DNA of 62,958 nucleotides from a virus (lineage: Duplodnaviria; Caudoviricetes): IMG/VR virus record IMGVR_UViG_3300044648_000169, positions 1 to 62,958 of that record, one strand, 5' to 3'. Of the stretch, positions 1 through 62,958 are shown piece after piece; the stretch's first letter is position 1, and each line of letters starts with the position of its first letter. The translations under genes were made by a program, and so were the position numbers. Below the pieces are notes generated by a model. That model made no database searches. It had not been told where the DNA came from and saw only the letters and a program-made list of their open reading frames with translations.

Positions 1-2
1 TG

Positions 3-155
3 GCTTCGTGCCCCGAGCTGACGCCCTTGGCCGATCCGAGCTTCGGGGCGACAACCCTGAAGCTGGTGGAAGTGGCGGGGCAGTACCTTGAATGCCGCAC
101 CGCGGCGCTCGCGGGCCCGCGCGGCGGCCTCGACGGCGGAAGGCTCGACCACTGA
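3..155 (+). CDS. 3' fragment of an Rz1-like o-spanin (probably from a different phage)
   Basis: Manual translation ASCPELTPLADPSFGATTLKLVEVAGQYLECRTAAL...* shows the two-Cys pattern I recall from betaproteobacterial phage o-spanins; truncated by the window start. Confidence 0.55.
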   Translation, partial: ASCPELTPLADPSFGATTLKLVEVAGQYLECRTAALAGPRGGLDGGRLDH

Positions 156-339
156 GCATTACCGCACGGCGCTGCGCAAGGGCTGGCGCCTCACGGAATG
201 CGAACTTGAGAACGCCTGGGCCGCAGCAAAGATCGTGTGGTCAACCCAGGGCCTGGAGGGTGGCTCGGAGCGCTACTACGCGCTGGCGCGGATCCTCGAA
301 GACCGCTTGATGGAGAAGTGGCGGCTGCGGCACACGTAG
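88..339 (+). CDS. hypothetical protein
   Basis: 83-aa ORF whose stop abuts the 86-bp repeat; true start uncertain. Confidence 0.4.
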   Translation: MNAAPRRSRARAAASTAEGSTTEHYRTALRKGWRLTECELENAWAAAKIVWSTQGLEGGSERYYALARILEDRLMEKWRLRHT

Positions 340-425
340 GGTGAGGGCGGCCGGTGCTGAATTCCGGCATTTGGCGTGCACTCCACACCGGCATCCTTCG
401 ATGGAACAAGGGCCAGAACATCCAG
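340..425 (+). repeat. 86-bp direct repeat, left copy
   Basis: Identical to 62873-62958 (ggtgagggcggccggtgctgaattccggc...agaacatccag); upstream flanks differ. Confidence 0.95.
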
Positions 426-487
426 GCGGTCTTTCTCCGCAGCCCTTCTCAGTCCGGTCGCGCATCAGCCTGCGCATTCACCCTCAC
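341..487 (-). ncRNA. C4-antisense-like structured RNA, copy 1
   Basis: Minus strand GTGAATGCGCAGGCTGATGCGC-[variable]-GCCGGAATTCAGCACCGGCC, closed by gtgaggg/ccctcac stem; resembles the C4 RNA consensus as I recall it. Confidence 0.6.
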
Positions 488-563
488 GGCTGCGGCCCGG
501 CACGGGGCTCCGGCTATCCCGGCTGTTGTTGCAGTGAGCGCAAACGAGCCGCATGCGTGAAGG

Positions 564-649
564 TTGAGGGCGGCCGGAGCTGATCCCGGCGTGTGACTGC
601 ATTGCTCTGCACGGCTTGCTGCGCATCAGCCTGCGCGATTCACCCTCAA
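564..649 (-). ncRNA. C4-antisense-like structured RNA, copy 2
   Basis: Same scaffold (GCGCAGGCTGATGCGC...GCCGGGATCAGCTCCGGCC; ttgaggg/ccctcaa stem) with a shorter, different variable loop. Confidence 0.6.
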
Positions 650-898
650 GTCTGCCGCCAGACTCCATCCTCGGGCGCTTGGCAGCGCGTCGAGGCGTTT
701 GGTGCAACTCGGCGCCAGCGGCAGACTTGAGAGGGCCGCTTACGCCGGCCAGTCGGGGAACCTTCAGAGACGTCTTGTATGTTTCGCGCGCCGCTTGGTC
801 ATCTTTCCCGTTGCTCCAACTATCGGATTGAACCGGACCCCTGTCGGGGGTCGTGTCTCAGCTCTTCCACCACGTCGCTTTCGTCTCCGCGCGCCGCG

Positions 899-927
899 AT
901 TGTCACACCGCGTGCCGCGTGCGTAAA
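899..927 (-). promoter_or_regulatory. putative sigma70 promoter for the ncRNA cluster
   Basis: TTTACG-17nt-GACAAT on the minus strand. Confidence 0.45.
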
Positions 928-958
928 GCAAAAAGGGCAGCTGATCAAGCTGCCCTTC
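924..958 (-). terminator. intrinsic terminator
   Basis: aagggcagct/agctgccctt stem followed by TTTTGCTTT on the minus strand. Confidence 0.65.
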
Positions 959-1052
959 TGCCGCTGGTCTGGCCACGTCAACCCTTTCGGCCAGTCGTCT
1001 CCGGGTTACCAGCGTCTGCGCATGCCTCATTATGCCGCAAAGTTAATAGTCT

Positions 1053-1265
1053 TTACCAGACCCTGAGCCAGCGCCACGCGACCTGCAGCCAAAGCCACGG
1101 GTGCATCAGCGGCGTGCCGGCCATCCAGGCGGGAATCGTCCCCTCGATGACGGTGACGTCCAGGCCGTCCCCGATCCAGTCTGGCAGGTGGGCCGGGTCG
1201 CCCTTGAACGAGAAGGCCCAGGTGTGATGCTTGCCGCGCACGACGACGGTCATGGGTTGCTTCAT
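1053..1265 (-). CDS. hypothetical phage protein
   Basis: 70-aa ORF, last gene of the minus-strand operon. Confidence 0.6.
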   Translation of the reverse strand: MKQPMTVVVRGKHHTWAFSFKGDPAHLPDWIGDGLDVTVIEGTIPAWMAGTPLMHPWLWLQVAWRWLRVW

Positions 1266-1299
1266 GCTTCGCTTTCCGGGGTCGACTGGGCCAGTTTCA

Positions 1300-1617
1300 T
1301 CACATTCCCCTGTCAGGAAGCTTCCGCGCTTGCCTGATGCTAGAAACAGCGGACTCGCGGTAGTAGGCGAGATCCTCTGCGTTCTTGTGCCCAGGCAGCC
1401 AATGCATCACGGCATCGTCTGGGCAGGATCCGAAGCACGCCAGGCAGAAGGCGCCCAAGCCGCCCTCAACCCATGCCTGCATCGTCTCGTTGTTGTGAGC
1501 GTGGACCATCTCGCCACACGCCTCGCAATTGATGTCTTCGTGCGCCAGTGGGTGATCCTCCGGCAAGCAGTCCTCGATGCCGGCGTGAAGAATCGGTTCT
1601 CGTGCGTAGTCGGTCAT
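1300..1617 (-). CDS. hypothetical protein with CxxC pairs
   Basis: CEAC...CLAC; start overlaps the upstream stop. Confidence 0.6.
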   Translation of the reverse strand: MTDYAREPILHAGIEDCLPEDHPLAHEDINCEACGEMVHAHNNETMQAWVEGGLGAFCLACFGSCPDDAVMHWLPGHKNAEDLAYYRESAVSSIRQARKLPDRGM

Positions 1618-1847
1618 CGCCCCTCTCCTTGATCTGGTGCTGGGGATGGATGGGAGGCTGCTGTCAACTCATAGAGGATGGCAGCGCGCAGGGCGGCTCT
1701 CGATGACTTAAGCCACCTCATCGCTGGGGCTGCGTGGCTGGCAGCGCGCAGAATTCCGAACTCCACAGCGGCTGACGCCTTCTCGATGTCGTCGACCATG
1801 CGCATGAGTTCTTCGGTCTTCGCGGCCGGGGTCATTTGGCCGTCCAT
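1614..1847 (-). CDS. hypothetical phage protein
   Basis: MDGQMTP start, coupled to neighbours. Confidence 0.55.
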   Translation of the reverse strand: MDGQMTPAAKTEELMRMVDDIEKASAAVEFGILRAASHAAPAMRWLKSSRAALRAAILYELTAASHPSPAPDQGEGR

Positions 1848-2230
1848 CACTGCTCCTTCCCTGCTGTCGCAGGCGGCTCGTCGTCGGCCGGCTTCTGCGG
1901 CCACCACTTCGACTCGCCAACAACGCGAATCGTCGGGCGGTACATGCCGCCAGATAGCGCAGCGCTCATCACCTCGTTGCGGATGCGCTCGCCATCCTCG
2001 GCTGAGGCGTCAACCGGCGCGCTGAAGTCCATGCCCCAACCGCTGTTGGCGCGCTCAATCGGCTGCCACGCTCCCCGCGCCTCATCCAGAGCTTTGGCTA
2101 TGGCGGTGCGCAGGGCGGTGCGGGCTCGTTCCATCTCTTCTTCGGCCTCGGCGCCTTTCAGCACCCAGTCCGTTTGCGCGATGGCAAAGTCGCTCGCCAG
2201 CCGCATCAGTTCGTCAAGGTGGTTGGTCAT
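1847..2230 (-). CDS. hypothetical phage protein
   Basis: Coupled ORF with the WQPIE motif common in nin-type genes. Confidence 0.6.
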   Translation of the reverse strand: MTNHLDELMRLASDFAIAQTDWVLKGAEAEEEMERARTALRTAIAKALDEARGAWQPIERANSGWGMDFSAPVDASAEDGERIRNEVMSAALSGGMYRPTIRVVGESKWWPQKPADDEPPATAGKEQ

Positions 2231-2646
2231 GGGTGGTCCTCGTCGTACTGCTCATCGGTGCTGAAGCTGTAGCTAACTCGCGTGCTCACCGAGAAGTCCC
2301 CGTCGCACTGAGGGCACGTCACCTCGTGTTCGCCTTCCTCGTACAGGCGCCACCACTCGTTCTCGCTGACGTCGCACACTTCGCCGCAGTGCGGACACTT
2401 CGGCTGGTCGGCGCCCCAGTAGCCATCAGGCGCGTAGCCTTCGGCCTCTTTGGCCTGCTTCAGGGCAGCGAACTTTTCCATCTTCTCGGTGGGCGCCATT
2501 TGGTTGTCGTCCTCATCCTCGTCAGCGTGGTCGTCCAGGTCGAACACTTCGCCACAGGCGGCGCAGCGCTGCATGCGGTCGTCGCCCGGGTCGTCCTCGT
2601 CATCGAACTGATACACGGTCTTGCAGCCGCAAGCAGGGCACGCCAT
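2227..2646 (-). CDS. Zn-ribbon protein
   Basis: MACPACGC...CAAC...CPHC...CPQC. Confidence 0.6.
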   Translation of the reverse strand: MACPACGCKTVYQFDDEDDPGDDRMQRCAACGEVFDLDDHADEDEDDNQMAPTEKMEKFAALKQAKEAEGYAPDGYWGADQPKCPHCGEVCDVSENEWWRLYEEGEHEVTCPQCDGDFSVSTRVSYSFSTDEQYDEDHP

Positions 2647-2940
2647 CACACCCCCTCCCTGGCGTCGGCAAGAGATGCGCGGGGCTGCTGCCCCTCCGCG
2701 TCGGTCCTGATGGCGGCGGCGAGTTCTTTCCGGCCTTGCGGGCCGAGCCAATGCGGAAAGGACTCGACCCACCTGCGCCGCGCGTTCCACAGCGGCAGCC
2801 ACTTCGGCGGCGAGCTGGGCGGCGGTGTAGAGCGAAGTCCGCGGCAGTCCGCCAGACATGGGCGCGTCCATGGTTGGATATGGGTACTGCGCATGGACGA
2901 TCCACGCCACCGGCTCGCAACTCGGCTTCCACTCAGCCAT
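2646..2940 (-). pseudogene. hypothetical protein with apparent +1 frameshift
   Basis: 295 nt (3n+1); MAEWKP...VERAAQ joins WVESFPHWLGPQGRKELAAAIR if one G near 2772 is removed. Confidence 0.5.
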
Positions 2941-3793
2941 TGCTCGCCTCCCCCTCGCTGCCGGCATGGCGAATGCCGAGCCATGCTGCATTCAGCTTTG
3001 ACTCAAGGTGGGCGCGCATACGGGCAAGACCCTCTTGGTTCATATGCCCCTCGCCTACGATGTCCCCGATGATCGACAACAGTTCGTTGTAGTCCGCCAA
3101 CCCCTCCCCCGCTCCACGCTGTGCCTGCCCTGCGGCCTCCACAACACCATCAATGGCCGCTACCGCCCCGCGCCGTGCTCGCCCGTCAGCGACGGGCCCC
3201 AGAAGCGCCTCACGAGCTTGGAACAGTGCTTTGTACCCACCGGCGGGAAGGGCGCCCCACTGCTTGTTGTCGCGGGCCCAGCGGAGCAGAGCGTTCACAT
3301 TGAGGGGCTGCCCTGCGGCTTGCTGGGGGGTGGCAACGCAACGACCTTCAATCTCGCAAGACATTGCATCCGGGCACGTTCCGTGAACCGAGCACTTCGG
3401 CCCCACCGCCTCGGCTTGCGCCCGCTGTGCTGGGGGATGGGAGGCTGCGACTTCGCGCCCCTTCCGGTCAGAGGCGATGAACTTGGCCGCCGCCCGGTAG
3501 CAGGCATTCCAGCCGTCGCGCCAGTCAGGTGGCACATGGGATGCGTCCGGGTGGAACGGCGCGAACTCGTTGCCGACCTTCCAATCCTGCCCCGCCGCTG
3601 GCTCATCGGGGGCGGGCTGAATGGTGCAGTACCGATAGTCCGTGTCGCGGCAGGCGCCTGGGGTGTCGCAGCGGTCGCAATACTTGCGTGGCGCCCCTTG
3701 AGCGGGCTCGGGGGCGGGCTGGGCGCGGAGGGCGGCAGGGGCCTGCTGTCTCGCGTGCTTAAAAAGCGCCTTCAATTGCTCGTTGATGCTCAC
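2933..3793 (-). CDS. hypothetical mosaic phage protein
   Basis: GTG start coupled to the upstream stop; Cys clusters, DGWNAC motif. Confidence 0.6.
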   Translation of the reverse strand: MSINEQLKALFKHARQQAPAALRAQPAPEPAQGAPRKYCDRCDTPGACRDTDYRYCTIQPAPDEPAAGQDWKVGNEFAPFHPDASHVPPDWRDGWNACYRAAAKFIASDRKGREVAASHPPAQRAQAEAVGPKCSVHGTCPDAMSCEIEGRCVATPQQAAGQPLNVNALLRWARDNKQWGALPAGGYKALFQAREALLGPVADGRARRGAVAAIDGVVEAAGQAQRGAGEGLADYNELLSIIGDIVGEGHMNQEGLARMRAHLESKLNAAWLGIRHAGSEGEASNG

Positions 3794-4020
3794 GTCTGGC
3801 TCCTGGGTTCTGGGCGAGTGCAATCAGTGCAGTGCTCTGGCGGGTTACTGTCGGTGCCGCCACAATAGGCACACACGAACTTTTCTCGCATCTTTTGGTG
3901 CTGCGCGCAGAGGTTTGACGCCACGGTTTGGCGCCGCCCACAACGGGCTTCACTCCGGTCACGAAGGGTGATGGTCCACTCACACCGCGTTTCGTCTGGC
4001 GCGTCGATGAACCGGCTCAC
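3790..4020 (-). CDS. small Cys-rich protein
   Basis: VSRFIDAPDE...CAYC...HCTDC; coupled ORF. Confidence 0.55.
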   Translation of the reverse strand: MSRFIDAPDETRCEWTITLRDRSEARCGRRQTVASNLCAQHQKMREKFVCAYCGGTDSNPPEHCTDCTRPEPRSQT

Positions 4021-4571
4021 GTCTGGCTCCCTTCGGCGGGTGGGTGGGGGAGGGCGGCGCGGGCTTGCCAGACGAACCACGCCAACGACGTTTCCGCTTC
4101 GCGGTAGTCGCCGCTCCTGCCTCGGGTCAGGAGCCATCGCAACTCGTCCAAGCGTTCTTCGTCGCCGTGGTTGCGGTCGAGCCACCACGCCTCAAACGCC
4201 TCTCGCTCCCCCTGCGCTGGCGGCTCCTGGGAGAGGGCGCGCACATGACCGCGACAGTCTTCGAGGATCGCCCTAGCAAACTGCCGCCATCCCCACGCCT
4301 TGCAGAAGCCTCGGATGCCTTCTGGCATGCCCTTCACCACCAAGTCGGCGATGTGGTCGATGCGCTCGTCCGTCAGCTCGGCCGGCCCTGCAACTTCTGG
4401 CTCGCGGGCTAGGGTGGCGATCAACTCTTCGACAACGCCGAACTTCTTCACCAGCGCGTCGCGGACGTCGAACGATTCTTCAGGCGCCAAGCGTGCCCCG
4501 AGTTCGGCGCAAATGTCGTTCAGCGCCTCTTTCGCCGCCTCCGCTGCGGCTCGCAGGGTGTCGTGGGTCAT
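4017..4571 (-). CDS. hypothetical phage protein
   Basis: EREAFEAW...WQARAA motifs typical of nin-type genes. Confidence 0.65.
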   Translation of the reverse strand: MTHDTLRAAAEAAKEALNDICAELGARLAPEESFDVRDALVKKFGVVEELIATLAREPEVAGPAELTDERIDHIADLVVKGMPEGIRGFCKAWGWRQFARAILEDCRGHVRALSQEPPAQGEREAFEAWWLDRNHGDEERLDELRWLLTRGRSGDYREAETSLAWFVWQARAALPHPPAEGSQT

Positions 4572-4819
4572 TGCTGCGGCTCCAGTTCGGGCCCGAGTGG
4601 CATGCAGCCTTCTTCGGGGTAGTCGGCCATGTAGGCGACGTGCTTGGTGAAGATGCGGCGGCCGGTCTCTTCGTCTTTGGTGCCGTCCTCCGGGCAGACG
4701 GCGATGACCACTTCAGCCTCTAGATCGTCGCCTTCGGGCAGGCTGTTCTGGTGAAGCGTGAGCCCGGCGAATCCGGCGAGGTCGATGATCTCGGCAATGG
4801 TCAGTTGAATCGCGCTCAT
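4568..4819 (-). CDS. hypothetical protein
   Basis: Coupled 83-aa ORF. Confidence 0.6.
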   Translation of the reverse strand: MSAIQLTIAEIIDLAGFAGLTLHQNSLPEGDDLEAEVVIAVCPEDGTKDEETGRRIFTKHVAYMADYPEEGCMPLGPELEPQQ

Positions 4820-5058
4820 TGCTTCACTCCATGCTTGGTAAGGGCGGCGCGGGCAAGGTTTCCTATGCGCGGCAGTTCAAGCCAGTCATCTGGCGTGGTC
4901 AGCCTCTCAATCGCCTGCAACGCTTCGCTCAGCGCCACAATGGCCTCGTGCTGGCGGCGGAGTTCGGCGGCGGCTTCGAGCCTCGCGCCAGGCCGGCTCG
5001 GCCATGGCCCTAAAAGGTCATCCGCCAACACCAGCGCCCTGGGCTTTGCTTCACTCAT
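4816..5058 (-). CDS. hypothetical phage protein
   Basis: MSEAKPRAL...AAAELRRQHE motif. Confidence 0.6.
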   Translation of the reverse strand: MSEAKPRALVLADDLLGPWPSRPGARLEAAAELRRQHEAIVALSEALQAIERLTTPDDWLELPRIGNLARAALTKHGVKQ

Positions 5059-5563
5059 GGTGGGCTCCTGTGGCGCGGGCGGCTCCAGATCCACCGCACG
5101 TCTCGCATGTCTGATAGCCGCCGCTGAATTGGCCACCGACAGTCCCCTCCCCATGGCAGTCGGGGCACTTCCCCTTGTCAATCCAGGCCTGGCGCTCAGC
5201 GATGTAGTCGGCGAGGAAACTGCGGGCCGCCGCTTCGGACGTCTTTTCCCGCTTCGGCGCGGCCGGCTGCTTGTCGGCGCCTTTGGGGTTCATCGCTGAA
5301 TCGATGGCGGCGCGGGCCTGCTGAACCTCAAGGTGGCTGTCATCACCACCAGAGCACCCGGCGAAGCGGAGAAGGCTCTCCAGCGCTTCACGCAACCTCG
5401 CCGCATCCATCCTCATCCGCTCCAGCTCTGCCTCAAGCGGGGCGAGGGCTGCGCGGGCGTAGGCGTGCATCTGTTCGGCGGTGAACACGTCGTACAAGTG
5501 GTCGTCAGCGTGGGTGCAGTACGAGTCGCACTCCGGCAGCGGCGGCAGTTCTGTCTTGGTCAT
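5051..5563 (-). CDS. hypothetical protein with C-terminal CxxCxGxG repeats
   Basis: MTKTELPPLP...AEQMHAYARA; CPDCHGEG...CETCGGSG. Confidence 0.6.
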   Translation of the reverse strand: MTKTELPPLPECDSYCTHADDHLYDVFTAEQMHAYARAALAPLEAELERMRMDAARLREALESLLRFAGCSGGDDSHLEVQQARAAIDSAMNPKGADKQPAAPKREKTSEAAARSFLADYIAERQAWIDKGKCPDCHGEGTVGGQFSGGYQTCETCGGSGAARATGAHHE

Positions 5564-5647
5564 GTGGGGGTGTCCTGTCTGCGATTTATGGTAGCACCGA
5601 TAATGCCGAATCATCAAGACTTTTCGTGCTACTGATAAGATGTGTGC

Positions 5648-5830
5648 ATGGAAGAGAAGAAGTCCCGCGGCAGGCCCCCTGCGCCGCCCGATGAAAAGCT
5701 GGTGTTGCGGTCCATCCGGCTCACCCGGCCGCACTGGGCCAAGATCGACGCTGCCGGCATGGAAGCCTTCCGTGAGTACATCGCGCGCTGGCGGCCGAAG
5801 CCAAAGGATCAGGCGTCTTCCAAGAAGTAG
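5648..5830 (+). CDS. small ribbon-helix-helix-like DNA-binding protein
   Basis: RGRPP...RSIRLT motif; counter-oriented gene with an AT-rich divergent intergenic region. Confidence 0.6.
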   Translation: MEEKKSRGRPPAPPDEKLVLRSIRLTRPHWAKIDAAGMEAFREYIARWRPKPKDQASSKK

Positions 5831-6402
5831 CGCGACGTGAACATCGGCCGCGTCTTGGCCACCGGCGGATCGCTCTCGTACTCGTCCACCAACTCCTGCG
5901 CCCTGGCCATCACCTTCAGCGCCATCTCCATGCGCTCGATGGTCTTGTTCAAGCCACGGATGCGGTCTTCGATGAGCCCGTCCACAGCGCTGGGCTTTCC
6001 GTCCTTGCGGCGGATCTTCTTCAGCCGGCGGGTGAGCTTGGCCACGTTGTTGGTGGCGAGCTTGCGGTGAGCGGCCTGCTCTGCTTGCTGGTGGGCCAGG
6101 ACGCGGCGCACGGCACCCAGCATGTCGTCGTCTTCGCCGGTGACCGCCCGGCTGAACAGTTCCATCACCATGCCGCCGGCCTGCTGCTCGATCGTCGGCG
6201 CTGGCTTGTCGTCGCCGGTGGCGTCATAGCGGGCCCTGCTTTCCGGGTCGCCGAGCACCTGCATGGCGCGGTTCAGGGCCTGCTGGGCTTCGTCGCTGCC
6301 GCCCTTGTCGGGATGCGCGGCAGAGCTGGCTTTGCGGTAGGCCTTCTTGATGGTGTCAGCGTCAGCATCGGACGGCACACCGAGGGTGTCGTAGTGGGTC
6401 AT
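5809..6402 (-). CDS. J-domain (DnaJ-like) protein
   Basis: HYDTLGV...IKKAYR...HPDKGG...VLGDPESRARYD. Confidence 0.85.
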   Translation of the reverse strand: MTHYDTLGVPSDADADTIKKAYRKASSAAHPDKGGSDEAQQALNRAMQVLGDPESRARYDATGDDKPAPTIEQQAGGMVMELFSRAVTGEDDDMLGAVRRVLAHQQAEQAAHRKLATNNVAKLTRRLKKIRRKDGKPSAVDGLIEDRIRGLNKTIERMEMALKVMARAQELVDEYESDPPVAKTRPMFTSRYFLEDA

Positions 6403-6659
6403 GCTGGCACTCCTTCGGGCTTGCCGGCCCAGGTCAGCGTTTCGTCTTCGCCGTCGTTGTCGCGGATTGGGCGGAGTTCGTAGTCGTAGGTCCACGGTTC
6501 CCAACAAGGGCCGACCGCAGTCACGCCGGGGTGGCCGTGGTAGCGAATAACCCATGTCCCAGGCCGGTGCGCTTGACCCAGGACCAATACGATGCGGCCG
6601 ATGTTTTCTGGGTTGTCGGCAGCTACGACCACCGCCAGATCGCCAGGCTTGCAGTTCAT
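6399..6659 (-). CDS. hypothetical phage protein
   Basis: MNCKPGDLAVVV...LRPIRD, a recurrent phage small-protein pattern. Confidence 0.65.
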   Translation of the reverse strand: MNCKPGDLAVVVAADNPENIGRIVLVLGQAHRPGTWVIRYHGHPGVTAVGPCWEPWTYDYELRPIRDNDGEDETLTWAGKPEGVPA

Positions 6660-6841
6660 GCCTTCGCCCCCCTCGCCCACTGCCGCACCTGGCTGGCGTC
6701 CCACTTCCGGTTTCGCCGGCTGTAGTTCACGACCGGCTGCGGGAAGCCGGGCTGCTTGGTCAGCCGGTCAGTGACGTGCTTGCGGCCCACGCCCAGGAAG
6801 GTAGCGATGTGCTCGGTGGTCCACTTTTCGTTGTCGATCAT
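6656..6841 (-). CDS. AlpA/excisionase-like winged-helix protein
   Basis: IATFLGVGRKHVTDRLTKQPGFPQP...RKWDASQVRQW. Confidence 0.7.
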   Translation of the reverse strand: MIDNEKWTTEHIATFLGVGRKHVTDRLTKQPGFPQPVVNYSRRNRKWDASQVRQWARGAKA

Positions 6842-6849
6842 GGTGCTGC

Positions 6850-7422
6850 TCACTTCAAACGCTCCCCGCGCGAAAGCGCGGTTTTCATGTCTTGCTCGAT
6901 CCGGTCCATCAGGCGGTCGAACTCCGAGGCCAGCCAGCGCGCGGCCTGCCAGTGCGGGCCGGCGAGGTTGTCCAGTGGCGTGCGCCCTTCCCCGCCGCAT
7001 GGCTTGCACGGGCGCGCGCTGGTGACCTGGGCGCCGGGGTAGACCAACTCCACCTTGCGGCCCTGGCAGTGCGGGCAGACCTTGCGCAGCCACCAGCGCA
7101 GCGTCACGTTGCAGGTCTGCAGCAGGTCACGGCGGGTGATGCGGCGGTCGATGTCCCCTCCCCTGCGGCAGGACTCGCTGCGCACCCAGCGATAGGCGTA
7201 CTCGGCCATCACCGGCAGATTGGCGGTGTCGCCCGTCACCAGCATCCGGTAGAGCATCAGCGCCTGGCGTCCCTTCTCGTCGGCGCGTGCGGCGTAGCCG
7301 GCGGCCAGGAGGAAATCGGCGTCGCGTCGGCCTTCATCCAGCGACAGGCGGCTGGGGCGAAGGTCGCTGCTGCGGGTCGCTTGCGCGTACCTCTCGAGCA
7401 GGGTGGCTTTGTCGTCGCTCAC
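6850..7422 (-). CDS. antiterminator Q-like protein
   Basis: WWLRKVCPHCQGR...CKPCGGEG Zn finger; located after ninG. Confidence 0.6.
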   Translation of the reverse strand: MSDDKATLLERYAQATRSSDLRPSRLSLDEGRRDADFLLAAGYAARADEKGRQALMLYRMLVTGDTANLPVMAEYAYRWVRSESCRRGGDIDRRITRRDLLQTCNVTLRWWLRKVCPHCQGRKVELVYPGAQVTSARPCKPCGGEGRTPLDNLAGPHWQAARWLASEFDRLMDRIEQDMKTALSRGERLK

Positions 7423-7589
7423 GGTGCGGCATCCTTGTTTTGCGGGTCTTGCGGTTGCAGGCTCTTCAACCGGTCCGCCTCGGCCTTCAGTTGCCCGATC
7501 ACCTGGTGCTGCATCGTTGCGGTCTCGTGGGCCTTGCGCAGTTCGTTGGCGAGGTAGGCCAGGGTTTGCAGGAGGTCAGGTTGGTTCAT
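7419..7589 (-). CDS. small coiled-coil protein
   Basis: MNQPDLLQTL; coupled ORF. Confidence 0.5.
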   Translation of the reverse strand: MNQPDLLQTLAYLANELRKAHETATMQHQVIGQLKAEADRLKSLQPQDPQNKDAAP

Positions 7590-7843
7590 GCCGTCCCCGT
7601 GTGGCGCTCGACGTACTCGTGCTGTAGCCAGGCGAGTGACCCGAGCATTTCGTACACGTTGTCGTGGTGGTCGGCCCAGGTGGTGAACCGGCTGGCTCCG
7701 CCGTCCCCATAGCCGGCGCCGATGAAGGACTGCAGCCGGCCCGCCTTTGCGAAAGCCAGCAAGTCCTCCAGGCTTTGGATGAGCGCGGCGTTCGGCGCGT
7801 CGGCCTCCGGCACCACCGCCCCGTTGATGGCAACCACCTTCAT
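7586..7843 (-). CDS. hypothetical phage protein
   Basis: MKVVAING...LEDLLAFAKAGRLQS. Confidence 0.6.
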   Translation of the reverse strand: MKVVAINGAVVPEADAPNAALIQSLEDLLAFAKAGRLQSFIGAGYGDGGASRFTTWADHHDNVYEMLGSLAWLQHEYVERHTGTA

Positions 7844-8424
7844 GCCTTCTCCAGTTCCCGGCGCTTGGCCGCAAAGGTCCGCTTGATTTCCTTGAGGTCG
7901 TCCACGCTGTAGTGCCGTGGCGCTTGGTCGGACTCCAAGGCTTCGACGGCTTCGAGGCCGATGCGGGCGATGAGGCCAAGTCGGTAATCGACGGCCCGGC
8001 CGGCGCCCCACCGGTTGCACTGCTTTCGCTGGCCGTGGGCATTGGTCTCCACGAAGCGCAAGCCAGGCGCGCTGCCGACGCTGCGGTAGTGGCCGCAGTC
8101 GAACTTGCCTCCCACGTCGCCTGCGCTCAACGGCTGGCCGCAGCAGATGCAAGGCTTGCCGGCATCGCGGGCGCGGATGTAGGCGTTGAACTCGCGCTGA
8201 GCGGCCTTGATGTAGTCGCTGCGCGTGAGCAACTTCGCCTTGCGCTCGCGCAGCGCCTTGCGCTCCAGCACCTGCTGCCGCTTCTCTTCCTTGGCCCGCT
8301 CGGACTTGGCCAGGGACAGGGCGCAATCCACGCCGCAAACCTTGACCATGCTGTTGCGCGGCCAGAAAGGATTGCGGCAAACCTTGCAGGTCTTGTCTTT
8401 GAGCGGCTTGCGTTCGAGGGTCAT
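7840..8424 (-). CDS. ninG: NinG/Rap recombination endonuclease
   Basis: AQREFNAYIRARD..PCICCG...DCGHYRSVG..LRF..NAHGQ..CN. Confidence 0.9.
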   Translation of the reverse strand: MTLERKPLKDKTCKVCRNPFWPRNSMVKVCGVDCALSLAKSERAKEEKRQQVLERKALRERKAKLLTRSDYIKAAQREFNAYIRARDAGKPCICCGQPLSAGDVGGKFDCGHYRSVGSAPGLRFVETNAHGQRKQCNRWGAGRAVDYRLGLIARIGLEAVEALESDQAPRHYSVDDLKEIKRTFAAKRRELEKA

Positions 8425-8945
8425 TCCTTGAACCCCTCGAAGATCGTTTCGATCATCTCGGTGCGCAGGCGCGGCGAGAGTTGCGGCCACAGCACCTTCT
8501 GCGCGTGGTCCTCGCGCAGGAACGCCACAGCGCTTTCGTGGAAGCGGTCGAATTCCTCCTGCTCGCACTGCGCGTAGCTGATGGACTTCGGCACAGGCAC
8601 CACCCCGCCCTTCGGGCCCGGGTACCAGTCGACGAAGCCTGCCCCCACCTTCAGCCAGGTGCGGAAGTCCTCGAACCGCTGGAAGCGCTCCTGCGACTCG
8701 AAGACCGCTTGCTCGAGCGCCATGTGCTTGCGGTGCACCACGCCGATGCGGTCGCGGTGGGTCTTGATCTCCACCATCTCGCCCGGCTCGGCGCGGTTGA
8801 AAAACCAGTTCATCAGCCGGCGCCAGCTTTTCTGGTCCCGCTCGCCCAGGCCGTCGATGGCACCAAACAGCACGCGGCGCGCGGCTTCCTTGTCGGCATC
8901 GCTGATGGCTTCACGGTGCTTGCGCACCAGCACGATGTCGGTCAT
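8421..8945 (-). CDS. DUF1367-like protein
   Basis: HRKHMAL...FRTWLKVGAGF...PKSISYA. Confidence 0.7.
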   Translation of the reverse strand: MTDIVLVRKHREAISDADKEAARRVLFGAIDGLGERDQKSWRRLMNWFFNRAEPGEMVEIKTHRDRIGVVHRKHMALEQAVFESQERFQRFEDFRTWLKVGAGFVDWYPGPKGGVVPVPKSISYAQCEQEEFDRFHESAVAFLREDHAQKVLWPQLSPRLRTEMIETIFEGFKE

Positions 8946-9670
8946 GCCGCCAGCCCCAGCGCCCACACCGAGTTCATCGGCAGGTGCGGCGATGCTTCCG
9001 CCCAGCACTTCTTCTGCCGGATCAGGTGGACCATCGAGACACTGAGGCCCACGCGTTTGGCTTCGTCCTCGGCCTTCAGCGTCGATGCGCGAATCTCGCG
9101 CGCCTTGTCCATGTCCATCCGGGTCGACACGGCGCGCCGGCCGGCGATGCGCGCGGCATTGGCGGCCGGTGTGGAATAGACGCCCTCGGCGGCCAGCTTG
9201 CGCGCCAGGTTCTTGCGGCTCATGGCCGTGAGGTGCTTCAGGCAGGCCGGGTTGCGGCACGCGGGCGTCAGCAGGTAGCCATTCGGCGGCTCCGGGTTGC
9301 CGGCCAGGGACCAAACCAGCCGGCGCAGGTTGCGCGTCTTGCCGTCGTGGTGGGCGTAGGGGATGCCGTTGCTGTTGACGCACCCAACCCACAGCAGGCA
9401 GTTGCCCTCTTCCTCGCAGCGGCTGAAGATCATCCGCATGTCAAGCGTCAGGCGCTTCAGGGTTGGTGGCTGGTCTTGCGGCACCTGGTTGCCGTCCGCG
9501 CGCCAGGCGGCGAACGCCATCAAACTCGACGGCAGGCCCGCGCGCCGAAGTGATGCGCGCACCGCGGTCGGCGTCACCCCGTGGCGGCGGGCAATGGCTT
9601 TGGTCGAATGACCCGCTGCAAACGCGCGCAGGTAGTCGTGGTTGGTGCCGGTGCTCTTGCGCGCGGACAT
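8942..9670 (-). CDS. HTH plus degenerate HNH-like protein
   Basis: N-terminal HTH (STKAIARRHGVT); CLLWVG...CRNPACLKHL. Confidence 0.6.
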   Translation of the reverse strand: MSARKSTGTNHDYLRAFAAGHSTKAIARRHGVTPTAVRASLRRAGLPSSLMAFAAWRADGNQVPQDQPPTLKRLTLDMRMIFSRCEEEGNCLLWVGCVNSNGIPYAHHDGKTRNLRRLVWSLAGNPEPPNGYLLTPACRNPACLKHLTAMSRKNLARKLAAEGVYSTPAANAARIAGRRAVSTRMDMDKAREIRASTLKAEDEAKRVGLSVSMVHLIRQKKCWAEASPHLPMNSVWALGLAA

Positions 9671-10635
9671 CAAATGCTCCTGTGCGGCCATGCGCCGAGG
9701 TTCATGGCCGACGCGCCGGCAGCCGGCAGGTACTGCTGGCTCTCCGCGTCAAACCACAGGGCGAAGCGCCCCTCCCATTCGCCGTTGCGCTGCTTGCAGC
9801 AGATGAGGCGCGCGTCAGGCTCGTCGGCCGCAACCGCCTTGCCCACCGCTTGGTCGGCCTCCTTCTTCTTGTTCCGCCACACCAGCAGGATGTTGTCCAC
9901 CTGGTCAGCAATGGCGCCGGTGCCCTTCACGTCTGACTTGTCTGGCTGGTCGCCCTCGTGGCCCAGCTTGCGCAGGTGGTGCACGACGTGCACGTGCATG
10001 CCGGTGTCGCGGGCGATCGAAGTTGCCTCGTCGATGAATGCCTTCTGGCCGTTGTAGTCGTCCTCGCCGGCCACGCACTTCATCAGGCTGTCCAGCACGA
10101 ACTGCTTGATGCGCAACTCGACGGCGCAATAGCGCATCACGCCCAGGATCACGTCGCGCTTGACGGTGCCTTGCTGGTCGTACAGCCAGAGTTTGTTCTG
10201 GGTGAAGACGTCGAACTGCTCATAGAGGTCGCGGTAGACGGCCTGCACCTCGGCGTCCTGCATCCAGTCCCCGGCGGGCCGCTGGCCAGACCACTGCCGC
10301 GCCATGCGCTCGATGGTCTTGCGGGGCTTCATTTCGAAGCTGGCGATTGCGCAGCGTTCCTCCTGCGCAATGAGCGACAGCGAGGCCAGGCCGGTCATCA
10401 GCGACTTGCCATGGCCGTTCACGCCGGCCCACAGCGTCACCTCGCCGGGGCGGAAGGCGAACAGCGGGTGCGACTTCTCCCACGGCAGGTAGGCCTTCGG
10501 CTCGTAGACCTGCTTGCCGAGGTCGTCGATCAATTGGCGAACCCACTCCCCGGCTGGGCGCACCTTCGTGCTCGCCTCGGTCTGCTGCAGGTACGCGGCG
10601 AAGTCCATCTCGTCCGCGTGAATCACTTGGGCCAT
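9670..10635 (-). CDS. DnaB/T7 gp4-like replicative helicase
   Basis: Walker A GVNGHGKS, SFEM, VLDSL, VHHLRK, KGTGAIADQVDN, KQRNG. Confidence 0.9.
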   Translation of the reverse strand: MAQVIHADEMDFAAYLQQTEASTKVRPAGEWVRQLIDDLGKQVYEPKAYLPWEKSHPLFAFRPGEVTLWAGVNGHGKSLMTGLASLSLIAQEERCAIASFEMKPRKTIERMARQWSGQRPAGDWMQDAEVQAVYRDLYEQFDVFTQNKLWLYDQQGTVKRDVILGVMRYCAVELRIKQFVLDSLMKCVAGEDDYNGQKAFIDEATSIARDTGMHVHVVHHLRKLGHEGDQPDKSDVKGTGAIADQVDNILLVWRNKKKEADQAVGKAVAADEPDARLICCKQRNGEWEGRFALWFDAESQQYLPAAGASAMNLGAWPHRSI

Positions 10636-10982
10636 GTCATCACTCCATCCGTGTCGAACATCTGCGCGTGCTCCCATTCCTCGCCGCGCCGTTGAAAAAC
10701 CGATCCCACCACCCGGCTGGCCCCGGCTGCCTCGCAGGCGTCGACCACGGTGGACACCCGGCCAGCATCGAGCCCGTGCACGATCACCAGCAGCCCCACC
10801 ACGCAGCGCAGGTCAAGCGGCTGGACGGCTTCGTCCGCCCCGATGTGCAGGTGGGCCATGCCGACGCCCAGCGAGTGCCAGCAGGCGTGCAGCCGGTTCG
10901 GCTCGCCATCGGTGTCGATCTGCACGGCCAGCGGCACCTGGCGGCGCAGGCGCATGGCGATCAATGCGTCATGTCCCCGCAT
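10623..10982 (-). CDS. hypothetical protein between initiator and helicase
   Basis: MRGHDALIAMR...LDLRCVVGL; coupled ORF. Confidence 0.65.
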   Translation of the reverse strand: MRGHDALIAMRLRRQVPLAVQIDTDGEPNRLHACWHSLGVGMAHLHIGADEAVQPLDLRCVVGLLVIVHGLDAGRVSTVVDACEAAGASRVVGSVFQRRGEEWEHAQMFDTDGVMTWPK

Positions 10983-11779
10983 CACACGTCCCCCGCAAGG
11001 GCGAAGGCGGGCACGTCGGCCGGCGGCCCATCGCGCCAGCGCTCCCCGTTGAGGTAGGTCAGCGGCGCCGGTTCGAAGCCATCGCGCCAGGACCGGGTGG
11101 ACTTGCTGGCTTCGACGTGGGCCACGATGCGCTCCACCTCGCGGCCGAAGTTGCAGCGGCGCCACTTGGCCGCGCACTTCTTCCGGTCCTGCTTCCGGGC
11201 GGATCCGGGCCATGCGGTCCAGAATTCAGGAAAGCCCTGAGGGTCCGGAGTCTTCTCCGCGTCTGCGTCAGCAGACGAAGCCGTAGGCTTCTTCTTATCT
11301 GGTGCTTGGTGCTTGGTGGCGAACTCACCCATTACTTCGGCGGGAGTCACTTGCGTGTCACGCGTGACATCCGCGCTACCCGATTCGTGTTCGGCGGTCT
11401 TCGCGCGGTTCCTGGCGGTTCTCGCGGCGTCCTTCGCGCGCTTCTGCATCATCGCCAGGACGCGGGCCGCCACGGTGTCGTGGTACAGGCGCCCGTCGCT
11501 CGCCAGCCACCAGCCGCGCATGAGCACGGCGCGGTGCTTTGAGAAGACTTCGGGCTCCATGTCGAGGATGAGCGCCAGCAGCTCGTCATCGTCCGGCAGC
11601 GATCCGCAAGGGGTCTGCTCCCAAGACTCGGACCACAGCAGCAGGAGGTGAGCGCGCACGAAGCCCGTCCTGGCGCGAAGCCAGGTGTCGGACTTCTTCA
11701 CCTGCTCCATGTTCACCTCGAAGCGCCAACCCTTGGCCATGGTGTCGGCGGGGTATGGGGGCGGGAGAAGGTCGCTCAT
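10982..11779 (-). CDS. phage replication initiator (YdaU/O-like)
   Basis: LLLLWSESWEQTPCGSLPDDDELLA; C-terminal FPEFWTAWP...PLTYLNGERW. Confidence 0.75.
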   Translation of the reverse strand: MSDLLPPPYPADTMAKGWRFEVNMEQVKKSDTWLRARTGFVRAHLLLLWSESWEQTPCGSLPDDDELLALILDMEPEVFSKHRAVLMRGWWLASDGRLYHDTVAARVLAMMQKRAKDAARTARNRAKTAEHESGSADVTRDTQVTPAEVMGEFATKHQAPDKKKPTASSADADAEKTPDPQGFPEFWTAWPGSARKQDRKKCAAKWRRCNFGREVERIVAHVEASKSTRSWRDGFEPAPLTYLNGERWRDGPPADVPAFALAGDV

Positions 11780-12099
11780 GCTGCAACCGCCTCCTGGGCT
11801 GGCTCGACCGGCGCCCATACGCGCTGCCGCGGGCGCGGTGCGTCCTTCGCGGGGCGAACCTGCTTCAAACGTCCCTCGGCCCACCCTCGGCCCAGCTCGG
11901 TCAACGACCACACGTTGCGGTGGCCGCGGCTGTCCCGGCGCTTGTTCACCAGGCCGAGCCTGAACGCGCTGGACAGAGCGATGCATGCAGCCTGTGGATC
12001 GAACGTCATGCGCCCACCGACCACACGACGGACGTCGCAGGCCAAGGCCTCGCCGCCGAGTTGGTGCAGCGCGCGGGCAGCCACCTTCCATCCAGCCAT
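11776..12099 (-). CDS. hypothetical winged-helix-like protein
   Basis: MAGWKVAA...WSLTELG; coupled ORF. Confidence 0.5.
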   Translation of the reverse strand: MAGWKVAARALHQLGGEALACDVRRVVGGRMTFDPQAACIALSSAFRLGLVNKRRDSRGHRNVWSLTELGRGWAEGRLKQVRPAKDAPRPRQRVWAPVEPAQEAVAA

Positions 12100-12260
12100 C
12101 AAAGACACTCCCCACACTTCCGGCCGCGGGCGGCCTTCTTCCAGCCGACAGCCAGCGGCTTGTTTTGACGGCAGTAGGCGCAGCGGAAGGTGTGTGACAA
12201 GGGCCGCGTGTCCGACTGCCCCTGCTCGGCGGCCGATCGCTTGGAGCGGACTGCGCTCAT
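12099..12260 (-). CDS. 53-aa Zn-finger protein (absent from ORF track)
   Basis: MSAVRSK...FRCAYC...RKCGECL*; overlaps start/stop codons on both sides. Confidence 0.55.
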   Translation of the reverse strand: MSAVRSKRSAAEQGQSDTRPLSHTFRCAYCRQNKPLAVGWKKAARGRKCGECL

Positions 12261-12532
12261 GCCTGCCCCTTGAACCACCCCGGCACACAGGCGCCGCGGG
12301 CATCAGCGTCAGCCTGGAAGCCGACAGTGCATTCAGAACAGGGGTTGACCGACCGGCACCGGGCTAGGCGCTGAGCCTCCACGCGGTTGGCCATTGCCTC
12401 GGCCGCCACGCCCGACAGATACGTGATCCAAGAGGTCTTGTTCATGCAGGGAGGGACCGATTGATTGAGTTGGTCGAGGACCAATGCCCACCGGGCAGGC
12501 CTCGCGTTTGCCACACCGAGTCGTGAGCCCAC
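12257..12532 (-). CDS. small Cys-containing phage protein
   Basis: VPPC...WITYL...PCSECT...GACVP; start uncertain. Confidence 0.5.
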   Translation of the reverse strand: MGSRLGVANARPARWALVLDQLNQSVPPCMNKTSWITYLSGVAAEAMANRVEAQRLARCRSVNPCSECTVGFQADADARGACVPGWFKGQA

Positions 12533-12533
12533 A

Positions 12534-12914
12534 TCAGCGCCCACCCATCGAGGGCGGATTCCCACCCAACAGCGAGCCAACACGCCGAATACGATCCGCA
12601 TTCGAGTTGGCCATCGCGTCGCTACCCCAGGCCACGCACTCCACCAACGTCCTAACAAACTCAGTGAGGGACATGCCATGACTGGCCGCGATCGCGTTAA
12701 CCACTGCCTTGGTCTCACTGTGAAGCGGGATGCGGCTCAGCTCATCGTCAAATTTCCCGCCGGGGGCCGTCCTCCCGCTCCGACTGAAAAGCGCATTGCC
12801 CCCGTTGAGGAATGGGCCGCCGAGTCCGTTCGACGTGTCTGGATCAAGGCCGCCAAGGCCGGCGCGGTCGAACTCCTGCTCGTTGCACGCGGTTTGATCT
12901 GATGCGGTCACCAT
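12534..12914 (-). CDS. CII-position regulator, RHH-like
   Basis: Follows cro; RIPLHSETKAVVNAIAASHGMSLTEFVR. Confidence 0.55.
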   Translation of the reverse strand: MVTASDQTACNEQEFDRAGLGGLDPDTSNGLGGPFLNGGNALFSRSGRTAPGGKFDDELSRIPLHSETKAVVNAIAASHGMSLTEFVRTLVECVAWGSDAMANSNADRIRRVGSLLGGNPPSMGGR

Positions 12915-13030
12915 GCCGCCCTCCCGTTGAAAACACGGGCCTGGACCCGAAGGCCCAGGCCGCGCAAAGCCGCCTCGAGAGCGGCAGGGAGGAGTCGCAC
13001 GAAGAAACCGGGGAATTGGATGGGGCGCAT

Positions 13031-13309
13031 CTAGGCCTCCAAAGCGGCGCGTTGCTTCTTGGCCCTCACAGCTTTTGGTGCGCCCGGCGCGCTGGCCAGT
13101 TCGGGCCAGATGGTTCGCCAGTCTTGTGGGCGCAGATCCCACCGCATCACCGCCCCGCCTGTCGCGGCCTCAATGGCCGAGCACCGACTTGCGGGCGCCG
13201 GCCTGGTGCCTGCAGCGATCTGGCTCAAGAATGACGACGGGATGCCAACCGCCGCTGCGAGGTCTTTCGCTCGCCCCTTCTGCTTTGCACACCAAGTCTG
13301 TAAGTCCAT
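13031..13309 (-). CDS. cro: Cro/YdaS-like HTH regulator
   Basis: LAAAVGIPSSFLSQIAAGTR...AIEAATGGAVMRWDLRP; divergent from cI. Confidence 0.85.
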   Translation of the reverse strand: MDLQTWCAKQKGRAKDLAAAVGIPSSFLSQIAAGTRPAPASRCSAIEAATGGAVMRWDLRPQDWRTIWPELASAPGAPKAVRAKKQRAALEA

Positions 13310-13315
13310 GTATAG

Positions 13316-13353
13316 ACTTTAGCATTGCAAAGTTTTCGATGCAAGCATTGCTT
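13316..13353 (-). promoter_or_regulatory. PR-like promoter with OR operators
   Basis: TTGCAT-17-TAAAGT overlapping AGCA(A/T)TGC palindromic operators. Confidence 0.75.
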
Positions 13354-13377
13354 CGTGCCGAAATCGACACTCAAGCG

Positions 13378-13980
13378 ATGCATATCGGGGAGCGGCTTAG
13401 AACGCTGGTCAAGGAGCGAGGGGTGGCGGTGAAGGCGTTGGCCTTGCACTGCGGCGTCACTACTGGCGCGGTCTCCAACTGGTTCCGCACCGGGCGGATT
13501 ACGAAGGAAAACCTGCTCGCTGCGGCCGAGTTCCTGGGGACCACAGCCGACGAGGTGATCTCAGGCGCCGCGCTTGATCGGTCGGCGCCCCAGGCGATGG
13601 CATCGCCCGCGTCAGCGCTCAACCTGCTCGCGCGAGCGTTGGCGGGGTTGCCCCGACTAGAGCGGCTTCAACTGGCCACGCTGCTTCCGTTGCTGGCAAC
13701 TGAGCCTGAGACCAGCCGGCAGACCATGCAGGCGATCCTGCGGCTGTTGGGGGCCGACCCCGTGGCCGCCGATGAGGTGGCGCGGGTGGACTTCAGTGAA
13801 CTTGCGCTGGACCTTGCAGAAAAGCTGGACGCCATTCCAGAGGGGCGGCGAGTTCGGGCGCACCGCGCTGCAAGCGTGGCGCTGTCACTGCAGGAGTTTC
13901 CCGACTCTGGCGATGCCACAGGCGACCGGCCCCCACCGCCAGGGCCGCGGCCTGGCTCGGGCTCGCGCAAACCGCGCTGA
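13378..13980 (+). CDS. cI: CI-like XRE repressor without S24 peptidase domain
   Basis: IGERLRTLVKERG...LALHCGVTTGAVSNWFRTG HTH; helical C-terminus with no GDSM/K peptidase motifs. Confidence 0.8.
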   Translation: MHIGERLRTLVKERGVAVKALALHCGVTTGAVSNWFRTGRITKENLLAAAEFLGTTADEVISGAALDRSAPQAMASPASALNLLARALAGLPRLERLQLATLLPLLATEPETSRQTMQAILRLLGADPVAADEVARVDFSELALDLAEKLDAIPEGRRVRAHRAASVALSLQEFPDSGDATGDRPPPPGPRPGSGSRKPR

Positions 13981-14293
13981 GTAGCCCGGCTTGGGCCAGT
14001 GGGGCGATCACGCTGCTCACCTCATCCAACGGCTGCTGGTCGACCAGGAGCACCGCCGGTCGACCGCCGGCCTGGGTCGCCCACGCCTCCAGCAGGAATC
14101 GCACGTCCCCGGGACAGAGTTGGAGCGCATGGCCGGCGTCAACCAGCAGGCACTCAGGCGGGCCGATCAAAAGGGCCCGTGAAATCGCCCGCTCAATTTC
14201 CGCCTCACAAATGCCCTGCTTCAGCGTGATGCGAACAACATCACGATATGGCTGATCGACCGTCCAAGCGTTTGATGGCGCGGTTCGTGGCAT
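13793..14293 (-). CDS. hypothetical alpha/beta (STAS/SpoIIAA-like) protein overlapping the cI 3' end
   Basis: GGGGGAA RBS; pattern VVRITLKQG...LLVDA...PAVLLVD; fold is my inference. Confidence 0.55.
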   Translation of the reverse strand: MPRTAPSNAWTVDQPYRDVVRITLKQGICEAEIERAISRALLIGPPECLLVDAGHALQLCPGDVRFLLEAWATQAGGRPAVLLVDQQPLDEVSSVIAPLAQAGLLSAVCASPSQAAALAVGAGRLWHRQSRETPAVTAPRLQRGAPELAAPLEWRPAFLQGPAQVH

Positions 14294-14346
14294 CAATTCC
14301 CCCTAGTGCTTTCCTGCACATTTTGCGGGGGCGGAAACACTTTGAC

Positions 14347-14366
14347 ACCTAGCAGAATTGCCGTCA
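14347..14366. promoter_or_regulatory. lux-box-like site A
   Basis: ACCTAGCAGAATTGCCGTCA; abuts the luxR1 ATG and overlaps GTGTCA-17-CAAAAT on the minus strand. Confidence 0.55.
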
Positions 14367-15115
14367 TGAAATCCCTACGTGATGTCTTGATCTCGGAGGC
14401 TTTGGGCGGCCTGGGTAGCGCTCAGACGGCGCCGGAGTTCGGCGCCCTCGCGGAAAAGCTCACAGAGGGTTTCGGCATGGATCGGTACATCGTGATCGAC
14501 GTGCGTAACGGCACCCTGGCGGGGCTGCACCACAACGCGCCTGCCCACTTGAGCGCCGACATCGAAAACCTTGCCACCGCGGATTCGGACCCGATCCTCG
14601 GGAAGGCCCGAGTTTCGCGGATGCCATTTGCATGGGGTCGCGGCGACGGCGGCCCCTGGCGCGAGGCATATGGCAGCTTGGGGTATCACTCGGGAATCGC
14701 GGGCGTGACCTGGGACGGCGTGGGCTCCGGTGTCATCGCCCTGTTCTCTTCGGAGGCTGATGGCCTGCCGGAGGAAATTATCGGCTCGCTGCTCGGCTTC
14801 GTGGTGTTGGCGGCCGTGACGATGAGCACGCCGCTGCGCCGTTTGGCGCCCAGACCGCTGGCCGAATGCCCTTTCACGGCGCGCGAACTGGACTGCCTGC
14901 GCTACGCGCTGGCCGGTAAGTCGTCAAAGGAAACGGCGCGCTCGCTGGGCATTGGCGCGCGGACCGTGAACCAATACCTCGAACGAGCGCGCACCAGGCT
15001 CCAGGTCAAGACCACCTACGCCGCTGCCACGATAGCGCTGCGGCGTGGGTGGATCGACATGCAGGAAGCGTCGGAGCTGGCCGGCTTAGTTCCCGCCGCC
15101 ACCGGTGCGCGGTAG
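14366..15115 (+). CDS. LuxR-family solo regulator 1 (autoinducer-binding domain + HTH)
   Basis: DP...PFAW...G..SG pocket; FTARELDCLRYALAGKSSKETARSLGIGARTV HTH. Confidence 0.9.
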   Translation: MKSLRDVLISEALGGLGSAQTAPEFGALAEKLTEGFGMDRYIVIDVRNGTLAGLHHNAPAHLSADIENLATADSDPILGKARVSRMPFAWGRGDGGPWREAYGSLGYHSGIAGVTWDGVGSGVIALFSSEADGLPEEIIGSLLGFVVLAAVTMSTPLRRLAPRPLAECPFTARELDCLRYALAGKSSKETARSLGIGARTVNQYLERARTRLQVKTTYAAATIALRRGWIDMQEASELAGLVPAATGAR

Positions 15116-15169
15116 GTCGGCCGGGTTGTAGTCGCGGATGCCAAGCAGTGCCAGCAGGAAATCAAACAT
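15086..15169 (-). CDS. 27-aa small peptide (absent from ORF track)
   Basis: GGAG-7nt-ATG; MFDFLLALLGIRDYNPADLPRTGGGGN*; downstream of lux-box-like site B. Confidence 0.55.
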   Translation of the reverse strand: MFDFLLALLGIRDYNPADLPRTGGGGN

Positions 15170-15249
15170 GGGTGGACTCCACAGAGGGTTGCGGTCAAAT
15201 CGACCGCTGTCCACTTTGAAGTCCCTAGCACGTTTCGCCTAGCTGCAAA

Positions 15250-15269
15250 ACCTGTCAGGTTTACCGTCA
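15250..15269. promoter_or_regulatory. lux-box-like site B
   Basis: ACCTGTCAGGTTTACCGTCA; 15/20 identical to site A; overlaps palindrome AAACCTGTCAGGTTT (15248-15262). Confidence 0.55.
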
Positions 15270-15287
15270 GTGACAACTGAGGTAGGC

Positions 15288-16004
15288 CTAGTCGATCAAG
15301 CCCCCTTGAATACAAGTGAGCACCGCGCCTTGCACGGAGCTGGCGCCCAGTTTGCGCGCAGCGCTGCGCTGCCGCCGGGCCACCTCTGGCTGGCTGATGA
15401 CCATGCGCTGACCCACCTGCCAGGCGGTGTACCCGTCCTTGGCCCAGCGCAGGCTTTCGAGTTCGCCGGCATCCAAGACCGGGCTACCTGCCGGGGTCGG
15501 GGTAGAAATCCGCTGCAGCGCTGACTGCGCGTGCAGCGTGACCATCTGCACGGCCGCCTGCAGGCGCATGCGGACCACCGGGTCGATCGGCAGCGCGTCC
15601 GGGCGATCGAAGCCCAGCAAGAACTGCTCGAGGTGGCTGGGCTCGTGCACGCTGCACGCTACCCCGCAGCGGTAGCCGAACGACGCCTGCAGATCCCATA
15701 GATCCACCGCGCCCGCTTCGACGTAGGTGGACTGGTCATACAGCACGGGGACGATGTTGGAGCGCAGAGCCCGGATGACCGGATCACGCAGGGCATCGCT
15801 CAGCGACTGCTGTGCCACGACATAGGCATCTGGGGTGTTGCCAACCCCGAGCATCCAGGCATTCGCGGATCCCATGGCGCCGCGGATCAGCACCGCCGAG
15901 AACAGGCCGAAGCCCAGCTCGTGTGCTGCTGACGTCAGGCGGGACCGCAGGGTGTCGACGTCCGGCGACAGTCCTAGATCCAGGAGTTGCTGCTGAGAGA
16001 GCAT
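15288..16004 (-). CDS. LuxR-family solo regulator 2
   Basis: NTPDAY...RDPV...PVLYDQSTY...DLWDLQASFGYRCG; ELESLRWAKDGYTAWQVG HTH. Confidence 0.9.
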   Translation of the reverse strand: MLSQQQLLDLGLSPDVDTLRSRLTSAAHELGFGLFSAVLIRGAMGSANAWMLGVGNTPDAYVVAQQSLSDALRDPVIRALRSNIVPVLYDQSTYVEAGAVDLWDLQASFGYRCGVACSVHEPSHLEQFLLGFDRPDALPIDPVVRMRLQAAVQMVTLHAQSALQRISTPTPAGSPVLDAGELESLRWAKDGYTAWQVGQRMVISQPEVARRQRSAARKLGASSVQGAVLTCIQGGLID

Positions 16005-16010
16005 GGACCG

Positions 16011-16343
16011 CTATTGCGACGGAGTCCCGCCCTGTCTGCAATCGTAGTTGCCCTTGATGTTGGCGAGGTAGTAGCGCCCTAGGGACGGCGATGAACGCCA
16101 CGCCGCCACGGTCTCTGGCGGCATGCGGCAGTAGTGATACCAAGTGCCCTTGAGGTTCACCAGCAGGTAGCGGTCCGACAGCTTCCAGCAGGTACGCCAG
16201 ACCAGCGAGCTGGGTTGCTCCACGCAGTTGAAGCCCTTCAGGTCGACCTCGCCGTGGTACTTCACGAAAACCGTCTCGGCCGACGCGCCCATAGGCGCCA
16301 ACGCGAGCGCGGCCAGCATCACTTTCGTTCTCAGTGGTCCCAT
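16011..16343 (-). CDS. KTSC-domain protein with signal peptide
   Basis: Hydrophobic N-terminus ending ASA; SSLV...YHYCRMP...SLGRYYLANIKGNY. Confidence 0.75.
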   Translation of the reverse strand: MGPLRTKVMLAALALAPMGASAETVFVKYHGEVDLKGFNCVEQPSSLVWRTCWKLSDRYLLVNLKGTWYHYCRMPPETVAAWRSSPSLGRYYLANIKGNYDCRQGGTPSQ

Positions 16344-16403
16344 AGCCCCTCCCTGGGTTCGCTCGATTCTTCCGGCCTAAGGGTAAGCCTGCACGGATTT
16401 TTG

Positions 16404-16443
16404 TTCAGCAATGCTTGCCATCAATACTTTGCATTGCTAAACT
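16404..16443 (+). promoter_or_regulatory. PL-like promoter with OL operators
   Basis: TTGCCA-17-TAAACT with the same GCA(A/T)TGCT operators and layout as PR. Confidence 0.75.
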
Positions 16444-16483
16444 CTCTTCCGTCGCACCCAACTTCCCCGCCGGGGATGGTGCG

Positions 16484-16708
16484 ATGGGAGCAAGGGTCAT
16501 GCAGCACCACGCCTACACGCCATGGGAAGTGCAGATGCTCACCAGGGCGCAGCCGAGGCGCTTCCATGTTGCGCGGCAGGTCGAGGACGGAACGTGGTCC
16601 TCGCCGCACTGGGAGCAGATGCCGGCGGCCGATGGTGGCATCGCCAGGTTTGAAACCGCCGAAGAGGCCCGCGCTGCCATCGCCGCGGATGCCGGGGTCG
16701 CCGCATGA
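16484..16708 (+). CDS. hypothetical early protein
   Basis: First ORF after PL; RFETAEEARAAI. Confidence 0.55.
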   Translation: MGARVMQHHAYTPWEVQMLTRAQPRRFHVARQVEDGTWSSPHWEQMPAADGGIARFETAEEARAAIAADAGVAA

Positions 16709-16962
16709 CCTCCCTCCACATCAACGGCACCGAGTACCGCAAGGGCGAGCCTCCAGCGATCGGCTGGTGGCCGACCCTCACCGGTGAATCGGAGTTCCCC
16801 CTGATCCGCTGGTGGAACGGGATGTGTTGGTCGGTGGGCGCGAACGAAAAGCACGACAAGCACTACGCCGAGCGCTGCGCCCGCAGTCCCGCGCCGGTGC
16901 CAGACCGGCAGATCCACTGGGCCGACCGCCCGGCGCACTGGCCGGAATGGAGCCGCACGTGA
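16705..16962 (+). CDS. hypothetical Trp-rich protein
   Basis: GEPPAIGWWPT...RWWNG; coupled ORF. Confidence 0.6.
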   Translation: MTSLHINGTEYRKGEPPAIGWWPTLTGESEFPLIRWWNGMCWSVGANEKHDKHYAERCARSPAPVPDRQIHWADRPAHWPEWSRT

Positions 16963-17208
16963 AGCGCCTGCTCGGTTCCATCCTGCTGTCGTTCGTGCTC
17001 GGCAGCGTCGGCGCCCTGGTGCTCACCCGCTGGGCCGAGTGCTTCGACTGGGACCGGGCATGCCTGATCGAAGGCCCGCAATGACCCTCATCTGCCTCGC
17101 CGCCATTGCGGCCAACAGCCCAGGCCTGTGCCCCCTGTTGGCGGCATGGCAGGCGTGGGAAGAACAAACCCCGTTCACGTGGCTGACGCCACAACAAGGA
17201 GAGTGACC

Positions 17209-17934
17209 ATGGACGCGATAGACCCCCTGGCCGCCGCCGACGCGAGTTCGGCGGAAGGGCTGGTGATGTTCAGCGACTTTGCCTCGGACGACCCGCTGGC
17301 CAACTCGTTCGAACTGAAGTTCGGTGATGGCGAATTCGACTGCAGCGGCAGCAAAGCACTGCTGGCCCTCCGCGCATGCTTCCCGGCCCAAAACTGGGGC
17401 GCGCTCATCCTCCAGCGGTGCCTCATCTCCAACCCCACCGCTTCAGCGCTGCTCAATGAAGACGTGCTGAAGATCCGCCGCGTGATCGTTGAGGACTGGT
17501 GCGATGTCTTTGTGCGCGGGCCGCACATCCTGGACGTGATCCGCATTGACGCCGGCATCTACTCCGTCGATGGTTTCGCCAAGCTCGCGCGCTTCGCGTC
17601 GGCGCGCATCACGCTCGCCGACGAGGGACTGGCCGCACTGCAAGACGACCTCGCCGAGGCGCAGCGCCGCTTTGGTGCCGACCGCCTGAACAGCGCGGGC
17701 CATGCCATCGGCGCACTGGCTGGGCAGGAGTGGACGGCTGAAACCATCGCCGCCGCTGTTGCTCACCTCGAAATGCTGGAGCGCGATGGGCCGCCCTCAC
17801 GCGCGCCGCGCTGGCACATCGGCCCGTTCAGCGCCAGCGACTTCAACCTCCTCCCGGACCGCCCGGCCCCCGCCGGCATCGCCTCCTGTGCCTCGATGAC
17901 CCACAAGCTGGGCGGCTGGGGGGTGCAGTCATGA
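17209..17934 (+). CDS. hypothetical protein
   Basis: AAGGAG RBS; 241 aa. Confidence 0.65.
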   Translation: MDAIDPLAAADASSAEGLVMFSDFASDDPLANSFELKFGDGEFDCSGSKALLALRACFPAQNWGALILQRCLISNPTASALLNEDVLKIRRVIVEDWCDVFVRGPHILDVIRIDAGIYSVDGFAKLARFASARITLADEGLAALQDDLAEAQRRFGADRLNSAGHAIGALAGQEWTAETIAAAVAHLEMLERDGPPSRAPRWHIGPFSASDFNLLPDRPAPAGIASCASMTHKLGGWGVQS

Positions 17935-18158
17935 ACACCACCGAAACCATCGAACTCCTGCGCGAAGCCTCGAAGTTCGTCCAGGCCCAGGTCCGCACCT
18001 ACATCGGCGACGAGGGCGAGCCCACCGAGTATTCGGAGTGGGACGTGGAAGCGCACGAACTGGCCTGCAAGCTGGCCTGCGAGGCCGACCGCCTGGAGCG
18101 CGAGGCCATCCCCGAACAGACGGTGCATGCCGTTCAACCGGTGCGGATGGCGGCATGA
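17931..18158 (+). CDS. hypothetical protein
   Basis: ATGA-coupled ORF. Confidence 0.6.
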   Translation: MNTTETIELLREASKFVQAQVRTYIGDEGEPTEYSEWDVEAHELACKLACEADRLEREAIPEQTVHAVQPVRMAA

Positions 18159-18400
18159 ACCGCGTCCTCGCCTTCCTGCTGCACTGGCTGCGCACGGGCC
18201 TGCTGACCGCGATCCTGGCGGTGCTGTTCGCCTACACGATCGGCAGCGCCCGGGCCTGCGAGGAAGTCCCGGCCTTCTGCCCATTCCAGGGCACGACCGA
18301 CCCCGCGCCGCGCGATCAGGGGTCGCGCATGGCAACGGACACATCTCAACGCAAAGCGAAGGACCCGGCGGATAGTGCACCGCCGGTTTCCAAGGAGTAG
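18155..18400 (+). CDS. small membrane protein
   Basis: MNRVLAFLLHWL hydrophobic segment. Confidence 0.5.
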   Translation: MNRVLAFLLHWLRTGLLTAILAVLFAYTIGSARACEEVPAFCPFQGTTDPAPRDQGSRMATDTSQRKAKDPADSAPPVSKE

Positions 18401-18405
18401 TACCC

Positions 18406-18768
18406 ATGGGCAACGTCTTCAGCATCACCCGGCCTCTGCGCGAGGAAGACCTGGACGAACGCCTGCGCCTGCTGGGCGTCGAGCCCCGGGCCGCCGCGCT
18501 CTACGTCACCGGCCACGGCGACCTGTCGCTGAAAGAGGCTGAAGACCTGGTGGCTGACGACCTCGCCATTGCCCAAGCCTTCACCGGTCACTACGGACTC
18601 GGCTGCATGGAGTCCGCCACCTTCGACGCCATGGACGCCGCGATGGCTGCTGGCCTGACGTGCGCCGACATCGACGTGGATTTCCACGAACCCATCTTCG
18701 TGTCCAACGGGCTGCTGGCACGTGCCGGCAGGGCCTGGGATGCCTTCATGCGCTGGGTGCGCTCCTGA
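18406..18768 (+). CDS. hypothetical protein
   Basis: AAGGAG RBS; 120 aa. Confidence 0.6.
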   Translation: MGNVFSITRPLREEDLDERLRLLGVEPRAAALYVTGHGDLSLKEAEDLVADDLAIAQAFTGHYGLGCMESATFDAMDAAMAAGLTCADIDVDFHEPIFVSNGLLARAGRAWDAFMRWVRS

Positions 18769-18804
18769 CGCGCCTGAGCCCCGACTGACCAACTGGAGCA
18801 AAAC

Positions 18805-19593
18805 GTGAACGCTGTAGTGGAGAGAAGCGGATACGAGCTGGGCCACCAACAGGCCTTTAGCTTGGCGCCGCGCAACCTGGAAGAGGCCTTCCGCCTTGCC
18901 GACATGCTGGCCGATTCCGACCTGGTACCCAAGGACTTCAAAGGCAAGCCGGGCAACGTGATGATCGCCATGCAGTGGGGCATGGAGGTGGGGCTGAAGC
19001 CGTTGCAGGCCCTGCAAAACATCGCGGTCATCAACGGCCGGCCCTCGATGTGGGGTGACGCGGTGCTGGCCATCGTCCGCGCCTCGCCTCTGTGTGAGTA
19101 CGTGCTGGAAGAAGAGGACGGCAGCGGCACGGCCATCTGCCGCGCCAAGCGCCGTGGCGAGCCTGAGCAGGTCCGCACCTTCTCCAACAGCGACGCCAAG
19201 ACCGCCGGCCTGCAGGGCAAGTCAGGCCCGTGGACCACCAACCCCAAGCGCATGAAGCAGATGCGCGCCCGGTCGTTCGCCCTACGCGACGTCTTCGCCG
19301 ACGTGCTCAAGGGCATGGATGTGACCGAGGTGGTGATGGACCTGCCGCCGCTGGACCAGCCGGCTGCGCAGAAGCCCGCCGCAACGCCGGTGCCCGACGC
19401 CCTGCTGCACCAGGCGCAGGAAGCCGCCGGCAAGGGCGAGGCCGCCTACCAGGCGTTCTGGCAGGCCATCGGCAAGGACAGCCGGCACCTGCTGGGCGCA
19501 CACCACGCCGACCTCAAGCTGAAGGCGCAGCAGGCCGACGCCGCGCGCACGGTGGAGGCCGACCAACAACCCGCAGCAGGAGAGCAGCAATGA
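18805..19593 (+). CDS. RecT-like single-strand annealing recombinase
   Basis: LVPKDFKGKPGN...GLKPLQALQNIAVINGRPSMWG...RARSFALRDVF. Confidence 0.85.
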   Translation: MNAVVERSGYELGHQQAFSLAPRNLEEAFRLADMLADSDLVPKDFKGKPGNVMIAMQWGMEVGLKPLQALQNIAVINGRPSMWGDAVLAIVRASPLCEYVLEEEDGSGTAICRAKRRGEPEQVRTFSNSDAKTAGLQGKSGPWTTNPKRMKQMRARSFALRDVFADVLKGMDVTEVVMDLPPLDQPAAQKPAATPVPDALLHQAQEAAGKGEAAYQAFWQAIGKDSRHLLGAHHADLKLKAQQADAARTVEADQQPAAGEQQ

Positions 19594-20297
19594 TCCAGTT
19601 CGACGAATCCCCCCAGGGCAGCGAGGCGTGGCTGGCCGCGCGCCGTGGTGCGATCACCGGCAGCCGGGCCAAGGACACGCGCGCCTTCAAGAAGAACGGC
19701 GAATCGACCTCGGAGCGGCTGGCCTACGCCATGGACAAGGCCCGCGAGCGCCTGGGCGGCATGGCGGCGCCGGTGTTCCAGAACGCCGCCATGCGGATCG
19801 GCACCACCGAGGAACCAGAGGCCCGCAAGCGCTACGAGTTCGACACCGGCTACCTCGTGCGTGAAGTCGGCTTCGCCTACACCGAAGATCACAAGTTCGG
19901 CTGCAGCGTGGACGGCCTCATCGGCGATGACGGGGTGTGGGAGTGCAAGACGATGGTCAGCAGCAACACGCTGTTCAAGGCCATGGTCGATGGCGACATC
20001 AGCGACTATCGCGACCAATGCCTGTTCGCAATGTGGCTGCTGAACCGCAAGTGGGTCGACCTCACGCTGTGGTGCCCGGACCTCCAGGCCCTGCACGTCA
20101 TCCGCATCCAGCGCGACGAGGACGAGATCCAGAAGCTGGAAGACGACCTCGTGACCTTCGAGCGGCTGGTGAGCGGCTACGAATCGGCGCTGCGGGCCAA
20201 GTTGTCGCCGCCGGCCGACCCGCCCTGGCAAACCGAGGCCCCTTCCCCCACCACCCAGGCCCAGCCCCTTCCGGCTGGTGCGGAGCTTTTCGCATGA
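19590..20297 (+). CDS. YqaJ/lambda-exonuclease
   Basis: QGSEAWLAARRGAITGS...GCSVDGL...ECK. Confidence 0.9.
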   Translation: MIQFDESPQGSEAWLAARRGAITGSRAKDTRAFKKNGESTSERLAYAMDKARERLGGMAAPVFQNAAMRIGTTEEPEARKRYEFDTGYLVREVGFAYTEDHKFGCSVDGLIGDDGVWECKTMVSSNTLFKAMVDGDISDYRDQCLFAMWLLNRKWVDLTLWCPDLQALHVIRIQRDEDEIQKLEDDLVTFERLVSGYESALRAKLSPPADPPWQTEAPSPTTQAQPLPAGAELFA

Positions 20298-20635
20298 ACC
20301 AACTGTCCTGGTTTCTGTACTTTGCCGATGTGGTCAGCGGCCTCGGGCTAACGCTGGGCATGCTCAGTTTCGTTTGCCTCTTCGCTGGCTTGGTTTGGCT
20401 CGCGATCCGCGTTGAGACGGAGCAAGCGCGCCCGTTGATTCTTCCGATACGGTTGCTCATTGCCGCCTTCCCGGTCGGACTCCTGTTGGCCAACGTGATT
20501 CCTGGCAAGAACACCATGTACGCCATCGCGGCGTCGGAGCTGGGCGAGCAGGTGGTGACGTCCGACACCGGCAAGAAGGTCGCTTCCGCCCTTGAGGCAT
20601 GGCTTGACAAGCAACTGGAAGGGGTGGGGAAATGA
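20294..20635 (+). CDS. membrane protein
   Basis: Two hydrophobic segments; MNQLSWFLYFADV. Confidence 0.65.
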   Translation: MNQLSWFLYFADVVSGLGLTLGMLSFVCLFAGLVWLAIRVETEQARPLILPIRLLIAAFPVGLLLANVIPGKNTMYAIAASELGEQVVTSDTGKKVASALEAWLDKQLEGVGK

Positions 20636-21912
20636 GCGAAGTCGCCGAAGCCCCCGAAGTCCTTGACCACGCGGAAGTCAAGGACGGCAAACCCATCGTG
20701 GCCTACAGCCGCACCGAGGTGGCGCTGGCGGACCTGACCGCGCGCTACAAGGGCGCCACCTTCGACCTGACCACGACGAAGGGCGACAAGGCGGCCCGGG
20801 CAGCGCGGCATGAGTTGGTGACGCTGCGCACCGCGCTGGAGAAGAAGCGCAAGGAGTTCAAAGCCCCGGCCCTGGAGTTCGGCAGGCTGATCGACGCCGA
20901 GGCCAAGCGCATCGAGGCCCAGGTACTGGCGCTGGAAGGCCCGATCGACGCCCAGATCAAGGCCGACGAGGAACGCCGCGAGCGCGAGGCCGAAGCCAAG
21001 CGCCAGGCCGAAGCCGCCCGGGTGCAGAAGCACCGGGACGCCATCGCCGCCATTCGGGCCTACATCGGCTTCGCCAAGGGCCTGCCGGCCGCCCGCATCC
21101 AACTCGGCATCGACCGCCTGGAGCCGATGCTTGTCGCCGAGCCCGAGGAATTCGCACCCGAGTACGAGGCAGCGAAGGCCGAAACCCTCGCCACCCTGCG
21201 CACCATGCACGCAGAAGCGGCGGCCCGAGAGGCCGAAGCCGCCCGCCTGGAAGCCCAGCGCGCCGAGCAAGCCCGCATCGCGGCCGAGCAGGCAGCAGAA
21301 GCCAAGCGGATCGCCGACGAGAAGGCCGAGCTTGCGCGGCAGCGGGCGGAACTGGAGGCGCAGCAGGCGGCCATTGCGGCGGCGGCCGAGGACGCGACGG
21401 GCGCGCGCTTGCAGGCCGCAGCGGCAAGCCAGTTTGAGGCCAATCAGCAAGCGATCGCCTGGGCACAGCAGAAGGCGGTCAACGCGGCGCCTGGTGAGTC
21501 AGGGTGGGGCAGCGTGCGCAACTTCAGCCCATCCCCGCACGCCCTGCAGCAAGGCTTCCCCTGCGACACCGCCCCGTTCGCCAGCACGCTGACCAAGGCG
21601 ATCCAGTCTGCACAGACCGAGCGCGCCAGCAGCGCCGCATGGCTGAAGCAGGCCAACGAGTGCTTCGCCGAGGTGGCGCACCAAAGCGAAAACTACGAGC
21701 CCGGCTTGAAGGGTTGGCGCCTTGATGGAGACGGCGCGCTGAGCGTTGTGATTGGCCCCGACATCGAAGACCTCTGCCACGCCCTCCTTGACCACATCGC
21801 CAAGGCCTGGGGCAACCGTTTCCCCACCCAGCCCCACATGGCCCCGGCCTGGTGGGCAGACCTGAGAGCCAAGTCCGACGCGCTGAAGGCGCTGCTGGAC
21901 GACGAGGCTTGA
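20632..21912 (+). CDS. coiled-coil protein (DUF1351-like N-terminus)
   Basis: LRTALEKKRKEFKAPALEFGRLIDAEAKRI. Confidence 0.7.
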   Translation: MSEVAEAPEVLDHAEVKDGKPIVAYSRTEVALADLTARYKGATFDLTTTKGDKAARAARHELVTLRTALEKKRKEFKAPALEFGRLIDAEAKRIEAQVLALEGPIDAQIKADEERREREAEAKRQAEAARVQKHRDAIAAIRAYIGFAKGLPAARIQLGIDRLEPMLVAEPEEFAPEYEAAKAETLATLRTMHAEAAAREAEAARLEAQRAEQARIAAEQAAEAKRIADEKAELARQRAELEAQQAAIAAAAEDATGARLQAAAASQFEANQQAIAWAQQKAVNAAPGESGWGSVRNFSPSPHALQQGFPCDTAPFASTLTKAIQSAQTERASSAAWLKQANECFAEVAHQSENYEPGLKGWRLDGDGALSVVIGPDIEDLCHALLDHIAKAWGNRFPTQPHMAPAWWADLRAKSDALKALLDDEA

Positions 21913-21933
21913 GCACCAACTGAAGGAACGACC

Positions 21934-22467
21934 ATGGGACTTGACGTTACCGCCTACAAGGGCCTGAAGAAGCTTGACGCCGTGTTTGATGCCGGCGGCG
22001 AACCCATCGACCCAGTGACGCGAGAGCCACTGGACAACGTGATGATCGCGTTCGACAACGGGGACTTTCCTGGTCGGGCGGCTGGACTGGAAGACCGCGG
22101 CGTCTACAGCTACGAAGATGCCGAAGGGTTCTGGTCGGGCGGGTACGGACGCTACAACCACTGGCGCGAAGGACTGGCGAAGCTGGCCGGCTACCCACTG
22201 ACCGAATACCAGGGCAGTTTCGGTGGAGCCCAGAAGGCGCATGCCGCCGCCTGCTGGCAGGGCGCCGCCGGCCCCTTCTCAGAACTCATCAACTTCACCG
22301 ACTGTGACGGGACCATCGGCCCCGAGGTGGCCGCCAAGCTGGCGCGCGACTTCGCGGAATGGGACGAGCGCGCACAAGCCATCGGCGGCGAGTGGTACGA
22401 GGCCTACGCCGAGTGGCGCAGTTGCTTCGAGTTCGCCGCTCACACGGGCGCCGTGCGATTTCACTGA
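21934..22467 (+). CDS. conserved hypothetical phage protein
   Basis: MGLDV...LINFTDCDGTIGP. Confidence 0.7.
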   Translation: MGLDVTAYKGLKKLDAVFDAGGEPIDPVTREPLDNVMIAFDNGDFPGRAAGLEDRGVYSYEDAEGFWSGGYGRYNHWREGLAKLAGYPLTEYQGSFGGAQKAHAAACWQGAAGPFSELINFTDCDGTIGPEVAAKLARDFAEWDERAQAIGGEWYEAYAEWRSCFEFAAHTGAVRFH

Positions 22468-22582
22468 TCCCCCGGGCCACCGGCAGTCGCTTTCGCGCTG
22501 GGCGGGTTCGCTCACCCGTAGCTCCACCAACATCCCAGCGGCTCGCGTTTCCCGGTGGCCCACCTTCTACTGAAAGGCTGAC

Positions 22583-23203
22583 ATGACCGAATCGACCAAG
22601 CGGAAGACGCTGATGGATCTGCACCGCGCCGCACTCGACGCGCATGTGGCGTACCTCATGGAGTCAGGGACCGAAGAGGCAGCGCAGGAAGCCAGCCGCA
22701 AGTTTGAATCGGCGCTGGAAGGGGCGGTGTTGGTGTCAGAGGAATACGACCGGCTGATTCGTCACATGGATGCAGGCGGCGATTTCTACGCTTTCCAGAT
22801 GTTGATGCACCAGGAGTTTCAAGCCGCCGGGCGTGTCGCTGCATCAGGCAAGCCATCCCTGGAAGCACTGCTGGATCGGTTCTCGGGCTGGGACGGGCCG
22901 GAGGCTCATGGGCCAACCGAGCCACGCGCCATGACGCGAGAAATGGCAGAACGCGCCCAGGCGATGAGTGACCCGATGCACACGCACGCCGCCGCGCCAG
23001 ACTGCTCTCCCAACGTGCTGGCCGGCGATGGACGAATCCACGGTCTGAGCATCACGCCGGGGCCGCCTGGTAACTACCTGCGCTACCAGTGCGACCGCTG
23101 CGGGAACATCGTGCTGGAAGGCGACGGATTCGTGGCGGCGCTCGCCAAGTCGTTCACATGCAAGTGCGGCGGCAGGCCTGTGCTGCTCAACGAGAAGGAC
23201 TGA
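22583..23203 (+). CDS. hypothetical protein
   Basis: 206 aa with C-terminal Zn ribbon. Confidence 0.55.
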   Translation: MTESTKRKTLMDLHRAALDAHVAYLMESGTEEAAQEASRKFESALEGAVLVSEEYDRLIRHMDAGGDFYAFQMLMHQEFQAAGRVAASGKPSLEALLDRFSGWDGPEAHGPTEPRAMTREMAERAQAMSDPMHTHAAAPDCSPNVLAGDGRIHGLSITPGPPGNYLRYQCDRCGNIVLEGDGFVAALAKSFTCKCGGRPVLLNEKD

Positions 23204-23204
23204 T

Positions 23205-23411
23205 ATGACCAACACACCGAAGTGCGACACGCCCGACCAGTGCCGAATCCAAGACGACGGCCCGAGTTGGACCACCTGCGTCTACTACCCGCCGGTTCTA
23301 GACGGCCACGGCAACAACCTGAACCCGGACGGCAACAGCCACCATCATCCAGTGCAGTGCAGCACCTGCGGGCGCAAGTGGGACGCGGGCGCACCGGAAT
23401 CGAAGGCCTGA
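23205..23411 (+). CDS. small Cys-rich protein
   Basis: YYPPVLDGHGNNLNPDGN...CSTCGRKW. Confidence 0.6.
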   Translation: MTNTPKCDTPDQCRIQDDGPSWTTCVYYPPVLDGHGNNLNPDGNSHHHPVQCSTCGRKWDAGAPESKA

Positions 23412-23412
23412 C

Positions 23413-23652
23413 ATGAGCGCCCAGCCCCCCACCACCGAAGAGAAGATCGTCCAGCTCATCGACGAGTTGAACGACCTGTGCGACCTCTGGCGCAAGCACC
23501 GCTGCCGCGCGGTGACGCCCACCAGCATCCAGGTTGCCATCATCAACCTGGCGCACGACCTCTCGGCGCTGGAGGGGCTGCGGCGCCACTCCATCGGCTG
23601 CTGCCGGCCGGACGACACCGACACGCTTTTGTCAGAGGGAATGCGGCGTTAG
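23413..23652 (+). CDS. hypothetical protein
   Basis: Last ORF of the early plus-strand operon. Confidence 0.5.
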   Translation: MSAQPPTTEEKIVQLIDELNDLCDLWRKHRCRAVTPTSIQVAIINLAHDLSALEGLRRHSIGCCRPDDTDTLLSEGMRR

Positions 23653-23688
23653 GAGGTATTGAGCAACGCAGCGCGGCTGTAAACTGTC

Positions 23689-23718
23689 TTTACTTTCCGT
23701 TGCCATCCGCTGCATAAT
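23689..23718 (+). promoter_or_regulatory. putative late promoter (pR'-like)
   Basis: TTTACT-18-CATAAT upstream of a terminator and the holin. Confidence 0.55.
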
Positions 23719-23807
23719 CCAACGCAGCACAAAGCCGCCGGACAGAAAGCACCGGCCAATAGAAACAGAGCGACCCTTTCCGTGATGGAAAGGTGTCACT
23801 GCACCAG

Positions 23808-23840
23808 AAGCCCGCCAGCACCCGCTCGGCGGGCTTTTTC
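23808..23840 (+). terminator. tR'-like terminator
   Basis: aagcccgcc/ggcgggctt stem with T-tract. Confidence 0.75.
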
Positions 23841-23853
23841 GTTGGGAGCCCCG

Positions 23854-24264
23854 ATGAACCGACTGCTGGCCGCCATCGTGGCTTTCTTCCCTGTCATGGG
23901 CCACGCGGCCGACGCCTCTTCACTCGATGTGGCGCTGCGCCAGTACGGCTTCATGCTGAGCGTTGCACTCCTGGGGGGCCTTGTGTCGTGGATTCACAAA
24001 GTCCGCACCGGCAAGGCGCGGGCCTACAACGTGATGGGCCTGATCGGCGAGTTGGCCACCAGCGCCTTCGCCGGCCTGATCGCCTACTGGCTGTGCCAAT
24101 GGGCCAACACCCCCGAGCCGCTGATGGCGGCCCTGGTCGGGGTGTCGGGGCACATGGGCACGCGGGCGATCGACAAATTCGAGGGCTGGGCGGAAAACCG
24201 CTTCGGCTCCCTGGTTGGGGCAGACATGCCGCCGCCAGTCGACACACAGGAGAAGGCCCCGTGA
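23854..24264 (+). CDS. holin (LydA-like)
   Basis: Several TM segments, GELATSAFAGL...GHMGTRAI; precedes the endolysin. Confidence 0.85.
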   Translation: MNRLLAAIVAFFPVMGHAADASSLDVALRQYGFMLSVALLGGLVSWIHKVRTGKARAYNVMGLIGELATSAFAGLIAYWLCQWANTPEPLMAALVGVSGHMGTRAIDKFEGWAENRFGSLVGADMPPPVDTQEKAP

Positions 24265-24701
24265 CCGACAACCTCAAGCGCCAGTTGAAGGGTGACGAGG
24301 GCGTGAAGCGCTCGGCCTACCAGGACCACCTGGGCTTTTGGACTGTGGGCGTGGGCCGGCTGATCGACGCGCGCAAGGGTGGCGGCCTGCGGCCGGTGGA
24401 GATCGACTTCCTCCTGCAGAACGACATCGAGGACCGCATCAACGCCCTGAAGGCGAAGCTGCCCTGGTTCTTCACCTTGGACGAGGCCCGACAGGGGGTG
24501 CTGCTGAACATGGCATTCCAGCTGGGCACCGATGGCCTGATGGCCTTCGCCAACACCCTGAAGCTGGTGGCCGCGGGCAAGTACGCCGAGGCGGCCGACA
24601 ACATGCTGCTGAGCCTGTGGGCCAGGCAAACCCCGGCCCGCGCCAAGCGCCTGGCCGAACAGATGCGAACCGGCGAGTGGCAGTACGCCCCGGGCGCATG
24701 A
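24261..24701 (+). CDS. endolysin (T4-lysozyme-like)
   Basis: DEG...YQDHLGFWTVGVGR; LLNMAFQLG; WARQTPARA. Confidence 0.9.
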   Translation: MTDNLKRQLKGDEGVKRSAYQDHLGFWTVGVGRLIDARKGGGLRPVEIDFLLQNDIEDRINALKAKLPWFFTLDEARQGVLLNMAFQLGTDGLMAFANTLKLVAAGKYAEAADNMLLSLWARQTPARAKRLAEQMRTGEWQYAPGA

Positions 24702-24881
24702 CATGGACCAACCCCCACCCGTGTGGCTGGTGGTCCCCGGCAGAGGCCAGCCTGCGGCCTTCGTAGACCACGGCCGGGCCATCGACTACGCGGCCAAGTG
24801 CCATGGCGTGCTGGTGCCCTACGGGCCCCTGGCGCCTGTTCCCCCGATCAACCCCGCCCCGGTTGGGCGGTAGGAGCGCAG

Positions 24882-25088
24882 ATGCTTGACGCCGATCCGG
24901 CCAAGTTGGTCAAGACGGGCAAGGTGACGATCGACGCCACCGGCGTGACTGTGGAGGGGTTCAAGGGCGAGAACGCGAGCTGCCGTGACGTGGCCGCGCT
25001 TGCCGCGCTGTGGGCCATTGGTGAACTGCAGCGCGAACTGCTGGCCACGATGCAGCGGCCCGGCGGCGGAAAGATCGGGGTGGGTTGA
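24882..25088 (+). CDS. hypothetical protein
   Basis: AGGAG RBS; 68 aa. Confidence 0.5.
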   Translation: MLDADPAKLVKTGKVTIDATGVTVEGFKGENASCRDVAALAALWAIGELQRELLATMQRPGGGKIGVG

Positions 25089-25300
25089 TGCTGAGCCTGA
25101 TCGCCCGCATCCGCCCGGACGTGATCCGCATCCCCCTGCTGACGCTGGCGATGCCGCTGCACGTCCTGCACTACCTGCTGTGCGGCCTGCTGCCGGTGAA
25201 GTGGGGCGGACACCCTGACAAGTCCCGCCTGTTCGAGGCCGACCACTACCGCCTGCTGTGGTCCATCTACCTGGCGGTCTGCGCCGGGCCGCTGCGGTGA
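25088..25300 (+). CDS. small hydrophobic protein
   Basis: Coupled ORF within the lysis cassette. Confidence 0.5.
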   Translation: MLSLIARIRPDVIRIPLLTLAMPLHVLHYLLCGLLPVKWGGHPDKSRLFEADHYRLLWSIYLAVCAGPLR

Positions 25301-25737
25301 ACCTGACGCTGATGGTTGGCGCTGGCGCGCTGGTCAGCGGATTCCTCGCAGGCAGCTTCTGGGTCAACGCCCAATGGGACCGCGAGAAGCTGGCCCAGAC
25401 CGAGCAACTGGCCGCGGCGCAAGCCAAGGCGATGGAAGACAGCCGCCGGGTGGCTGTGGCGCAACGCGCGAAGGACAACGCCTATGAAGTCCAGATCCGT
25501 GGCATTGGTGGCCGCCTCGCTGATGCTCTTGAGCGCCTGCGCAAGCGCCCCGAGCGTTTGCCCGAGCCCGCCCGAGCCGCCTGCGCCGGTGCCACTGGGT
25601 CCGAGCTTTCAGGACGAGATGCAGCGTTTCTTGAACGGCTCGCTGCCCGAGCAGATGAGCTACGAGCTGCGCTTGCCCGCTGCCAGGGAAACCAGATCGA
25701 GGGACAGCCTCAACCGACAGGACAGGTGACACCATGA
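25297..25737 (+). CDS. i-spanin (Rz-like)
   Basis: N-terminal TM plus coiled coil; LAARADELRAALARCQ. Confidence 0.8.
   Translation: MNLTLMVGAGALVSGFLAGSFWVNAQWDREKLAQTEQLAAAQAKAMEDSRRVAVAQRAKDNAYEVQIRGIGGRLADALERLRKRPERLPEPARAACAGATGSELSGRDAAFLERLAARADELRAALARCQGNQIEGQPQPTGQVTP
25484..25729 (+). CDS. o-spanin (Rz1-like), embedded in Rz
   Basis: Lipobox LLSAC followed by a Pro-rich segment, +1 frame. Confidence 0.75.
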   Translation: MKSRSVALVAASLMLLSACASAPSVCPSPPEPPAPVPLGPSFQDEMQRFLNGSLPEQMSYELRLPAARETRSRDSLNRQDR

Positions 25738-25916
25738 AATTCCAGGTCTACCGCCCTGCCGGCGAAGCCAAGTGGGTTGACGACGAGGGCCGGCGCTGGG
25801 TCGGCTTCGAGACCATCAAGCCCGTGGGCATCATCGAGGCCGCCGATTTCCAGCAGGCCTTTGCCCAGGCCAAGTCCTGGCGCGACCCGGCTCCAATCCT
25901 GGAGCCCGTGGCGTGA
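25734..25916 (+). CDS. hypothetical protein
   Basis: Coupled ORF. Confidence 0.5.
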   Translation: MKFQVYRPAGEAKWVDDEGRRWVGFETIKPVGIIEAADFQQAFAQAKSWRDPAPILEPVA

Positions 25917-26191
25917 CCACTGCCAACCCGCCGCCTATCGTGATGGTGGAGTGGGAAGACGCCAAGGTCGTGGACCAAGGCGCCGTGTGGGTCGAGAACG
26001 AGCCAGCGGACTACGCGCCGCACCTGGTCACCTCGGTGGGCTTCCTGGTGCTTGACGCACCCGAAGGCATCCAGCTCACCCAGGCCTGGAACCCGAAACT
26101 CATCGCGGCGCGCGACCAAATTCCCCGCGCGATGATCCGCAGCATCACAGCGCTGGGGCCGGCGCAGCGGGGCCGCGGGAGCAAAGCGTGA
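25913..26191 (+). CDS. hypothetical phage protein
   Basis: VMVEWEDA...SVGFLV...IPRAMIRSI pattern. Confidence 0.65.
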   Translation: MTTANPPPIVMVEWEDAKVVDQGAVWVENEPADYAPHLVTSVGFLVLDAPEGIQLTQAWNPKLIAARDQIPRAMIRSITALGPAQRGRGSKA

Positions 26192-27363
26192 CCCCCGACG
26201 AGATTCGGGAGCTTCGCACCTGGGCCACGGTGCGGCAACTGGAGTACCTGGAGGCGATCGAGAAGCACGGCAGCGCCCGCAAGGCGGCCAAGGCCCTGGG
26301 GGTGGCGCGCAACGCGGTGGACGGCTCAATGGCACTGCTGCGCACGAAGGCCGCGCGCCAGGGCTACAGCCCCCAGCACATGATGACCAAGACGGTCCCC
26401 GAGGGCTTCCACCTCAAGGGCACGTCAACCCTGGTCAACAGCGAGGGCAAGCTGGTCCAGCAGTGGGTCAAAACCAGCATCGACCACGAGCGCCAGGCCG
26501 AGATGCTGCGCGAGGCGGTGAAGGCGCTGGCCGAGGACGTGCGGGGAATGGCCCCGATCACCCCCGCGCCGGCGCAGAACCTGCCCGACCTGCTGGCCGT
26601 CTACCCGTTCGGCGATCCGCACTTCGGCATGTACGCCTGGGCGGCCGAGACCGGCGAGGACTTCGACTTGGCCATCGCCCGCCGGCTGACCATGGGTGCC
26701 GTGGACCGCCTGGTGGGATCGGCGCCGCCTGCAGAGACCGCCATCGTGCTGCCGCTGGGCGACGTGCTGCACATGGACGACCAGACCAACCAGACCCCGG
26801 CCCACAGGCACCAGCTCGACGCCGATGGCCGCTTTGTCAAGGTGCTGCAGGTGTGCATCCACACCTACCGCCACGTCGTCCTGCGCTGCCTGGAGAAGCA
26901 CAAGAAGGTGGTGGTCCGCTTCGTGTCGGGTAACCACGACCCGCACGCGGTGTGGTCCCTGGCCTTCACGATCGCGGCCTATTTCGAGAACGACCCCCGG
27001 GTGGAGGTGGACCTGAGCCCGTCCAAGCACTGGTTCTACCGCTTCGGCAAGGTGCTGATCGGCGCCACGCACGGCGACACCGCGAAGGTGGACAAGCTGC
27101 TGGGCGTGATGGCCGCCGACCGGGCCGAAGACTGGGGCCTGACCCGCCACCGCTACTGGTACCTCGGCCACGTGCACCACCAGTCGGTGCATGAGCTGGC
27201 AGGAGTGACCTGCGAATCCTTCCGCACCCTGGCCGCCAAGGACGCCTACGCCCACTCCTACGGGTACCGCGCCGGCCGGGACATGCGGTTGATCGTCCAC
27301 CACTCGGAGCACGGCGAGATCGAGCGCCATCGCTGTGACGTGGGCATGTTGGAGACCACATGA
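26188..27363 (+). CDS. HTH plus calcineurin-like metallophosphoesterase
   Basis: GDPHFG, LGDVLH, GNHD, HGD, GHVHH motifs. Confidence 0.85.
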   Translation: MTPDEIRELRTWATVRQLEYLEAIEKHGSARKAAKALGVARNAVDGSMALLRTKAARQGYSPQHMMTKTVPEGFHLKGTSTLVNSEGKLVQQWVKTSIDHERQAEMLREAVKALAEDVRGMAPITPAPAQNLPDLLAVYPFGDPHFGMYAWAAETGEDFDLAIARRLTMGAVDRLVGSAPPAETAIVLPLGDVLHMDDQTNQTPAHRHQLDADGRFVKVLQVCIHTYRHVVLRCLEKHKKVVVRFVSGNHDPHAVWSLAFTIAAYFENDPRVEVDLSPSKHWFYRFGKVLIGATHGDTAKVDKLLGVMAADRAEDWGLTRHRYWYLGHVHHQSVHELAGVTCESFRTLAAKDAYAHSYGYRAGRDMRLIVHHSEHGEIERHRCDVGMLETT

Positions 27364-27707
27364 CCGAATCTGACCCTCACGGGCTCGACGCCCACGCGCC
27401 CGGCGCCAAGCTGGACGCGGGCAAGCCCATGCCCTGGCTGTGCATCGCGGGCTTCTCCCGCGCGCTGCAGGCCGTCACCGACGTGACCACGAAGGGCGCG
27501 CGCAAGTACACCCCCAACGGCTGGGCCAGCGTCGCAGAGGGCGAGGCCCGCTACATGGAAGCCTTCGGCCGCCACATGCTGGCCTTCGGCCGCGGTGAGC
27601 AGATCGACACCGACACCGGCTGCCTGCACAAGGCCCAGATGATCTGGAACCTGATGGCCAGCCTTGAACTGGAATTGCGCACCGCCGAAGGCTGGAGCCC
27701 CAAGTGA
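27360..27707 (+). CDS. dATP/dGTP diphosphohydrolase-domain protein (DUF5664-like)
   Basis: GAKLDAGK...GARKYTPNGW...RH...DTDTGCLHKAQ. Confidence 0.8.
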   Translation: MTESDPHGLDAHAPGAKLDAGKPMPWLCIAGFSRALQAVTDVTTKGARKYTPNGWASVAEGEARYMEAFGRHMLAFGRGEQIDTDTGCLHKAQMIWNLMASLELELRTAEGWSPK

Positions 27708-27928
27708 ACCAAGACCACGACCACATCCAGCACCCCCGCCTCGGCCAGGTGCCCACCAACGGCAACCGCTTCACCGCGATCATGGAGGCCGCCGCCAAGC
27801 TGCACACCCAGCAGCTCACCACCCGCATCGGCCAGGCCCTGGAATCCCGTCTGAACACCCGCATGGCACTTCGCTCGGTGCCCAGCAACCAGTGGCTGCT
27901 TGTGGGTGAGGAAGTGCAGGAGGCTTGA
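27704..27928 (+). CDS. hypothetical protein
   Basis: Coupled ORF. Confidence 0.45.
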   Translation: MNQDHDHIQHPRLGQVPTNGNRFTAIMEAAAKLHTQQLTTRIGQALESRLNTRMALRSVPSNQWLLVGEEVQEA

Positions 27929-28443
27929 CGGTGGGCGCAAAGCTGACGGCGAAGCAGGATGCCTTCGTCCGCGAGTACCTGATTGACCTGAACGCAACGC
28001 AGGCCGCAGTCCGGGCCGGCTACAGCGCGAAGACCGCCTTGCAGCAGGGCCCGCGGCTGTTGGGAAATGTTGGGGTGGCTGCCGCGATTGCTGCGGCGCA
28101 GCAGGTGCGCTCGGCGCGAACCGAAATCACCCAGGACCGGGTGCTGAAGGAAATCGCCCGCGTGGCCTTTGGTGACCCGCGCGACGTGATGACGTGGGGC
28201 CCCGGCGGCGTGACGCTGAAGGACTCGGCCACGCTGACCGACGACCAGGCGATGCAGGTGTCCGAGGTGAGCGAGACGATCGGCGCCACTGGCGGCGGCT
28301 CGCTGAAGCTCAAGAAGCACGACAAGGTGAAGGCGCTCGAACTGCTTGGCCGCCACCTTGGGATGTTCACGGACAAGACCGAGTTGAGCGGCGCCGAGGG
28401 TGGCCCGCTGACCGTCGTTGTCCGCAAGTTTGGCGAGACCTGA
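27925..28443 (+). CDS. terS: terminase small subunit
   Basis: LTAKQDAFVREYLIDLNATQAAVRAGYS...KALELLGRHLGMF. Confidence 0.92.
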   Translation: MTVGAKLTAKQDAFVREYLIDLNATQAAVRAGYSAKTALQQGPRLLGNVGVAAAIAAAQQVRSARTEITQDRVLKEIARVAFGDPRDVMTWGPGGVTLKDSATLTDDQAMQVSEVSETIGATGGGSLKLKKHDKVKALELLGRHLGMFTDKTELSGAEGGPLTVVVRKFGET

Positions 28444-28514
28444 ATTCAGATTGGCTGAACGGACGGCTCGCAAAACGCGGGCTCAGACCGGCCGGCCTTC
28501 AAGCGGATTGAACG

Positions 28515-29852
28515 ATGACTGAACTGGTGCTGCCGAACAACTGGGTTCCGCGGCAGTACCAGCTACCGGCGTGGAAGAAGCTCGAAAGCGGGGTGAAGCG
28601 CGCCCTGCTGCTGTGGCACAGGCGGGCCGGAAAGGACGACGTTTGCTTGCACTGGGCCGCCACGCAGGCCATGCAGCGGGTGGGCAACTACTGGCACATG
28701 CTGCCCGAGTACGCCCAGGCCCGCAAAAGCGTGTGGGAGGCGGTGAACCCGCGCACAGGCATCCGGCGGATCGATGAAGCGTTCCCCGACGCCATCTGCG
28801 AGACCAAGCGCTCGCAGGACATGTTCATCCGCTTCCGCAACGGCTCCACCTGGCAGCTCGTGGGGTCCGACCGCTACAACAGCCTGGTGGGCTCGCCTCC
28901 CATCGGGGTGACGGCTTCCGAGTGGGCGCTGGCCGACCCGAGCGCGTGGGCCTACCTGCGGCCCATCCTGCTGGACAACGGCGGGTGGGCGGTGTTCATC
29001 ACGACGGTGCGCGGCAAGAACCACGTGCACCGCATGTACGAGGCGCACAAGAACGACCCGGACTGGTTCGTGGAGCGGCTGCCGGCGACGCTGACGGGCG
29101 CGATGACGCCCGAGGCGCTGGACAAGGAGCGCTTGGAGTACCAGGCGGAATACGGCCCCGAGGACGGGGATGCGCTGTTTGCGCAGGAGTACCTGTGCGA
29201 CTGGGACGCGGCGATCGTCGGCAGCTACTACGGCCGGCTGATGCGCGATGCCGAGGGCGGTGGGCGGATTCGCTCGGTGCCCTACGACCCCATGGCGCTG
29301 GTGCACACGTCCTGGGACCTGGGCCTGACCGACATGACGGCCATCTGGTTCTTCCAGATCGTCGGGCAAGAGATCCACATCATCGACTACCTGGAGAACA
29401 GCGGTCAGCCGCTGGCCTGGTACGCCGGTGAGTTGCACAAGAAGCCCTACGCCTATGGCGAGCACATCCTGCCGCACGACGCCGAGGCCAAGGAACTGCA
29501 GACCAACCGCAGCCGCACCGAGACCCTGCGCGGCTTGAACCTGAACGTGCGGGTGCTGAAAGCCCAAGGCGCCGAGCGCGTGCTGGTGGCCGATGGCATT
29601 AACGCGGTGCGGACGATCCTGCCGCGCTGCTACTTCGACGCGCAGAAGTGCGCCAAGGGCATCGACGCCCTCAAGGCCTACCGGCGCGAGTGGGACGAGA
29701 AGCTGAAGACCTTTCACGACCGGCCCGTGCACGACTGGGCCAGCCACCCGGCGGACTCGTTCCGCTATCTCGCGCTCGGACTCGACGCGGTGCCTGGCGC
29801 CCACGTGGTGGCCGACGCCGGCGCCTTCCGGCACCGCAAACGCTACTCCTGA
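28515..29852 (+). CDS. terL: terminase large subunit
   Basis: WHRRAGKD ATPase motif; SWDLG and HPADSFRY nuclease motifs. Confidence 0.92.
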   Translation: MTELVLPNNWVPRQYQLPAWKKLESGVKRALLLWHRRAGKDDVCLHWAATQAMQRVGNYWHMLPEYAQARKSVWEAVNPRTGIRRIDEAFPDAICETKRSQDMFIRFRNGSTWQLVGSDRYNSLVGSPPIGVTASEWALADPSAWAYLRPILLDNGGWAVFITTVRGKNHVHRMYEAHKNDPDWFVERLPATLTGAMTPEALDKERLEYQAEYGPEDGDALFAQEYLCDWDAAIVGSYYGRLMRDAEGGGRIRSVPYDPMALVHTSWDLGLTDMTAIWFFQIVGQEIHIIDYLENSGQPLAWYAGELHKKPYAYGEHILPHDAEAKELQTNRSRTETLRGLNLNVRVLKAQGAERVLVADGINAVRTILPRCYFDAQKCAKGIDALKAYRREWDEKLKTFHDRPVHDWASHPADSFRYLALGLDAVPGAHVVADAGAFRHRKRYS

Positions 29853-29863
29853 AGGGGTTGACC

Positions 29864-30151
29864 ATGAAACACATCACCGGCCTGGCGCTGGCGGCTCTGC
29901 TCTGCGCGCCCGCCCAGGCAGCACTCGTGGGGGTAGTTCAAGGCGAGGGTGGCCAGTTCATCGAGCTGACCAACGACAAGGGGCTGTGCCTCGGCCCTGC
30001 CCAGCAGGCCACGCACCACGACCCCATCAAGAAGCTGTCGGTGATCGGCTGCTGGACGGTCCAGGCCGGCGGGGTGTTCTCCATCGCCTTCCTGGACGGC
30101 GACGTGGTGGTGCTGCCCATCAACTCCATCCAACTGCCCAAGAGCATCTGA
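29864..30151 (+). CDS. secreted hypothetical protein
   Basis: Signal peptide MKHITGLALAALLCAPAQA. Confidence 0.6.
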   Translation: MKHITGLALAALLCAPAQAALVGVVQGEGGQFIELTNDKGLCLGPAQQATHHDPIKKLSVIGCWTVQAGGVFSIAFLDGDVVVLPINSIQLPKSI

Positions 30152-30170
30152 GCCTCGGAAACCACAGCCC

Positions 30171-32246
30171 ATGACCAATCCCGACAGCCGCGACCAGGCC
30201 GCCCGAGCCGGCGGCATGCCATTGGTCGAGCTTGAGCGCCTGCTGGGCGACATGGAAAACGAGCCCACGTGGCGCCCGCAGTCGGACAAGTGCGCCGACT
30301 ACTACGACCACAAGCAGAGCAGCGCCGCGCGCCTGCAGCAGGCGATCGAGACCGGTGAGCCCATGGTGACGGTCAACCTGATCCAGCGGACCATCAACGG
30401 CGCCCTGGGCCAGGAGGCCAAGAGCCGCCTGAACTGGAAGGTGAGCCCGGACAGCGACGCCTTCAGCGACGTCGCCTCGGTGCTCAACGAGAAGCTGCAC
30501 GAGGCGCAGCGCGAGGCCCGCATAGACATGGCCATCAGCGAGGCCTACAGCTCCATGCTGCGCACGGGCATCGGCTGGGTGGAGGTGATGCGGTCGTCCG
30601 ACCCCCTGTCCTACCCCTACCGGGTGCAGGCCGTGCACCGCAACGAGGTGTGGTGGGACTGGCGCGCGAAGAACGCTGACCTGTCGGACGCCGAATGGAT
30701 GGTGCGCCAGCGTTGGGCTGACCTGGCCGAGGTGCAGGTGCGCCTCCCCAAGTTCCGGGAACTGCTGGAGATAGGCTGCCACTCGGGCCCGATCGCCGAC
30801 GCCATGGCGCGGACCATCCTGACCAGTTCGGGGCAATTCGAGGACATCCATTCGACCCGACGCAGTTTCAGCCGGGCGCAGGAGGAATGGCTCGACAACA
30901 GCCTGCGCAAGCGGGTGCGGCTGTACTCCGTCTACTACAAGCAGCACCGCGAGGTGATCGCGATGGTGTCTGGCACCAAGCGCATCCACTTCAACCCGAA
31001 GAACCCCTTCCACGTCGCCCTGGTGATGAAGGGCGGCGCCAAGCTCATGAAGGGCCCGAGCTACGTGATGCGCCGGGCGATGTTCGCCGGCCCGTTCCGC
31101 CTGTACGACGACGCCCTGCCCGGCCGGCACTTCCCGCTGATCCCGTTCATCTGCTACCGCGCAGACGACGACAACAGCCCCTACGGCCTGGTGCACGGGA
31201 TGATCGAGCCGCAGGACGAATACAACCAGCGCCGCTCGCGCCTGCTGTGGCTGCTGAAGGCCAAGCAAATCTTCGTCGACAACGACGCGCTGGACACGAA
31301 CTACAACAACCTGGCCGATCTGGCGCGCGAGGCGATGCGCCCGGATGCCATGTTCGTGCTGAACAAGACGCGCCAGGGCGGCGCCAACGCCCTGCGCATC
31401 GAGATGAACCCCCAACTCGGCGCCGAGCAGGCGACCGTGATGGAGGACGCCAAGGTGCTGATCCAGGACGTGCCGGGCCTCTACAGCCCGCAGTTCGGCA
31501 GCAGCCGGGTGGGCGCGGAGTCGGGCATCGCCCTGGCCAACCTCACCGAGATGTCGACCGCCAGCCTGGGCGAGACCAGCGACAACTACCGCACCAGCCG
31601 CCAACTGGTGGGCGACGCGGTGGTGTGCGAGATCACCCAGGACCACATGCAGCCGGACATGCCGGTGAAGGTCGGCAGCGGGCGCAAGCAGCGCACCGTG
31701 GTGCTGAACACCCACGACCAGACGGGCCTGCCGATCAACACGGTCGAGGACGCGCAGGTCAAGACGGCGCTGGGCGACGTGCCGAGCACGCCGGCCTACA
31801 AGCAGCAGCAGCAGGTGCTGCTGGGCCAGACGCTGCAATCGTCGGCTGGCGATCCCCATGCGCTGGCGGTCCTGCTGCCCGCGCTGCTGGAGTCCAGCGA
31901 CCTGGAGCACCGCCACGAGTACGCCAAGTGGATCCGCCAGCAGAAGGGCGTGCCCGAGCCTGGCGACATGGCCGACGAGAAGCAGGAAGCGGCGATCGAG
32001 GAACAGCGCATGCAGCAGCAGGCCAAGGTCGCCGCCATGCAAGAGCGTGACGCGAACGCCGAGATCACCAAGAAGGAAGCCGACGCCGCCCTGGCCGCTG
32101 CCAAGCAGGCCCTGACGCAGATGCAGACCCTGTTGGCCCAGGCCCAGGCGATGAAGACCGCGGCCGAAGCCGAGGCGATCGCCACCCAACCCAGCGAGGA
32201 CGAGCTGATCTCGGCCGCGCTCACCAAGGCAGCGCAGGCCGCCTGA
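30171..32246 (+). CDS. portal protein (P22-like)
   Basis: 691 aa after terL; PYGLVHGMIEPQDEYN; C-terminal coiled-coil barrel. Confidence 0.88.
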   Translation: MTNPDSRDQAARAGGMPLVELERLLGDMENEPTWRPQSDKCADYYDHKQSSAARLQQAIETGEPMVTVNLIQRTINGALGQEAKSRLNWKVSPDSDAFSDVASVLNEKLHEAQREARIDMAISEAYSSMLRTGIGWVEVMRSSDPLSYPYRVQAVHRNEVWWDWRAKNADLSDAEWMVRQRWADLAEVQVRLPKFRELLEIGCHSGPIADAMARTILTSSGQFEDIHSTRRSFSRAQEEWLDNSLRKRVRLYSVYYKQHREVIAMVSGTKRIHFNPKNPFHVALVMKGGAKLMKGPSYVMRRAMFAGPFRLYDDALPGRHFPLIPFICYRADDDNSPYGLVHGMIEPQDEYNQRRSRLLWLLKAKQIFVDNDALDTNYNNLADLAREAMRPDAMFVLNKTRQGGANALRIEMNPQLGAEQATVMEDAKVLIQDVPGLYSPQFGSSRVGAESGIALANLTEMSTASLGETSDNYRTSRQLVGDAVVCEITQDHMQPDMPVKVGSGRKQRTVVLNTHDQTGLPINTVEDAQVKTALGDVPSTPAYKQQQQVLLGQTLQSSAGDPHALAVLLPALLESSDLEHRHEYAKWIRQQKGVPEPGDMADEKQEAAIEEQRMQQQAKVAAMQERDANAEITKKEADAALAAAKQALTQMQTLLAQAQAMKTAAEAEAIATQPSEDELISAALTKAAQAA

Positions 32247-32312
32247 TTCGATTCTCGCCACCGGGCGCCGGCCCTGGTGGATGAGTAGATGCCGGCACCA
32301 CCCCCAAGAGAG

Positions 32313-32342
32313 GCCCGTTCGGAGCGATCCGCGCGGGCTTTT
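32313..32342 (+). terminator. intrinsic terminator
   Basis: gcccg/cgggc stem with T-tract. Confidence 0.55.
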
Positions 32343-32377
32343 CGCATTTCGCACCTCAGCGACACAGAGGAAGGCAG

Positions 32378-33412
32378 ATGACCGACAAGACGATCGAACG
32401 ACTCGCATCGCTCGAAGGCAACCAGGACTACACGGACCCCGAAGTTTGGCGCGCGATCCTCGCGGAGCCGGCCCCGGAGCCAGCAGCCCCCCAGCCCCAA
32501 GCGACCCAGGGCGAAACCGCCACCCCGGCCACCGAAGCACCTGCTGCACCCGCAGCGGAGCCGGCAGCCGCAACCCCGGCCCCGCCGGCGGCGGACAGCA
32601 GCGCGGCGCCCGCCGCTGCCGAGACGAAGACCGACGAAGCGGTGGATGGCGTGCTGACGCGCGACGGCAAACGGGTCATCCCGTATGACGTGCTCGCCGA
32701 GGCCCGCAAGACGTCGCAGGCCCACGCCGAGCGCGCGAAGCAGCTGGAAGAGACCCAGCGCGTGCTGCAGGACCGCATCGCGGCCATGGAGGCAGGCAAG
32801 AAGGACGAGCAACCGGCTCCCGAGGTGTTCTCAAAGGACCGCATCGACGCGGTTCGAGACGACATGCCCGAGATGGCCGAGTTGATGGAGAGCCAGAACC
32901 GCCTCGCGCGGGAACTGGCCGAGGCCAAGAGCGCAGCAGCCGCTGCTGTGCCGGCGCCTCAACCAGACCCGGACCTGAAGGCCAACATCCAGGCCGCGAT
33001 CGACGACCGCCCGCTGCTGGCCAAGTGGCAAGCCAAGGGCGGCATTGCGTGGCAACGCGCCGTCGAACTCGACAAGGGCCTGCGCAGCGATCCGGCCTGG
33101 GCTTCCAAGTCCATCGCCGAGCAGTTTGCGCACGTGGAGCGCCTGGTCGCCGACGAACTCGGCGTTGACGTGCCCACGCAAGCCGCGGCCCCTGCGCCCG
33201 CACCCATCCCGGCGCCCGCTGCCGCGCCGAAACCGAACGCCCCCACCGTCCCGGTGGCCGAGGCCCCTCACCCCACCGTGTCCGACTTCAACGGATCTGC
33301 GCCCGTCACTGGCGCCGACCCGCTGGCAGGGCTCGCGGTGGGCGCGCAGGTGGACAAGGCCATGTCGATGTCCGTCGAGGACATCTACCGGATGGCGGGG
33401 ATTCAGCACTGA
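32378..33412 (+). CDS. scaffolding protein
   Basis: Ala/Pro-rich, VIPYDVL motif; between portal and capsid. Confidence 0.75.
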   Translation: MTDKTIERLASLEGNQDYTDPEVWRAILAEPAPEPAAPQPQATQGETATPATEAPAAPAAEPAAATPAPPAADSSAAPAAAETKTDEAVDGVLTRDGKRVIPYDVLAEARKTSQAHAERAKQLEETQRVLQDRIAAMEAGKKDEQPAPEVFSKDRIDAVRDDMPEMAELMESQNRLARELAEAKSAAAAAVPAPQPDPDLKANIQAAIDDRPLLAKWQAKGGIAWQRAVELDKGLRSDPAWASKSIAEQFAHVERLVADELGVDVPTQAAAPAPAPIPAPAAAPKPNAPTVPVAEAPHPTVSDFNGSAPVTGADPLAGLAVGAQVDKAMSMSVEDIYRMAGIQH

Positions 33413-33434
33413 TCCCTGATCCAAGAGGTTTGAA

Positions 33435-34751
33435 ATGACCACCGTTGTTCAAGACACCAGCAACTACGCACTGGTGAAGGAGAGCGTCGCTCTCACCGCC
33501 GTTGCCATCAAGGCGCCCACCGACCTGACGCCGCTGATCGGCAAGGCCCCGACACAATCGGGCGCCGAGTCCATCGTCAAGCAGCAGTCCAGCCCGGGCC
33601 TGCCCGGCGTGCTGGTCACCGACCTGTCGGCCAAGAAGGCCGGCACGCAAGTGACCATCGAGGCCTACGACACCCTGGGTGGCGACCCCATCATGGGCGA
33701 CCAGATGCGCGAGGGCCGCGGCGAGAACGTCGACATCAGCTCGATGGACGCCAAGATCGACCTGGCCTCGAAGGTCATCAACGCCGTCCCCGGCACGATG
33801 ATCGACCAGCGCACGAAGATCAACCTGCGCTCGATGGCCATGGCCCAGCTCATGGGCTACTTCCCGCGCCTGCTGTGGAACCGCACCCTGGTTCACCTGG
33901 CCGGCGCCCGCGGCGAGCAGACCGGCAAGTCCTGGCACATCAAGACCGTGGCGCAGTCGGATGCGTCCTCGTTCGCATCGAAGATGGTCAACCCGGTTCT
34001 GGCTCCGACCTACAACCGGCACTACGTCATCAACGGCACGGACCTGGTGCAAGGCGGCGCGCAACTGGCCTCGATCGACTCCACCGACGTGTGGAGCCTG
34101 TCGGTGATCGATGCGCTGGTCGAGCTGATCGACTCGCTGGAGTTCAAGCTGCAGCCCGTGCGCCTGCCCGGCGACCCGGCGGCGAACTTCTCGCCGATCA
34201 AGGGCGTGCTGTACCTGGACCCGATCGCGTACTCGATGCTCAAGCGCGACACCACGAGCGGCCACAACATCCGCGCGTGGCAGGCCGCCGCGATGGAGCG
34301 GGCCAACCTCATGGGCGGCGCTGCGAAGCACCCGCTGTTCATGGGTGAGGTGCTGATGTGGAACGGCATCGTGATCCGCCCGATGGAGCACTCGATCTAC
34401 TTCAGCGCCGGCTCCACCACGAAGCACATCACCTCGGCCAACCGCTACACGGCCACCGAGACCGACGTGACCGTGAACGGCTCGCTGACGGCCGGCTACC
34501 GCGTGTCGCGCGGCATCCTGATGGGCGCCCAGGCGTTCGCCGTGATGCAGGGCAACAACACGTCCAGCGGCACCACCGCATCGTTCAAGGAGCGTACCTA
34601 CGACTACGACTCCAAGCACGAGGCGATGGGCGAGTGGATGGGCGGCGAGTGCAAGTTGCGCTTCAGCTTCCGCGACGCCAACGGCAACCTGGAGCCCACC
34701 GACCACGGCGTCATGGTCATCGACGCGGCTGTCCGCGCTGTCGGCCAGTAA
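33435..34751 (+). CDS. major capsid protein (N4 gp56-like)
   Basis: LVHLAGARG, NPVLAPT..RH, HPLFMGE...WNGIVIR, DHGVMVID. Confidence 0.88.
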   Translation: MTTVVQDTSNYALVKESVALTAVAIKAPTDLTPLIGKAPTQSGAESIVKQQSSPGLPGVLVTDLSAKKAGTQVTIEAYDTLGGDPIMGDQMREGRGENVDISSMDAKIDLASKVINAVPGTMIDQRTKINLRSMAMAQLMGYFPRLLWNRTLVHLAGARGEQTGKSWHIKTVAQSDASSFASKMVNPVLAPTYNRHYVINGTDLVQGGAQLASIDSTDVWSLSVIDALVELIDSLEFKLQPVRLPGDPAANFSPIKGVLYLDPIAYSMLKRDTTSGHNIRAWQAAAMERANLMGGAAKHPLFMGEVLMWNGIVIRPMEHSIYFSAGSTTKHITSANRYTATETDVTVNGSLTAGYRVSRGILMGAQAFAVMQGNNTSSGTTASFKERTYDYDSKHEAMGEWMGGECKLRFSFRDANGNLEPTDHGVMVIDAAVRAVGQ

Positions 34752-34812
34752 GCCTTTGCCCGAGGGGTTCTCCCTCGGGTGATCCCACGATTCATTTCAA
34801 GAGGTATTCACC

Positions 34813-35259
34813 ATGGCCACCTACAAGGGCGTGCAAGATTCGCGCGCCAAGCATTCCACCGCAGCCTGGGGCAATCGCTGGGGCGACAGCAACAAGGTCA
34901 CCCCGACCGCCACCCTGGTCTCGGGCGACGTCGTTGTGCTGATGGAAGTCCCGGCGGGCACCCGCCTGGAAACCCTGCGCTACTACAGCGGCGACTTCGA
35001 TTCGGCGACCGCGCTGGTGTACGACCTGGGCTACCGCACCAAGCTGCCCGGCGGCACCCAAACGTCGGCGGCGTACTTCGCTGATGACGCCACGGGCCTG
35101 CGCGCCGCGACGACCACCTGGCAGGAGTTGGTGTTCGAGCCCGTGCAGTTCAACGAGCCGGTGGAGATCATCCTGACCTGCGTGACCGCTCCGACCAGCA
35201 CCTCTGGCTCGCCGAGCATCAGCGTTCAGGCCAGCGGCGCCGTCGTCGGCATCTCCTAA
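34813..35259 (+). CDS. capsid decoration/cement protein
   Basis: Beta-rich 148-aa ORF directly after the capsid gene. Confidence 0.6.
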   Translation: MATYKGVQDSRAKHSTAAWGNRWGDSNKVTPTATLVSGDVVVLMEVPAGTRLETLRYYSGDFDSATALVYDLGYRTKLPGGTQTSAAYFADDATGLRAATTTWQELVFEPVQFNEPVEIILTCVTAPTSTSGSPSISVQASGAVVGIS

Positions 35260-35280
35260 CCCCTCTTCGCAGAGGCATTG

Positions 35281-35312
35281 CCCCCGGCGCTTCACGGCCC
35301 GGGGGCTTTTTC
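35281..35312 (+). terminator. intrinsic terminator
   Basis: cccccgg/ccggggg stem with T-tract. Confidence 0.7.
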
Positions 35313-35325
35313 TTGGAGGGCACCC

Positions 35326-35811
35326 ATGCCTGACATCAAGTACGTCGGCCACAAGGACCGCAAGGTCGACAACGTGGCCTGGACTGGGCTGACGTGGACG
35401 CCCGGCCAAGTTCACACGGTTGCGAACGTCGAGACCTGCCAGAAGCTGCTCAAGCACAGCGACTGCTGGGCGCTGGATGACACGGCGGAGCGCGAGGCCG
35501 AGGCCCGCCTGCTCGCCGAACAGGCCGCCGCTGCCGCCGCAGCGCAGGCCGAGGCCGAGCGCGTCGAAGCCGGGCGCATGGCGGCCGAAGCTGCGGAAGC
35601 CGCAAAGCAGGAAGAGGCCCGGCGCGCTGAACAAGAGGCGGCCGAGCGCGCCGCAGCGAAGGTGTCCGACGTGGTGGACGAGCCCAGGGCTGTCGACCCC
35701 GAGGACATGACACGCGAGCAACTGATGGACGCGCTCACCGCGCGAGGCATCGAGTTCCACCCCAACACCGGCGACAAGAAGTTGCGCGCCAAGTTGATCG
35801 AAGGGGCCTGA
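35326..35811 (+). CDS. hypothetical virion-associated protein with C-terminal HeH-like motif
   Basis: MTREQLMDALTARGIEF...KKLRAKL. Confidence 0.6.
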   Translation: MPDIKYVGHKDRKVDNVAWTGLTWTPGQVHTVANVETCQKLLKHSDCWALDDTAEREAEARLLAEQAAAAAAAQAEAERVEAGRMAAEAAEAAKQEEARRAEQEAAERAAAKVSDVVDEPRAVDPEDMTREQLMDALTARGIEFHPNTGDKKLRAKLIEGA

Positions 35812-35812
35812 C

Positions 35813-36070
35813 ATGGCCAAGGACCGCTTCCCCAATGAACTCGCCCGCAAGCCCTACTGGCCCTCGCACGAGTTCTACGAAGTCACCCCGCACGACACCA
35901 ATGCACTGGACCCGCGCCCGTGCTACCTGCGGGCCAACACCGCCGGGGTGCTGCGCATGAAGACCGCGACCAGCGACATCACCATCGACGTGGTGGCTGG
36001 CGAACTCATCGATGCGCGGCCAACGATCGTGCACACCGACACGACGGCCGAGATTCACGCCTTCTGGTGA
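35813..36070 (+). CDS. head-spike base protein (RcGTA Rcc01079-like)
   Basis: VTPHDTNAL...L....AG.L.....AG..I....V..T pattern; 85 aa. Confidence 0.6.
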   Translation: MAKDRFPNELARKPYWPSHEFYEVTPHDTNALDPRPCYLRANTAGVLRMKTATSDITIDVVAGELIDARPTIVHTDTTAEIHAFW

Positions 36071-36074
36071 GCCG

Positions 36075-36512
36075 ATGAAACTCATCTTCACCCGCTCGCC
36101 AAGCTTCGCTGGCCACCTGATCCGCGCCTTTGAGGGCGGCGACTGGGACCACGTGGGCATCGTGGACGATGAACACGTCATTGAAGCCACCGTTTGGCAC
36201 GGCGTGCGCCGCCGCACCTTGGCTTCCATGCGCGCTGGCACCCGGCACGAGCTGGTGGAGGTGGCCTGTGATCCTCGCCTGGAGTCCGCGGCCCTGGCCT
36301 GGGCGCGTGGCCAGGTCGGCAAGCCCTACGACTTCGGCGCTGTGGTCGGTTTCCTGTTCTGGCGCAGCACCTGGGCCCGGCAAGGCGCCTGGTACTGCAG
36401 CGAGGCCGCCGCCTACTTCGCGGTGCTGTGCGGGCTGACGCTCGCCGGCAACCACCGGCGCATCGGCGTTCGCCTGATGCACGCCCTTTCCCATGCGTGG
36501 GGCCCCAAATGA
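36075..36512 (+). CDS. permuted papain-like amidase (YaeF/YiiX, NlpC/P60)
   Basis: WDHVGI, VIEA, QVGKPYD, WYCSE. Confidence 0.85.
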   Translation: MKLIFTRSPSFAGHLIRAFEGGDWDHVGIVDDEHVIEATVWHGVRRRTLASMRAGTRHELVEVACDPRLESAALAWARGQVGKPYDFGAVVGFLFWRSTWARQGAWYCSEAAAYFAVLCGLTLAGNHRRIGVRLMHALSHAWGPK

Positions 36513-39500
36513 TCGGACACCGGCGCAAGGCGCGGTTGAACTGGCTGCTGCGGCAGCTCGGTGGCGGGGGCGGGGTCACGGGCGTGCGGCCCGTCATCAG
36601 CGGGAAAGAGATCCTCGACGAGAACGGCCAGGCCCTGACCATCCGCGGCATCAACCAGGGCACCTGGGGTGAGAACTTCGAGGTTGACGCGGACGACATC
36701 CAGGCGTTGGGTGCCAACTGCATCCGCACGGTGTTCCGCTGGTGGGGCCTGTATGGCGGCGCCGGCACCGACAGCCGCGACGATGGGGCCGCCAACTACA
36801 TCGACGCCGCCAACCTGGCGCAGCAACTGCAGGAGATTCAGTGGGCGACTGAACGCGGCATGTGGGTCATCGTCGCGTTCGATAGCAACTGCGGACAGAA
36901 CGGCCTGCAAAACGTCGACACCGAGGCCTACTGCGACCCGGGCGGCGCGTACCCCACCGAGGGGCGCAACTTCTTCAGCGACCTGACCACGCGCGAGTTC
37001 TTCAAGACGGCGTGGAAAGCGCTCGCGCTCGCCCTGGCGAGTACCCCGCGCATCCTCGCATTCGAGCTGCTGCCGGAGCCGCTGGAGGGCCGCGATTCAA
37101 CCTACGCGGACGACGTGCGCGACTTCTACCGCGACGTGATCGCCGCGATTCGCACGGTCGACACCGAGACGCCATTCCTGATCGGCTCGCGCGACGCCTA
37201 CAACATCACCCTGGCCGACGAGGCATGGCTGAGCGAGCGCACGGACGTGATCTACACCGGCAACATCCTGTCCGGGAAGATGACGGACGTGGTGGATCTG
37301 CCCGGCTACATCAAGGCCCTCACCGACATGCGCGACACGCGCAACGTGCCGGTGCTGGTGCAGCAGGTTGGCCGTGAGACGAGCGCCGACACGACGCTGA
37401 TGCACCTCAACGGCGGGCTGTCTGCCCTCAATGCCAACGGCGTGCATTGGACCTACTGGCAGTGGCACCAGAACACGACGAACCCTGACACCTACGCCCT
37501 GAACTACAAGGACGGCGTGGGTGGCTGGGTGCCAAAGACCGCCGAGATTGCGCGCGTCTCCTACTACTGCGGGCAGACCTATGCGGCGCTTGAGGCTGCT
37601 GCGCAGGCTGCTGCCACCGCCGCTGGCGGCTCGCTGTACTACGTCAAGCCCGACTTCTCTAACATCACCCAGGACTCGGCCGGCGCCACGCCGGTGACGG
37701 CGGTGGGTCAGCCGATCGGGCGCATTGCTCCGGTGGTTGGCTCAGCCGGGAACATCGCGCAAGCCACGGGGGCGGCCCGTCCTCTGCTGGGGCTGGTGAC
37801 AGCCACCGGCCGCCATGCAATGGTGTTCGACGGGTCGGACGACTACCTGCAGTTCGCCTCGATGTACTGGGCGTCTGGTGACGACACGACGGTCATCGCC
37901 TCGGGCATCCCAGCGGAGACGGCGACGAACCGGGTGTTCCTGCACTGCGGCGCGGGCACGGCCAACGCGCGGTATCCGTACCTGGGGCTGACCGCTGGCG
38001 ACGTGGGAACGGCCTCATGGCGCGGCGACGACACGACCATGCGCCAGATCGACGGCGCGCTGAACCTGAGCGACCGGCCGATCGTGCTGTCGGGCACCAA
38101 GATCGGGGCTGACAAAAAGCTGTTCACGAACGGCGTGCAAGAGGGCTCGACCAACACCGATGCGGTGGACGCCATCGCGTCACTCACCCGCATCCGCGTC
38201 GGCTCGGCCAGCACGACGACGGGCTATTTCAGCGGCCCGATCACGATGCTGTTCGTCGGCAAGACGGTGACGGACGGCCAGCGCCGGGACATCGAGCGCT
38301 TCGGCGCCTACCTGGCTGGCGCGGCTTACGCTGAGGTGGCAGCACCAGAAGCTGAAACCGTCCAGTCGCTGGGTATGTTTGGCGGCCAGTTCAAGGTCGA
38401 AGACACCGACATGGAGGTGCCGTTCCTTGACCTGATGGACCGGGCCCGCACGGTCGGCATCCTGTCCGCCGGCTACGGGAACTACGGGTTCGGGCCGCTG
38501 CGCGTGCAGAGCCTGGTCCGCTCGAGCAACGTGGTCACCGTCACGCTCGCGGATGCGCCTGGCCACGCGGCCGGCAGTTTCACGGCGATCACGGGTCAAC
38601 CCTTGACCCTGCACTGCATCACCGATCCCACGTTTGATGCGGAGGGCGTGCAGGTCACGGTGGCCAGTCAGACCAGCTTCACGTACCCCAACACCGGTTC
38701 TGATGGCGCAGCCAACATTGGCGGCCCCAGTGATGTCGCTGCCGCGCTGCTGGCGCGCGTGCAGCTCGGCGCAAGCGGGCACCCGATCGAAGACCACCGG
38801 GTCATCCTCACCAACCCGCAGGGCGGCACCACGCCGGACATCGCAGGCACGTACACGGTCACGTTCACCGGCACGCCGCCGGGCAGCGTGAGCTTCACCG
38901 GCTGCACGACGAGCGGCTACAGCGCAGGCGCCGCAAGCTTCAACATCACCGTCGCCGATCCGGCCATCCTGACGCTGGAAATGAACAGCGTCCCGACGAA
39001 CAACAGCTACCGCAACCCACGCATCATCCCGGTTGGCGAGGACCAGACAGGCGCCACGAAGTTGCGGCCGGACTTCGCAACCCACTGCGGCCGCGGCAAG
39101 GTCACCCGCTGGATGGACGCCTGGAAGACGAACGACAACCCGGTTCACAAGTCCTGGGCCCAGCGCCCGCTCATCAACCTTGGCACGGGCCTGCCGGCCG
39201 AGGTGGTCATTGACGCCTGCAACGAGGTGGAGCATCACTCGTGGTTCTGCCTGCCGGCGTTCGCCGCCGACGACTACGTGACGGGCCTGGCCACGCTGGC
39301 GAAAACCAGGCTTTCGGCTGCGCTCGACGCAATCTACGAGTACACGAACGAGCCGTGGAACCCCAGTTTCCAGCAGTACAACTGGCTGGCGGCAATGTCG
39401 AAGAAGGAAGTGGCTGGCATCTACCACGGCACCTACGGCTACAGCGAGATCGCGTCCCTGTCGAAGGCCGGCGGCACCGCCACGGTCGTTCTGGACCATC

Positions 39501-40792
39501 CGCTGCCAGCCGATTTCGTGACGGGCCTGCACATCGACGCCGTGATGACGGATGCCGACTTCGACGCGAGCGACGTGGCGATCACGGTCACGGGGGCGGA
39601 CACGTTCACGTACCCGGTGTCGGCCGGCACCGAGTCGGCGTCGAGCCTGAACGGTGCCATCTTTGGCAACCTGGCGAGCACGCTGCTGTCGGGTGGCATG
39701 CGCAACCTGGAGCGGATCCGCGCCCGCATGCTGGGCAAGGTGATCTACGACCAGTCGCAGCTCATCAAGACCGTCTATGACGGTGTGCTGAACGGACGCG
39801 CCAAGGTGGTGCTGATGTGGCAGTGCACGACGCATGGCTACGGTCAGGTGATCCGCGACACCCTTGAATGGCTGGTGGCCCAGTACGGGCCGCTGGCCGA
39901 CTGGTGTTACGCGATCGGCGGGGCCCCTTACCCACGGTGCAGCGGCACGACGTCAACAGACTTGGCGGATGCCTCCATCGCCGAGATGGACGACCTGTAC
40001 GCACCCTCTCTGCACTCAATCCGCTACCTGGCCAACCAGCACGGGGTCAAGGTGTGGTGCTACGAGGGCGGGGTCGACATGGTGAACGTGAACGTGGCGC
40101 GCACCGACGCAATGTTCACCTCGTCTGAGATGCGCCGCGCGCAGGAGCACTGCGTTCGCAAGGTCTTCAGTTCAGGCGCCGACCTCCTGGTGGGCTACAC
40201 GACGGGACAGCGTGAAGTCGGCAACCAGGGCAGTTTCTCCTGGGGCCTGGGCGAGTCGATCGCCGATCTGCTGCCGATCGGTACCGCCACGGCGCCGAAG
40301 GCCCAGGGCCTGGACGACGTTCTCCTGCTGCCTCCGCCAGCCATCGATGACCCCAGCCAACTGCCTGGCACCGTGCCGTTCATCGACATCGGCACGAGCG
40401 TCATGGCGTCGGACGACCAGTCAGCCGACGGCGCCGACGGCTTCAATCTCATCAACGGCATGGCCTGCTTCAAGTCGGCCGATTCGTACTGCGAAAAGAT
40501 GTTCTGGGCCGACACGGCTGGGACCAAGAACATCACCATCTACGGCAAGCACAGCGGCCAATTCGGCAGCGTCAACAACGCCGTTCGCATCTACCTGGAC
40601 GGCGTGCTGAAGGGGACGCACGCCCTGTTCGACGACAACACCGACGCCTTCACCGGCCCCGCGGGCGGCTCGGCGAGCCCGACGACGTTCGCGCTCACCG
40701 ACGTGGTTGAGGGCTGGAACGTGCTGCACCTGCGCGGCCCCGCCGGCGCGCAGCCTGACCGCATCGGTGTCAGCCGAGTCACAGCCCCCTAA
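36509..40792 (+). CDS. 1427-aa multidomain glycoside-hydrolase fibre (GH5-like + LamG-like + second clan-A barrel)
   Basis: IRGIN...LGANCIR...FELLPEP; FDGSDDYL; RWMD...YEYTNEPWN...YEGG. Confidence 0.75.
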   Translation: MIGHRRKARLNWLLRQLGGGGGVTGVRPVISGKEILDENGQALTIRGINQGTWGENFEVDADDIQALGANCIRTVFRWWGLYGGAGTDSRDDGAANYIDAANLAQQLQEIQWATERGMWVIVAFDSNCGQNGLQNVDTEAYCDPGGAYPTEGRNFFSDLTTREFFKTAWKALALALASTPRILAFELLPEPLEGRDSTYADDVRDFYRDVIAAIRTVDTETPFLIGSRDAYNITLADEAWLSERTDVIYTGNILSGKMTDVVDLPGYIKALTDMRDTRNVPVLVQQVGRETSADTTLMHLNGGLSALNANGVHWTYWQWHQNTTNPDTYALNYKDGVGGWVPKTAEIARVSYYCGQTYAALEAAAQAAATAAGGSLYYVKPDFSNITQDSAGATPVTAVGQPIGRIAPVVGSAGNIAQATGAARPLLGLVTATGRHAMVFDGSDDYLQFASMYWASGDDTTVIASGIPAETATNRVFLHCGAGTANARYPYLGLTAGDVGTASWRGDDTTMRQIDGALNLSDRPIVLSGTKIGADKKLFTNGVQEGSTNTDAVDAIASLTRIRVGSASTTTGYFSGPITMLFVGKTVTDGQRRDIERFGAYLAGAAYAEVAAPEAETVQSLGMFGGQFKVEDTDMEVPFLDLMDRARTVGILSAGYGNYGFGPLRVQSLVRSSNVVTVTLADAPGHAAGSFTAITGQPLTLHCITDPTFDAEGVQVTVASQTSFTYPNTGSDGAANIGGPSDVAAALLARVQLGASGHPIEDHRVILTNPQGGTTPDIAGTYTVTFTGTPPGSVSFTGCTTSGYSAGAASFNITVADPAILTLEMNSVPTNNSYRNPRIIPVGEDQTGATKLRPDFATHCGRGKVTRWMDAWKTNDNPVHKSWAQRPLINLGTGLPAEVVIDACNEVEHHSWFCLPAFAADDYVTGLATLAKTRLSAALDAIYEYTNEPWNPSFQQYNWLAAMSKKEVAGIYHGTYGYSEIASLSKAGGTATVVLDHPLPADFVTGLHIDAVMTDADFDASDVAITVTGADTFTYPVSAGTESASSLNGAIFGNLASTLLSGGMRNLERIRARMLGKVIYDQSQLIKTVYDGVLNGRAKVVLMWQCTTHGYGQVIRDTLEWLVAQYGPLADWCYAIGGAPYPRCSGTTSTDLADASIAEMDDLYAPSLHSIRYLANQHGVKVWCYEGGVDMVNVNVARTDAMFTSSEMRRAQEHCVRKVFSSGADLLVGYTTGQREVGNQGSFSWGLGESIADLLPIGTATAPKAQGLDDVLLLPPPAIDDPSQLPGTVPFIDIGTSVMASDDQSADGADGFNLINGMACFKSADSYCEKMFWADTAGTKNITIYGKHSGQFGSVNNAVRIYLDGVLKGTHALFDDNTDAFTGPAGGSASPTTFALTDVVEGWNVLHLRGPAGAQPDRIGVSRVTAP

Positions 40793-40813
40793 CCCACACC
40801 TCTACCGCAACCG

Positions 40814-40838
40814 AGCCCGCCACTGAGCGGGCTTTTTT
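40814..40838 (+). terminator. intrinsic terminator
   Basis: agcccgc/gcgggct stem with T6. Confidence 0.8.
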
Positions 40839-40852
40839 CATTGGGGCATCAC

Positions 40853-42481
40853 ATGCCGAGTCGAATCAGTTACCTGCAGGTCACCTTCACGCAGGACTAC
40901 GCCAATGGCCTGGAGGTGATCCCCACAGGCACGGTCTGCAGCCTCCCAGAGGACGTCGCGCGAGGGTTGGCGTCTGCGCGTTTTGCCACGATCGACGGGC
41001 CCGGCTCGGAAGACGACCGCCTGACCCGCTCGTCCAGCAGTTCGAACCCTTACGCCTTCAGCCCGTCGACCGACCCGGACACGATCGGCGCAGCGGCCAC
41101 GGGCGTGGGCACGCACACGGGCAGCCAGCCATGGGGCGCCGGCCGCGCGCTGAGCCTGGCGCCTGGCTTGTACGAGCGCACCGAGACGCTGCTGCTGTCG
41201 GTCAACCACACGCTGGAAGCGCCGTCCGGTTCGGCCTCGGCGCTGATTCGCTACACCGGCTACCCGGAAGAGGGCGCCCCGGAGCCTGGCGGCCCCAGCG
41301 GCGTCATCACCATCGCTGGCGATCGGCTGTTCAACAACAGCTTTGTCGGCCGCGGCGAGATGCGGCACCTGGAGATCGACGGCAACGCCATCGGCAACGC
41401 CCTGGCGCCGTTCGACATGACGTACCCGGTGCACGGGTTCTACGCGCCCGAGACCGAGAACGGGATCATCCAGTCGATCGACTACTGCCGGGCCAGCCGA
41501 TGCGCCGGTGACGGCTGGCACATCGTCGGGCGCGACCAGTTGATCTCGCGCCGCATGAAGGCTGGGAATAACCGCGGCTGGGGCATCTACCTCAAGGACG
41601 TTGGCGACTCCAAGTTGTGGGGCACGGGCTCCAGCGGCGGCTCGGGCGACAACCGCGGCGTGGAGTACCACTCCACCGGCGGCGCCCTGTGCGTGGACCA
41701 CTGCGCCACGTTCAGCATGTCGCAGTTCGACCTGTTCGTGGACGAGGACACCTTCGCCGGTGACTTCGTGGTCAAGCTGCTCAACCAGACGAACGCCCGC
41801 TTCATCGCCGGCGAAATGTCTGGCCGCGTGGGCATCCTCGGCCGCAACTACCAGTCTGGCGGCAACGAGTTCGAGATCAACGGCTGCACCTTCGAGAACG
41901 TGCTGTTCAAGTGGACCGGCCTCGCTCGCTCGTGGACCTTCGAGGGCACGACGGTCTCCTGCTACATCTTCATCAAGGACGCGGATGGGGTGGTGTTCAT
42001 CAACCCCAAGTTCGGCGGGCTGGACCCCGACGACGTGGACGAGATGGCATCGCGGCCGGACTACCTCTGGCAGTTCGACTCGGACACCGACGACGCGCAC
42101 CGTGGCTACGCTCGGGTCATCGGTGGCGGCGGCACGGCGCTGCGCCGCTCGCGCCTGGGTGACTCGAAGGCTCCGGCCGTCCCGTTCAAGAAGAACCTGA
42201 GCAACGCCAACCACCTGCTGGAACTCGACTTCCGCCCGGGCGAGTTGGTGGAGATGGCCTGGGACGACAGCAACCCGCCGCTGAACTTCGTCAAGGCCGC
42301 CGCCTACGGCAGCACAACCGGTGCTTCCTACAACACCGCCGACTACCCCATCGGGGCCTGCCTGGCGAACTGGCACGACCCGGCATTTGCGCTGGACACC
42401 GCCGGTGCCACTTTCACGGTGGGGATCTCCCCGCGCCCATCGCCTGCCGGCAAGGCCTTCGCCATGCAAGTTTGGCTCTAA
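40853..42481 (+). CDS. tailspike-like parallel beta-helix protein
   Basis: LAPGLY...HLEIDGN...CAGDGWHI...NRGWGIYL repeats. Confidence 0.65.
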   Translation: MPSRISYLQVTFTQDYANGLEVIPTGTVCSLPEDVARGLASARFATIDGPGSEDDRLTRSSSSSNPYAFSPSTDPDTIGAAATGVGTHTGSQPWGAGRALSLAPGLYERTETLLLSVNHTLEAPSGSASALIRYTGYPEEGAPEPGGPSGVITIAGDRLFNNSFVGRGEMRHLEIDGNAIGNALAPFDMTYPVHGFYAPETENGIIQSIDYCRASRCAGDGWHIVGRDQLISRRMKAGNNRGWGIYLKDVGDSKLWGTGSSGGSGDNRGVEYHSTGGALCVDHCATFSMSQFDLFVDEDTFAGDFVVKLLNQTNARFIAGEMSGRVGILGRNYQSGGNEFEINGCTFENVLFKWTGLARSWTFEGTTVSCYIFIKDADGVVFINPKFGGLDPDDVDEMASRPDYLWQFDSDTDDAHRGYARVIGGGGTALRRSRLGDSKAPAVPFKKNLSNANHLLELDFRPGELVEMAWDDSNPPLNFVKAAAYGSTTGASYNTADYPIGACLANWHDPAFALDTAGATFTVGISPRPSPAGKAFAMQVWL

Positions 42482-42493
42482 AGGAGAACGACC

Positions 42494-43114
42494 ATGGCTG
42501 TCCTTCAAATCATGCACGCGCGGCCCTACGGCACCTACGCCGAGATGATCGCGTACACCGGCCCCAAAGGTCGTGGCAACGAGTTCCTGGTGACCGACTA
42601 CGGGGTCGGCGCCGGGTTGATCTTCGAGTGGAACGGCTCGGCCTGGGTGCTGCCTGGGCGTATCCAGGTTGTTGCGCGCACGGCCACTCCGGTCGCAGCG
42701 TCTGGCACCTCTGAAACCTTGCTGTTCACGGCGAACTACCCGCCGCTCGGCATCAGTGATGGCGGCATGTTGCGGTTCGGGGTGAATTTCACCAACCCGG
42801 GGAACACCAACCTCAAGACTGTCACGACGAAGCTTGCCGGCACCGCAATCTGGACCCAGGGATACAACAACGCGAACCACGTCGGCCTGACCCACGACGT
42901 TCCGTTCCGCAACCGCGGGGCCACGAACTCACAGGTCAGCGGGCACAACAACGCGAACGTCTACGGCACCGGCCCGAGCCAGCTCAGCACGTCCACGATC
43001 CAGACCAACGTTGCCACTGCACTGACGCTGCACGGCACCAAGGCAGTCAGCGGCGACACGCTGGAAATGGAATTCGCTGACGCCCTGGTGTGGGGTGGAA
43101 CGGCACTGCCATGA
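42494..43114 (+). CDS. virion spike/fibre-associated protein
   Basis: AAGGAG RBS; beta-rich; WNGSAW. Confidence 0.55.
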   Translation: MAVLQIMHARPYGTYAEMIAYTGPKGRGNEFLVTDYGVGAGLIFEWNGSAWVLPGRIQVVARTATPVAASGTSETLLFTANYPPLGISDGGMLRFGVNFTNPGNTNLKTVTTKLAGTAIWTQGYNNANHVGLTHDVPFRNRGATNSQVSGHNNANVYGTGPSQLSTSTIQTNVATALTLHGTKAVSGDTLEMEFADALVWGGTALP

Positions 43115-43139
43115 CCTTTTCACTCGCCACACACACCAC

Positions 43140-43161
43140 AGCCGCCTTCGGGCGGCTTTTT
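43140..43161 (+). terminator. intrinsic terminator
   Basis: agccgcc-ttcg-ggcggct with T-tract. Confidence 0.85.
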
Positions 43162-43176
43162 CATTGAGGAACGCCG

Positions 43177-43854
43177 ATGGGAACCCTGACGGGCATGAAC
43201 ATCGCCGACCGAGCGTGGACCAAGGTCAACGAGGCGACGGGGGGTGCGGCGACGCGCTGGACCTCTGCCGAGGCGCTCATGTGGCTGAACGACGCCGAGC
43301 GCGCCATCGTGACGCTGCTGCCGCGCGCCAACACGTTGCGCGCCACGCCCAGCGCTGAATCAGGTCCGCGCCAGACGCTGGCCGGCCTGGGGCTGACCAC
43401 CGGCTTTCAGGTCACCAACGTGCTGGCGAACTACAACGCCGCCGGCACCGTCCGCGGGCGGCCGATCACCAAGACCGACCGCATCCACCTGGACGAGATG
43501 CGCCCGGGCTGGCAGGCCGAGGCGGCGAGCGAGGCCATCCATTGGCTCGATGACCCGAGCGACCCCAAGACCTTCTACCTGTGGCCGTGCACCACCGGGA
43601 AGGTCGAAGTGCTCTACGCAGCGTTGCCGGCCGCCCTGGGCGCGCTGAGCAGCACTTTCACGATCGGCGATGAGTACGCCGACGCCCTGCAGTTCTACCT
43701 GCTGGCGTCCTTCACCTCGAAGGACTCCACCTACACCAAGTCCCCGCAGCTCGCGGCCACCTACGGGCAGATGTTCATGTCCGCGCTGGGCATGCGCGGC
43801 CAGTCCATCACCGGCAATTCACAACTCGGCGATGCCCGGGCGAAAGGCGCTTGA
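43177..43854 (+). CDS. head-tail adaptor protein
   Basis: RWTSAEALMWLND...FYLWP...YADALQFY. Confidence 0.7.
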   Translation: MGTLTGMNIADRAWTKVNEATGGAATRWTSAEALMWLNDAERAIVTLLPRANTLRATPSAESGPRQTLAGLGLTTGFQVTNVLANYNAAGTVRGRPITKTDRIHLDEMRPGWQAEAASEAIHWLDDPSDPKTFYLWPCTTGKVEVLYAALPAALGALSSTFTIGDEYADALQFYLLASFTSKDSTYTKSPQLAATYGQMFMSALGMRGQSITGNSQLGDARAKGA

Positions 43855-45860
43855 CCATGTACCTCTATCGCGACGTCCTGCAAGACCGTGCCGGCAATTC
43901 GCACACCGGCAGCGTGACCGTCACCAAGGCGGGCACCACCACAGCGGCGAAGCTCTACGCCGACTACCAGGGTGCAACAGCCCTCGTGAGCAACACGGTC
44001 ACCACCAACAGCGACGGCGAGTTCTGGTTCTACCTGGGCAATGGCGCCTATGACCTGACCATCACCGTCAACGGCATCACGGAAGTCCTGGAAGACCTGG
44101 TGATCGGCGACGTGAACGTCATCGACCTGATGAAGTTTGGGGCGCGCGGCAACGGGGTTGCTGCTGACTACACCGCCATCCAGGACGCCATCGAAGAGGC
44201 TGAGAGCCGGATCGGATCCAACGCCTACAACGAGGTGGGCGTGCAACTCGTCGCCCCGCCGGGCCGCTACAACCTCGGGACCAACAAGCTGCTGATCTCG
44301 AAAGGCGGGGTGTCGATCGTCGGGCCCTTCGGCCGCGGCGCGACGTTCATCGGAACCGGCGACTTCATCGAGATCGGTGACCCGACCAACGCCTCCCGCT
44401 CGTACCACAACGGGCTGGCGAACCTCACCCTGTTCAACACCGACCCGTCGAACACGGGCGCCGGGGTCAAGCTCTACCGGTCTGTCTACGCGAAGCTGAC
44501 CGACCTGAACATCGTCAACTTCCGCGTCGGGGTCGACACCGTGCGCGCCAGCACGTCGCGCCTGAACAACCTCACCGTGCTGAACCCGAACCGGACCACC
44601 ACCGGCCTGGCGCTGCTTCGCACCCAGGGGCTGGATGAGACGGGGTTCGATGTGCCGGCGACGTACAGCCCCGGCGGCGGGTTCCACATCACCAACTTCG
44701 AGGGCGCGGGCCGGTCGGCGCTCGCGGACACCACCCACGGCTTCCTGATTCGCAGCTGCGACGGGATGTATGGCAACAACATCCACATCACAGGCTGCGA
44801 GGAAACCTTCGCCGTCAGGCCAGAGGGGAACGCCGCCAACCACGTCATCGTCGACATCAACATGACGAACGTGTATGGAGATGAGCCTTCCGATGCGGCG
44901 GCCAGTTCGAAGCTGTTCGTCCTGGGCGGCAGCGTCTCGCAGTCCATCACCCGAGATGGCGACACGGCCACCTCCCTCTACCGTGGCATTCGCATCGCCA
45001 ACGGCTTGCTGCGCGGCGCGAACGTCGCCGACTACGGCATCTACATCGGTGTGGAAGACCTGGACACCTGGTACGACAACACCGCCAGCGCCCTCCAAGA
45101 CATCAGCTTCAACGACCTGACAGTGCGCGGGTGCGCCATCCGCGGCGTCCATGGGCTCGGCGCCCAGTCTGGGGCCTACGTCGAGCCGCGCAACTTCCGG
45201 TTGAGCTGCATTTTTGAGGACAACAACTCGAGCGGCAACACCACCGGCGCCAGCGACGTGCAACTGTCGATCGGCAGCGGCAGCATCTACAACTGCGACG
45301 TTGGCCCGGCCGCCAACCAAGCCGAGTACGTGTTCCAGATCAACGTGGGCGACCTGGGCGCCACCGACCTGCCGAACGCATCGGTCAGCGTGGTCAACAA
45401 CAACCTGGCCAAGTGCGGCACGCCGTCCATCCGGCACATCACCGTCTCGCGCACCGACACCGGCGCGAAGGTGGTGGAGCGCGGAAACATCCTGCCGGGC
45501 ACGGGGCGCGAGTTCGAGCAGACGTTCGGCGTGACCACCGTTGGGGCCACGACTGCCGACATCTGGAGCTACACGATCCCGCAGGGCACCGGCGGAACCG
45601 TCACGGTCCACCTCCAGGGAACCAACGCCAGCGGCTCGAAGCACTACAGCGCGATCCACCGGGCGCAGTTCCGCCGCAATGCTGGCGCCACGTCGCTGAA
45701 GGGCGCCGCGTTCACGGTCGTTGACTCGTGGGACCCGGACACGTTCCCGACGCCGCCGACGTCAACCCTGGCCACGGATACCGTCAAGTCGACCGTCACG
45801 GGGATCGCCGCCGAGACCATCGACTGGACGGCGCGCGTGAGCATCGACTTCTCACGCTGA
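43851..45860 (+). CDS. tailspike with pectate-lyase-3-like beta-helix
   Basis: N-terminal attachment domain (TNSDGEFWFY..NGAYD); FGARGNGVAADYTAIQDAI; PPGRY. Confidence 0.8.
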   Translation: MTMYLYRDVLQDRAGNSHTGSVTVTKAGTTTAAKLYADYQGATALVSNTVTTNSDGEFWFYLGNGAYDLTITVNGITEVLEDLVIGDVNVIDLMKFGARGNGVAADYTAIQDAIEEAESRIGSNAYNEVGVQLVAPPGRYNLGTNKLLISKGGVSIVGPFGRGATFIGTGDFIEIGDPTNASRSYHNGLANLTLFNTDPSNTGAGVKLYRSVYAKLTDLNIVNFRVGVDTVRASTSRLNNLTVLNPNRTTTGLALLRTQGLDETGFDVPATYSPGGGFHITNFEGAGRSALADTTHGFLIRSCDGMYGNNIHITGCEETFAVRPEGNAANHVIVDINMTNVYGDEPSDAAASSKLFVLGGSVSQSITRDGDTATSLYRGIRIANGLLRGANVADYGIYIGVEDLDTWYDNTASALQDISFNDLTVRGCAIRGVHGLGAQSGAYVEPRNFRLSCIFEDNNSSGNTTGASDVQLSIGSGSIYNCDVGPAANQAEYVFQINVGDLGATDLPNASVSVVNNNLAKCGTPSIRHITVSRTDTGAKVVERGNILPGTGREFEQTFGVTTVGATTADIWSYTIPQGTGGTVTVHLQGTNASGSKHYSAIHRAQFRRNAGATSLKGAAFTVVDSWDPDTFPTPPTSTLATDTVKSTVTGIAAETIDWTARVSIDFSR

Positions 45861-45870
45861 AGGAACCGCC

Positions 45871-46518
45871 ATGCCGATCATCATCGATGCGGGCTCCACC
45901 GCCGCATGGGCTCTGCTGAACCAGGAAACCATCACGTTCGTGGCGGGCTGCCCGTCTTTCGTGGTGGAAACCGAAGTGAAGGCGGCGGCCCGTGAGTTCC
46001 TTCGCCGGTCCACCGCCTGGCGCGATCGCAAGGTGGACCTGCTGACCACAGTGGCCGACGAGGACGAGTACACCTACGCCCTGCCTGCGAACGCCGAACT
46101 CAACCGGGTCCATGTGGCCTGGAACGGCGCGACCGAGGTGGACGTGCAGGTGCCTGGCGAGGAAGACGACAGCGAGACGACGGACACCGACACCGAGTGG
46201 ATGATCGGCGTCCTCGAAGGCGGCCAGGGGTTCCGCCTGACGCCGGCCGCGGCCACCGCCGGCGTGGCGCTCACGGGCACGGTGTCGTATGTCACCGCCA
46301 CCAACGCCGCTGGCATCCCCCAGTGGATCTACGACGAGTGGCACTACGGCATCGCTTGCGGCGCTGCGGCGCGGCTGCTGAAGCAGGTCAGCCGGCCCTG
46401 GTCCAACCCGCAAGCCTCGGTCATGCTGCAGGAGCAGTTTGAAGTCGCCATCCGCGAGGCGTCCAACCGAGCCGGGCCGGTGACGCGCCGGCCGCTGCGC
46501 GTGAGGCCGGCCCCGTGA
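45871..46518 (+). CDS. tail adaptor protein
   Basis: AAREFLRRSTAW...IACGAAARL...PWSNP. Confidence 0.65.
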   Translation: MPIIIDAGSTAAWALLNQETITFVAGCPSFVVETEVKAAAREFLRRSTAWRDRKVDLLTTVADEDEYTYALPANAELNRVHVAWNGATEVDVQVPGEEDDSETTDTDTEWMIGVLEGGQGFRLTPAAATAGVALTGTVSYVTATNAAGIPQWIYDEWHYGIACGAAARLLKQVSRPWSNPQASVMLQEQFEVAIREASNRAGPVTRRPLRVRPAP

Positions 46519-48131
46519 GCATCATCCTCGCCCTGCAGCAGTTCATCGGCGCCAACAGCCAGGCGAACCCCAAGCAGTTGCCGGCCGGCGTGGGCATCAC
46601 CGCCCGCAACCTGGACACCTCACACGGTGACTTTCGGGGGCTCAAGGCGGCCGACACGTGCCACACGCTCACCGGCCTTGGATCACAGCAGATCAGCCTG
46701 TACCGCTTCGGCCGCGACACGCCGAGCGACACCCAATACTGGCTTACCGCCAGCATTGACCAGGACTGGATGCGTTCGCTGATCGCCCTGGACACCACCG
46801 AGCGCACCTACTGGACCGATGGCGTCAAGCCGCGCTACACCGACAACACCCTGATCGGATCGCCGCCCTACCCCACGGGTTCGGTGACCCTGGGCGTGCC
46901 GGCGCCGGACGCCGCCATGTCGGCGACGCTGGCGGTGGCCGGGACCGGCCCGGACGAGACCCGCATTTACCTGGACACGTTCATGCGCGCCAACGGCGAC
47001 GAGAGCGCGCCCAACGCCCAGACGGTCAGCATCACGGTCAAGGGTGGATCGACTGTCACGCTCAACGGCTTCGATTCGGTGCCCGCGGGCTCGCACGGCA
47101 TCACCAAGCGTCGGATCTACGTGTCCACCGGGGGCGACTTCCAACGGGTGGCCGAGATCACCAGCGCCACGGCGTCGACCGTGGACAGCGGCACCCGCGG
47201 CGCGATCCTGCAGACCGGCGGCTCAACCACCAAGCCCGCATGGCTGGAGCCGCCAGATGCCCTCATCGGGTTGACCGCGCTGTGGGGCGGGATGGCTGGC
47301 GGGTTCGTGGGCAAGAGCTACCGGACCTGCGTGCCAGGCTTCGTCCACGCCTGGCCCATCGAGTACGAGGGCATCGTGCCAGACACCATCGTGGGCTCCG
47401 CCGTCTTCGGCACGCAATGGGTGTTGACCACGACCGGCACGCCCTACGTGGTCACCGGCTCCACGCCGGCCAGCATGCGGCACCAGCAGGTCTACTTCGA
47501 GCAGGCCTGCGTTTCCAAGCGCTCCACGGTCAGCGTCAAGCACGGTGTGTGCTGGGCCTCCAAAGAGGGGCTGTGCTACTACGGATCGAACGGCCCCCCC
47601 CGCATCCTCACTGAGGGCTTCATCAGCCTGTCCGAGTGGCAAGCGCTCGACCCCACCTCGATCATCGGCGCCTTCTGGAAGGGCTGGTACATCGGCTTCT
47701 ACTACAACGGCGTCGATCGCAAGGGGTTCATGGTCAACACCGTGAACCCCACCGCCGTGATCTGGTTGGACCAGGGCGCGTTCGGGGTCTTCTCGGACTC
47801 CATCAGCGGCAACCTGTACCTGCTGAGCACGTCGTTCGCCATCCGCAAGTGGTATTCGGGCGGCCTGCTGTCGGCGACCTTCCGCACCGGCACCACCAGG
47901 GCGAAGGTGGAGAGCAACCCAAGCGTGGCGCTGGTGGTGGGGACCGACTACACCAGTGCGAGCCTGAAGCTCTACGCTGACGGCAGCCTCAAGCACACCA
48001 GGACGCTGACCAGCCGCGAACCGTTCCGGCTGCCTGGCGGGTACGTGGCGCGCGACTTCGCCGTTGAGCTGGCCGGCACCGGCCCGATCGAGGGCGCAAT
48101 CGTGGCGGATGAGATGGTGGATCTGCCATGA
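46515..48131 (+). CDS. tail tubular/nozzle protein
   Basis: LGVPAP, HAWP, QACVSKRS, FRLPGG. Confidence 0.7.
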   Translation: MSIILALQQFIGANSQANPKQLPAGVGITARNLDTSHGDFRGLKAADTCHTLTGLGSQQISLYRFGRDTPSDTQYWLTASIDQDWMRSLIALDTTERTYWTDGVKPRYTDNTLIGSPPYPTGSVTLGVPAPDAAMSATLAVAGTGPDETRIYLDTFMRANGDESAPNAQTVSITVKGGSTVTLNGFDSVPAGSHGITKRRIYVSTGGDFQRVAEITSATASTVDSGTRGAILQTGGSTTKPAWLEPPDALIGLTALWGGMAGGFVGKSYRTCVPGFVHAWPIEYEGIVPDTIVGSAVFGTQWVLTTTGTPYVVTGSTPASMRHQQVYFEQACVSKRSTVSVKHGVCWASKEGLCYYGSNGPPRILTEGFISLSEWQALDPTSIIGAFWKGWYIGFYYNGVDRKGFMVNTVNPTAVIWLDQGAFGVFSDSISGNLYLLSTSFAIRKWYSGGLLSATFRTGTTRAKVESNPSVALVVGTDYTSASLKLYADGSLKHTRTLTSREPFRLPGGYVARDFAVELAGTGPIEGAIVADEMVDLP

Positions 48132-49561
48132 CCACCTCCTATGCCCCAACGATCCCGGACGTCACCCCCTACGCCGGGCTGGACGAGATCCGCGCCGCGA
48201 CCATTGCGCTCAAGAGCTACGTCGACGCCCGCGAGCCAGAGCAGGAAGGCGACCCGCTCGACAAGGTGATTACCTGGCGCGACGCGGTGGCCGCAGACCT
48301 GGCTGTCTATGAGCTGGGCTCGCCGGGCGGTGGTGGTCCCGGGGGCGGCATTTTCCGCCCGCCGCCGCGGGGCGGGCTTGGCGGCTGGGACGACCTGACC
48401 CCACCAGATCCCCTGGACAACCTGGTGGTGACCTCGATCCCCACGGGCTTCTTCGTGGAGTTCGACGCGCCCATCTACCGCCAGGGCGGCGGCAACGCCT
48501 ACTCGATCATCTACCAGGCGAACTACAGCGGCGCCGGGCCACTTCCGACGTTCTCCAGTGCGGTGGAAGTCGGGCGGGTCACCGAGCGTGGCGTGATCCT
48601 CGTCCTCTCAGCCGAGCCTGGCGTTCAGGGGCACTTCTGGGCCCAGCCGGTGAGCTTCGCCGAGGACTACAACCGCCTGGCCCCACAGACCACGCCCACC
48701 GGCGGCACGAACGGTGTCAGCGAGGTGGCCGGGCAACTCAGCGACGACCACATCGCCGACCTGAGCGCGGGCAAGTTGACCGCCGGCACCATCGGCGTGA
48801 GCGAGTACATCGAGAGCACCGGCTACGACCCCGGTGTCTACGGCTGGCGGATCGACGGCGACGGCGATGCGTTCTTCAACAACGTCGAGGTGCGCGGCAC
48901 CATCTACGCCACGGCCGGCCTGATCGGCGGCGCGGTGATCGACGCAGATGGCGTGGAGTCCGACAACTACGTGGTGGACACCAGCGGCTGGCGGCTGGAC
49001 AACGACACGGGGACCGCCTACCTCAACGACGTGCAACTGCCGGTCGGCACGGTCACGGAGACCAACAGGGACTATTCGGCGTCGGATGTGATCGCATGGC
49101 CGACTGCCGCGGGCCTGTGGGATCCCTACCCAAAGAGCGGCGCGGGCATCGTGGGTGTCGACCACGTGCGCAACACCGGCGTGTTGGTGATTCGCGCTGA
49201 CGTGACCCTGAACATGCAGCTCGCCACCGCTGGCGTGGAGGCCATTCGCGCGAAGGTCGGGATCGGCTGGAAGCCAACCGCCGCATCCCCGGACACGGAC
49301 TACGTGCCGATCCGCATCAGCGATGTGGTGGTGGCTGCCGTCAAAAGCAGCGCCACCGCCCGCACCAGCTCCGTGCCGGTGACCCTGAACTACCAGTTCT
49401 CGGTCGGCGAACTCACCCAGGGTACGAGCTACTACTTCTGCTTGAACCTCACCGACGTGGAAGCCTTGGACGCGGCCGGCGCGACGGTGGCGGTCACGGC
49501 CGGGGCAGACAACCAGATCCTGACCTCTGCCTTCATCGGCACCATCGAGAACAAGGTGTAA
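48128..49561 (+). CDS. tail fibre/tip protein
   Basis: IADLSAGKLTAGTI; GWRIDGDG..FNNVEVRGTIYA. Confidence 0.7.
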   Translation: MTTSYAPTIPDVTPYAGLDEIRAATIALKSYVDAREPEQEGDPLDKVITWRDAVAADLAVYELGSPGGGGPGGGIFRPPPRGGLGGWDDLTPPDPLDNLVVTSIPTGFFVEFDAPIYRQGGGNAYSIIYQANYSGAGPLPTFSSAVEVGRVTERGVILVLSAEPGVQGHFWAQPVSFAEDYNRLAPQTTPTGGTNGVSEVAGQLSDDHIADLSAGKLTAGTIGVSEYIESTGYDPGVYGWRIDGDGDAFFNNVEVRGTIYATAGLIGGAVIDADGVESDNYVVDTSGWRLDNDTGTAYLNDVQLPVGTVTETNRDYSASDVIAWPTAAGLWDPYPKSGAGIVGVDHVRNTGVLVIRADVTLNMQLATAGVEAIRAKVGIGWKPTAASPDTDYVPIRISDVVVAAVKSSATARTSSVPVTLNYQFSVGELTQGTSYYFCLNLTDVEALDAAGATVAVTAGADNQILTSAFIGTIENKV

Positions 49562-49564
49562 AGC

Positions 49565-49967
49565 ATGGACATCCTCGCCGCCGCCTTGGTCACTGGCATC
49601 CACCTGGTCAGCGTCCACTCCGAGCCCACCTACCCATGCGGGGAGACCGAGTGCTCCTACAACAACACCAACCCTGGGCTGTACCTGGTGATGCCCAGCG
49701 GCCTGACCGCAGGGGGTCTATCACAACAGCTACCGACAGGTCTCGGCCTACGCCGGCTGGACGTGGCAGACCGCCGATGGTCGCTTCGGCCTGACCGCGG
49801 GCGCAGCGGTGGGCTACCGGCACGCAACGCTGATGCCGATGCTGACGCCATCGGTTCGATTCGACCTGTCCGACCGCTGGGCCATTCGGCTGTCGGCGAT
49901 CCCCAAGCCGAAGTGGCCGCCCGAGGCGGCGGTGCTGCACCTGTCGCTCGAATACCGGCCAAAGTGA
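49565..49967 (+). pseudogene. small outer-membrane beta-barrel-like protein, +1 frameshift in a G5 run
   Basis: Deleting one G at 49712-49716 gives a 133-aa ORF with NNTNPGLY...GVYHNSY..SAYAGW...LHLSLEY. Confidence 0.65.
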
Positions 49968-50035
49968 TACGCAAGGATGCGTTGAGCGGCGTTCGTTGAA
50001 CCGGTCGGTTAGGCCTGTGCAAGTGCGGGCGGGTT

Positions 50036-50476
50036 GTGGCTGAAGATGCGCGCATGCGAATCGACGTTTCACAGAGCCCGGCACTTTTTGCGCTGGCCAG
50101 TGAACGACTCGGCGGCCACTACCGCGCCGAGTTGAACCACAAGCTCATCAGCGTCATCAGCCCGGCCGGCGTGCTCGCGCAAGCGGTGTTCACCGGCATC
50201 GCGCCGCAGATCAAGGCCGAACTGACGATGTGGGCGCGCCCCGATCGCGGGCTGGCCGGGAGGCTGTTCCTGCGCACGGTGTTCAACGTGGTCTTCCAGC
50301 AGTGGAAGTGCAAACGGCTGCACGCGGTCACCCGCGAATCGAACCTGCCGGCGCAGCGCGCGCTGAACGATGCCGGGTTCCTGCACGAGGCCACCCTGCG
50401 GGCGTGGTTCGGGGCCGAGGACGGAATGATGTTTCGCATGTTGGCCACGGAATGCCAGTGGCTCTCGAAGGAGTAG
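50036..50476 (+). CDS. GNAT-family acetyltransferase
   Basis: VFQQWKCKRL...N..AQR...GF.HEA.LR. Confidence 0.75.
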   Translation: MAEDARMRIDVSQSPALFALASERLGGHYRAELNHKLISVISPAGVLAQAVFTGIAPQIKAELTMWARPDRGLAGRLFLRTVFNVVFQQWKCKRLHAVTRESNLPAQRALNDAGFLHEATLRAWFGAEDGMMFRMLATECQWLSKE

Positions 50477-50479
50477 AAG

Positions 50480-51550
50480 ATGGACGTTGACGCACCCAGC
50501 CCAGATCCCGCGATCGGCGAGGCCTCAAAGGAGAGCATCCAGCTTGCACGCGACCAGTTCGCGGCCCAGCAAGCCCTGCTGCAGGAGTTCAAGCCGCTCT
50601 ACATGGACCAGATCGCCCTGGCCCAGAAGCAGCAAGAAACCAACCTCGCGCGCTCCGACCAGGCCTGGAACGACTACCAGACCACCTTCCGACCGCTCGA
50701 GCAGAAGATGGCTTCGACGGTGGCCGGGTACGACACCCAGGACCGCCGCGACCAGGCCGCGAACGAAGCGATGGGAGGCGTGGCCTCGACCTTCGACACC
50801 GCGCGCCAGGGCCTGACCGAAAGCCTGCAAGCTCAAAGTGCTGCTGGCAGTGGCCGCGGGCTGGCGATGGGCAACGTGCTGGCGATCGAGGAAGCCAAGG
50901 CCAAGGCTGGCGCGGGCAACACCGCCCGGCGCAATGTCGAAGCGACGGGCCTGAGCCTGCTGGGCTCGGCGACGAACTTCGGCCGGGGCCTGACCAACAC
51001 CGGCTTGCAGACGGGCCAGGCCGCCAATGCGAACGGCCAGGGCGTGATGGGCGGGGTGTCGGGGCTGTCGGGCCTGACTGGCGCCGGCTACTCGCAGGCG
51101 CTGCAGGGCTACGGGGTCGGCATCAACGGCCTGCTCGGGCAGTACCAGGCCAGCAACCAATCCACCGGCCAGCAGAACGCCATCTTCGGCGACATCCTGG
51201 GTGCCGGGATGATGGCCTACGGCATGTCGTCCAAGGACTTCAAGGAGACGGACGGCAACAAGGTCAGTGGCAAGAAGGCGCTCGACGGCCTGGCCGCGCT
51301 CGACATTGAGCACTGGACCTACAAGCCCGGCATGGGTGACGGCAAAGCGCACATCGGCGGTTACGCCGAGGACGTGAACCGCGAGTTCGGCGACAAGGCC
51401 GCACCTGGCGGCAAGGTGATCGACATGCAGCGCATGGGCCGCATCAACGCCCAGGCGATCACCGAGTTGGCCAAGGTGATGGACGACCTGGAAGCCGCCG
51501 CTTCCGCAATCGAGAAGCGCCACGGCGCCAAGGGGCGCAAGCATGCCTAA
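50480..51550 (+). CDS. internal virion/ejection protein with S74-chaperone-like C-terminus
   Basis: APSPDPAIG; SSKDFKE...WTYK...HIGGYAED. Confidence 0.7.
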   Translation: MDVDAPSPDPAIGEASKESIQLARDQFAAQQALLQEFKPLYMDQIALAQKQQETNLARSDQAWNDYQTTFRPLEQKMASTVAGYDTQDRRDQAANEAMGGVASTFDTARQGLTESLQAQSAAGSGRGLAMGNVLAIEEAKAKAGAGNTARRNVEATGLSLLGSATNFGRGLTNTGLQTGQAANANGQGVMGGVSGLSGLTGAGYSQALQGYGVGINGLLGQYQASNQSTGQQNAIFGDILGAGMMAYGMSSKDFKETDGNKVSGKKALDGLAALDIEHWTYKPGMGDGKAHIGGYAEDVNREFGDKAAPGGKVIDMQRMGRINAQAITELAKVMDDLEAAASAIEKRHGAKGRKHA

Positions 51551-52307
51551 CGCATGGGACAAGTTTTTCGGCAAGCAGTGGGACCAGAACAAGAAGTGGG
51601 ACCCGCTCACGCACGGCCTGCTGGAGGCGGTGGTCAAGCAGGACTCGCACAACATCGCGGCGATCGACCACGGCATCAGCAAGATGTTCGGCGGCGACGG
51701 CTCGACGGTGCTGGGCGATGAGGCCCGCAAGGTGGAGAACGACCCCAAGCGAGGGGTAGGCCGGGCGGCGCTGGTGGCTGGTGCCATCTACGGTGCCGGC
51801 GCCATGGCGGGCAGCGGCGCCGGGGGTGCTGGCGCTGGCACGGGGGCGGGCGCAGGAGCCGGCGGCGCTGGTGCCGGTAGCTCAGGCATTGGCTCGGCCG
51901 GCGCCAGTGGCGCGACCAACGGGGCCTTGATCGACAGCTACCTGGGCACCACCGGCTACGGGGCCAGTTCGGCTGGCGCGGGGGGTGGCGCTGGTGGCGC
52001 GGCCGGCTTCGACTGGACCAAGATGGGCCAGCAGATGCAGGGCATGGGCGACGACGGCCAGGGTGGTGGTGCGGACGACATCACCCAGGTGGACCTCGCC
52101 GCGCTGGCCATGCAGGAGGAAATGCGCCGGCGCGAGCTGGACGCGATGGCCACCAGCAGCAAGAAGGCGAAGACGCCCGGCGGCGGATTGGCGGACCTGT
52201 CCGACCCCATCGACCACACCGGCGCACAGATCGCCGCGATCAAACACCTGGCGGAACGCGCTTCCGCGCTGCGCACGCGCCTGGCTGCGCTCAAGAAAGG
52301 GAAGTGA
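51543..52307 (+). CDS. Gly-rich ejection protein
   Basis: Gly/Ala-rich hydrophobic core; position in the ejection cluster. Confidence 0.6.
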   Translation: MPNAWDKFFGKQWDQNKKWDPLTHGLLEAVVKQDSHNIAAIDHGISKMFGGDGSTVLGDEARKVENDPKRGVGRAALVAGAIYGAGAMAGSGAGGAGAGTGAGAGAGGAGAGSSGIGSAGASGATNGALIDSYLGTTGYGASSAGAGGGAGGAAGFDWTKMGQQMQGMGDDGQGGGADDITQVDLAALAMQEEMRRRELDAMATSSKKAKTPGGGLADLSDPIDHTGAQIAAIKHLAERASALRTRLAALKKGK

Positions 52308-52308
52308 C

Positions 52309-53481
52309 ATGGCACAGCAAGGACTCGGCCTGATGCAGGCCTTGGGCGCCTACCAGCAGGGCCGCGCGTGGCGCGACAACCAGCAGCAGGTGACCCGGCA
52401 GCAGGACCAACTGGCCGAACAGAAGGCCCGCGAGGACAAGATCAAGGCGGCGAACCAGGCCGCGATCGGCTACCTCGATGAAGCCAAGAAGGCGCACGAC
52501 GCCGAGCAGGCCAAAGCCCTCGAAGAGTGGACCCGCACCAAGGGCTCGGGCGAGGGGTTCCAGGCCAAGCCCTGGCAGACCAACGACGCGGTGATGTTCC
52601 GTGCTGCGGCGGCCCGCGGCGACGCGCTGCTGCAGGGCGGGCTGTTCGACGAGTACGCCAAGAACCGGGCAGCCATCATCCCCATGCAGATGCAGGCCCG
52701 CCGGGCGGCCTGGGAGAAGTTCCAGACGGATGGAGACCACGGCGAACTGGGACGCGCCTTCTACGACACGGTGCCCAACGGCCGGCACGTCAAGGCCTAC
52801 GACGTGGCCGAGGCCCCGGGCCCGGACGGCAAGACCAAGGGCAAGAAGCTGCGCTTTCACATGGACGACGGCACCGTGCAGTTCATGGCGCCCGAGCAGG
52901 TGGAGGCCCTGGCCAAGCGGGCAATGACCGACCCGCAGAAGGTCATGGAGAACGAGTTCGCGCTGGACCTGTGGAAGGCCAAGGAGAAGGTGCGCGCCGA
53001 GGGTGACAAGGACGTCAACGCCCACAAGCACGGTCTGTCGATGCTCGAGATTCAGGAGCGCAACAAGGGCACGCAGGCCGTGGCCGAGACACGATCCGAA
53101 GCCACCACCGAGGCGGCCAAGATTCGCGCCAGCGCGAAGGGCAGCAGCGGCAGTGGCGGTGGCAGCAAGGGCTCCAACGTCCAGAGCGTGCAGACCGACA
53201 AGGACGGCTACAAGGTCATCGTCTTCCGCGACGGCACCACCAAGCCGATGAGCATGAACGGCAAGCCAGTGCGCGCGCAGGACTGGTCCAAGCGGGTGGA
53301 CAAGCTCGCCAAGGATTTGGGCAGCACCCTGGGTGGCTTCAAAAAGTCGCCCGAGGAACTGCGCGCCCAGGCCGAGACGATGCTGGCCGGCGAAGCCGCG
53401 CCCACCGAAGACGCCAAGCCGGCCGAAACGCCGAAGCCCACCAACAAGCCGGGCGTGAAGTTCCTCGGCTTCGAGAAGTGA
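52309..53481 (+). CDS. ejection protein
   Basis: MAQQGLG start; helical 390 aa. Confidence 0.65.
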   Translation: MAQQGLGLMQALGAYQQGRAWRDNQQQVTRQQDQLAEQKAREDKIKAANQAAIGYLDEAKKAHDAEQAKALEEWTRTKGSGEGFQAKPWQTNDAVMFRAAAARGDALLQGGLFDEYAKNRAAIIPMQMQARRAAWEKFQTDGDHGELGRAFYDTVPNGRHVKAYDVAEAPGPDGKTKGKKLRFHMDDGTVQFMAPEQVEALAKRAMTDPQKVMENEFALDLWKAKEKVRAEGDKDVNAHKHGLSMLEIQERNKGTQAVAETRSEATTEAAKIRASAKGSSGSGGGSKGSNVQSVQTDKDGYKVIVFRDGTTKPMSMNGKPVRAQDWSKRVDKLAKDLGSTLGGFKKSPEELRAQAETMLAGEAAPTEDAKPAETPKPTNKPGVKFLGFEK

Positions 53482-53484
53482 CCC

Positions 53485-56400
53485 ATGCCGATTGCACGCT
53501 TTGAACTGCCAGACGGTCGCATCGGCCGCTTCGAGGTGCCGGACGGCACGAGCGAGGACGATGCGATCTCCCTGATACAGCAGCACCTGGCCGACAACCC
53601 GGTGGCAGACAAGGCCGCGCGCCCGCTGCCCGAAGGCGTGACGCCATCGGATGCCGGCGCCGGCCGCGGCAGCGTGCGCCCGCACGGCCCGACGCTGCGT
53701 GAACGGCTGTTCGATCCCAGCGTGCGAACCGCCCCGCAGCCTGTCCAGCGCCGCGGCGGCACGCGGTCGGAGGCTCGGCCGTTCGTGGCCACCGGGCGCG
53801 ACACCACGGCAGCCGAAGTAGGCGAGGCCATCGGCGGAACCCTGGCCGGCACAGCGGCCCTGGGCATGGAGAAGGGCCTGGGGGTCATGCTGGACCTGCA
53901 GAACAGCGAAGGCCGCGAGCCCGAGGCGCCGCCGCTGGACAACGCGCTGGAAGAACCGCCCGCCTACCCGCCGAACCAGCAGGAGGCGATTGCCCGGCAG
54001 AGCCTGCGCCCGGAAGTTGCCCAGCGCCGAGCGCGCGAGGCCAGCGCGCCGGCCGAGGCCCGGCCGTTCTCCACCGGCCAGAACATGGCCACCGACGTGC
54101 GCGAGGCCACGCAGAACCCGGTGGCGCGCGGCGTCGCGCAGGGCATTGGAACCATCGGCAAGGTGGGCCCGGGCGCACTGCGCATTGCGGCCGACTTCCT
54201 CGGCTCTGAGGGTCTGGGCGACCTGGCCAAGGCATCCGGCCGCGCCGCGGATGAGTTCTCCGGTGGCGTCACCAGCGATCTCAAGGGCAACGACAAGCTG
54301 GTGGCGCAGATCACCGGCTCCATCGTCAACTCGGCGCCTTCGCTCGCGCTGGGCGTGGTCGGCGGCCCGGCCCTCAAGACCCTCTTTGTCCAGTCCGCCC
54401 TGTCGGAATACAACGCCGGCCGCGATGCCGGGTTCGCGCCGGAAGAATCTCTGATGCGGGCCGGCATCATGGGCTTCGCCGAGGCCATCGGCGAACGCGC
54501 GGGCTTCCCTGAGCAGATCAAGCTGCTGAAGTCCCTGGCCAAGCACGTGCCCACCGATCGCCTATCGAAGGTCTTCGGCGACATGCTGGCCAAGGAGATC
54601 CCGGGCGAACAGTTGACCACCGCCCTGCAATTCATGGCGGACAAGGCGGGCCCGGCGGCGCTGAGCCCGGACGCCACGCTGGCCGACTACCTGGACCAGG
54701 CCGGCGAGACCCTGAAGGTCACCATCGGCCAGACGGCGGTGATGGGCGGCGGCCCGGCGGCGGTCGGCACCACGCGCAACGCGCTGCGCAAGGCGGACGC
54801 CGGTGCCACGTCGGCCGCGCCAGACCCCGCGGTGATCCTGGCCAGCGCCATCGACCAGGCCGCCAACGACTTCGGCCTGAGCCCCAAGGCCACCGCCGCG
54901 CTGCGGGACAAGGCCAACACCATGCCCGCCGAACAGGCCGCGGGCTTCGTGGAGCGCGCGCTGGCCGAGTTCGAGCGCGGCAACCTGGTGCGCAAGCCCG
55001 GCGCGGCGGCCGGCTTCAAGCAGACCCTGAACGACCTGGCCGAGAAGGCGCAGGCCGAAGCCGAGTCCCAACCGGCCGAGCCGGAAGCAGCGCCCGCGCC
55101 CGAAGCCGCACCAGAGCAAACGCGCTTCGACGCTGGCGCCATGCTGGAAGGCGACGACTTCAGCGGACTGGACACCCCGGCGCAAGCCGGCCCGGCAATG
55201 ACCGCCCCGGGTTCAAGTGCGGTCGAAGAAGGAAGCCCCGATGCAGAAGTAGAAGCCATTGATTCGTCGTCGACAGCGGCGCAGGTAGGAGTGCCTGCGT
55301 CGCCCATCGAAGGCGAGCCCATCAATCGCAACTGGTCGGCTTTCACACCCGAATCCGGCAGCCTTGGCATTCCCAGGGAGCAGATGCCCCAGGTGAAGGC
55401 TGAGCACCGAGGCGCGCTCACCAACTTCCTGAACGCCCGCGGCATCACACACGAATCCGGCGAGGTGCCGGCGCATGTGCTGCGCCCGACGCAAGCCGAG
55501 TTCTCGCCCCGCAAGGTCGAGCAGGCCGCCGACTTCACCGGCGGCAACCGGGCCGTGCTGGTGAGCAAGGACGGTTTCATCATCGACGGCACCCACCAGT
55601 GGGCGGCCGCCCGCGAGGCCGGCGCGGCGATCAAGGTGATCCGCTTCGACGCCCCCATTCAAGACCTGCTGCGCCTGGCCCAGCAGTTCCCCAGTTCGTT
55701 CTCATCGGGAGGTGCCAGCCGTGCTGGAAGTGGACCTGGATATGCCGAGCCTGCCGGACCTGCTGGAGCAGGGGCTGCTGACCCAGATGCAGGCGGACGA
55801 ACTGAACCACTGGTTCAAGGCGAGCTGCAACAGCCGGTACCCGCTGGAACTGCCGGAACCCCTGTACCGGGCCCTGCTGTACGCGACGGCGCTGGCGCAG
55901 ATGGACCTGGAGCGGGAAACGATGCACTGACGGTCGGCGCCGCGGTGGAGTTGGGCGGCAAGCCCTACACCGTCAAGGCCAAGAGCCCGAAGGTCATCCG
56001 CCTGACTGGCGAGGACGGCAAGGTCCGGGTCATCAGCAGCGACTCGGCCAACTGGTCGAAGATCAAGCCAGCGACTGCGAAGCCAGCAGCCCCCACCGAA
56101 GAATTCGCCGGCAAGCATGGCGAAGGCATGGCCGAGCACGTCGCCAAGGCCAACGCCATCCGCCTGCGCAAGGAGCGCCCGGACCTTGAATGGACCGTGG
56201 CCGAAGCCGACCCCGCCCGTAACCCCAAACTGAAAGCCGACCGCTATGTCGTTCAGGGCCGCCCGCTTCAACCCCAAGCCCCGGCAGCAGAAGCAGGAGC
56301 GCAGGCGGGAGGCGTGGAGCCGGCAGGATCAGCAGGAGAGGCCGCTGCCGCTTCCGGATCCGCCCAGGTGGAAGCCGATGGGCTGAGGGCGCAGCCGGCG

Positions 56401-59400
56401 CGCAAGACCCCGACCACCGCCCGCAGCAAGGCCCCGAAGGCGAAGAAGGCGCGCAAGGTCATGGACTCCTGGGTGCTGGGCGAGATCGTCCACCGACTGG
56501 GCGGCATCGGGCTGGGCCTGCGGGCGGACCTGTCCAGCAAGGCGCTGCGCGAGCGCACCAACAAGACAACCGGCAAGGTGACCCAGTACACCGCCTGGCG
56601 CGGCGACGGCATGCTGTTCCGCGCCACCGGATCGACCGACCTGACCGAGATTGCGCAGGTGCTGGAAGAGGCCGGGTTCCTGGAGCCCGGGCTGGTGGAG
56701 CGTGACTACCTCGAGGCCACCAGCCGGGTGCAGGACATCATCAAGGCCGAGATCGCCAAGCCCGGCAGCACGCAGGCATTCGGTGCGATCGAGGACCAGG
56801 CGCGCCAGCGCGATGAAGACGCCCGAGCCGAGCACGAGGAACGCGAACAAGCCGAACTGGACGAGTGGCTGCACGGCGAACTCGACATTCAGGCCGCCAA
56901 CCTCCCCGCCGAACCGGAGGCGCACAATACCGCCCTGGAACTGGCCCGCCTTCTGAACGAAGCGGCCGAAGCCGGCGTTGACGTCGACTCACTGAAGGAC
57001 GACTTCTTTGCATCGTCCGATCCCGAATGGAGCCAGGAAGCCTATGACACCCGCCTTGCCCAAACTCTCCGTGACGCTGCCGCCCGAACTCGTGTCGAAG
57101 CTCGACGCGATGACACCGGAACTGCGCGAGCAGACGATCCAGTCAGCCGCCCGGCTGGCGTCGATCAAACTCGGGCGCCGGGTGACGGGGCAAATGGACC
57201 TGACGATGCCATTCGATCCGAAGAAGAAGCCCGCCCAGGGCTGACCCTCGCCGCCGAGACCCCGGCCGACGCTCAGGCCAAGGCCGCCCGCGAAGCCGAA
57301 GCCCTCGCCTCAGAGCGGAAGGCCAAAGACGCCGAGCAGGCGCGGCTGAAGAAGGAAGCCGACGAGCGCGAGGTGCGCGCCCGGGCGGATTCCAGCGTCG
57401 ATGACTTCCAGCTCGGGCAGAGCGCGGATCAGCAGTTGTCGGGGCAGCGGGACATTTTCAGCGCCTCGCCGCCACCCAAGCGCCAAACCAAGGTCACGCC
57501 GCAGGTCCCCAGCGCCAGCCAACTCGCTTCCTTCATTGGCATCGCCGCGGACTCGGCGCAGGCGCTGCGGCGCTCGGATGTTGAACGCGTCTTGCGCGAG
57601 GCGCCGGTGCACTTCCGCGTCGGGCTCGCAGCCCACATCCAAGCCAGGCGGCCGGATCTCACTGACGAGGTGGACGAGGTGCTGGCGGAACTGAACCAAG
57701 CACCGCCGCAAATGAAGCGCGGCACCAGCGCCGGCCTGCCCCTGGCCACCGCCCGCAAGACCATCGCCGCCTTTGAGGCCCAGGGTGTGCGCAAGGTCAA
57801 CCTCGCCGCCACCCTGGCCGACATGCCCCAGGCCCGGCGCGACGCCATCCTGGCGACCGACCCGAGCGGCCGGGTGCGCGGCGCGTACTTCCCTAGCGCC
57901 GATGAGGTGTGGGTGATCGCCGAGAACCTGGGCAGCGAGCGCGAGCTGGTCGACGTGGTGCTGCACGAGTCCTTCCACCGCGGCCTGCACGTCACCTTCG
58001 GCGCCGATGGCGCCAAGCTGCTGCGGCAAATCTACGCCACCAACAAGAGCGTGCGCGTGCTGGCCGACAAGCAGATGGAGCGCTTCGGCCTGAGCAAGGA
58101 AGAGGCGACCAACGAAGCCTTGGCAGACTTGGCCATGACCAACCAGGTGCAGAACCTGAACGGCTGGACCCGGCTGCTGCGCATGATCCAGGCCTGGCTC
58201 GGCAAGATCGGCCAGGCGCTGGGGATCGAGTTGAAGTTCACCGACAAGATGGTGGTGGACCTGATCGCCGGGATGACGCGTGCGGGCCTGCAGCCGAACG
58301 TGGCGCCGGCGCCCGACACCAGCAAGCAGGACCGGGCCGCCGCCATCAGCGAGCAGGTGGCTGAGGGCAAGAGCTTTGCGGAGGCCACCAGCGAGGTGGC
58401 GTTGAGCCGCAAACCCAGCTACACCCCCGAGCAGAAGGCCGCCCTGGGCAAAGCCGGCGTGTCCGGTCCCGTGTCCCTGAAGGGCAAGCTGCAGCGCCAC
58501 TACAGCGCGGCGATGAACCTGCTGGCCGACCGGCACGCGCTGGCGGCCGAAGCGCAGCAGGGCCTGCTGGACCAGTTCACCGGCATCAAGCGTGCCGTGC
58601 AGCGCGACGTGGGCAACCTGCCGGTGGAGCAAGACCCCTACGTGGCGGCCCGGCTCGCCAACGGCGGCGCCTCTTCGGTGATGCGCGCCCTGCTGCTGCA
58701 CGGCCAGGCGAAGTGGGCGGCCAACGGCCAGCACCTCGAGAAGATCGACGGCACCAAGGGCCTGCTGGACATCCTCGCCCCGCTGGGCGACGACCTGAAC
58801 GACTGGTTCGGCTGGATGATCGGCAACCGCGCCGCGCGCCTGATGGGCGAGGGCCGGGAAAACAACTTCACCCCTGCCGACATCAAGGCGCTGCGGTCCC
58901 TGGCCACGCCAGCGAAGAAGGCGGCATTCCAGAAGGCGGCCCTGCAGTACGCCGCCTTCAAGCGCTCGGTGCTCGACGTGGCCCAGGACGCAGGCCTCAT
59001 CAACGCTGAGGCGCGCAAGGCCTGGGACTACGCCGACTACATCCCCTTCTATCGCCAGATCGACGAGAAGTCGACCTTCAGCCCCACCGGGCGCAAGGGC
59101 CTGGCCGGGCAGTCGTCGGGCATCCGCTCGCTCAAGGGTGGCGAGAACGCGCTGAACGACCCGATGGAGAACCTGCTGATGAACTTCAGCCGGTTGATCG
59201 ACGCCAGCCTGAAGAACAACGCCTTGCGCAAGACCGTCGACACCCTGAAGGCGGCCAAGTCCGACGCGGTGGTGAAGATCGGCTACGACATGACGTCGCA
59301 ACTGATCCCGGCCGAGCAGGTGAAGCAGCGGCTGGTGGAGGCGGGAACGCCGCAGCAGATCCTGGACGTGATCCCGCCCGAGGCCTTCGACGGCATGGCC

Positions 59401-61083
59401 AAGATGTGGGCGGTGCAGGCTCCGAGCGACCCGGACGTGATCCGCCTCATGGTCGACGGCAAACCACAGTTCTACCGGGTGGAAGACCCCCTGCTGCTGA
59501 AGGCGCTGACCAGCTTTGTGCCGTTCGACTTCCCCGGCCTTGGAATGATGCGGTGGTTCAAGCGCCTGCTGACCAGCACGGTCACGGCGGCCCCGGACTT
59601 CGTGGCCCGCAACTTCATCCGGGACACGGTGGCGGCGCAGATGATCACCCGCGACGGGTTCAACCCGGGCAAGTCGCTGCAGGGGGTGGCCAAGTCCCTG
59701 CGCGAGAGCGGCGGGTTCGAGCACATGCTGTTCGCCGGCGCGAGCTTCCAAAGCGGCAATGTCAACGCGGCCGACCCAACCGGGACCGGCCGAGCCATCC
59801 GGCGGGCGCTGCGGAAGAAGGGCTTTGACGCCTCGTCCGTCGACGCATTCACGGGCTCGGTCATCGACACCGGCCTGAAATTCTGGGAGAAGTACCGGCA
59901 CTTCAGCGAGGCGATCGAGAACGCCAACCGCGAAGCGGTGTTCGATGCAGCAACCAAGGGCGGCAAGACCGTCACGGCGGCGGCCTTCGAGTCCAAAGAC
60001 CTTATGGATTTCTCGCTGCGCGGCTCGTGGGCGGCCTACCAGATCCTCGCCGACGTGGTGCCGTTCCTGAACGCCCGCGTGCAAGGCCTGTACCGCCTGG
60101 GGCGCTCCGATCCCAAGCGCGTGGTGGTGCTGGGCCTGCTGATGACCGCGGCCACCCTGGCGCTGGCGTGGGCCAACGACGGCAACGACGAGTACGAGGG
60201 CCTGGCAGACTGGGACAAGGACACCTACTGGCACTTCTGGATCGGCGGCGAGCACTTCCGCTTGCCGAAGCCGTTCGAGCTGGGCGTGGTCTTCGCCACC
60301 ATCCCCGAGCGGGTGATGCGCTTCGCGCGTGGCCAGGACGGCGGCGGCAAGACCGCCGGCCGGCTGTGGGCCAACGTGCGCGACCAGTTTGCCTTCGACC
60401 CGGTGCCGCAGATGATCCGCCCGTGGATGAACGTGTGGGCCAACAAGGACACCTTCCGCGGAACCCCCATCGAGGGCATGGCCGACGAAGGCAAGCCGCC
60501 GCACCTGCGTTACTCGGCCAGCACCTCAGAAACCACCCGGGAACTGCTGGACCTGACCAAGCCGGTCACCGACCCGCTGGCCCTGAGCCCGAAGAAGCTG
60601 GAGTACCTGGTGAACGCCTACACCGGCGCCGCCGGCTTCTACGCCCTGGCCCTGTCCGACATTGCCGTACGCGCCATGACCGACGCCCCGCCGCAGCCCG
60701 AGATGCGCGCCGACGACATCCCTGTGGTCAAGGCCTTCTACCGGGTCAACCCGGCACGTGGCACGGTTTGGGAGAGCGACCTGTACGACATGCGCGCGGC
60801 GGCCGAGGAAATCTACCGCGGGGTCAAGGCGCTGGAGCGCGAGGGTGACCTGGAGCGCGCCACCGAACTGACCGAGGACAACTTGGACAAGCTCGGCGCC
60901 CGCACGGTGCTAGACGAGGCCGGCAAGCGCCTGGCGGGGATCAACAAGCAGCGCGACAAAATCTACCGCGACCCGGACATGAGCCCGGCCGAGAAGCGCC
61001 AGCAGCTCGATGAACTGCTGAAGCTCAAAGCCGAGATCGCGCGCAACGCGGTGGAGCACCCGGCCGTGACCGAGGCCTTCTGA
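53485..61083 (+). CDS. large polyvalent internal virion protein (ParB-like, HExxH metallopeptidase-like, C-terminal LPD38-like)
   Basis: LRPTQAEF...IIDGTHQW; VLHESFH; PFLNARVQG...WDKDTYW...LPKPFELG. Confidence 0.85.
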   Translation: MPIARFELPDGRIGRFEVPDGTSEDDAISLIQQHLADNPVADKAARPLPEGVTPSDAGAGRGSVRPHGPTLRERLFDPSVRTAPQPVQRRGGTRSEARPFVATGRDTTAAEVGEAIGGTLAGTAALGMEKGLGVMLDLQNSEGREPEAPPLDNALEEPPAYPPNQQEAIARQSLRPEVAQRRAREASAPAEARPFSTGQNMATDVREATQNPVARGVAQGIGTIGKVGPGALRIAADFLGSEGLGDLAKASGRAADEFSGGVTSDLKGNDKLVAQITGSIVNSAPSLALGVVGGPALKTLFVQSALSEYNAGRDAGFAPEESLMRAGIMGFAEAIGERAGFPEQIKLLKSLAKHVPTDRLSKVFGDMLAKEIPGEQLTTALQFMADKAGPAALSPDATLADYLDQAGETLKVTIGQTAVMGGGPAAVGTTRNALRKADAGATSAAPDPAVILASAIDQAANDFGLSPKATAALRDKANTMPAEQAAGFVERALAEFERGNLVRKPGAAAGFKQTLNDLAEKAQAEAESQPAEPEAAPAPEAAPEQTRFDAGAMLEGDDFSGLDTPAQAGPAMTAPGSSAVEEGSPDAEVEAIDSSSTAAQVGVPASPIEGEPINRNWSAFTPESGSLGIPREQMPQVKAEHRGALTNFLNARGITHESGEVPAHVLRPTQAEFSPRKVEQAADFTGGNRAVLVSKDGFIIDGTHQWAAAREAGAAIKVIRFDAPIQDLLRLAQQFPSSFSSGGASRAGSGPGYAEPAGPAGAGAADPDAGGRTEPLVQGELQQPVPAGTAGTPVPGPAVRDGAGADGPGAGNDALTVGAAVELGGKPYTVKAKSPKVIRLTGEDGKVRVISSDSANWSKIKPATAKPAAPTEEFAGKHGEGMAEHVAKANAIRLRKERPDLEWTVAEADPARNPKLKADRYVVQGRPLQPQAPAAEAGAQAGGVEPAGSAGEAAAASGSAQVEADGLRAQPARKTPTTARSKAPKAKKARKVMDSWVLGEIVHRLGGIGLGLRADLSSKALRERTNKTTGKVTQYTAWRGDGMLFRATGSTDLTEIAQVLEEAGFLEPGLVERDYLEATSRVQDIIKAEIAKPGSTQAFGAIEDQARQRDEDARAEHEEREQAELDEWLHGELDIQAANLPAEPEAHNTALELARLLNEAAEAGVDVDSLKDDFFASSDPEWSQEAYDTRLAQTLRDAAARTRVEARRDDTGTARADDPVSRPAGVDQTRAPGDGANGPDDAIRSEEEARPGLTLAAETPADAQAKAAREAEALASERKAKDAEQARLKKEADEREVRARADSSVDDFQLGQSADQQLSGQRDIFSASPPPKRQTKVTPQVPSASQLASFIGIAADSAQALRRSDVERVLREAPVHFRVGLAAHIQARRPDLTDEVDEVLAELNQAPPQMKRGTSAGLPLATARKTIAAFEAQGVRKVNLAATLADMPQARRDAILATDPSGRVRGAYFPSADEVWVIAENLGSERELVDVVLHESFHRGLHVTFGADGAKLLRQIYATNKSVRVLADKQMERFGLSKEEATNEALADLAMTNQVQNLNGWTRLLRMIQAWLGKIGQALGIELKFTDKMVVDLIAGMTRAGLQPNVAPAPDTSKQDRAAAISEQVAEGKSFAEATSEVALSRKPSYTPEQKAALGKAGVSGPVSLKGKLQRHYSAAMNLLADRHALAAEAQQGLLDQFTGIKRAVQRDVGNLPVEQDPYVAARLANGGASSVMRALLLHGQAKWAANGQHLEKIDGTKGLLDILAPLGDDLNDWFGWMIGNRAARLMGEGRENNFTPADIKALRSLATPAKKAAFQKAALQYAAFKRSVLDVAQDAGLINAEARKAWDYADYIPFYRQIDEKSTFSPTGRKGLAGQSSGIRSLKGGENALNDPMENLLMNFSRLIDASLKNNALRKTVDTLKAAKSDAVVKIGYDMTSQLIPAEQVKQRLVEAGTPQQILDVIPPEAFDGMAKMWAVQAPSDPDVIRLMVDGKPQFYRVEDPLLLKALTSFVPFDFPGLGMMRWFKRLLTSTVTAAPDFVARNFIRDTVAAQMITRDGFNPGKSLQGVAKSLRESGGFEHMLFAGASFQSGNVNAADPTGTGRAIRRALRKKGFDASSVDAFTGSVIDTGLKFWEKYRHFSEAIENANREAVFDAATKGGKTVTAAAFESKDLMDFSLRGSWAAYQILADVVPFLNARVQGLYRLGRSDPKRVVVLGLLMTAATLALAWANDGNDEYEGLADWDKDTYWHFWIGGEHFRLPKPFELGVVFATIPERVMRFARGQDGGGKTAGRLWANVRDQFAFDPVPQMIRPWMNVWANKDTFRGTPIEGMADEGKPPHLRYSASTSETTRELLDLTKPVTDPLALSPKKLEYLVNAYTGAAGFYALALSDIAVRAMTDAPPQPEMRADDIPVVKAFYRVNPARGTVWESDLYDMRAAAEEIYRGVKALEREGDLERATELTEDNLDKLGARTVLDEAGKRLAGINKQRDKIYRDPDMSPAEKRQQLDELLKLKAEIARNAVEHPAVTEAF
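55721..55930 (+). CDS. overprinted small protein 1 (+1 frame)
   Basis: GGAGG-8nt-GTG; about 63/69 codons end in G/C by manual count. Confidence 0.6.
   Translation: MLEVDLDMPSLPDLLEQGLLTQMQADELNHWFKASCNSRYPLELPEPLYRALLYATALAQMDLERETMH
56246..56386 (+). CDS. overprinted Arg/Gln-rich peptide 2 (+1 frame)
   Basis: MSFRAARFNPKPRQQKQERRREAWSRQ...; GC3 bias shifts to this frame; weak RBS. Confidence 0.35.
   Translation: MSFRAARFNPKPRQQKQERRREAWSRQDQQERPLPLPDPPRWKPMG
57044..57244 (+). CDS. overprinted small protein 3 (+1 frame)
   Basis: AGGAAG RBS; MTPALPKLSVTLPPELVSKLDAM...; GC3 bias in this frame. Confidence 0.5.
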   Translation: MTPALPKLSVTLPPELVSKLDAMTPELREQTIQSAARLASIKLGRRVTGQMDLTMPFDPKKKPAQG

Positions 61084-61093
61084 TCCTGGAATG

Positions 61094-61128
61094 AAAAAGC
61101 CGCCTCAGCTTTCGCGGGGCGGCTTGTT
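61094..61128. terminator. bidirectional terminator
   Basis: aaaaagccgcc...ggcggcttgtt. Confidence 0.7.
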
Positions 61129-61202
61129 CTGGAGCGGGAACCGAGTTCACACACCAGTCTTTCCACGGACAGGTGAAGGCTAACAGCCCCGGCCCTCTGT
61201 GG

Positions 61203-61421
61203 TCAAGCCAGCCGCTGGACCAGGAAGGTCACGAAGACCGCCGCGGCGCCGAGTCCACCCAGGATCATCAGCGCCGCGGTGAACCGCTCTTCTGCTGCCG
61301 GCGTGATGCCGTTGAACAGGCGGTAGGCGAGGTACATCAGCAGCAGCCCGGCCGGGAGGCCCGGCGTCGCCAGCAGCAGCAGCCCAACCACCATCAGCAC
61401 CAGGCACAGAAGCGATCGCAT
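61203..61421 (-). CDS. small multi-TM membrane protein (moron-like)
   Basis: 72 aa, almost entirely hydrophobic; lies next to attP. Confidence 0.6.
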   Translation of the reverse strand: MRSLLCLVLMVVGLLLLATPGLPAGLLLMYLAYRLFNGITPAAEERFTAALMILGGLGAAAVFVTFLVQRLA

Positions 61422-61523
61422 GCGGCCGATTGTGGGCCCGCCAGCGCGCGCACTTGCACGCCTCGCGTGGGTGTGAATGCGCCCTGCCCGCGGGTATAGT
61501 GCGGCGTTCGGGGGGATAGAGAA

Positions 61524-61743
61524 CCCCGGCAAAACTCCGGCACAGCCCGGGAAATCCATTGCGAATCAACGCCCTGCGGTTCCGGCCTCGGGCACCAGTT
61601 TGAACGTAGCTTTGAGCATTCTTCCCCCGCAGAACACCCCTTTCTCCCTCGTGAAAGGTTCCACGGGAAACCCGCCTCATACCTCGTAACGCCTCCTAGA
61701 ATCTCCGGCGAACTCCGGCAAACCACCGGCAGCAACTCCGGCA
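61524..61743 (+). other. attP: core TTCCGGCCTCGGGCACCA (61580-61597) with arm-type repeats
   Basis: Core resembles a tRNA-Leu 3' end; CTCCGGCA-like repeats on both sides (61524, 61535; 61703, 61713, 61724, 61736); IHF-like AATCAA nearby. Confidence 0.75.
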
Positions 61744-61756
61744 GAAGGGGCAAGGG

Positions 61757-62788
61757 ATGGCGAGCTTCAGGAAACGGCCCAGCAAGAAGTGGCCGAGTGG
61801 CGTGCAGGCGACCGTCGACATTGCCGGCGCTGGCGAGGCCAGCGAGACCCTGCCGAACATGCGCGAGGCGCGCATCTGGGCGGCCGAGAAGGAAGCCGAA
61901 CTTCGGGCCGGGCTGTCGGGCGCCTTCCCCAGGAAGACGCTGGGCGACGCCCTGGACCGGTACGAGCGCGAGGTGACGTCCCACAAGCGCGGCAAGCGCT
62001 GGGAGTCCGCCCGCATCGGGCACATGCAGCGCGAATTCCCTGAGCTGTGCGCCAAGGTGCTGCACAAGATGACAGCGGCCGACTGGTCGGCCTGGCGCGA
62101 CGCCCGGCTGCGTGGTGCGGGGAAGCGCCAGGCGGTGTCGAAGGGGACCGTGCAGCGAGAGATCAACCTGTACCGCAACGTCTGGTCGATCGCCGCCAAG
62201 GAATGGCGGTGGTGCGCCGAGCCCTCCCCGTTCCGCTCGATGCGCATGCCCGGCGACAACCCCGCGCGCCAGCGCATGGTGTCCTGGCAAGAAGCTCGAG
62301 CATTGGCCAGGCGGATGGGCTACCGCACCGGCCGCCGGCCCGAGGACAAGTCCGGCGAACTCGCCTACCTGCTGCTGCTGGCGCTGGCCACCGGAATGCG
62401 GACCGGGGAACTGCTGAGCCTCACCGGTGAGACCGTGGACCTGCAGCGCCGGGTGGCGCGGCTGGACGTGCACAAGACGCTGGAGAAGGCCGGCGTGCGC
62501 CACGTGCCCCTGCCCCGCCGCGCGGCCCGCCTGCTGGCGCCGCTGCACCGCGAGGGCCGGCTGTTCACGCTCACCGCGGACTCAGCCGATGCGCTGTTCC
62601 GCAAGTACCGCGACCAGCTCATGATCGATGGGCTGACGTTCCGGGACACCCGGGCGACGGCGCTGACGCTGTTGTCCAGGAGGGTGGATCTGCTGACGCT
62701 GACCAGGATTTCCGGCCACCTCGACCCGCGGCAGATCAGCGAGGTGTACTACCGCGAGCGGGCCGAGGACATTGCCGCGCGGATCTGA
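61757..62788 (+). CDS. int: tyrosine integrase
   Basis: TGMRTGE, K, FRDTR, SGH, YY catalytic motifs. Confidence 0.92.
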   Translation: MASFRKRPSKKWPSGVQATVDIAGAGEASETLPNMREARIWAAEKEAELRAGLSGAFPRKTLGDALDRYEREVTSHKRGKRWESARIGHMQREFPELCAKVLHKMTAADWSAWRDARLRGAGKRQAVSKGTVQREINLYRNVWSIAAKEWRWCAEPSPFRSMRMPGDNPARQRMVSWQEARALARRMGYRTGRRPEDKSGELAYLLLLALATGMRTGELLSLTGETVDLQRRVARLDVHKTLEKAGVRHVPLPRRAARLLAPLHREGRLFTLTADSADALFRKYRDQLMIDGLTFRDTRATALTLLSRRVDLLTLTRISGHLDPRQISEVYYRERAEDIAARI

Positions 62789-62872
62789 CCCAGAAGGATG
62801 CCGGGTCACCCAGCGCGCGTGCGCCGCCGAGGAAATTGGGCACGCCCGGCGCGGCCTCGGCTAGTTACCACT

Positions 62873-62958
62873 GGTGAGGGCGGCCGGTGCTGAATTCCGG
62901 CATTTGGCGTGCACTCCACACCGGCATCCTTCGATGGAACAAGGGCCAGAACATCCAG
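62873..62958 (+). repeat. 86-bp direct repeat, right copy (truncated by window end)
   Basis: Identical to 340-425; covers the 3' part of C4-like RNA copy 1. Confidence 0.95.

Follow-up and report, generated by a model that had tools for sequence, protein, structure and literature searches.

Probable small protein genes in the +1 frame of a DarB-like, LPD38-containing polyvalent gene of a Caudoviricetes virus

We analyzed a stretch of 62,958 nucleotides from IMG/VR virus record IMGVR_UViG_3300044648_000169 (Duplodnaviria; Caudoviricetes), here called the window. On its plus strand, positions 53485..61083 hold, in frame 0, an ORF whose translation is a polyvalent (DarB-like) virion protein of 2532 aa. 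Its match to Pfam PF18857 (60187..60729, plus strand; aa 2235-2415, E 5.1e-46) scored 157.6 bits against a cutoff of 27, placing the protein among those with an LPD38 domain, and the profile search also returned a ParB-like region and further phrog regions. The ParB-like domain, of the DdrB-ParB type (55270..55707, plus strand; phrog_11358, aa 596-741, E 2e-34), was matched by phrog_2859 and weakly by phrog_8071 as well. In a tblastn search it matched the giant genes of phages resembling F116 and Bcep22 at 54-61% identity, and a permutation test showed that selection in this stretch acts on the host frame, that is, the frame of the giant gene. The gene order around the giant gene agrees with that of the Bcep22 gp67-gp75 region. 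With its LPD38 and ParB-like domains and matching gene order, the gene resembles those of phage polyvalent proteins such as the DarB-like gp75 of Bcep22. Such a giant protein is virion-associated in phage JC1, where, according to PMC9144972, it is produced and packaged (51 unique peptides by mass spectrometry).

An initial annotation had placed three small ORFs in low-complexity linkers of this gene, the first of them behind the ParB-like domain. All three were present in the ORF list, on the plus strand and in the +1 frame of ORF 53485-61083: O1 (55721..55930), which would encode an acidic, three-helix protein of 69 aa, O2 (56246..56386), a very basic one of 46 aa, and O3 (57044..57244), one of 66 aa with two predicted helices. 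The ParB-like domain directly precedes O1, and the host-frame peptides across O1-O3 consist to 85-89% of G/A/P/S/T/D/E/R/Q/N, compared with 69% in the whole protein. The first start codons given in the ORF list were 55712 (GTG) for O1 and 57008 (TTG) for O3; those at 55721 (GTG) and 57044 (ATG) agree better with the alignments of homologues. Of the two clear ribosome-binding sites originally claimed, that of O1 stood, a Shine-Dalgarno sequence GGGAGG (55707..55712, plus strand) 8 nt upstream of the GTG. The sequences GGAG and AGGAAG that precede the O3 start (57029..57040, plus strand) are SD-like but failed the strict pattern, and O2 has a weak site in the window, with no clear SD. By the strict pattern, of 364 ATG/GTG codons lying off-frame in genes of the window, only 17 are preceded by an SD motif like that of O1. 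Purine-rich SD-like motifs also lie upstream of the O1 start in three related metagenome loci (L002, L003 and L004) and in a contig from sequencing run X3.

We then compared base composition and codon usage between the frames. The G/C bias at third positions was found to move to the nested frame, as had been proposed, clearly at O1 and more weakly at O2 and O3. Between 55705 and 55944, host GC3 was only 0.30-0.50, compared with 0.86 for the whole gene, and the GC content at host position 1, which is position 3 of the +1 frame, was 0.88-0.93; the same phase shift, though weaker, was seen at 56185-56424 and 57025-57324. GC by codon position was 0.72/0.33/0.91 in O1, where the host frame encodes a G/A/P-rich spacer, and nested GC3 was 0.93 in O2. 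A codon log-odds score trained on the 26 other genes of the window was used to rank 85 out-of-frame ORFs, each of at least 40 codons, within 28 genes. O1 ranked first (nested score 1.10, host score -0.95, average of real genes 0.92), O3 fourth and O2 fifth; the ORFs ranked second and third overlap listed ORFs in another frame, and we read them as mis-called gene starts. When the 7.6-kb gene was scanned with a sliding window, another frame outscored the host frame in four segments, three of which were O1, O2 and O3. The fourth (55165-55314) was weak and interrupted by stops. Only O1, O2 and O3 are stop-free stretches of the giant ORF with native codon usage in another frame.

We asked whether these ORFs could have arisen by chance, as a by-product of G/A/P-rich linkers that are naturally open in the +1 frame. 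Stops are indeed rare in this frame because such linkers lack T at codon position 2. In the 26 reference genes of the window, the frame that stands to the gene as nested to host had 1.08 stops per 100 codons, compared with 2.90 in the other frame, and this related frame was stop-free in 45% of 70-codon windows of ordinary genes. However, an ordinary linker in this genome would take G/C-ending codons, contrary to the low host GC3 observed, and codon-score ranks of 1, 4 and 5 among 85 are not what chance openings predict. For O1 and O3, moreover, independent homologous proteins of matching length exist, and the frame-specific selection and the cassette borders at start and stop codons described below also argue against chance. 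This explanation is very unlikely overall and already contradicted for O1 and O3; it may apply to O2, the 3' end of which overlaps V-E/Q-A-D-G, a linker motif conserved in the host frame and present again at a border between modules in L002.

The evidence was most extensive for O1. Database searches returned 14 homologous proteins in 5 clusters, of 68-72 aa and 54-62% identity, with start and stop kept, and across the metagenome loci L002, L003 and L004 homologues measured 65-72 aa, in all three cases lying within a long open ORF and in its +1 frame. In a permutation test on alignments guided by the nested-frame protein, the nested frame gave z values of 2.95-5.23 (p<=0.001) and the host frame 0.25-1.88 in 6/6 pairs, which are not independent because they are drawn from only four sequences. 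When the same substitutions were placed at random, 55-91% of trials introduced a stop into the nested frame. Control blocks from folded domains behaved oppositely, with host z values of 2.6-4.8 and no significant signal in the other frames (4/4 blocks). A simple NG86 pN/pS was about 1 in all three frames, and the substitutions in O1 were spread evenly over the three codon positions. Within the ORF, nucleotide identity in the six pairs was 0.62-0.90, compared with 0.20-0.43 over the 60 nt that follow its stop; upstream it was 0.10-0.53, reaching 0.60-0.83 only between the window and L002, both of which have the ParB-like domain. In the X3 contig the match begins at 55722, preceded by unrelated sequence containing GGGAG. 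Nucleotide homology is thus bounded by the start codon and the stop codon of O1 itself. The AF2 model of O1 was confident, with a pLDDT of 78. Codon score, homologues, selection and borders together indicate that O1 is a real gene under purifying selection at the amino-acid level, in the nested frame and not in the host frame.

For O3, three homologues of a size fit for separate genes (61-90 aa) aligned from Met1, at borderline E values of 3e-4 to 5e-4 in a search of 1.84 billion representatives, and a C-terminal motif, G-Q-x-D-L-T-x-x-F, was conserved. Among the 40 of 78 differences from the close relative in run X3 that were listed, 15 fall in O3; read in the nested frame, 7 of these are silent, and read in the host frame, 1. 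By host codon position they are distributed 9/3/3, compared with 6/3/11 in the neighbouring host-only domain, and host-silent differences made up 2/19 in O1 and O3 together against 12/21 in host-only parts (Fisher p 0.003). The AF2 model of O3 was likewise confident, with a pLDDT of 79. The strand-like N-terminal LSVTLPPEL led us to consider a ribbon-helix-helix regulator; no such hit was found in Pfam, NCBIfam or PHROG at E<=0.1-1, Foldseek against the PDB gave nothing at E<=0.001, and the motif is not kept in the homologues, which argues against this assignment. O2 was marginal in the permutation test (+1 z 1.7-2.0, p 0.025-0.046; host z 0.7-0.8), and its homologous ORFs in L002 and L004 have AAGGAG 7 nt from an ATG. 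Thus, the proposal of hidden protein-coding genes gains strong support at O1 and good support at O3, and weak support at O2, which, given its codon score, homologous ORFs and marginal selection, is a probable gene. None of the three matched a family in Pfam, NCBIfam or PHROG profiles, and the searches yielded no fold or function.

The initial annotation had named compensating sequencing frameshifts as an alternative, by which the true protein would read the +1 frame in these stretches. A true frame break does occur in the F116 record, at the gp59/gp60 border, across which a methylase domain carries on in the +1 frame. Each nested ORF, however, has its own start, an in-frame stop 4-27 codons upstream and a stop at its end, and the nested peptides do not continue the flanking domains. 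The same arrangement was present in three other assemblies, run X2, from an independent study, was identical over the 4 pieces covered with 0 gaps, and every indel in runs X3 and X4 was 3 nt long. We regard an assembly error as next to impossible.

Programmed +1 frameshifting, in which ribosomes would slip into the nested frame and produce truncated polyvalent isoforms with O1-, O2- or O3-encoded tails, was also considered. In three loci no stop interrupts the +1 frame over the 14-27 codons that precede the O1 start, and in L003 this frame stays open as far back as the contig begins. Shifts to +1 can be stimulated by an SD within a gene, prfB being an example. Yet the host frame between the O1 SD and the GTG contains no slippery sequence or stop-codon shift site, as read from the sequence, the +1-frame sequence upstream of O1 is not conserved, and a stop lies 4 codons upstream of O2. 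In addition, database homologues begin at the same Met, and phrog_2423, the family of a nested ORF in another locus (see below), is a free-standing protein elsewhere. Frameshifting is therefore highly improbable.

The survey of the giant genes of relatives, suggested in the initial annotation, revealed nested ORFs in L001-L004 and in phages Bcep22, JC1 and Gerry. Like O1-O3, these lie wholly inside the larger gene, on the same strand and in another frame. L001 contains three +1 nested ORFs with SDs, and the one occupying the O1-equivalent position belongs to phrog_2423 (E 1.1e-19, profile positions 1-44 of 52). This family is represented by a stand-alone gene in a PB1-like phage and had tblastn matches in 311 phage records; in Pbunavirus Ab28 it is gp35, annotated as 'virion protein', which is free-standing and adjoins the head-morphogenesis gene. 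O1, O2 and O3 differ from the L001 ORF in having no match to this profile. Bcep22 gp75 contains an unannotated nested ORF of 107 aa, with AAGGAGG 9 nt from an ATG and a GC3 of 0.90 compared with 0.44 for the host frame, and further nested ORFs around the ParB-like domain. This 107-aa ORF was matched by tblastn in 41 Burkholderia and Ralstonia phage records; in all 40 phage entries listed, one annotated feature lies under the match and no nested gene is annotated. It occupies the +1 frame in the three records checked, with nested-frame z values of 2.5, 7.0 and 4.8, the host frame also giving z 2.5 between Bcep22 and JC1. In Ralstonia phages it is recognizable at 36-39% identity, with SD and ATG present. 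These data indicate that nested small genes in polyvalent genes are a general pattern.

Each nested product had been proposed to travel with the folded domain just upstream as its immunity protein, chaperone or regulator, in the manner of a toxin-immunity cassette. The ParB-like domain does precede O1 in both the window and L002, a different nested gene takes the O1-equivalent site in L001, and nested ORFs near a ParB-like domain recur in Bcep22, all of which would fit such a model. Against it, the sequence upstream of O1 is unrelated in L003, L004 and X3, four different downstream sequences follow it, and the small genes found at one site in different phages are unrelated to each other. The low downstream identity in 6/6 pairs likewise shows no linkage to one cognate domain. 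Because O1 is not tied to one flanking domain, a cognate-immunity role for it is unsupported, and we consider the model decidedly unlikely.

The arrangement resembles that of the Rz/Rz1 spanins, where the i-spanin gene contains, in its +1 frame, the entire o-spanin gene; in both cases a whole small gene, equipped with a start codon of its own, sits in the +1 frame of a larger same-strand gene of a phage late operon. Bcep22-like phages themselves carry an embedded Rz1, as stated in PMC9144972 and PMC10269572. Here, in contrast, several unrelated small genes share one host gene, in inter-domain spacers only, the unit recurs in different host contexts, the host frame has little amino-acid constraint, and it is the small gene that has native codon usage. 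Purifying selection on the embedded frame was found for O1, seen for O3 and marginal for O2. The main text of the polyvalent-protein paper PMC5512222 (Iyer et al. 2017) does not use 'overlapping', 'frameshift' or 'linker', and its passages with 'embedded' and 'reading frame' concern other subjects.

The small ORFs had been described as overprinted on the giant gene. As in overprinted de novo genes of viruses, a topic of the review PMC8227390 and of PMC3494269, two same-strand frames code, one of them atypical in composition and probably disordered. Codon usage tells which frame of an overlapping pair is older. Here, however, codon usage and family distribution suggest that the short ORF is the older and the segment of the large gene the novel frame, so that the polarity would be reversed. 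The linker would be the secondary, read-through frame, since both the codon usage typical of the genome and the amino-acid selection reside in the nested frame, the host codons there looking off-frame; the small gene would be primary also because phrog_2423, nested at the same site in L001, is stand-alone elsewhere. It thus looks as if an existing gene had been captured or read through, and not as if a new small one had been born.

The same signs of ancestry raise the question of fossil genes, engulfed when domain genes fused into the giant ORF and betrayed by a lingering codon signature without translation or use, and the loss of a clear SD by O2 in the window would fit this. But across 30-38% nucleotide divergence O1 has kept its start and stop codons and an SD-like motif, and its amino-acid replacements are conservative; random placement of its changes would mostly break the frame. 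In a genome with GC3 of 0.86, the third positions of host codons are still rich in A/T both in O1 and in its relatives at the three metagenome loci (nested position-2 GC 0.32-0.40), and the Bcep22 107-aa ORF, as noted, remains recognizable with its SD and ATG in Ralstonia phages. Fossil genes are thus unlikely.

Taken together, these sequence comparisons suggest that the +1 frame of this DarB-like/LPD38 polyvalent gene contains two genuine small protein genes, O1 and O3, with O2 a probable third, a reading we hold with fairly good confidence. On the late mRNA each would be translated independently, beginning at its own start, and ribosomes on the giant ORF would read the same DNA one base earlier, giving a spacer, rich in G/A/P/D/R and probably disordered, that separates folded domains. 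A search for RNA runs carrying this stretch listed none, and RNA would in any case not tell the frames apart. The primary, selected reading would be that of the small gene, and the host frame would need only to remain open, which is easy because its codon position 1 is the G/C-rich third position of the small gene, making T-initial stops rare. The small genes act like cassettes of gene size (SD, ORF and stop) sitting in different polyvalent genes, and may have arisen by read-through fusion capture or by insertion into tolerant linkers. Their products could be small late or virion-associated accessory proteins acting with the ejected polyvalent protein, although this is a tentative guess.

More broadly, small genes of a hidden and mobile class might be sheltered in the inter-domain spacers of giant ejected DarB-like genes, since G/C-rich third positions prevent host-frame stops and a cassette can sit in the giant ORF without breaking it; we think this rather doubtful as a general statement. 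If it holds, the cassettes may encode accessory factors needed by DarB-type systems. In P1 these factors are DarA, DdrA, Hdf and Ulx. The JC1 paper appears to state that no homologues of DarA, DdrA, Hdf and Ulx were found (PMC9144972). No such cassette is annotated in the 40 listed Burkholderia and Ralstonia phage entries or in L001.

The giant gene (53485-61083, + strand) encodes a 2532-aa polyvalent protein with an LPD38 domain (Pfam; aa 2235-2415, E 5e-46) and a ParB-like region (aa 596-741). Its neighbours encode virion and internal-virion proteins and an acyltransferase, with an integrase downstream, and the order of the virion genes and the acyltransferase is the order that precedes gp75, the giant gene of phage Bcep22 annotated 'DarB-like antirestriction'. 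Rfam gave 0 matches across 53000-61500, and the host segment matched nothing among genome contigs. Taken from its first listed start, the ORF preceding the giant gene (51985-53481) overlaps the gene at 51543-52307 by about 320 nt in a different frame; the shared part has an off-frame score, and the true start probably lies near 52310. In the translated giant gene an H-E-x-x-H motif ('LHESFH'), like that of zinc metallopeptidases, lies in the region of approximately 57500-57560, and a viral-contig relative (L001) has a weak Zn_peptidase match at the equivalent place. Both would fit a processing-peptidase (MPTase) domain, which Iyer et al. reportedly count among those of polyvalent proteins.

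We confirmed that three small ORFs, O1 (55721-55930), O2 (56246-56386) and O3 (57044-57244), share the +1 frame of the giant ORF, and that the G/C bias at the third codon position moves to the nested frame as the initial annotation had described, most strongly in the O1 stretch and less so at O2 and O3. Across the giant gene as a whole, the GC of codon positions 1, 2 and 3 is 0.71/0.49/0.86. Within 55705-55944, GC drops to 0.30-0.50 at host position 3 and climbs to 0.88-0.93 at host position 1, which is position 3 of the +1 frame; the same shift, weaker, occurs at 56185-56424 and 57025-57324. To rank the 85 ORFs of 40 codons or more that lie out of frame inside 28 genes, we used a codon log-odds score trained on 26 of the window's other genes. 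O1 ranked first, with a nested score of 1.10 against -0.95 for the host frame (the mean of real genes being 0.92), and O3 and O2 ranked fourth and fifth. Ranks 2 and 3 went to ORFs that overlap others of a different frame, and we read them as putative mis-called gene starts. When the giant gene was scanned with a sliding window, another frame outscored the host frame in four segments, three of which were O1, O2 and O3. The fourth, at 55165-55314 in the linker before the ParB-like domain, carries a weak +1-frame codon-usage signal and three stops, and may be a decayed remnant or no more than a compositional effect. Read in the host frame, the peptides over the three ORFs consist of 85-89% small, polar or charged residues, compared with 69% for the whole giant protein.

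A word-based protein search with O1 found five clusters (14 proteins) of 68-72 aa and 54-62% identity, in which the start and the stop are kept and the last 40 residues hardly vary. O1 is also present on three metagenome contigs (L002, L003 and L004); in all three it is nested, in the +1 frame, within an ORF that stays open as far as the contig extends. A purine run resembling a Shine-Dalgarno (SD) sequence precedes the O1 start in 4/4 loci; a strong SD core precedes just 17 of 364 off-frame ATG or GTG codons in the genes of the window. A simple dN/dS estimate (NG86), a method unsuited to overlapping frames, gave about 1 in all three frames, and counts of substitutions by codon position were flat. 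Because the estimate was uninformative, we used a permutation test, in which the observed substitutions were randomly re-placed among sites of equal codon position and base class, and amino-acid similarity was scored in each frame. The nested frame was far more conserved than expected in 6/6 pairs (z 2.95-5.23, p<=0.001); in the same pairs the host frame was not (z 0.25-1.88), and a stop in the nested frame would have arisen in 55-91% of trials. In four folded-domain blocks used as controls the pattern was reversed, with host z of 2.6-4.8 and no significance in the other frames.

The conservation of O1 also has sharp borders. Nucleotide identity is 0.62-0.90 within the ORF and drops to 0.20-0.43 over the 60 nt past the stop in all six pairs, and it drops 5' of the start too, save where two loci have the ParB-like domain in common. 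On a contig of the public sequencing run X3, the match starts at 55722 and is preceded by unrelated sequence with GGGAG. Since identity is bounded at the start and stop of O1, what is conserved and movable as a unit is the small gene itself. A search for longer proteins representing in-frame fusions of O1 found only one, the database protein P0021 (148 aa, from a 558-nt contig), whose sequence beyond the O1-like part looks like off-frame junk, and which is probably a broken short contig. Judged by these comparisons, O1 is a gene. Its AF2 model has three helices (pLDDT 78). No match to O1 was found by tblastn against phage records or by a locus scan of viral contigs.

The evidence on O3 came from a profile-free search, exhaustive over 1.84 billion representatives, and from public sequencing runs. 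The search returned three matches (E 3e-4 to 5e-4, 61-90 aa), which align from residue one and have a G-Q-x-D-L-T-x-x-F motif in common. Contigs of four public runs were compared with the window over 55600-57300. Run X2, from another study, was identical to the window across its four pieces, and in the more distant runs X3 and X4 every indel was of 3 nt. For X3, the frame classification covers the 40 differences listed of 78, and all counts refer to those listed. The 15 differences in O3 fall at host codon positions 1/2/3 as 9/3/3, with one silent in the host frame and seven silent in the nested frame, and several of those altering the nested protein are conservative. In the neighbouring host-only domain, 20 differences fall as 6/3/11, with 11 silent in the host frame. 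When O1 and O3 were pooled, 2 of the 19 X3 differences listed were host-silent, compared with 12 of the 21 in parts read only in the host frame (Fisher p 0.003). The AF2 model of O3 has two helices (pLDDT 79). The idea that O3 is an RHH protein, which came from its N-terminal motif, was dropped, as the family and fold searches and the homologue alignment gave it no support. No match to O3 was obtained by the word-based protein search, by tblastn against phage records or by locus scans of viral and genome contigs.

O2 has native codon usage (nested GC3 0.93) and a weak SD in the window, and its homologue in L002 and L004 has AAGGAG 7 nt 5' of the ATG. The permutation test was marginal (z 1.7-2.0 in the +1 frame, 0.7-0.8 in the host frame), and the last codons of O2 overlap a host-frame motif, V-E/Q-A-D-G, that is seen again in L002, where it borders an inserted module. 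We consider the chances that O2 is a gene to be about even. The module in L002 (approximately 1460-1880), which looks acetyltransferase-like, is inserted relative to L004 and is flanked by the repeated host-frame linker motif V-E/Q-A-D-G-x-K-P-T, suggesting that linker repeats of this kind may be joints for domain shuffling.

Nested ORFs also occur in relatives of the giant gene. The only viral-contig relative, L001, which is 61% identical to the window in the ParB-like part and lower in GC, carries three ORFs in the +1 frame of its giant gene (2381-2614, 2753-2959 and 3395-3553), each with an SD. The third occupies the same site as O1, after the ParB-like domain, has AAGGAG 6 nt before its ATG and is a member of phrog_2423 (E 1.1e-19); the first matches phrog_1294 weakly (E 6e-5). 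The phrog_2423 ORF found tblastn matches in 311 phage records, and in the one PB1-like record examined the gene stands alone, encodes 68 aa, carries the annotation 'virion protein' and adjoins the head-morphogenesis gene.

Bcep22 gp75 contains two unannotated +1-frame ORFs. One, of 107 aa (L008 13466-13789; NC_005262.3 52337-52660), has AAGGAGG 9 nt before its ATG and a GC3 of 0.90 versus 0.44 for the host; the other, of 54 aa (L008 11687-11851; NC_005262.3 50558-50719), has AGGAGG 6 nt before its ATG and was found in only 8 records, all Burkholderia. With the 107-aa ORF, tblastn matched 41 records, of which 10 are Burkholderia and 31 are Ralstonia; identity in the Ralstonia records is 36-39%. 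Beneath each of the 40 matches listed there is a single annotated feature, named as DarB-like or multidomain in 23 and as 'hypothetical protein' in 17. The +1 frame, SD and ATG of this ORF were verified in Bcep22, JC1 and Gerry, where the permutation test gave nested z of 2.5, 7.0 and 4.8 versus host z of 2.5, 2.1 and 1.1, respectively.

The giant gene of phage F116 is divided between gp59 and gp60, and at their border (L007, NC_006552.1 approximately 12500-12949) the methyltransferase (methylase) domain at the end of gp59 runs on in the +1 frame, with an NPPF motif. This differs from the nested-gene pattern in that the domain merely continues and has no start of its own; the break is either a true frameshift or a record error.

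Most likely, the DNA of the small genes is read primarily as those genes, and the giant ORF crosses it in a frame that lies one base earlier. Codon position 1 of the host would then fall on the G/C-rich third position of the small gene, so that T-initial stop codons would be rare. In the window's own genes, the frame standing in the host-to-nested relation has 1.08 stops per 100 codons versus 2.90 in the other frame, and this low-stop relation fits the +1 frame in every case found. Reading through small genes would also account for the arrangement being invariably +1 in high-GC phages. The read-through product would be a spacer rich in G, A, P, D and R under little amino-acid constraint, and translation of the small genes would begin at their own start codons on the late transcript. 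The arrangement may have originated by read-through fusion of neighbouring genes or by insertion of cassettes into tolerant linkers.

Pfam, PHROGs and NCBIfam held no family for O1, O2 or O3, the ESM Atlas gave no usable match to the nested proteins, Foldseek against PDB returned nothing at E<=0.001 for O1 and O3, and no RNA dataset was listed as containing the nested-ORF stretch. In the literature searched on polyvalent proteins, LPD38, Bcep22 gp75 and DarB-like proteins, we found no account of genes nested in giant genes, though an earlier notice is possible in Gill et al. 2011, the founding paper on Bcep22, or in supplements. The words 'overlapping', 'frameshift' and 'linker' are absent from the main text of PMC5512222, where the passages with 'embedded' and 'reading frame' concern other matters, and the accessible portions of the JC1 (PMC9144972) and CSP3 (PMC10269572) papers mention embedding for Rz1 only.

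We conclude that the nested ORFs are a real, recurrent feature, and that they are a variant of embedded overlapping genes, of which the searched literature held no description. To our knowledge, gene finders forbid nested genes, and conserved small phage proteins are thus absent from the records examined, including those of the well-studied phages Bcep22, JC1 and DC1. The proposal that these ORFs are overprinted in linkers stands as to the nesting, with its polarity reversed: it is the linker that overprints the gene. The further claim that the products are cognate immunity proteins of the upstream domains found no support for O1, as its flanks differ between loci. Co-transcription and the annotation of one phrog_2423 member leave room for a tentative guess, which we hold to be somewhat doubtful, that the nested products are small accessory proteins, late or associated with the virion, that belong to the ejected polyvalent protein. 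Being co-transcribed with this anti-restriction protein, the small genes are candidates for its partners. The arrangement looks like classical overprinting in reverse, in which the small genes were there first, a giant multi-domain gene runs through them and their off-frame translation serves as flexible linker, and it suggests a route by which polyvalent genes may grow by fusion while the genes in between are kept.
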